In this document: in pieces, positions 1 to 12,179 of the stretch
How positions within the stretch are numbered: the stretch's first letter is position 1
Layout of the letters: each line of letters opens with the position of its first letter
Origin: Thermoproteota archaeon
GTDB taxonomy: Archaea > Korarchaeota > Korarchaeia > Korarchaeales > Korarchaeaceae
DNA: 12,179 bases
Assembly: GCA_027492205.1 (NCBI GenBank)
Contig: JAOZFN010000007.1
Location: 110,994-123,172, forward strand
Reading direction: 5' to 3'
The notes under the pieces: generated by a model
What the model saw: the letters and a program-made list of their open reading frames with translations, nothing else
What the model was told of the DNA's origin: nothing
The model's database searches: none
Position numbers and translations under genes: made by a program

Positions 1-23
1 CCTCCTCCGCCTCCTCCGCCTCC
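1..23 (-). repeat. 9-bp tandem repeat encoding a poly-Gly linker
   Basis: cctcctccg cctcctccg cctcc reads GGA GGC GGA GGA GGC GGA GGA on the - strand, in frame with the 1-413 ORF. Confidence 0.8.
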
Positions 24-413
24 GAAGGGCGGTCCTTGAGAGAGGCCAGCCACCCCCTCAGCCCGAGATACAAACATCAGGTCGCCGTGCTGAACCGTGT
101 AGTCTATTATGACTCCTGTAGGGGTAAGGTACGAGTTGTACGAGAACGCTATTCCCTTGTCGGACAGCTCATCCCTTAGAGCGCTGAGCTGCGCGTTCAA
201 CCACTCTACCCTGAAGGCTGGGTCTTCGATTTCCCCAGCGGCATTGGCAAGCTCCTTCACATAGTTAGAAACCTCTAGAAATCCCTCGTGGGCAGCTCGA
301 TCAACCACGACGGTGGGCCTCATCGCGGCTCCCGCGGTGGCAAAGATGAGGAGGGCCAGAGCCATTCCGACGAGCACTATAGTCCCAAATCCCCCTCTCT
401 TAGCCCACTTCAC
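1..413 (-). CDS. Pilin-like protein with putative class III signal peptide (partial; 3' end runs off the left edge)
   Basis: Not in the ORF track; translated by hand from GTG at 413: MKWAKRG|GFGTIVLVGMALALLIFATAGAAMRPTVVVDRAAHEGFLEVSNYVKELANAAGEIEDPAFRVEWLNAQLSALRDELSDKGIAFSYNSYLTPTGVIIDYTVQHGDLMFVSRAEGVAGLSQGPPFGGGGGG..., open to position 1. Basic-Gly leader followed by a hydrophobic helix; TATA-like element at 448-458; divergent from the pilus ATPase. Confidence 0.75.
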   Translation of the reverse strand, partial: MKWAKRGGFGTIVLVGMALALLIFATAGAAMRPTVVVDRAAHEGFLEVSNYVKELANAAGEIEDPAFRVEWLNAQLSALRDELSDKGIAFSYNSYLTPTGVIIDYTVQHGDLMFVSRAEGVAGLSQGPPFGGGGGGG

Positions 414-447
414 CTGGGGATCCCCATATCCTTAGACGGCACTAAAC

Positions 448-463
448 TATAATAAGATTTCTG
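448..463 (-). promoter_or_regulatory. Putative BRE/TATA promoter of the left pilin-like gene
   Basis: - strand reads CAGAAATCTTATTATA, about 35 nt upstream of GTG 413; AT-rich island in GC-rich DNA. Confidence 0.55.
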
Positions 464-536
464 ATTCAAACAGGAGAGAGTTTACCTGAGGAGACCTCCT
501 CACTCAAAATAATGCTCAAAATGCCAAGCCCTCCAC

Positions 537-569
537 TTTAAAACGCCCATAACAGGTCTTCTATGGGCG
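537..569 (+). promoter_or_regulatory. TATA-like box followed by an 8-bp inverted repeat (possible operator)
   Basis: TTTAAAA at 537-543, then CGCCCATA (544-551), 10-nt spacer, TATGGGCG (562-569). Confidence 0.4.
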
Positions 570-703
570 AGAGTGAGGGCGTCAAGTCTCACGCGCCCAG
601 GATAAGTTATGGGGGCTAACCATGGGGGAGACCATCAACCTGCGAAAGTACGCGGCAGGAGGGGGCGACCACACCTTGTCGATCGATGCCTGTGGGGAGG
701 GGG

Positions 704-712
704 AATATTAAT
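704..712 (+). promoter_or_regulatory. Putative TATA box of the ATPase-platform operon
   Basis: AATATTAAT about 30 nt upstream of ATG 742. Confidence 0.5.
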
Positions 713-741
713 TCTGCCCCCATACATTCGAAGCGGGTAGA

Positions 742-2223
742 ATGCCCAAGATCCGGAGAAAGAAGGGTTCAGAAACCACGATAGAGTTGAAGGATCCTAA
801 AGAGATCGTGGGGGAGCTCAACCTCCAGCACGTAGTCGAGCTGGTCCCCGGGATGGCCTACAGGGGCGTGAGAGAGGGCACCTACTACGTGATCGAGCCC
901 CCCCTCCCCGGGGAGCTGGCCAGTAGGATGCTCGAGGTGGGGAAGGAGTACGTCCTGGCCAGGGTCAGGCCGGAGCAGGCGGAGTACATGGAGAGGGTCT
1001 ACGAGAGGGCCGCTGAAACGGCCATAAAAGAGGCGGGGGTGAAGCTCAAGGGCGAGGAGGGCGATAAGGCCAGGGGGAGGTTGAGGGACTACCTGACGTA
1101 CTACCTCAGGAGGGACATCGAGGGGCTCGGCCCCATAGAGCCGGTGATGAGGGACCCGCACGTCGAGGACCTGACCCTCCCGGCCAGGGGCAGCAGGAGG
1201 CTGTACGTCTACCTGGGGGACCTCGGCGACTGGTTCAGGTCCAACATACGGATCGAGGAGGAGGAGGCCAAGAGGATCGTGCTGAAGCTGGCGGAGCTGG
1301 TCGGCAAGCAGGTGTCCCTGGCGGAGCCGAGGCTCGAGGGGAGGCTGCCGGACGGCAGCAGGGTGCACGCCCTCTACGGGGAGGCCGCAAGCTCGGGGGG
1401 AACCGTCTTCACCATAAGGAAGTTCGTGGTGAGGCCGACCATCGAGAAGCTGATACTGTGGGGCGCCATATCGCTGGAGGCCACCGCCTACCTCTGGACG
1501 CTCCTGGACCACGGCATCTCCGGCTTCATAGCGGGAGAGACCGGAACGGGTAAGACCACACTCCTCAACAGCCTCCTGTCACTCCTCCCGAGGAGGAAGC
1601 ACATAGTCACGGTCGAGGACACCGCCGAGATATTCCTGCCCGAGCACGAGAACTGGACCTCCCTCCTGGGGACCCCGCCCGGCATGGGGCCCAAGGGGCT
1701 CACGATAGTCGACCTCCTGAGGGACGTGCTCAGGATGAGGCCCGACTACGTCGTGGTGGGCGAGAGCAGGGGTGAGGAGACCAGGCTGCTCCTGCAGTTC
1801 ATCAACGTGGGCCACACGTCCCTCACGACGTTCCACTCCGACACGCTGGAGGGCGTGGTGAGGAGGCTCATGAGCGACCCGATAAACATGACCGTCGAGG
1901 AGGTCGCGAGCTTCAAGGTGGCGGTCCTCCTCAGGAGGAGGGGCAAGAAGAGGGGCGTGGTCAGGATCGCGGAGATACTCGCGACCCCGGAGAGGGACAG
2001 GATAGTCTTCAACGACGTATTCACGAGGCCGGGTGGTCTGGAGGGGCCCCTCGTCGGAGATCCGCTCCCCAAGAGCGTCCTGTTCTCGCAGATAGCGGAG
2101 CAGGAGGGGATACCCAAGGAGGTCATAGTGGAGGAGTTCTTCGACAAGGCGGAGGAGCTGCTGAGGAGGGTGGGCCGATTCAGCGGGAGGGAGGCGCTTG
2201 TCGAGGCTGAATCCGCTGAGTGA
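742..2223 (+). CDS. Type IV pilus assembly ATPase (archaeal PilB/TadA/VirB11/ArlI family)
   Basis: 493 aa; Walker A GETGTGKT, Asp box VTVEDTAE, LRMRPDYVVVGE (Walker B), His box GHTSLTTFH; N-terminal GLGPIEPVMRDPHVED and LPDGSRV motifs typical of this family. Confidence 0.95.
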   Translation: MPKIRRKKGSETTIELKDPKEIVGELNLQHVVELVPGMAYRGVREGTYYVIEPPLPGELASRMLEVGKEYVLARVRPEQAEYMERVYERAAETAIKEAGVKLKGEEGDKARGRLRDYLTYYLRRDIEGLGPIEPVMRDPHVEDLTLPARGSRRLYVYLGDLGDWFRSNIRIEEEEAKRIVLKLAELVGKQVSLAEPRLEGRLPDGSRVHALYGEAASSGGTVFTIRKFVVRPTIEKLILWGAISLEATAYLWTLLDHGISGFIAGETGTGKTTLLNSLLSLLPRRKHIVTVEDTAEIFLPEHENWTSLLGTPPGMGPKGLTIVDLLRDVLRMRPDYVVVGESRGEETRLLLQFINVGHTSLTTFHSDTLEGVVRRLMSDPINMTVEEVASFKVAVLLRRRGKKRGVVRIAEILATPERDRIVFNDVFTRPGGLEGPLVGDPLPKSVLFSQIAEQEGIPKEVIVEEFFDKAEELLRRVGRFSGREALVEAESAE

Positions 2224-3841
2224 GGAGTTCTTCATATCGGCGGGGATGTTCGACCAGAGCCCGTCCCGGTTCGCGCTGAGGATCGGCCTGATCGCATCTA
2301 TAATGCTTCTCCTGGCGTCTTCGCTCTACAGGACGGGCATGCTGACGGACCCCTACAGGCTGGCCCTGCTGGTCCTCACGCCGACCCTACCGCTCGCGCT
2401 CAGCCCGTACCTCGCCAGGCTGAACATGGGCGCCAAGCTCGAGAGGGACATGTGGGCCTACCTCGCCACCCTCTGGCTGCTCCAGAGGGCCAAGAAGTCC
2501 CTGAGCGAGTCGTTCAAGGCGGCCGGGGAGGTCTCAGACGACGAGGAGGTCAAGACCTACTTCAGGGTGGCCGCCGCCAGGCTGAAGGCCGCAGGGACGC
2601 TGGAGGGGCTCAGGGCCAACTTGAGGTACTGCCCGAGCTCCGCCTGGAGGAGGATCTACAGGCGCCTGGCGGACTACTTCTTCACCAGGGGTGAGGCCGT
2701 CGACGAGATGCTTGGGTCGGAGCTCCACGACACCATAAACAGGACCATGCAGGACCTGAGGAGGAACCTCGAGATGGTCATGGTCATCCTGATAATCTAC
2801 GTCCTGGTGTCCACGGTGTTTCCGTTCGTGGTCACGCTGCTCTACACCTTCCAGGCGCTGGTGTCGGGGTTCGGCGGCGGGGGGATGAGCAACCTGGCCC
2901 TGATGTCCGCCGTGCTCCCGTCCCCGATGTTCATAGCGCTCTTCAAGATACTTGCCCCACGCTACTACCGGTTCGACGGGGAGACCATGGCCCTGGGGTG
3001 GGGGGCCTTCGCCGCGGGGTTCATGGGCGCGGTCCTCGCCTCCTACTACGTCTGGACGGTAATCCCGCCCATCGGGGGGGGCGGGGTGGTCGCGACGGTC
3101 CTCAACTCGCTCAGGAGCATGAGCATCTGGCTCAGGGCGACCTTCGGCCTCCTCTTCGGGGGCCTGGCCGGCTGGCTGGCGGTCAGGGGCAGGGAGGCCA
3201 GGCTCAGGGGGGAGGCCCTGGACTACCCCCTATTCCTGCAGGACCTGTTCGTCGAGCTCAGGGGGGGCAGGAGCTTCTGCAAGGCCGTGGAGGACATGAA
3301 GGCCAGCTACAGGACCCTGAGGGAGTTCATGACGACGGTCAAGTACTGGGCCCGCCTCAGGCTGCCCTACACGGACATCCTCAGGTGGATATCGGAGAGG
3401 CAGAGGCAGAGCATCTCGAGGATGGCCACCCTCCTCATAATGACGGCGCTGGACGCCGGGGTGGAGCTCAAGGAGGCGTTCGGCACGATATCCCAGTTCA
3501 TGACCAGGGTCAGGGAGCTCTGGCTGGAGGCCGAGGCGGAGAAGAGGGGGAACTACGTGACGGCCATACTCTCCTTCACGTTCGCCGTGGCCTCCATCGC
3601 GATACTGGTCAGGCTCCTGAGCATCCCGATAGCCCCCACCGCGGCCGAGGTCATAAAGAGCGGGCTGATGCTCCAGGGATTCCTGCAGGCGCTGATAATG
3701 GGCCTCTCCCTCGGGGTGGTCAGGACGGGGCACCTGACGTCGTCGTTCAGGGAGATCTTCATCCTCTCTATTCCGACCATAGTGTCCCTGGCCCTCGTGC
3801 AGGCGTGGTCCCCTCCCCCGCTGACCATCGGGGGGGCGTGA
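2198..3841 (+). CDS. Type IV pilus membrane platform protein (TadC/PilC/ArlJ-like, two T2SSF-type halves)
   Basis: 547 aa polytopic membrane protein with two soluble helical regions (…YLATLWLLQRAKKSLSESFK…; …DYPLFLQDLFVELRGGRSFCKAVE…), each followed by TM helices; overlaps the ATPase stop; GGGAGG precedes TTG 2198 (alternative ATG at 2246). Confidence 0.9.
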   Translation: MSRLNPLSEEFFISAGMFDQSPSRFALRIGLIASIMLLLASSLYRTGMLTDPYRLALLVLTPTLPLALSPYLARLNMGAKLERDMWAYLATLWLLQRAKKSLSESFKAAGEVSDDEEVKTYFRVAAARLKAAGTLEGLRANLRYCPSSAWRRIYRRLADYFFTRGEAVDEMLGSELHDTINRTMQDLRRNLEMVMVILIIYVLVSTVFPFVVTLLYTFQALVSGFGGGGMSNLALMSAVLPSPMFIALFKILAPRYYRFDGETMALGWGAFAAGFMGAVLASYYVWTVIPPIGGGGVVATVLNSLRSMSIWLRATFGLLFGGLAGWLAVRGREARLRGEALDYPLFLQDLFVELRGGRSFCKAVEDMKASYRTLREFMTTVKYWARLRLPYTDILRWISERQRQSISRMATLLIMTALDAGVELKEAFGTISQFMTRVRELWLEAEAEKRGNYVTAILSFTFAVASIAILVRLLSIPIAPTAAEVIKSGLMLQGFLQALIMGLSLGVVRTGHLTSSFREIFILSIPTIVSLALVQAWSPPPLTIGGA

Positions 3842-3880
3842 GGCGAGGGGACTCGGAGGGGAGGGAGGTCCAATCCACCC

Positions 3881-4444
3881 CTAGGGCCAGTAGACGTGCA
3901 TGGACTGGGCTCCCCCGGGCCCGAACAGCCTGACCGTGAACCTCTCGACCCCGCCCTGGGCCAGGCTCGGGTAGTAGATCGCCCAGGTCTCCCCCGGCTC
4001 CAGGAGCTCCGGGTCGGAGTCCGGGCCGGACACGCTCTCGTAGCATATCGGCGGGTAGGTCCCCAGCCACCTGGACGGGAAGAAGCCCGTGGAGTTGTCG
4101 ACGGCCGCCGGCCAGGAGCATCCTCCGTCGAGGCCGAAGTCCGACCTGCAGACCTGATCTATCCACTGGTGCGACGGGTCGTCGAAGTAGCCCTCGACAC
4201 CGGACCTGGGGACCCTCGTGACCCCCACGTTCTTGACGTAGACGACCAGGAACCGATAGCCTCCCCTATCCTCGGAGGGCGTGACCGCGACGATCTGCAG
4301 GTTGTGGGAGGGTGCGTTGTAGAAGCTGTGGGACACGCCACCCAGGACGTACGACCCAAGCGGGGTGAAGGCGACCAGGGCCAGGGAGACCGCGAGCACG
4401 AGGAGCACGACGTCCACGACCACCCTGGACACGCCAGCCCCCAT
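3881..4444 (-). CDS. Archaeal type IV pilin-like protein (paralog D)
   Basis: 187 aa; MGAG|VSRVVVDVVLLVLAVSLALVAFTPLGSYVLGG; head motifs YVKNVG, LEPGET and FTVRLFGPGG shared with the other pilins; SD-like GGGGTGA overlaps the stop of the upstream pilin. Confidence 0.85.
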   Translation of the reverse strand: MGAGVSRVVVDVVLLVLAVSLALVAFTPLGSYVLGGVSHSFYNAPSHNLQIVAVTPSEDRGGYRFLVVYVKNVGVTRVPRSGVEGYFDDPSHQWIDQVCRSDFGLDGGCSWPAAVDNSTGFFPSRWLGTYPPICYESVSGPDSDPELLEPGETWAIYYPSLAQGGVERFTVRLFGPGGAQSMHVYWP

Positions 4445-4936
4445 GCCCTCACCCCGGCCTGTGGAGGTACTTGACCGACGTGGACTCTGGGCCGTAGACC
4501 TCTATGGAGAACTGGGATGTCGGGTTCTGGGCGGCCCCGCGGACGTAGAGCAGCCAGATCTCCCCCTCGCTCAGGCTGTTGTAGAAGCAGTCATCCGAAA
4601 TGTACCTCTCAGTCTCGTCAAACCAGGCGACGACGGCGCACGGCTTCACCGAGTACCTCCCGGAGGAGTTGTCGATGACCACCAGCCAGGCGTCCTCGTT
4701 CGGGGGGTTCCCCTGCGAGGGGCACCACCCGGCCACGTCGCCCAGGTCGCCCGGTCCCAGGTTCATGACGAAGATCCAGAGCCCGGGCTCCGACTCCGAG
4801 CCGCACCAGGTCACTCCCAGGCCGGTGGGGGGAGGCTTCTCCGGGTTTATCCCGACCACGTCGAGCATCGGATGCCCCGCAGCGGCCTGAACCCTAGACA
4901 TACCCCCCAGGACGTACGACCCCAGCGGGGTGAAGG
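4341..4936. repeat. 31-bp near-identical direct repeat between pilins D and C (4341-4371 and 4906-4936)
   Basis: cccaggacgtacgaccc(a/c)agcggggtgaagg, 30/31 identical; encodes FTPLGSYVLG on the - strand. Confidence 0.8.
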
Positions 4937-5024
4937 TTATGAGGGCCAGGGCGACCGAGAGGGCCAGGAGGGCGGCCTCCGCGGCCAGCCTGGCGATCCC
5001 CGCCCTGACGCAACGCGCCTGCAC
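4449..5024 (-). CDS. Archaeal type IV pilin-like protein (paralog C)
   Basis: 191 aa; …VRAG|IARLAAEAALLALSVALALITFTPLGSYVLGG; head motifs FVMNLGP, WLVVIDN, LSEGE and FSIEVYGP. Confidence 0.85.
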   Translation of the reverse strand: MQARCVRAGIARLAAEAALLALSVALALITFTPLGSYVLGGMSRVQAAAGHPMLDVVGINPEKPPPTGLGVTWCGSESEPGLWIFVMNLGPGDLGDVAGWCPSQGNPPNEDAWLVVIDNSSGRYSVKPCAVVAWFDETERYISDDCFYNSLSEGEIWLLYVRGAAQNPTSQFSIEVYGPESTSVKYLHRPG

Positions 5025-5040
5025 GACATTTTCCCTCTCT

Positions 5041-5066
5041 CGGGATATAATAAAGATATTTTCCCG
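5041..5066 (-). promoter_or_regulatory. Putative promoter of pilins C-D
   Basis: - strand CGGGAAAATATCTTTATTATATCCCG; TATA ends about 22 nt upstream of GTG 5024 (leaderless or near-leaderless); flanked by CGGGA…TCCCG inverted arms. Confidence 0.6.
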
Positions 5067-5208
5067 CAGAGGCCTGAATAGGGCCCGTGGAGGGGGTTTG
5101 GCCGGGACACCCGTGCGATGCCATTGAGAGTCCAGCCGCCCGCGGGAAGCAGAAGCCCTAGGCTGAAATTTGAGCCGCAGGGGCTTGTGGGAAGGGAAAA
5201 ACGGACAC

Positions 5209-5218
5209 CTTTATATTT
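5209..5218 (+). promoter_or_regulatory. Putative TATA box of pilins A-B
   Basis: CTTTATATTT about 50 nt upstream of GTG 5266; SD-like GGGGTGG at 5253-5259. Confidence 0.6.
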
Positions 5219-5252
5219 GTTCCCCGCCAGGTGAGTTACCACAGACCCCTGT

Positions 5253-5863
5253 GGGGTGGTTGAGGGTGAGGGCTGGCATATCCAGGGTGGTTGTGGAGGT
5301 CATCATACTGGTCATAGCGGTGGCGCTGGCCCTGCTGATCTTCAGCCCGGTGGGGAGCTACATATTCGGGGCGCTCGGCAGGACCTCCAGCGTGGGCGGG
5401 CAGACCACGATAGCCGTGATAAACGCAGGCTTCGATGGATCAGGGAACTTGCACCTCTACATAAAGAATGTGGGGCCAAACGACGTCGACCTCCAGGATA
5501 CCTCATCCCCATCGGTTGACTGGCAGGTCTTCATCAACAACGTGCCCGCAGGCAGTATGAGTTACGTCGGCGGTACAGTCCCTGACCCATTCACTGTAGA
5601 TTCCGTGATAGAGATTCAGATTTCAAGTAGCGACTCGTCCCTAAGTGGCCTATCTGAGACCAGCTCCTTCACCATAGTGGTGTACGGGCCCCAGGGCACC
5701 CAGACGGAGTACCTGTACAGGGGTGGTTGAGGGTGAGGGCTGGCATATCCAGGGTGGTTGTGGAGGTCATCATACTGGTCATAGCGGTGGCGCTGGCCCT
5801 GCTGATCTTCAGCCCGGTGGGGAGCTACATATTCGGGGCGCTCGGCAGGACCTCCAGCGTGGG
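5253..5863 (+). repeat. 144-bp perfect direct repeat (5253-5396 = 5720-5863)
   Basis: Identical base by base from GGGGTGGTTGAGGGTG… to …CAGCGTGGG; offset 467 bp; covers the SD, signal peptide and alpha-1 helix. Confidence 0.97.
5266..5730 (+). CDS. Archaeal type IV pilin (paralog A, probable major pilin)
   Basis: 154 aa from GTG 5266 (SD GGGGTGG 6 nt upstream; TTG 5260 is an alternative; the track's 5170 start lies upstream of the TATA box). MRAG|ISRVVVEVIILVIAVALALLIF, hydrophobic helix, beta-rich head with LYIKNVG and VVYGP. Confidence 0.9.
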   Translation: MRAGISRVVVEVIILVIAVALALLIFSPVGSYIFGALGRTSSVGGQTTIAVINAGFDGSGNLHLYIKNVGPNDVDLQDTSSPSVDWQVFINNVPAGSMSYVGGTVPDPFTVDSVIEIQISSSDSSLSGLSETSSFTIVVYGPQGTQTEYLYRGG

Positions 5864-6208
5864 GGGCAGCACAAGCATATCTGTGCTCTCAGTTAATTTA
5901 AGCAATGACGGGAGCCAACTGACCCTCTTCATAAAGAACGTTGGCCCAGGCTCGGTAGATGGCAGCAAGGCGCTGAACCCAGGAAATTGGAGCGTATTTA
6001 TTGATAATGTCAGGGCAACGATCCCCACCACTAACAACCCATCCGCATTCAGCGGTACCATAGGCTCTAGTGATCCCTGGGAGCCGGGAGAGGTGATCAA
6101 ACTCAATGTTAATCCACAAAACTCACCGGCTCCCTCACCAACTGGCTCCTTCACCATAGTGGTGTACGGGCCCCAGGGCACCCAGACGGAGTACCTGTAC
6201 AGGGGTGG
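5663..6208 (+). repeat. 64-bp perfect direct repeat (5663-5726 = 6145-6208)
   Basis: GCTCCTTCACCATAGTGGTGTACGGGCCCCAGGGCACCCAGACGGAGTACCTGTACAGGGGTGG in both copies; offset 482 bp; encodes SFTIVVYGPQGTQTEYLYRGG. Confidence 0.97.
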
Positions 6209-6212
6209 CTGA
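5733..6212 (+). CDS. Archaeal type IV pilin (paralog B, probable major pilin)
   Basis: 159 aa from GTG 5733; N- and C-termini identical to paralog A, central head diverged (LFIKNVG, WSVFIDN, WEPGE). Confidence 0.9.
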   Translation: MRAGISRVVVEVIILVIAVALALLIFSPVGSYIFGALGRTSSVGGSTSISVLSVNLSNDGSQLTLFIKNVGPGSVDGSKALNPGNWSVFIDNVRATIPTTNNPSAFSGTIGSSDPWEPGEVIKLNVNPQNSPAPSPTGSFTIVVYGPQGTQTEYLYRGG

Positions 6213-6220
6213 CCCCCCAG

Positions 6221-6246
6221 TCTTCTTTTTTGGAATGTAATGTTTT
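6221..6246 (+). terminator. Archaeal oligo-T terminator of the pilin A-B transcript
   Basis: TCTTCTTTTTT (6221-6231) begins 9 nt after the stop; a second TGTTTT follows at 6241-6246; lies between convergent genes. Confidence 0.65.
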
Positions 6247-6273
6247 GGCATAGATGGCCACGCGCGGTGCCTG

Positions 6274-8139
6274 CTACCCGCCTAGGGAGAGGATCTCCTG
6301 ATAATAGGAGTTGCAGGGGCCGTACACCTCCACGTTGACCCCCGAATAGGCGGGAAGCCTGTTTAGGTCTTCTTTATCTAGAACTAGGAGGACCTGAAGG
6401 CGGACGGCGCCCTCCGCAGTCTCCTCTTGGACTGCAGCCGTGTTCACCTCCGAAACCCTCACGGGGAACCCGTTCACAAAGACCTTCCAGTATGAAGGCT
6501 CCAGGACGTAATCGCTCAATGTAGGATCGACTGCTGCTATTGATATCGCCAATTTATATCGATCTGCCTCCACTGACCTGATCTCCGGCGGCCGCTCTCC
6601 CGTGGCCCTATATATCAGGAGAGAATAGGTCTCCGCCACCAGTTCGAAGCAAGGTGGGGGAAGCCTGTACTCCTCTGGAGACTCCCTCGTCACGACTATC
6701 GGCCTATCGGACTCTGCCAGCTCTGCCCCCTTAGGCTTGGAGATCCGCGATGCGATCTCGCATCCGGCAACGGTCAAGTACCTGGCTCTTACCCCTCCGA
6801 CAGCCGTGATCCCCCTCTCATTCCAACGACTGGCGCAGAAGCCCTCCATGTCGCTCCAAATCTCGATCTGATCATCATGCTCTGGAAGCCTAGCGTACGA
6901 GTAGGCCAGGGAGGCGGCCAGGATCACTGCCAGGAGGACGGCCTCGGCCCTAGGACCGAGACTTGGAGTCAACCTAGTCAGAGATAGGCCGGCCAGCAGA
7001 GAGAAGGGCAGAGCGAGCTGGAGGACGAACCTCCAGCTTTGTCCTGCGAATGCAATGCCCGAGAAGGAGAGATAAGAGGCGATAACTAGCCCTGCCGAGT
7101 ATCCGACCAGCCAGCCTGCGGGTCCCCAACCACGTACTTGGGTCATTCCGCCGAGAGACAGCGCTGACCACCAGGAGAGCAGCCTCGGAATGGGCCCGTG
7201 GAGGAGGGATACTAAGGCTCGAGCCAGCCCTCTGAGGCCAGGGAAGGCCTCAACAGTCCCCCTCCTTGCGTAACCGGAGAGCCTGATAGCTGGAAAATGC
7301 AGCCCTCCGCATACCAGCGCGGCGGAGAGTAGGGGAGCCGCGAGCCCGACTCTCCGTTTGGAGACGGCGGGAACCGCGAGAAACGCGAGGAAGTATAGCG
7401 TGGATGTGTGGGCGACGGGTAATGTGGCGCCCAAGGCCGCGGCCGCGATGAACCTCCTCCTCACGAGGAGGAGCGCGCAGAGAGCCGTGAGCGTGTCGGA
7501 CATCGCGTTGGCGTAAGTCCCCACCCTGAACAGGTGATACAGGCCCGAGGACATCGGAAGGAGGCTCCAGGATGAGAGGAGGCCGACCCTCCTCCCCCAC
7601 AGCTCTCGGCCGATCAGGTATATGAGGGCCCCCTGCGAGGCCGCCAGCGCGGCCAGGATGGCCCTGTAGGAGAGGATCCACCAGACCCCCGGGACCAGGG
7701 AGGCGCACGAGGCGCCGACCAGGTGGACCAGGAAGGGGTAGCCGGCGTCCACCCCGCCCCCCGAGGCGAACCTCAGGGACGACTGGAAGTGGTACAGCTC
7801 GTCCGGGTTGACCCAGGAGGCCGTCATGGGCCTGGCCGCGAGGTACACCGCGGTGACGGCCGCGTGCGGGGCCAGGGCGGCCAGGAAGCCCGGGTCCACC
7901 CGGGGGGATCGGCGGCCCCGGCGGCGGGCCGGCCCCAGGGCGAGGGTGACCGCCGCCAGCGCCGCGGGCAGGATGGCCGGGGGGTAGAGCCTGAGGACCG
8001 GGGCCAGGGCGGCCAGGGCCAGGGCTCCGACGGACGGGGCCGCGGCCAGGGCCTCCTCGAGCCGGTCGAAGAGGGAGACGGAGGCGGACAGCCCCACGAC
8101 GGCGGCCGCGACGGGCGGGACGACCCAGCCTGGGGACAC
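6274..8139 (-). CDS. GT-C-fold integral membrane glycosyltransferase (PMT/ArnT/STT3-like architecture) with a C-terminal pilin-head-like domain
   Basis: 621 aa; many TM segments; NPDELYH acidic motif in an external loop followed by GYPFLVH, and the IYLIGRELWGRRVGLLSS pattern typical of GT-C proteins; WRF after late TMs; soluble C-terminal ~200 aa. Family assigned from motifs only. Confidence 0.7.
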   Translation of the reverse strand: MSPGWVVPPVAAAVVGLSASVSLFDRLEEALAAAPSVGALALAALAPVLRLYPPAILPAALAAVTLALGPARRRGRRSPRVDPGFLAALAPHAAVTAVYLAARPMTASWVNPDELYHFQSSLRFASGGGVDAGYPFLVHLVGASCASLVPGVWWILSYRAILAALAASQGALIYLIGRELWGRRVGLLSSWSLLPMSSGLYHLFRVGTYANAMSDTLTALCALLLVRRRFIAAAALGATLPVAHTSTLYFLAFLAVPAVSKRRVGLAAPLLSAALVCGGLHFPAIRLSGYARRGTVEAFPGLRGLARALVSLLHGPIPRLLSWWSALSLGGMTQVRGWGPAGWLVGYSAGLVIASYLSFSGIAFAGQSWRFVLQLALPFSLLAGLSLTRLTPSLGPRAEAVLLAVILAASLAYSYARLPEHDDQIEIWSDMEGFCASRWNERGITAVGGVRARYLTVAGCEIASRISKPKGAELAESDRPIVVTRESPEEYRLPPPCFELVAETYSLLIYRATGERPPEIRSVEADRYKLAISIAAVDPTLSDYVLEPSYWKVFVNGFPVRVSEVNTAAVQEETAEGAVRLQVLLVLDKEDLNRLPAYSGVNVEVYGPCNSYYQEILSLGG

Positions 8140-8157
8140 GCACGCCCCGTCGGGGGG

Positions 8158-8168
8158 CTTTTTATTAG
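8158..8168. promoter_or_regulatory. Single AT island, probably serving the divergent GT-C and GT4 genes
   Basis: CTTTTTATTAG is the only AT-rich element between 8139(-) and 8193/8214(+). Confidence 0.5.
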
Positions 8169-8213
8169 TCTGTCGGCCCCGCCGCCAGCCCGGTGGGGGC
8201 CGGGGGAACCCTC

Positions 8214-9500
8214 ATGGGCGCGTCGACCGGGCGCGGGGTGACGGTGGTCCTGCTCGCCATGTTCTTCCCACCGAACCCGAGCGGGGGCTCCGCGCGCGCC
8301 TTCAAGTCGGCCCTGGCGTTCGCGAGGAGTCCAGAGGTCGAGAGGGTGTACGTGCTGGCGTCCAGGAGGCCCCTCCGCGAGGATCGCTGGGGGGGCCGCA
8401 GCCCTGGGGTCGAGGGGGCGCTCGAGGGGCTGGGTGTGAGGGTTATCAGGCTGCCCCTGCCCCCCGTCAGGCACGGCGGGGCCGCGGCCAGGGCCGTCCT
8501 CTACCTCCTGTACTCGGCCATGGCCCTGCCGCCCCTGCTGTGGATCCTGCTGAGGGCCCGCGGGGACCGCCTCGTGGTGGCCCACACCCCCCACGTGCTG
8601 GCCGCCATCGTCGGGCGCGCGGCCTCCGCCCTGACGGGAGCCAGGCTGGTCCACGTCGTCCACGACGTCTGGCCGGACGAGTTCGCCGAGTTCGAGGGGG
8701 GCGGGATGGTCCTGAGGATCGTGGACTGGCTTGCGAGGATCTCTTACTCGTCTCCGGACGCCCTGATAGTCGCCAGCGAGGAGATGAGGGAGTACCTGTC
8801 CAGGAAGCTCGGCGGGAGGCATCCCCCGGCGATTGTCGGCTACACCGGGTCGGTCCTGGCCGAGGTATCTGCCCCCGTGGGGGAGGGGGCCGCGGCGCCC
8901 GGTGGGCCGGCTGGCCGGGGCGCGGGGAGGAGGATCGTCCTCGGCTATCTGGGGAACGTGGGCCACTCCTCAGGGCTCGCTGAGGTCGTGAGGATGCTAC
9001 GCGAGTGCTGCGCGGCGGCGGGGTGCGAAGTGGACGTCCTGGTGGTCGGTGTCGGGAGGTTCGTCGAGTCCCTGGGGAGGGAGGGGCGTGGGGCCGCCGG
9101 CCTGAGGGTCAGGGTCCTGGGGCCGCTCCCCCCCGAGGGGGTGGCCACCGTCCTGGGGGGCGTCGACGCCCTCCTCCTGCCGATCAGGGGGAGGGTGATA
9201 GGGAGCATCGGCACGACCACCAAGATATTCGACTACCTCTACCTCTGCAGGCCGATCGTGCTGATCGCCGAGGCAGAGGGGGGCCCGGCGAGCAGGATTG
9301 TGGGTCGGCTCTTCCCCGAGCTGGTGGTCGGGTGGAGCCTGGAGGGTGTCTGCGCGGCCCTGAGGGAAGTCTGCCTCGGGGGGGTGCGGGTCGAGAGGGG
9401 GGACTGCCTGTCCATCCTTGAGGAGATTGACCGAGACCGCTCCATGGACAGGGCTGCCCGGGAGGTGCTGGGAATCCTGTTCCGAGGTGGGGAGGGGTAG
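8214..9500 (+). CDS. GT4-family (GT-B fold) glycosyltransferase, WbuB-like
   Basis: N-terminal VVLLAMFFPPNPSGG, VHVVHDVWPD, YLGNVGHSSGL, TKIFDYLYLCRPIV (cf. PxKLxEYxAxGKPI). ATG 8214 has a GGGGGA SD; GTG 8193 and 8238 are alternatives. Confidence 0.85.
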   Translation: MGASTGRGVTVVLLAMFFPPNPSGGSARAFKSALAFARSPEVERVYVLASRRPLREDRWGGRSPGVEGALEGLGVRVIRLPLPPVRHGGAAARAVLYLLYSAMALPPLLWILLRARGDRLVVAHTPHVLAAIVGRAASALTGARLVHVVHDVWPDEFAEFEGGGMVLRIVDWLARISYSSPDALIVASEEMREYLSRKLGGRHPPAIVGYTGSVLAEVSAPVGEGAAAPGGPAGRGAGRRIVLGYLGNVGHSSGLAEVVRMLRECCAAAGCEVDVLVVGVGRFVESLGREGRGAAGLRVRVLGPLPPEGVATVLGGVDALLLPIRGRVIGSIGTTTKIFDYLYLCRPIVLIAEAEGGPASRIVGRLFPELVVGWSLEGVCAALREVCLGGVRVERGDCLSILEEIDRDRSMDRAAREVLGILFRGGEG

Positions 9501-9504
9501 GTGG

Positions 9505-10647
9505 GTGGCTAGGGCGGCGTTCATCTCCTCCTGGGCGGGGGAGCCCAGGACTTGGCGGATGGCGAGGGTGGCGCGGGAGGCCGGGCTGGAGGTCCTCGTG
9601 GTGGAGTGGGAGAGGGTCCCCTCCCCGCCTCCCCCCGCTGTGGAGGGCGTCCTGGTCCTGAGGTACCGCAGGCCAGCCCCCTCCGGGTTCAAGCTCGCGA
9701 AGATCCTCCCCTACGTGCTGTTCCACTGGTTCGCCCTCAGGGCCCTCCTCCGCTGGAGGCCCGAGGTCGTGCAGTTCCAGCTCCTGATAAACGCCCCTCC
9801 CGCCCTCATCTACAGGCTCGTGAGGAGGAGGGACTGCACGCTGATATTCGACATATCTGATCCCTACTGCCTGTCTCACGTCCCGAAGGCGCTCTTCGGG
9901 GCCGTGCGCCTGGTTGAGAGGATCGTGGCGAAGGCGGCAGACGTCAGGCTGATCCCGGATCCGTCGAGGTCCTCCGTCCTGGGTCGCGACCTGGGCTACG
10001 TAGTGGTCTACAACTCCCCCCTCCCGGAGTGGGTCCCCCGACCCCCCGAGGCAGCGCCGAGGGGGGAGGCCCCCGTGAAGCCGATGGGGAGGTTGACGGT
10101 CGCCTACCTCGGGGTCCTCTCCGAGGACCGGGGGCTGAGGTGCGCTATCGAGGCCGTGAGGAGGGTGGGAGGCCCCGTCCACCTGGTCATCGCTGGATGG
10201 GGCCCGATGGCAGGCCGAGTTATTGAGGCGGCGAGGTCGACCCCCAACGTGGAGTACCTGGGCCTCCTGGCCCACCGGGATGCGATGCGCGTAATGCGGG
10301 GGGCCGACGTCGTCCTGGCGCTCTACGACCCCAGCAACCCAAACAACGTTCTGGCGGCGCCCAACAAGCTGTACGAGGCGCTATCCCTTGGGAAACCCCT
10401 GATAGTCAACGATGGAACGGCGCTATCTGACCTGATCAGGGAGTGGGGGGCGGGGATCGTGGTTCCCTACTGCGACGCGGAGTCCCTTCAGTCGGCCCTC
10501 AGGAGGCTGACGGACGAGAGGCTCCTCGGCACGCTGGGGGATGGGGCCTACTCCCTGTGGCGCCACGTGTATGGGAGGGTCTCGGAGTCATACCGCCGCC
10601 TGAAGAGCGTGTACGAGGCGGCCGGTGTCGGGCACCCAGGAGGCTGA
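9505..10647 (+). CDS. GT4-family glycosyltransferase
   Basis: 380 aa from GTG 9505 (GGAGGGG SD 7 nt upstream; 4 nt after the previous stop); EPRTWRMA, LIFDISD, YLGVLSEDRGL, NVEYLG, AAPNKLYEALSLGKPLIV. Confidence 0.9.
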   Translation: MARAAFISSWAGEPRTWRMARVAREAGLEVLVVEWERVPSPPPPAVEGVLVLRYRRPAPSGFKLAKILPYVLFHWFALRALLRWRPEVVQFQLLINAPPALIYRLVRRRDCTLIFDISDPYCLSHVPKALFGAVRLVERIVAKAADVRLIPDPSRSSVLGRDLGYVVVYNSPLPEWVPRPPEAAPRGEAPVKPMGRLTVAYLGVLSEDRGLRCAIEAVRRVGGPVHLVIAGWGPMAGRVIEAARSTPNVEYLGLLAHRDAMRVMRGADVVLALYDPSNPNNVLAAPNKLYEALSLGKPLIVNDGTALSDLIREWGAGIVVPYCDAESLQSALRRLTDERLLGTLGDGAYSLWRHVYGRVSESYRRLKSVYEAAGVGHPGG

Positions 10648-10649
10648 CC

Positions 10650-11606
10650 CTACCGGAGGACGACCGATGCGACCACCGCGGCCAGACCGAACGTGGCCTG
10701 AAACGCGATGGCCTTCAAGGCCACCAACTGCTCTCTCTCCCCCCTGGCCATCCAGAGGCTCCAGAGAGCCTCGAGGCCGTCCGAGTAAACGAGCCCATCC
10801 ACCGCCTCGCCGACGGTCCACTCCATCCCCTTAGAGAGCCTTATCAGGAAGTTCAGGAGGTAAGGGATCGTCGCTATCAGGCCCGCCGCCTTTATCGTAC
10901 CAGCCACGATTGAGGAGGCGAGGGCGGCGCCCACGAGGTAAGTGCCGACGTTCCCGGGGAACACCCTCGCCGGGTACCAGTTCCACCTGAGGAACGCGAG
11001 CAGCGCCCCTGAGAGGGCGGCCAGGGCGGTCGAGGAGGTCCAGCTCCCGTAGAGGGCGGCGCAGATCGAGAGCGAGAGCGCCGTCACGAGCCCGGCCCCG
11101 GCCTCCAGGCCGTTGAAGCCCGCGTAGATGTTCACCGCGTTGAGCATGTAGGCGAACCCAAGGGGGACTAGAGCCCAGAACGCGGCACCGAGCTCCACCC
11201 TCCCCCAGGGGGAGGAGTATATCACCGGCTCACCGGCCCTGAAGGCCACCATGGGGGCGCCCGCGAGGGCGGACCCGATCACGAGGCTCACCCTCCCCAG
11301 GTGGAAGAGGTCGTCGATGAGTCCGAGGATGGCCCCCAGCGTCGTTGAGAGGGATATGGCCAAAGCGAGCTCTGGATCGACGCCCGTGAAGCCGGCCACG
11401 GTGATCCCTGAGAGGAAACCCAGGAGGACCGCGAGTCCGCCCAGGCTTGCGATCTCGGGCGCTCCTGGCTTGTGGAGGTCCCTCCCCACAAGGCCGGTGA
11501 GCCTGCACCTGGAGATCACCGCCGGCGTCGAGGCCCACGTGACCGCGAGGCCGACCGCGAACGCCAGTATGGGTGAGAGGAGGGTGGCCGTTCCCGCGGC
11601 CCTCAT
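10650..11606 (-). CDS. aglH: UDP-N-acetylhexosamine:dolichyl-phosphate HexNAc-1-phosphate transferase (AglH/GPT, MraY-WecA superfamily)
   Basis: GRDLHK, LGGLA, GLIDD, NAVNIYAGFNGLE, WNWYPARVFPGNVG; multiple TMs. ATG 11606 preferred over 11633 because a TATA-like ATTAAAT (11638-11632) lies about 26 nt upstream of it. Confidence 0.85.
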   Translation of the reverse strand: MRAAGTATLLSPILAFAVGLAVTWASTPAVISRCRLTGLVGRDLHKPGAPEIASLGGLAVLLGFLSGITVAGFTGVDPELALAISLSTTLGAILGLIDDLFHLGRVSLVIGSALAGAPMVAFRAGEPVIYSSPWGRVELGAAFWALVPLGFAYMLNAVNIYAGFNGLEAGAGLVTALSLSICAALYGSWTSSTALAALSGALLAFLRWNWYPARVFPGNVGTYLVGAALASSIVAGTIKAAGLIATIPYLLNFLIRLSKGMEWTVGEAVDGLVYSDGLEALWSLWMARGEREQLVALKAIAFQATFGLAAVVASVVLR

Positions 11607-11628
11607 GCAGGGCGTGGGATTCAGAAAC

Positions 11629-11641
11629 AGCATTTAATGCT
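11629..11641 (-). promoter_or_regulatory. Palindromic TATA-like element upstream of aglH
   Basis: AGCATT-T-AATGCT, perfect 6-bp arms around the AT core. Confidence 0.45.
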
Positions 11642-11785
11642 CTCGCCCGGGCCGGCCTACCAGGGGGGGTGCTCGCCCCCCACCAGCGTTCGGCGCCTCG
11701 ACCCGGGCCCCGGATCCCGCTGCGGGTCTCCGAACCTCTCCACGCGTCCCATGTGGCGAAAGTTTCAGGCAGCGCGGGCGTCGGG

Positions 11786-11802
11786 CGAAGAAGCGTTATA
11801 TT
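11786..11802 (+). promoter_or_regulatory. BRE/TATA promoter for a leaderless acylphosphatase-domain gene
   Basis: CGAAGAAGCGTTATATT; TTATA ends 25 nt before GTG 11826; no SD. Confidence 0.55.
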
Positions 11803-11825
11803 CTCCGCCCACCTCCCTTACCCTC

Positions 11826-12179
11826 GTGAAGAGGAGGATCGTCGTATCCGGGCCAAGGGTCCACGGGGTGGGGTACCGCGCGCTGGTGTTCGACCTCGCC
11901 CTCCGGCTGGGCCTGGACAGGCTTCTAGTTTACAACGCGGAGTCCGAGGGGGTCCAGCAGGTCGTGATCCTCGTCGAGGGCGAAGAAGATCAGGTCGAAG
12001 AGTTCCTGAGGTCCCTGGAGGAGAGGAGGCCAGCTGGCGCTGAGGTCGAGTCCATGTCGGTGGAGGAGTACGTGGGCGGCGTTCCCCCCATCGAGAGGAC
12101 CCTCCTGGCGTTTCAGGCCGAGCAGTGGGCCCTCGGAATACCGATTCTGCTGGAAGTAGCCGAGAACACGAGGCTGATC
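11826..12179 (+). CDS. Acylphosphatase-domain protein with C-terminal helical extension (partial)
   Basis: Not in the ORF track; hand translation MKRRIVVSGPRVHGVGYRALVFDLALRLGLDRLLVYNAESEGVQQVVILVEGEEDQVEEFLRSLEERRPAGAEVESMSVEEYVGGVPPIERTLLAFQAEQWALGIPILLEVAENTRLI…; matches the acylphosphatase GxV(Q/H)GVG(F/Y)R signature with a downstream Asn and VEG. Confidence 0.85.
   Translation, partial: MKRRIVVSGPRVHGVGYRALVFDLALRLGLDRLLVYNAESEGVQQVVILVEGEEDQVEEFLRSLEERRPAGAEVESMSVEEYVGGVPPIERTLLAFQAEQWALGIPILLEVAENTRLI

What the first reader, a model, noticed from the sequence alone, without database searches (positions are those of the whole stretch)
5253..6212. Constant-variable-constant pilin cassettes: candidate archaeal pilin variation system
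Seen: pilins A and B are 100% identical over 144 bp (5') and 64 bp (3'), with no synonymous changes. The cores (5397-5662, 266 bp; 5864-6144, 281 bp) are barely alignable, and even the shared LxIKNVGP motif uses different codons (…AAT GTG GGG vs …AAC GTT GGC). Hand counts give cores of about 52% and 50% GC against about 65% for the 5' constant block. A simple duplication would diverge evenly, and protein-level selection would not freeze synonymous sites. Inference: the flanks act as homology arms through which exposed head domains are swapped or imported, or they are homogenised by gene conversion. This resembles Neisseria pilE/pilS variation and could serve to evade pilus-binding viruses.
Basis: partly seen in the sequence, partly recalled or inferred. 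Interest (0 to 1): 0.85.

Follow-up and report, generated by a model that had tools for sequence, protein, structure and literature searches.

The report
Tandem pilin genes with homogenised ends
Two neighbouring pilus-subunit genes of an uncultured hot-spring-type archaeon keep their ends letter-identical by copying between each other, while their exposed middles stay old and different; relatives show the same pattern, so it looks like ordinary gene-family evolution, not a dedicated switching system.

Summary
Window 5253-5396 equals 5720-5863 (144 nt, 100%) and 5663-5726 equals 6145-6208 (64 nt, 100%). The cores between them are saturated at synonymous sites.

The genes are two co-oriented archaeal type IV pilins. 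They lie beside a T2SSE ATPase, a T2SSF platform protein and other pilin-like genes. The 5' block encodes the signal peptide and the whole N-terminal helix. The 3' block encodes the last two beta-strands. The variable core is the rest of the Ig-like domain.

Relatives show the same mosaic. Of 19 distinct same-contig pairs, 10 have N-blocks at least 96% identical in nucleotides. Core trees group positional orthologues across genomes, while N-block trees group paralogues within a genome. One relative's old duplication carries a co-duplicated ATPase fragment now only 70% identical, yet its promoter and N-block are 100% identical.

This is segmental interlocus gene conversion. I found no silent cassettes in the 96%-complete assembly, so a pilE/pilS-like system is not supported. 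Import of cores through the flanks remains possible, because core GC3 is low, but it is not shown. No reads could be obtained.

The parts
5210..5217 (+). A/T-rich TATA-like box upstream of pilin A; candidate archaeal promoter for an A-B transcript
   Evidence: Read directly from the sequence. Inference only. The promoter scan tool is a sigma-70 type and was not used.
5253..5396 (+). 5' constant block, copy 1. It holds 13 non-coding bases (a G-rich, Shine-Dalgarno-like stretch) plus codons 1-44 of pilin A: the signal peptide and the whole N-terminal alpha-helix up to the Gly-Gly linker.
   Evidence: 100% identical to 5720-5863. The AF2 model has a helix at residues 5-43.
5266..5730 (+). Pilin A gene: GTG start, 154 aa, TGA stop at 5728-5730
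   Evidence: ORF list. Start chosen by alignment with relatives. AF2 pLDDT 90.2. Foldseek matches archaeal pilins and FlaG/FlaF.
5397..5662 (+). Variable core A (residues about 45-132): most of the Ig-like beta-sandwich
   Evidence: GC3 is 0.64.
5663..5726 (+). 3' constant block, copy 1 (residues 133-154): the last two beta-strands and the C-terminus of pilin A
   Evidence: 100% identical to 6145-6208. Strands 135-140 and 146-151 in the model.
5720..5863 (+). 5' constant block, copy 2. Its first 7 bases are the last bases of copy 1 of the 3' block, so the end of gene A supplies the ribosome-binding region of gene B.
5733..6212 (+). Pilin B gene: GTG start, 159 aa, TGA stop at 6210-6212. It begins 2 nt after the stop of A, which suggests co-transcription.
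   Evidence: Weak sub-threshold Pfam Arch_flagellin hit (27 bits against a cut-off of 29.5). Weak UpsA and ArlG hits.
5864..6144 (+). Variable core B
   Evidence: GC3 is 0.54.
6145..6208 (+). 3' constant block, copy 2
6219..6231 (+). T-rich run just after the stop of pilin B; candidate archaeal terminator. No such run lies between A and B.
   Evidence: Read directly from the sequence. Inference.
742..2223 (+). Secretion/assembly ATPase of the pilus locus (context)
   Evidence: Pfam T2SSE, E 3.2e-29. NCBIfam FlaI-like, 257 bits, below the equivalog cut-off.
2198..3841 (+). Platform membrane protein (TadC/PilC-like) of the pilus locus (context)
   Evidence: Pfam T2SSF, E 2.9e-10, two stretches.
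3881..5024 (-). Two further pilin-like genes (3881-4444 and 4449-5024). Their N-termini are only 74-77% identical in nucleotides to each other and to the A/B block, so they were not homogenised with A/B (context).
   Evidence: (families D2, I1, I2).

Best explanation
Pilin A and pilin B are old tandem paralogues of one type IV pilin family found in Korarchaeia-type archaea. They probably form one operon.

Their ends are strongly constrained at the protein level. These ends are the signal peptide plus the filament-core alpha-helix, and the last two beta-strands. The constraint keeps the DNA of the paralogues similar enough at the ends for homologous recombination. Non-reciprocal copying between the copies (interlocus gene conversion) therefore repeatedly resets these stretches to nucleotide identity. 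In this genome that includes 13 non-coding bases in front of gene A.

The tracts stop where homology stops, at the Gly-Gly linker. The surface-exposed Ig-like cores have diverged too far to recombine and evolve as separate lineages.

SHOWN: the mosaic itself, its recurrence in relatives, the disagreement between flank and core trees, and homogenisation occurring after an old duplication.

INFERRED: identical helices let both subunits use the same assembly machinery and possibly co-polymerise, while the different cores give the pilus alternative or mixed surfaces. Homogenisation may be a by-product of the constraint rather than a purpose-built device.
For: (1) WINDOW PAIR. Synonymous codon differences number 1 of 44 and 1 of 21 in the two flanks, against 21 of 32 in the core (p = 2.4e-11). 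Core dS is saturated. Identity runs 13 nt into non-coding DNA.

(2) NO NUCLEOTIDE-LEVEL CONSTRAINT. Between genomes the N-block is 81-93% identical in amino acids but only 68-77% in nucleotides. The within-genome identity is therefore not imposed by the DNA or RNA sequence itself.

(3) RECURRENCE. There are 19 distinct same-contig pairs: 16 with gaps of at most 26 nt, and 3 with gaps of 728-1452 nt. N-block (126 nt) identity is at least 99% in 6 pairs, 96-98.4% in 4 (the window pair among them) and 82-94% in 9, with up to 22 synonymous differences in 42 codons. Exact runs end 109-144 nt after the G-I-S-R codon, at the end of the helix. Identical 3' runs of 71-79 nt occur in L041, L045 and L071, and L041 has one without 5' identity, so the two ends convert independently.

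(4) CONCERTED EVOLUTION SEEN DIRECTLY. The two copies are identical within L036 and within L037, but L036 and L037 differ at about 13 sites. The orthologous pair in L040 differs at about 14 sites.

(5) NEAREST NEIGHBOURS. The tandem partner is the nearest relative in the N-block in 22 of 38 gene-wise tests, and in the core in 1 of 38.

(6) TREES. On the N-block, win_A+win_B (98/89) and the G004 pair (96/80) are sisters. On the core, positional orthologues group with 96-100% support. The AU test rejects the pair as a clade on the core for L036 (1e-47), L045 (6e-49), G009 (0.019) and the window pair (0.028).

(7) INTERNAL CLOCK IN G009. The duplicated unit carries a fragment of the ATPase 5' end that is now only 70.5% identical in nucleotides to the intact gene. 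Yet 63 nt of promoter region and about 120 nt of N-block are 100% identical.

(8) STRUCTURE. The constant blocks map to helix 5-43 and strands 135-151.
Against: No population or read data for this organism could be obtained, so no conversion event is observed directly here.

No close orthologue of either window core exists in the data. The best core identity to any other gene is about 46% and 43%. The age of this particular duplication therefore rests on synonymous saturation and on a marginal AU test (p = 0.028, with long branches, and with the pair named after the tree had been seen).

For the G004 pair the AU test does not reject a clade (p = 0.28).

Conversion alone does not explain why core GC3 (0.64 and 0.54) lies at the 8th and 2.6th percentile of 270-nt windows of this genome's long ORFs, while the flanks (0.86) are typical.

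Many comparison pairs come from related populations and are not independent. Metagenome contigs can be chimeric at repeats.
Confidence: 0.8

Rival explanations
1. Cassette import or exchange. The conserved blocks act as homology arms through which whole cores are brought in from other strains or lineages, or re-assorted between loci. On this view the flanks are native and the cores foreign.
For: Core GC3 is 0.64 and 0.54, against 0.86 in the flanks and a genome mean of 0.81. In other GC-rich relatives the core GC3 is also below the N-block GC3 (for example L065 0.46 against 0.81, and L022:1985 0.39 against 0.67), but not in low-GC relatives.

Between some close contigs the core is more alike than the N-block: core 92-97% against N-block 87-91%.

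L067 carries an N-block whose 3' half matches copy 1 of L041 and a core matching copy 2 of L041. Upstream identity is 87% and downstream identity 97.7%.
Against: No donor was found. The best core match to any sequence is about 46% amino-acid identity, and viral contigs gave none.

In relatives the core types are positional orthologues held in the same order.

In L072 against L076 the background is 96-100% and the dip lies in the N-block (88%), not the core. That fits conversion of the N-block from other paralogues.

The ATPase is 60-65% identical to all genera, so there is no pilin-specific sign of transfer.

The mosaic contigs may be assembly chimeras at the repeat. Low GC3 could also mean that the non-recombining cores lag behind in a lineage that is becoming GC-rich.
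Confidence: 0.12
2. Programmed antigenic or phase variation of the Neisseria pilE/pilS type. One expressed locus receives variable segments from silent partial copies by directed gene conversion.
For: A constant-variable-constant layout in a pilin, with conversion-competent identical flanks.
Against: Both copies are complete genes. Neither constant block nor either core occurs elsewhere in the assembly. The only other related stretch is 77% identical over 84 nt, in a frame-broken paralogue on another contig. What gets homogenised is the constant part, not the variable part, which is the opposite of pilE/pilS. No recombinase or reverse transcriptase was found among the 11 ORFs scanned.
Confidence: 0.03
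3. Assembly artefact. Two strain alleles of a single pilin gene were threaded in tandem by the assembler.
For: The genome is a 17-contig scaffold-level assembly containing Ns. Identical 144-nt repeats are hard for short reads. In one relative many pilin copies sit at contig ends.
Against: The A-to-B junction joins the 3' block to the 5' block through only 7 shared bases. That is far shorter than any assembly k-mer, so the junction sequence must come from reads. A and B differ in their last codon. Tandem pairs with gaps of 11-26 nt occur in 16 distinct contig pairs from other assemblies.
Confidence: 0.03
4. Very recent tandem duplication followed by extremely fast divergence of the core alone, through diversifying selection or targeted hypermutation.
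For: Identical flanks would follow trivially. Exposed pilin domains are common targets of diversifying selection.
Against: Synonymous sites in the core are saturated: 21 of 32 identical residues use different codons. Indels separate the cores. In relatives the cores have orthologues in other genomes. No reverse transcriptase lies in the window.
Confidence: 0.02

Closest known systems
Haloferax volcanii adhesion pilins PilA1-PilA6 (conserved H-domain)
   Same: Several paralogous archaeal type IV pilins share an almost completely conserved N-terminal hydrophobic domain and have different C-terminal parts. Each can form pili, and the conserved domain is needed for assembly (passages read in PMC4371748).
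   Different: Those genes are dispersed and not co-regulated with the biosynthesis genes. The passages I read describe conservation at the protein level only. They mention neither nucleotide identity nor gene conversion, nor a constant C-terminal block. The sequence family is different.
Campylobacter jejuni tandem flagellin genes flaA/flaB
   Same: Two tandem filament-subunit genes kept alike, with intragenomic recombination proposed between them (passages read in PMC5126078). Flagellin is also listed among concertedly evolving prokaryotic genes that form homopolymers (passages read in PMC6053082).
   Different: This is a bacterial flagellin, unrelated in fold and assembly. The two genes are about 95% identical throughout rather than mosaic, and they use separate sigma factors.
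Saccharolobus islandicus duplicated pilin genes (SiRe_2654/SiRe_2659; Sil_2603/Sil_2606)
   Same: An archaeal type IV pilin of the same fold class; Foldseek matched 6nav and 8tib. Two nearby copies are identical, including their promoters, in strain REY15A, and 94% identical in strain LAL14/1 (passages read in PMC11178852).
   Different: There the whole gene is identical, so there is no variable core. The copies are separated by other genes, and the passages I read do not discuss gene conversion.
Neisseria pilE/pilS pilin antigenic variation
   Same: A type IV pilin with constant and variable parts, in which gene conversion is the operating process (abstracts seen in the listing).
   Different: That system moves variable segments from silent, promoterless copies into one expression site. 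Here both copies are complete, no silent copies were found, and the constant parts are what is copied.
Segmental interlocus gene conversion in tandem paralogues in general (for example mammalian TLR1/TLR6)
   Same: Tandem paralogues in which conversion homogenises some stretches and leaves others divergent, giving mosaic divergence (abstracts seen in the listing: PMC2077338 and 10.1101/2025.10.29.685298).
   Different: These are eukaryotic examples and not filament subunits.

Membership tests
Archaeal type IV pilin (type IV filament subunit) | N-terminal class III signal peptide followed by a long hydrophobic alpha-helix | tested here: met
   The AF2 model has a helix at residues 5-43, with pLDDT 90. 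The N-terminus M-R-A-G-I-S-R-V-V-V-E is followed by about 25 hydrophobic residues. There is a weak NCBIfam UpsA N-terminal match (E 7.7e-5, far below the cut-off). The exact cleavage site is inferred, not tested.
Archaeal type IV pilin (type IV filament subunit) | C-terminal Ig-like beta-sandwich resembling solved archaeal pilins | tested here: met
   Foldseek against the PDB matched FlaG 5tuh (E 6e-5), the S. islandicus pilus 6nav, the S. solfataricus pilus 6w8x, Aap 8q30 and P. calidifontis 8fk7. The profile also hits 8fk7 by sequence (E 6e-4).
Archaeal type IV pilin (type IV filament subunit) | Genomic association with an assembly ATPase, a platform protein and a prepilin peptidase | tested here: met
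   T2SSE and T2SSF genes lie in the window. Peptidase_A24 scores over its cut-off at G000:C9:105686-105955, about 5 kb before the window, and at a second site.
Archaellin (Pfam Arch_flagellin PF01917) / archaellum operon | Family score over the cut-off, plus archaellum accessory genes (FlaH, FlaF/G and others) in the locus | tested here: not met
   Pilin B scores 27 bits against a cut-off of 29.5, and pilin A has no hit. No accessory families were found among the 11 window ORFs scanned.
Interlocus gene conversion / concerted evolution | In the tract, paralogues within a genome are more alike than orthologues between genomes, and the trees of tract and remainder disagree | tested here: met
Interlocus gene conversion / concerted evolution | Homogenisation of synonymous and non-coding positions, not only of amino acids | tested here: met
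   (synonymous sites). (13 nt upstream in the window). (63 nt of promoter region in G009).
Interlocus gene conversion / concerted evolution | Homogenisation later than the duplication | tested here: met
   Shown in the G009 relative: the co-duplicated ATPase fragment is 70.5% identical while the N-block and promoter are 100% identical. For the window pair itself there is only indirect support (saturated core dS; AU p = 0.028).
pilE/pilS-type antigenic variation | Silent, promoterless partial pilin copies that serve as donors | tested here: not met
   blastn of both constant blocks and both cores against all 17 contigs finds only the two genes themselves. The assembly is 96% complete, so a copy in the unassembled part cannot be excluded.
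pilE/pilS-type antigenic variation | Many alternative variable segments at one expression site within a population | not testable with these tools
   No sequencing run was listed, and no metagenome contig holds the 5' block.
Diversity-generating retroelement | A reverse transcriptase and a template repeat near the variable region | tested here: not met
   No reverse-transcriptase family among the 11 window ORFs scanned. No further repeat of the cores in the window or the genome.

The most novel reading that the evidence does not exclude
The letter-identical helix block and C-terminal block may be more than a by-product. They could work as portable homology arms across a whole population of Korarchaeia-type archaea. 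Exposed pilin cores would then be exchanged between loci, strains and even genera by recombination that starts and ends in the conserved blocks. That would give a shared pool of pilus surfaces that turns over under pressure from pilus-binding viruses or changing substrates. The low GC3 of both window cores, the contigs with the same core between different flanks, and the L041/L067 mosaic would be footprints of such exchange.
Probability: 0.12. Interest if true: 0.75.

Novelty: new member of a known kind. Interest (0 to 1): 0.45.

Why it matters
This is a clean natural example, supported by comparisons with relatives, of gene conversion confined to the assembly-critical parts of a filament subunit while the exposed domain stays free to diversify. 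In the pairs with long exact runs, the conversion tract ends at the structural boundary between the helix and the Ig-like domain.

There are practical consequences. Pilin trees built on whole genes in these archaea will be misleading. The identical blocks break short-read assemblies, so copy numbers in metagenome-assembled genomes are uncertain. The family is named 'hypothetical', 'Type IV pilin' or 'FlaG/FlaF' by the sources that hold it, and it is probably the major pilin of an uncharacterised pilus in an uncultured lineage.

If the bolder reading held (population-wide exchange of cores through the flanks), it would be an archaeal counterpart of bacterial surface-variation systems, and it could be tested with long-read metagenomes.

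My literature searches listed no paper describing gene conversion or concerted evolution of archaeal pilins. That covers only the open-access library searched.

Tried and rejected
METAGENOME SCAN. An exact 48-nt pattern from the 5' block found 0 stretches in metagenome contigs, so no alternative cores between identical flanks could be looked for.

SEQUENCING RUNS. For window 5100-6300 none was listed.

VIRAL CONTIGS. 152 pattern matches, none a relative by tblastn.

GENOME_CONTIGS. 19 loci, which added one new single gene and no new pair.

PROTEIN ATLAS. 

FIRST GENE-FINDING SCRIPT. Its motif was too strict and it printed nothing. I replaced it with tblastn and a looser motif.

OTHER STRAND AND FRAMES. 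Other frames and the minus strand of 5253-6212 gave no Pfam family at E up to 0.1. Positions 4900-6500 gave no Rfam match at E up to 1.

PILIN-SPECIFIC HORIZONTAL TRANSFER. The C-termini of A and B resemble those of another genus-level group. However, the ATPase is equally distant (60-65%) from all genera, so I make no such claim.

3' IDENTITY COLUMN. The C-terminal 60-nt identity column is unreliable where tails differ in length. I used only the exact-run column.

EARLIER FINDINGS. The look-up of this scan's earlier notes returned nothing.

COMPLEX PREDICTION. Not run, because the report does not rest on a binding claim.

SUPPLEMENTARY TABLES. Those of PMC4858521 and PMC13705601 list pilus loci per genome and might already classify this locus type. 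They were closed and I did not see them.
Full report
WHAT IS THERE.

The window is G000:C9:110994-123172, from a 1.94-Mb, 17-contig, 96%-complete assembly with about 63% GC. At 5253-6212 lie two co-oriented genes.

Repeat finding, alignment and blastn agree on two exact repeats:
- 5253-5396 is identical to 5720-5863 (144 nt).
- 5663-5726 is identical to 6145-6208 (64 nt, or 68 nt with one mismatch).

The segments between them (5397-5662 and 5864-6144) align poorly, at about 26-66% identity per 30 columns and with several indels.

Alignment with relatives places the likely starts at GTG 5266 and GTG 5733. The 5' identical block therefore begins 13 bases before the start of gene A. Gene B starts 2 nt after the stop of gene A. 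An A/T-rich box at 5210-5217 and a T-run at 6219-6231 suggest a single A-B transcript; I read these from the sequence and they are inference.

WHAT THE GENES ARE.

An AlphaFold2 model of A, built on a 53-sequence alignment, has mean pLDDT 90.2. It shows a helix at residues 5-43 followed by a beta-sandwich at 48-151.

Foldseek against the PDB matches the following at E 6e-5 to 3e-4:
- the archaellum stator proteins FlaG and FlaF;
- the pilins of S. islandicus (6nav), S. solfataricus (6w8x) and S. acidocaldarius Aap (8q30);
- the P. calidifontis flagellar-like pilus (8fk7).

The family profile also hits 8fk7 by sequence. Pfam and NCBIfam give only sub-threshold hits: Arch_flagellin at 27 bits against a cut-off of 29.5 for B, and weak UpsA and ArlG matches.

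The neighbourhood holds a T2SSE ATPase, a T2SSF platform protein and two further pilin-like genes on the other strand. A Peptidase_A24 gene lies about 5 kb before the window. These are therefore type IV pilins of an uncharacterised archaeal pilus.

The sources that hold homologues name them Thermoproteota, Korarchaeota or Candidatus Methanodesulfokora. The family has 173 members at E up to 1e-3 in the large protein set.

HOW THE BLOCKS MAP ONTO THE PROTEIN.

The 5' block encodes residues 1-44. That is the signal peptide and the entire helix up to the Gly-Gly linker. The 3' block encodes residues 133-154, which form the last two strands. The variable core is the rest of the Ig-like domain.

IS IT MORE THAN PROTEIN-LEVEL CONSERVATION?

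Yes. I counted residues identical in both proteins that use different codons: 1 of 44 in the 5' block and 1 of 21 in the 3' block, against 21 of 32 in the core (p = 2.4e-11). Core dS is saturated and core dN is 0.77.

Between genomes, the same N-block is 81-93% identical in amino acids but only 68-77% in nucleotides. Nothing therefore forces these particular codons. Identity also runs into non-coding DNA.

RELATIVES.

A protein search of 40 related genomes found the family in 14 of them, often as pairs. A metagenome scan added 51 loci.

From all loci I extracted 86 genes. Of these, 82 are complete and 68 are distinct. They form 19 distinct same-contig pairs, counting the window pair and after dropping 3 duplicate pairs.

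N-block (126 nt) identity within these pairs falls into three groups:
- at least 99% in 6 pairs;
- 96-98.4% in 4 pairs, including the window pair, G004 (same genus-level group) and G009 (another group);
- 82-94% in 9 pairs, with up to 22 synonymous differences in 42 codons.

Where exact runs are long, they end 109-144 nt after the G-I-S-R codon, at the end of the helix. Identical 3' runs of 71-79 nt occur in three pairs, one of which lacks 5' identity.

The clearest case is L036, L037 and L040. The cores are positional orthologues, 89-93% identical in nucleotides and in the same order. The two N-blocks are identical within L036 and within L037. Yet L036 and L037 differ at about 13 sites, and the two N-blocks in L040 differ at about 14. 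That is concerted evolution in the textbook sense.

Across all pairs, the tandem partner is the nearest relative in the N-block in 22 of 38 tests, and in the core in 1 of 38.

Maximum-likelihood trees agree. On the N-block, win_A+win_B (98/89) and the G004 pair (96/80) are sisters, and three pairs are identical. On the core, positional orthologues group with 96-100% support.

AU tests reject the pair as a clade on the core for L036 (1e-47), L045 (6e-49), G009 (0.019) and the window pair (0.028). They do not reject it for G004 (0.28). The window result is marginal and involves long branches.

AN INTERNAL CLOCK.

In G009 the duplicated unit includes the promoter region, the pilin gene and the first part of the ATPase gene. 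The ATPase fragment is now only 70.5% identical in nucleotides to the intact gene downstream. Even so, 63 nt of upstream region and about 120 nt of N-block are 100% identical. Homogenisation therefore came long after the duplication.

MECHANISM.

The best reading is segmental interlocus gene conversion. Strong protein constraint on the helix and the last strands keeps paralogues similar enough at the DNA level for homologous recombination. Each conversion then resets them to identity.

Tracts stop where homology stops, and the cores are beyond the reach of recombination. The two ends convert independently.

Function is inferred. Identical helices allow one machinery to assemble both subunits, perhaps into mixed filaments, while the cores provide different surfaces. 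The homogenisation may be a neutral by-product, or it may help to keep the paralogues compatible for assembly.

I recall from memory, without having checked, that Sulfolobus recombination needs only short homology. If so, 64-144 nt would be ample.

RIVALS.

Silent-cassette variation of the pilE/pilS type is not supported. No further copy of any block or core exists in the assembly. The only related stretch is a frame-broken paralogue at 77% identity.

An assembly artefact is unlikely. The A/B junction shares only 7 bases between the blocks, and tandem pairs are common in other assemblies.

Recent duplication with fast core divergence is contradicted by synonymous saturation in the core.

Core import through the flanks stays open at low probability, with evidence on both sides.

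For import:
- Core GC3 is 0.64 and 0.54, against 0.86 in the flanks and 0.81 genome-wide.
- The same lag appears in other GC-rich relatives.
- Some close contigs have cores more alike than their N-blocks.
- L067 looks like a recombinant of the two copies of L041.

Against import:
- In L072 against L076 the divergence peak lies in the N-block on a 96-100% background, which fits conversion from other paralogues.
- No donor exists in any collection searched.
- Contig mosaics at repeats may be chimeras.

COMPARISON WITH WHAT IS KNOWN.

The nearest functional analogue is the Haloferax volcanii PilA1-6 set, which shares an almost fully conserved hydrophobic domain (PMC4371748, passages read).

The nearest genetic analogues are:
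- the tandem flaA/flaB flagellin genes of Campylobacter (PMC5126078, passages read);
- the concertedly evolving prokaryotic genes that encode homopolymers (PMC6053082, passages read);
- the two identical S. islandicus pilin genes (PMC11178852, passages read).

None of the passages I read describes mosaic conversion in archaeal pilins. Searches for it listed nothing, and neither did targeted look-ups in two surveys of archaeal pilus systems. Supplementary tables of those surveys were closed.

VERDICT.

The 'variation system' half is not supported. This is a new member of a known kind of process and of moderate interest.

Noticed in passing
window 6274-8139 (- strand): A 621-aa multi-pass membrane protein with no Pfam or NCBIfam family. 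It ends in a roughly 100-aa domain that resembles the pilin Ig-like domain, with W-K-V-F-V-N and V-E-V-Y-G-P motifs. The BLASTP similarity to pilin B is weak (E 0.003). A 23-nt imperfect inverted repeat links its 3' end to both 3' constant blocks (I3 and I4). Glycosyltransferase genes follow it. It may be a pilin-modifying or pilus-associated enzyme.
   Followed up: partly
L007 2172-2620 (G009), between its two pilin copies: A fragment of the ATPase N-terminus lies between the two pilin copies. It is 39% identical to the window ATPase (E 3e-12) and 70.5% identical in nucleotides to the intact ATPase gene downstream. The ancestral duplication unit was therefore promoter + pilin + the 5' end of the ATPase gene.
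   Followed up: yes
L003 1083-1596 (- strand) = G000 contig C1: A further pilin paralogue in the same genome appears split over two reading frames. One frame holds the N-terminal helix and another the C-terminal strands. This is either a frameshifted pseudogene or an assembly error. Its N-block is 77% identical to the A/B block over 84 nt.
   Followed up: partly
window 5397-5662 and 5864-6144: Both cores have unusually low third-position GC for this genome (0.64 and 0.54 against a mean of 0.81). The constant blocks and the neighbouring genes (0.78-0.94) are typical. This remains unexplained. Possible causes are foreign origin, a lag of non-recombining DNA in a lineage becoming GC-rich, or GC-biased conversion in the flanks.
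   Followed up: partly
window 5733-6212 versus 5266-5730: Reading the translations, pilin B has two N-x-S/T sequons (N-L-S and N-W-S) in its core, and I found none in the core of pilin A. Both cores are rich in Ser and Thr. The two subunits may therefore be glycosylated differently.
   Followed up: no
G014 contigs; loci L025-L030: One 2.9-Mb relative (6% contamination) gave 13 matches to the pilin query, 11 of them strong family members (E 4e-24 or better). Several sit at contig ends. The repeated blocks probably break short-read assemblies, so copy numbers in such genomes are uncertain.
   Followed up: partly
L072 1168-1554 versus L076: A roughly 390-nt A/T-rich segment just downstream of the pilin gene is present in L072 and absent from the otherwise 96-100% identical L076. 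No long open frame was seen in the three forward reading frames.
   Followed up: no
window 5240-5252 versus 5707-5719: Just upstream of the 5' block of gene A, the bases partly resemble the end of the 3' constant block (C-C-T-G-T, then a 3-nt gap). This may be a relic of an earlier upstream copy, or chance.
   Followed up: no

Follow-up and report, generated by a model that had tools for sequence, protein, structure and literature searches.

The locus lies in a 12,179-nt stretch of a Korarchaeaceae genome, hereafter the window. It encodes a pilus assembly ATPase (742..2223, plus strand; Pfam T2SSE, 3.2e-29) and a pilus membrane platform protein (2198..3841, plus strand; Pfam T2SSF, 2.9e-10, matched in two stretches). 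Between the platform gene and an acylphosphatase-like gene sits an accessory island of ~7.8 kb (3842..11636) that holds four pilins, a GT-C glycosyltransferase, two GT4 enzymes and a PF00953 enzyme. The island is missing from genome G001 of the same genus, where about 90 nt separate the platform gene (5211-6773) from an acylphosphatase-like gene (6867-7442) that is 93% identical to positions 11757-12179 of the window. Searching G001-G004 for the GT-C gene gave no match beyond short GC-rich stretches. No direct repeats were found flanking the island boundaries, and no flippase was identified within the window.

Pilin D (3881..4444) and pilin C (4449..5024) are encoded on the minus strand and match a pilin-head HMM with E-values of 2.4e-13 and 2.7e-17, respectively. 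Pilin A (5260..5730, plus strand) is a tandem paralogue of pilin B (5727..6212, plus strand): the two genes are 94% identical over the 5′ 166 nt and 99% over the 3′ 68 nt, and the start of A was inferred from this repeat. Pilin B is a 161-aa ORF with a RAG-type class III signal peptide, and its profile matches stay below threshold (Pfam Arch_flagellin, PF01917, E 6.7e-6 and 27 bits against a 29.5-bit cut-off; NCBIfam ArlG, 1.5e-4, and UpsA, 2.8e-3). We collected 177 homologues of pilin B, and one source labels the pilin homologues as FlaG/FlaF family. Among solved structures, the pilin profile is matched best by sequence to FlaG 5tug (E 0.026).

The GT-C gene (P0001; 6274..8139, minus strand) is convergent with pilin B, and the ends of the two genes are 61 nt apart. 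On its other side lie a GT4-like GT-B glycosyltransferase (8193..9500, plus strand; Pfam Glyco_trans_4_4, 3e-16), a second GT-B glycosyltransferase of the GT4 / group 1 type (9418..10647, plus strand; Glyco_trans_1_4, 8.1e-15, and Glycos_transf_1, 6.1e-12) and a polyprenyl-phosphate sugar-1-phosphate transferase of the AglH/WecA/MraY family (10650..11633, minus strand; Pfam PF00953, 3.4e-29).

A GT-C-fold membrane enzyme

P0001 is a 621-aa ORF whose coordinates include the stop codon. Positions 6274-6591, which a sequence-only reading of the window had singled out as the pilin-head-like end of a GT-C glycosyltransferase, correspond to the stop codon and the final 105 codons. The AlphaFold model (mean pLDDT 81.1, pTM 0.80) places an all-helical transmembrane GT-C module at residues 1-419 (6883..8139, minus strand; helices H3 to H415). 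A putatively extracytoplasmic alpha/beta linker domain of mixed helices and strands follows at residues 420-514 (6598..6882, minus strand; pLDDT 58-82 per block), with conserved residues in the subclade alignment A4 that include W428, D430, C460 and PCF 496-498. Residues 515-621 (6277..6597, minus strand) form the C-terminal pilin-head-like beta-sandwich, hereafter called the C-domain.

The P0001 sequence has no Pfam match at E <= 1 and no NCBIfam match, and searches of PDB sequences with P0001 and with alignments A1 and A2 returned nothing meaningful, so the GT-C assignment rests on predicted structure and motifs. When the full model was compared to the PDB with Foldseek, GT-C enzymes filled ranks 1-35, and 21 matches reached E <= 0.001. 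ALG12 came first (1.1e-5), followed by STT3/PglB/AglB, ArnT, AftA, Emb, DPY19 and Pmt4, and ALG9 was listed too; with E-values of 1e-5 to 1e-4, the search does not discriminate between GT-C classes. The model thus bears out the earlier GT-C assignment and supports P0001 as a GT-C-fold glycosyltransferase.

The first loop after helix 83-102 carries an N-P-D-E motif (residues 111-114; 7798..7809, minus strand), a candidate catalytic acidic pair that is kept as N-[PQ]-D-[ED] in 11/11 family sequences covering the region. This loop would lie outside by the positive-inside rule, because it is located after the Arg-rich loop 69-83. An HLF..GTY.N...D motif is present in all 12 family rows that cover it, and W-R370 is also family-wide. 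The STT3 profile (PF02516) does not match P0001 at E <= 1, and the WWDxG motif of the STT3/AglB C-terminal domain is absent, the sole WW preceding S-A-L. The canonical STT3 gene of the genome is a separate gene on contig 16. The PMT_2 profile (PF13231) does not match P0001, P0007 or the G005 homologue, and it reaches two distant members below its cut-off of 26.1 bits (P0013, E 0.0016, 19.1 bits; P0011, E 0.25, 12 bits). The language-model clusters nearest to the enzyme bear the label Dol-P-Man protein mannosyltransferase-like (score 0.97), which, like the PMT_2 resemblance of the family, we treat as a lead only.

Segment identities of P0001 to P0007 and to the G005 homologue revealed no mosaic that would account for the GC3 step.

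The C-domain is related to pilin heads

The sequence-only reading had aligned the last ~105 aa with the neighbouring pilin heads by eye, in three blocks. Pairwise BLASTP recovered one block, 'LEPSYWKVFVNG / LNPGNWSVFIDN', within a match of residues 522-567 to pilin B 57-104 (E 0.012, single comparison), and another, 'SGVNVEVYGP / SQFSIEVYGP', against pilin C (E 0.78). The match to pilin A had an E-value of 0.039, and pilin D gave nothing useful. With E-values from 0.012 to 0.78, and a pairwise identity of just 20-25%, the match of the C-domain to individual pilins is therefore marginal.

Between profiles, the match is far above chance. Using hhalign, an alignment of 6 C-domains (Neff 2.6) matched 123 pilin heads with a probability of 97.2%, an E-value of 4e-11 and a score of 61.7, compared to a maximum of 16.6 (mean 10.3) for 40 column-shuffled C-domain alignments and 11.7 for the reversed alignment. 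Alignments A2 and A3 gave 96.6% and E 5.4e-10, and the probability stayed at 96.9% without P0001 and at 97.1% without the window's own pilins. Single C-domains reached 73.6-94.6% each. The C-termini of family members that do not carry the domain, other beta-rich tails included, scored 0.1-0.2%. In permissive mode the alignment covered 97 columns from one end to the other, reproducing the first of the by-eye blocks at low confidence, so that all three recur in computed alignments and the resemblance claimed for the last ~105 aa is upheld.

We then asked which proteins lie closest to the C-domain. Against the 20,393 ORFs of its own genome, the C-domain HMM found pilin B as the sole non-self match below E 0.01 (1.2e-3; E 0.056 with the query left out). 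In the reciprocal search of this genome, the GT-C enzyme ranked 8th (E 0.28), directly behind seven pilin-like ORFs. In six-frame translations of 40 related genomes, the C-domain profile matched 15 places, namely three GT-C C-termini and 12 pilin-like ORFs. The latter comprise the locus's own pilin B and 11 translated ORFs, each of which combines a hydrophobic N-terminal helix with a head of the pilin type. A [YH]-G-P hallmark near the C-terminus is present in 5/5 intact C-domains and also, in a shifted frame, in G015. The C-domain has no Pfam match, and searching the ESM Atlas with it alone returned no usable match.

This sequence evidence supports homology, at profile level, between the C-domain and the heads of the adjacent pilin family, and places it nearer to these pilins than to anything else in its own genome or in the 40 related ones. 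No class III signal peptide or N-terminal hydrophobic helix precedes the C-domain; it is preceded by the soluble alpha/beta region 420-514. Since it lacks both the signal peptide and the N-terminal assembly helix, the C-domain cannot be a filament subunit.

Structure comparison is less selective. The C-domain model (pLDDT 77.6) has 7-8 strands. Plain Foldseek ranked EpoR and MHC-II first and FlaF/G 16th (E 5.9e-3). When 999 Foldseek-ranked chains were realigned with VIA, FlaF or FlaG domains held five of the top six places (Z 8.5-7.4), led by FlaF 4zbh (Z 8.5, rmsd 2.8, 91 aligned) and FlaF 4p94 (Z 8.3), with FlaG 6pbk/5tuh/5tug at Z 7.5-7.4. Generic Ig domains scored about 7, ~1 Z unit below FlaF/FlaG. 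A wide VIA search also found the Aap pilin 8q30 (Z 7.6, 87 aligned, rmsd 2.8) and the Saccharolobus pilus 8fjs (Z 6.7), as well as the bacterial S-layer domains SbsC and Sap (Z 8.6-8.4), which tie with or exceed the Aap pilin. The model alone thus barely separates the C-domain from generic Ig-like folds. By sequence profile the domain lies closest to the co-located pilins; structure separates FlaF/FlaG from generic Ig domains only weakly (Z 8.5-7.4 vs about 7). Predicting a complex between residues 420-621 of the enzyme and the head of pilin B (44-161), without controls, gave a score of 0.00 against a mark of 0.32, which weighs neither way on binding.

A tiny enzyme family linked to pilins

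Among 1.84 billion representatives, the enzyme has nine credible relatives, all of them, within the searches made, from Korarchaeota-type genomes. A word-index protein search with P0001 returned only itself, as one of 7,999 scored candidates. A profile search with the narrower alignment A4 recovered only two known loci among genome contigs and none among metagenome contigs, and a search for related loci with P0007 alone found none. A 964-aa leucine-rich-repeat protein (P0012) was rejected as a relative after its sequence was read, as its 10 weak stretches are a repeat artefact.

Eight loci of the GT-C family could be examined in context: the window, G005, G015, three loci in G014, G011 and G043. 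All eight contain a pilin-family ORF, which lies within about 250 nt of the enzyme gene in six. The pilin-like C-domain is limited to one subclade, but the family members without it (the three in G014, those in G011 and G043, and P0009) are pilin-adjacent as well. The sequence-only reading had suggested checking whether homologues bearing the domain always neighbour RAG-type pilins; the linkage stands for the family as a whole and is not peculiar to domain-bearing members. The C-domain is thus an accessory elaboration, neither the basis of the linkage nor a requirement for the family's basic role.

Glycan-synthesis genes flank the GT-C gene in three genera, and GT2 genes adjoin it in relatives. 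In G005, a small GT2 stands beside the enzyme in place of the PF00953 enzyme, so the type of donor may differ between genomes. The adjacent PF00953 enzyme, the two GT4s and the GT2s of relatives are gene context for a possible donor linked to polyprenyl or dolichyl phosphate.

For the likely acceptors, we scored Ser and Thr in 120 of the 123 examined pilins, namely those with a [YFH]GP motif. Ser and Thr together make up 22% of the head on average and 33% of the 12 residues leading into the last strand, and 55/120 of these pilins have no N-x-S/T sequon. Pilin A likewise has no sequon and a head with 23% Ser+Thr, and pilins B, C and D have 2, 1 and 1 sequons. The C-domains contain 8-12% Ser+Thr and have neither a pilin signal peptide nor an N-terminal helix nor a Ser/Thr-rich loop. 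The Ser/Thr richness of the pilins and the missing sequons are a hint that their glycans may be O-linked.

A model for pilin glycosylation

We somewhat favor a model in which P0001 belongs to a tiny family of lipid-phosphate-sugar-dependent GT-C enzymes that is dedicated to the type IV pilus and glycosylates pilins, with the C-domain as a tentative docking site. At the cytoplasmic face, the PF00953 enzyme and the two GT4s would assemble a glycan linked to dolichol. Once this is flipped, the GT-C enzyme would transfer sugar, at the outer face, to pilins that are still membrane-anchored and not yet assembled, most likely to the Ser/Thr-rich loops of their heads. Such an O-linked system would be distinct from the genome's canonical AglB, which is encoded at another site. 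By profile, the C-domain shares ancestry with the pilin head, a fold of the FlaF/FlaG/archaellin type, and it may act as a non-substrate pilin mimic that binds the incoming pilin head through a filament-type head-to-head contact and holds its acceptor loop over the GT-C active site. Taken by itself, this docking role is a tentative proposal that we would not yet back. A bolder reading takes the family to be the first archaeal O-oligosaccharyltransferase specific for pilins to be identified, with no relationship to AglB or to bacterial PglL/TfpO; in one subclade, a non-glycosylatable copy of the head would provide substrate-mimic docking. That reading strikes us as unlikely. All functional steps of the model are inferred, for a tiny enzyme family of uncultured organisms.

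The C-domain could instead be a FlaF/FlaG-type module with another job, such as anchoring or spacing the enzyme against the S-layer or mediating its oligomerization; its pilin-head ancestry would then be real and silent on substrate capture. FlaF, a stator protein of the archaellum, has been reported to anchor or space against the S-layer, and the best structural matches of the C-domain are FlaF (4zbh and 4p94, Z 8.5 and 8.3), FlaG (7.5-7.4), and SbsC and Sap (8.6-8.4). This alternative gains further from the FlaG/FlaF label that one source gives to the pilin homologues themselves and from the pilin linkage retained by domain-less members. By profile, however, the C-domain is closest to the co-located pilins, with which it shares the [YH]-G-P hallmark, and we give this alternative a real but minor chance. 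The resemblance to pilin heads might also be convergent or due to chance, the C-domain being an unrelated Ig-like sandwich such as GT-C enzymes commonly have at their ends. Low identity, BLASTP E-values of 0.012-0.78, the preference of plain Foldseek for generic Ig domains and an alignment of only six sequences fit such a view. We nevertheless regard it as very improbable, given the hhalign score of 61.7 against a maximum of 16.6 in 40 shuffles, the 0.1-0.2% obtained by other beta-rich tails of the family, a signal that survives removal of the query and of the local pilins, and the pilin-like nature of all 12 non-enzyme matches in the 40 genomes.

A separate question is whether the pilin polypeptide is the acceptor at all. 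The enzyme might extend a lipid-linked glycan on the outside, in the manner of ALG enzymes, or add a terminal sugar to a pilin glycan already placed by AglB, a role that has been assigned to Haloferax AglS. The substrate of ALG12, the top Foldseek match, is a lipid-linked glycan rather than a protein, ALG9 is among the matches, the genome has a canonical STT3/AglB, and pilins B, C and D carry sequons. Yet the Foldseek E-values of 1e-5 to 1e-4 do not tell GT-C classes apart, and sequons are missing from pilin A and from 55 of the 120 family pilins. Pilin adjacency in all eight loci and a pilin-derived domain fit direct recognition of a protein better, and we consider an acceptor other than the pilin polypeptide rather unlikely. 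Pilin glycosylation remains the reading that we prefer, with docking by the C-domain as its more tentative part.

Archaeal surface filaments are heavily glycosylated and, to our knowledge, only the AglB-dependent N-linked route to their glycans is understood. The archaeal O-glycosylation pathway has been called 'still elusive', and two papers describe the O-linked route as open. P0001 is a candidate pilin glycosylation enzyme, a GT-C-fold protein other than STT3 whose family accompanies pilin genes at all loci examined. Glycan-building genes share its island, and the adjoining pilins are Ser/Thr-rich and often sequon-free. If the bolder reading is true, the gene would be a concrete candidate for the archaeal O-glycosylation pathway. 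An enzyme with a built-in, diverged version of the globular domain of its presumed substrate would represent an unusual route to substrate specificity.

Comparison with known systems

The sequence-only reading knew of no described fusion of this kind, and our search of the literature likewise found no description of a GT-C/pilin-head fusion. The main text of a census of archaeal type IV pili (PMC4858521) does not contain 'glycosyl'.

Several known enzymes share individual features with P0001. The archaeal oligosaccharyltransferase AglB glycosylates archaellins and pilins, and AglB/STT3/PglB enzymes match P0001 in fold (8agc, 5ogl, 3wak, 3rce, 7e9s; 3e-5 to 2e-3) and have an extracytoplasmic C-terminal soluble part, as predicted for P0001. 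P0001 differs from them in that it has no PF02516 match and no WWDxG, its acidic motif is N-P-D-E, and a separate STT3 gene is present. In enzymes of the PMT/ArnT type, the first outer loop holds an Asp-Glu pair, as that of P0001 appears to do, and such enzymes are also found among its structural matches (ArnT 5f15, 6e-5, and 5ezm, 2e-4; Pmt4 9i5k, 5e-3). In contrast to these enzymes, P0001 and its close relatives fall below all Pfam thresholds and P0001 has no MIR domains, and its pilin-like C-domain has no counterpart in the PMT/ArnT type.

In bacteria, the gene for TfpW, an enzyme of the GT-C class, is adjacent to a pilin gene. TfpW is a multi-span membrane glycosyltransferase/oligosaccharyltransferase that modifies the pilins of Pseudomonas aeruginosa group IV pili, and it is described as having a periplasmic loop 1, a large periplasmic C-terminal domain and a sugar that is made in the cytoplasm and linked to a lipid carrier (bioRxiv 10.1101/2020.04.19.049825). 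It is bacterial, however, and transfers D-arabinofuranose, and the abstract makes no mention of a pilin-like domain (bioRxiv 10.1101/2020.04.19.049825). Going by this description, TfpW would resemble P0001 in function.

For the C-domain, the Aap (8q30) and Saccharolobus (8fjs) pilins match in head fold, but both the class III signal peptide and the assembly helix are missing from the C-domain. FlaF and FlaG (ArlF/ArlG), its best structural matches, provide a precedent for an archaellin/pilin-type head outside the filament shaft. FlaF and FlaG each exist as a separate protein and possess an N-terminal membrane helix, which is absent from the C-domain at the end of the enzyme P0001. The fusion in P0001 illustrates the co-option of pilin heads.

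C-terminal domain of the enzyme and the neighbouring pilin heads

The sequence-only reading held that the C-terminus of the 621-aa enzyme encoded at 6274-8139 (-) resembles the heads of the neighbouring pilins; the coordinates 6274-6591 cover the stop codon and final 105 codons of this ORF. Pairwise BLASTP reproduced the matching blocks weakly, with E 0.012 for enzyme residues 522-567 against pilin B, 0.039 against pilin A, 0.78 for the 'VEVYGP' block against pilin C and no useful alignment to pilin D. Profile comparison bore the resemblance out. An alignment of six C-domains (residues 515-621 in the enzyme) matched 123 pilin heads with an hhalign probability of 97.2 % (E 4e-11, score 61.7), compared to a top score of 16.6 from 40 column shuffles and 11.7 for the reversed alignment. 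In a second profile-profile comparison the C-domains reached 96.6 % (E 5.4e-10) with an alignment of 66 pilins. The match held without the window's protein (96.9 %) or the window's pilins (97.1 %), and C-domains taken singly reached 73.6-94.6 %, whereas the tails of domain-less family members scored just 0.1-0.2 %.

Among the 20,393 ORFs of the enzyme's own genome, pilin B was the sole non-self match to a C-domain HMM at E < 0.01 (1.2e-3), and it still ranked second, at E 0.056, when the query was removed from the HMM. The reciprocal search with a pilin-head HMM listed seven pilin-like ORFs first and the enzyme right after them in eighth place, at no better than E 0.28. When 40 genomes of the class were translated in six frames, the C-domain profile matched 15 places: three enzyme C-termini, pilin B itself and 11 others, each of which combines a hydrophobic N-terminal helix with a pilin-type head. 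By sequence, the C-domain is thus closer to the local pilins than to generic Ig folds, and the profile comparisons confirm the predicted resemblance as a property of the enzyme subclade, not a peculiarity of the window gene.

Structural comparison gave weaker support for this proximity. Plain Foldseek of the C-domain model (pLDDT 77.6) returned generic Ig-like matches, with EpoR first (7e-4), followed by MHC-II, and FlaF/FlaG 6pbk at rank 16 (E 5.9e-3). In a wide VIA search the Aap pilin 8q30 (Z 7.6, rmsd 2.8, 87 aligned) was equalled or outscored by bacterial S-layer domains (Z 8.6-8.5); Saccharolobus pilus 8fjs scored 6.7 and archaellins 6.4-6.2. In a second VIA look at 999 Foldseek-ranked chains, FlaF/FlaG took five of the top six places, namely FlaF 4zbh (Z 8.5, rmsd 2.8, 91 aligned), FlaF 4p94 (8.3) and FlaG 6pbk, 5tuh and 5tug (7.5-7.4), with generic Ig domains at 7.1 or below. 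Because FlaF/FlaG lead this second look and FlaG 5tug is also a sequence match of the pilin profile (E 0.026), a chain from C-domain to pilin head to FlaF/FlaG-type fold is coherent, although the structural margin is only about one Z unit.

GT-C assignment of the enzyme body

The enzyme sequence has no match in Pfam, NCBIfam or PDB. A full-length model from a 14-sequence alignment (pLDDT 81.1, pTM 0.80) nevertheless points to the GT-C fold named in the sequence-only reading, since Foldseek ranks 1-35 are exclusively GT-C enzymes, including ALG12, yeast and human STT3, PglB, AglB, ArnT, AftA, EmbA/B/C, DPY19, Pmt4 and AftD. Within the family, the loop that follows helix 83-102 carries N-[PQ]-D-[ED] in 11/11 covering sequences, HLF..GTY.N...D is conserved in 12/12, and Arg370 is near-invariant. 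PMT_2 matches of distant members are sub-threshold; Atlas neighbours are labelled Dol-P-Man protein mannosyltransferase, which we treat as a lead only. The enzyme is not STT3: its sequence neither matches PF02516 nor contains WWDxG, and the genome has a separate, canonical STT3 gene on contig 16.

Family members and their loci

Searched exhaustively with HMMER, a set of 1.84 billion representatives yielded 11 proteins at E <= 0.001, one being the query; a leucine-rich-repeat protein among them was discarded as a repeat artefact. Whole-genome searches added homologues in the related genomes G005, G015, G014 (three copies), G011 and G043. The C-domain is common to six sequences: the query, P0007, the G005 homologue, P0010, P0014 and P0008, the last being the G015 protein. 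Among the eight loci with context it occurs in three (window, G005, G015); the C-domain-bearing P0007, P0010/P0139 and P0014 fall outside this count. The G015 homologue (L009:1250-1520, contig C4) has a frameshift near the gene end, either an assembly error or genuine: the annotated frame continues into unrelated sequence, and the shifted frame encodes the family ending '...VVYGPG...', with its Y-G-P-G motif, then a stop.

All eight loci, and hence the three with the C-domain, contain a pilin of the family to which the window's pilins belong. The enzyme gene lies 61 nt from a pilin gene end in the window; the two genes are at most ~250 nt apart in G014 (three loci), G011 and G043, and the nearest pilin gene is ~3.1 kb off in G005 and ~1.9 kb in G015, in the same pilus locus each time. 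Pilin relatives carry the source names Candidatus Korarchaeota, Candidatus Methanodesulfokora washburnensis or Thermoproteota.

Glycan genes stand beside the enzyme in every genus, and their types vary. In G005 the neighbours of the domain-bearing enzyme are a 226-aa GT2 and an NAD-dependent epimerase (L008:7931-8608, 5776-6510) instead of a PF00953 enzyme, so the donor pathway may differ between genomes; the same locus holds an A24 prepilin peptidase. G014 has three paralogous cassettes (L010, L011, L012; contigs C84, C145, C141), in all of which the gene for a GT-C homologue lacking the C-domain converges on a pilin gene 28-40 nt away, and two of the three have PF00953 and GT2 genes upstream.

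Two other pilin-like frames were also seen. In G009 (L023, contig C9:73417-76608), a same-family pilin lies within a 404-aa frame whose long Lys/Arg-rich C-terminal extension ends in a hydrophobic stretch, unusual for a pilin. On contig C3:71308-72483 (-) of the window's own genome, a stop-to-stop frame opens with a pilin-head-like segment (pilin-head HMM E 1.1e-6, residues 8-121), no N-terminal helix is visible in the frame, and its remainder appears non-coding; the frame may be the remnant of a pilin or a further head-domain fusion.

An accessory island

The window begins with a minor-pilin-like ORF (3-413, -), a T2SSE ATPase (742-2223, +) and a T2SSF platform protein (2198-3841, +). The following ~7.8 kb (3842-11636) hold four pilins, D (3881-4444, -), C (4449-5024, -), A (about 5260-5730, +) and B (5727-6212, +), and four glycosylation genes: the enzyme, two GT4-type glycosyltransferases (8193-9500 and 9418-10647, both +) and a PF00953 polyprenyl-phosphate sugar-1-phosphate transferase (10650-11633, -). 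The next gene, from 11637 (+), has an acylphosphatase domain. This block is an accessory island, because in the same-genus genome G001 the platform gene directly precedes an acylphosphatase-like gene (93 % identity to window 11757-12179). The enzyme is found in the window's genome (1.94 Mb, 96 % complete) and in none of four others of the genus. The ATPase is just 73-75 % identical across the genus.

Proposed role

The reading we adopt is a putative glycosylation system dedicated to the pilins, in which the PF00953 enzyme and the GT4s would make a dolichol-linked glycan and the GT-C enzyme would pass this glycan, or a sugar, to membrane-anchored pilins on the outer face. We scored Ser+Thr in the 120 of 123 pilins with a [YFH]GP motif, dropping three without it. 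Their heads average 22 % Ser+Thr, rising to 33 % in the 12 residues preceding the last strand, and 55/120 have no N-glycosylation sequon, nor has pilin A; O-linkage to pilins is therefore favoured on these sequences. The C-domain has 8-12 % Ser+Thr and no such Ser/Thr-rich loop, from which we infer that it imitates the pilin head without being a substrate itself. That it docks incoming pilins, much as the sequence-only reading suggested, is a tentative proposal, and we hold it to be somewhat doubtful.

One main rival gives the C-domain a FlaF-like structural or S-layer-contact role, which fits the leading FlaF and S-layer structural matches; the sequence proximity to local pilins speaks against it. 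The other main rival has the enzyme acting on glycans rather than polypeptide, like ALG or AglS; ALG12 is its top fold match, whereas the pilin genes in all eight loci with context fit direct protein recognition better. Chance resemblance, which the weak pairwise alignments might suggest, we rate lowest, the profile score standing far above the shuffles.

In fold, the body comes nearest to GT-C enzymes and the tail to FlaF/FlaG or archaeal pilin heads; the closest functional analogue, going by a preprint on it (bioRxiv 10.1101/2020.04.19.049825), appears to be bacterial TfpW. Literature on pilin-like domains with glycosyltransferases yielded no prior account of such a fusion, as the sequence-only reading had supposed, and that on archaeal type IV pilins with GT-C glycosyltransferases yielded bacterial enzymes only; 'glycosyl' is absent from the main text of an archaeal T4P census (PMC4858521), and two papers describe the archaeal O-glycosylation enzyme as unknown. 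We rate the enzyme as a new pilin-linked GT-C family with an unprecedented substrate-like domain.

Composition and divergence within the island

GC3 of the enzyme gene steps sharply from about 0.98 (codons 1-175) to about 0.6-0.7 (codons 250-621), which may mark a recombination mosaic. Since the low 3' value matches pilins A (0.73) and B (0.68), with other island genes at 0.87-0.93, it hints at a shared history of this part and the two pilins. The tandem paralogues pilin A and pilin B have near-identical 5' ends (5253-5418 / 5720-5885; 166 nt, 94 %) and 3' ends (5663-5730 / 6145-6212; 68 nt, 99 %) flanking a divergent middle that encodes the exposed head, a pattern suggestive of gene conversion at both ends and of diversification of the surface between them.
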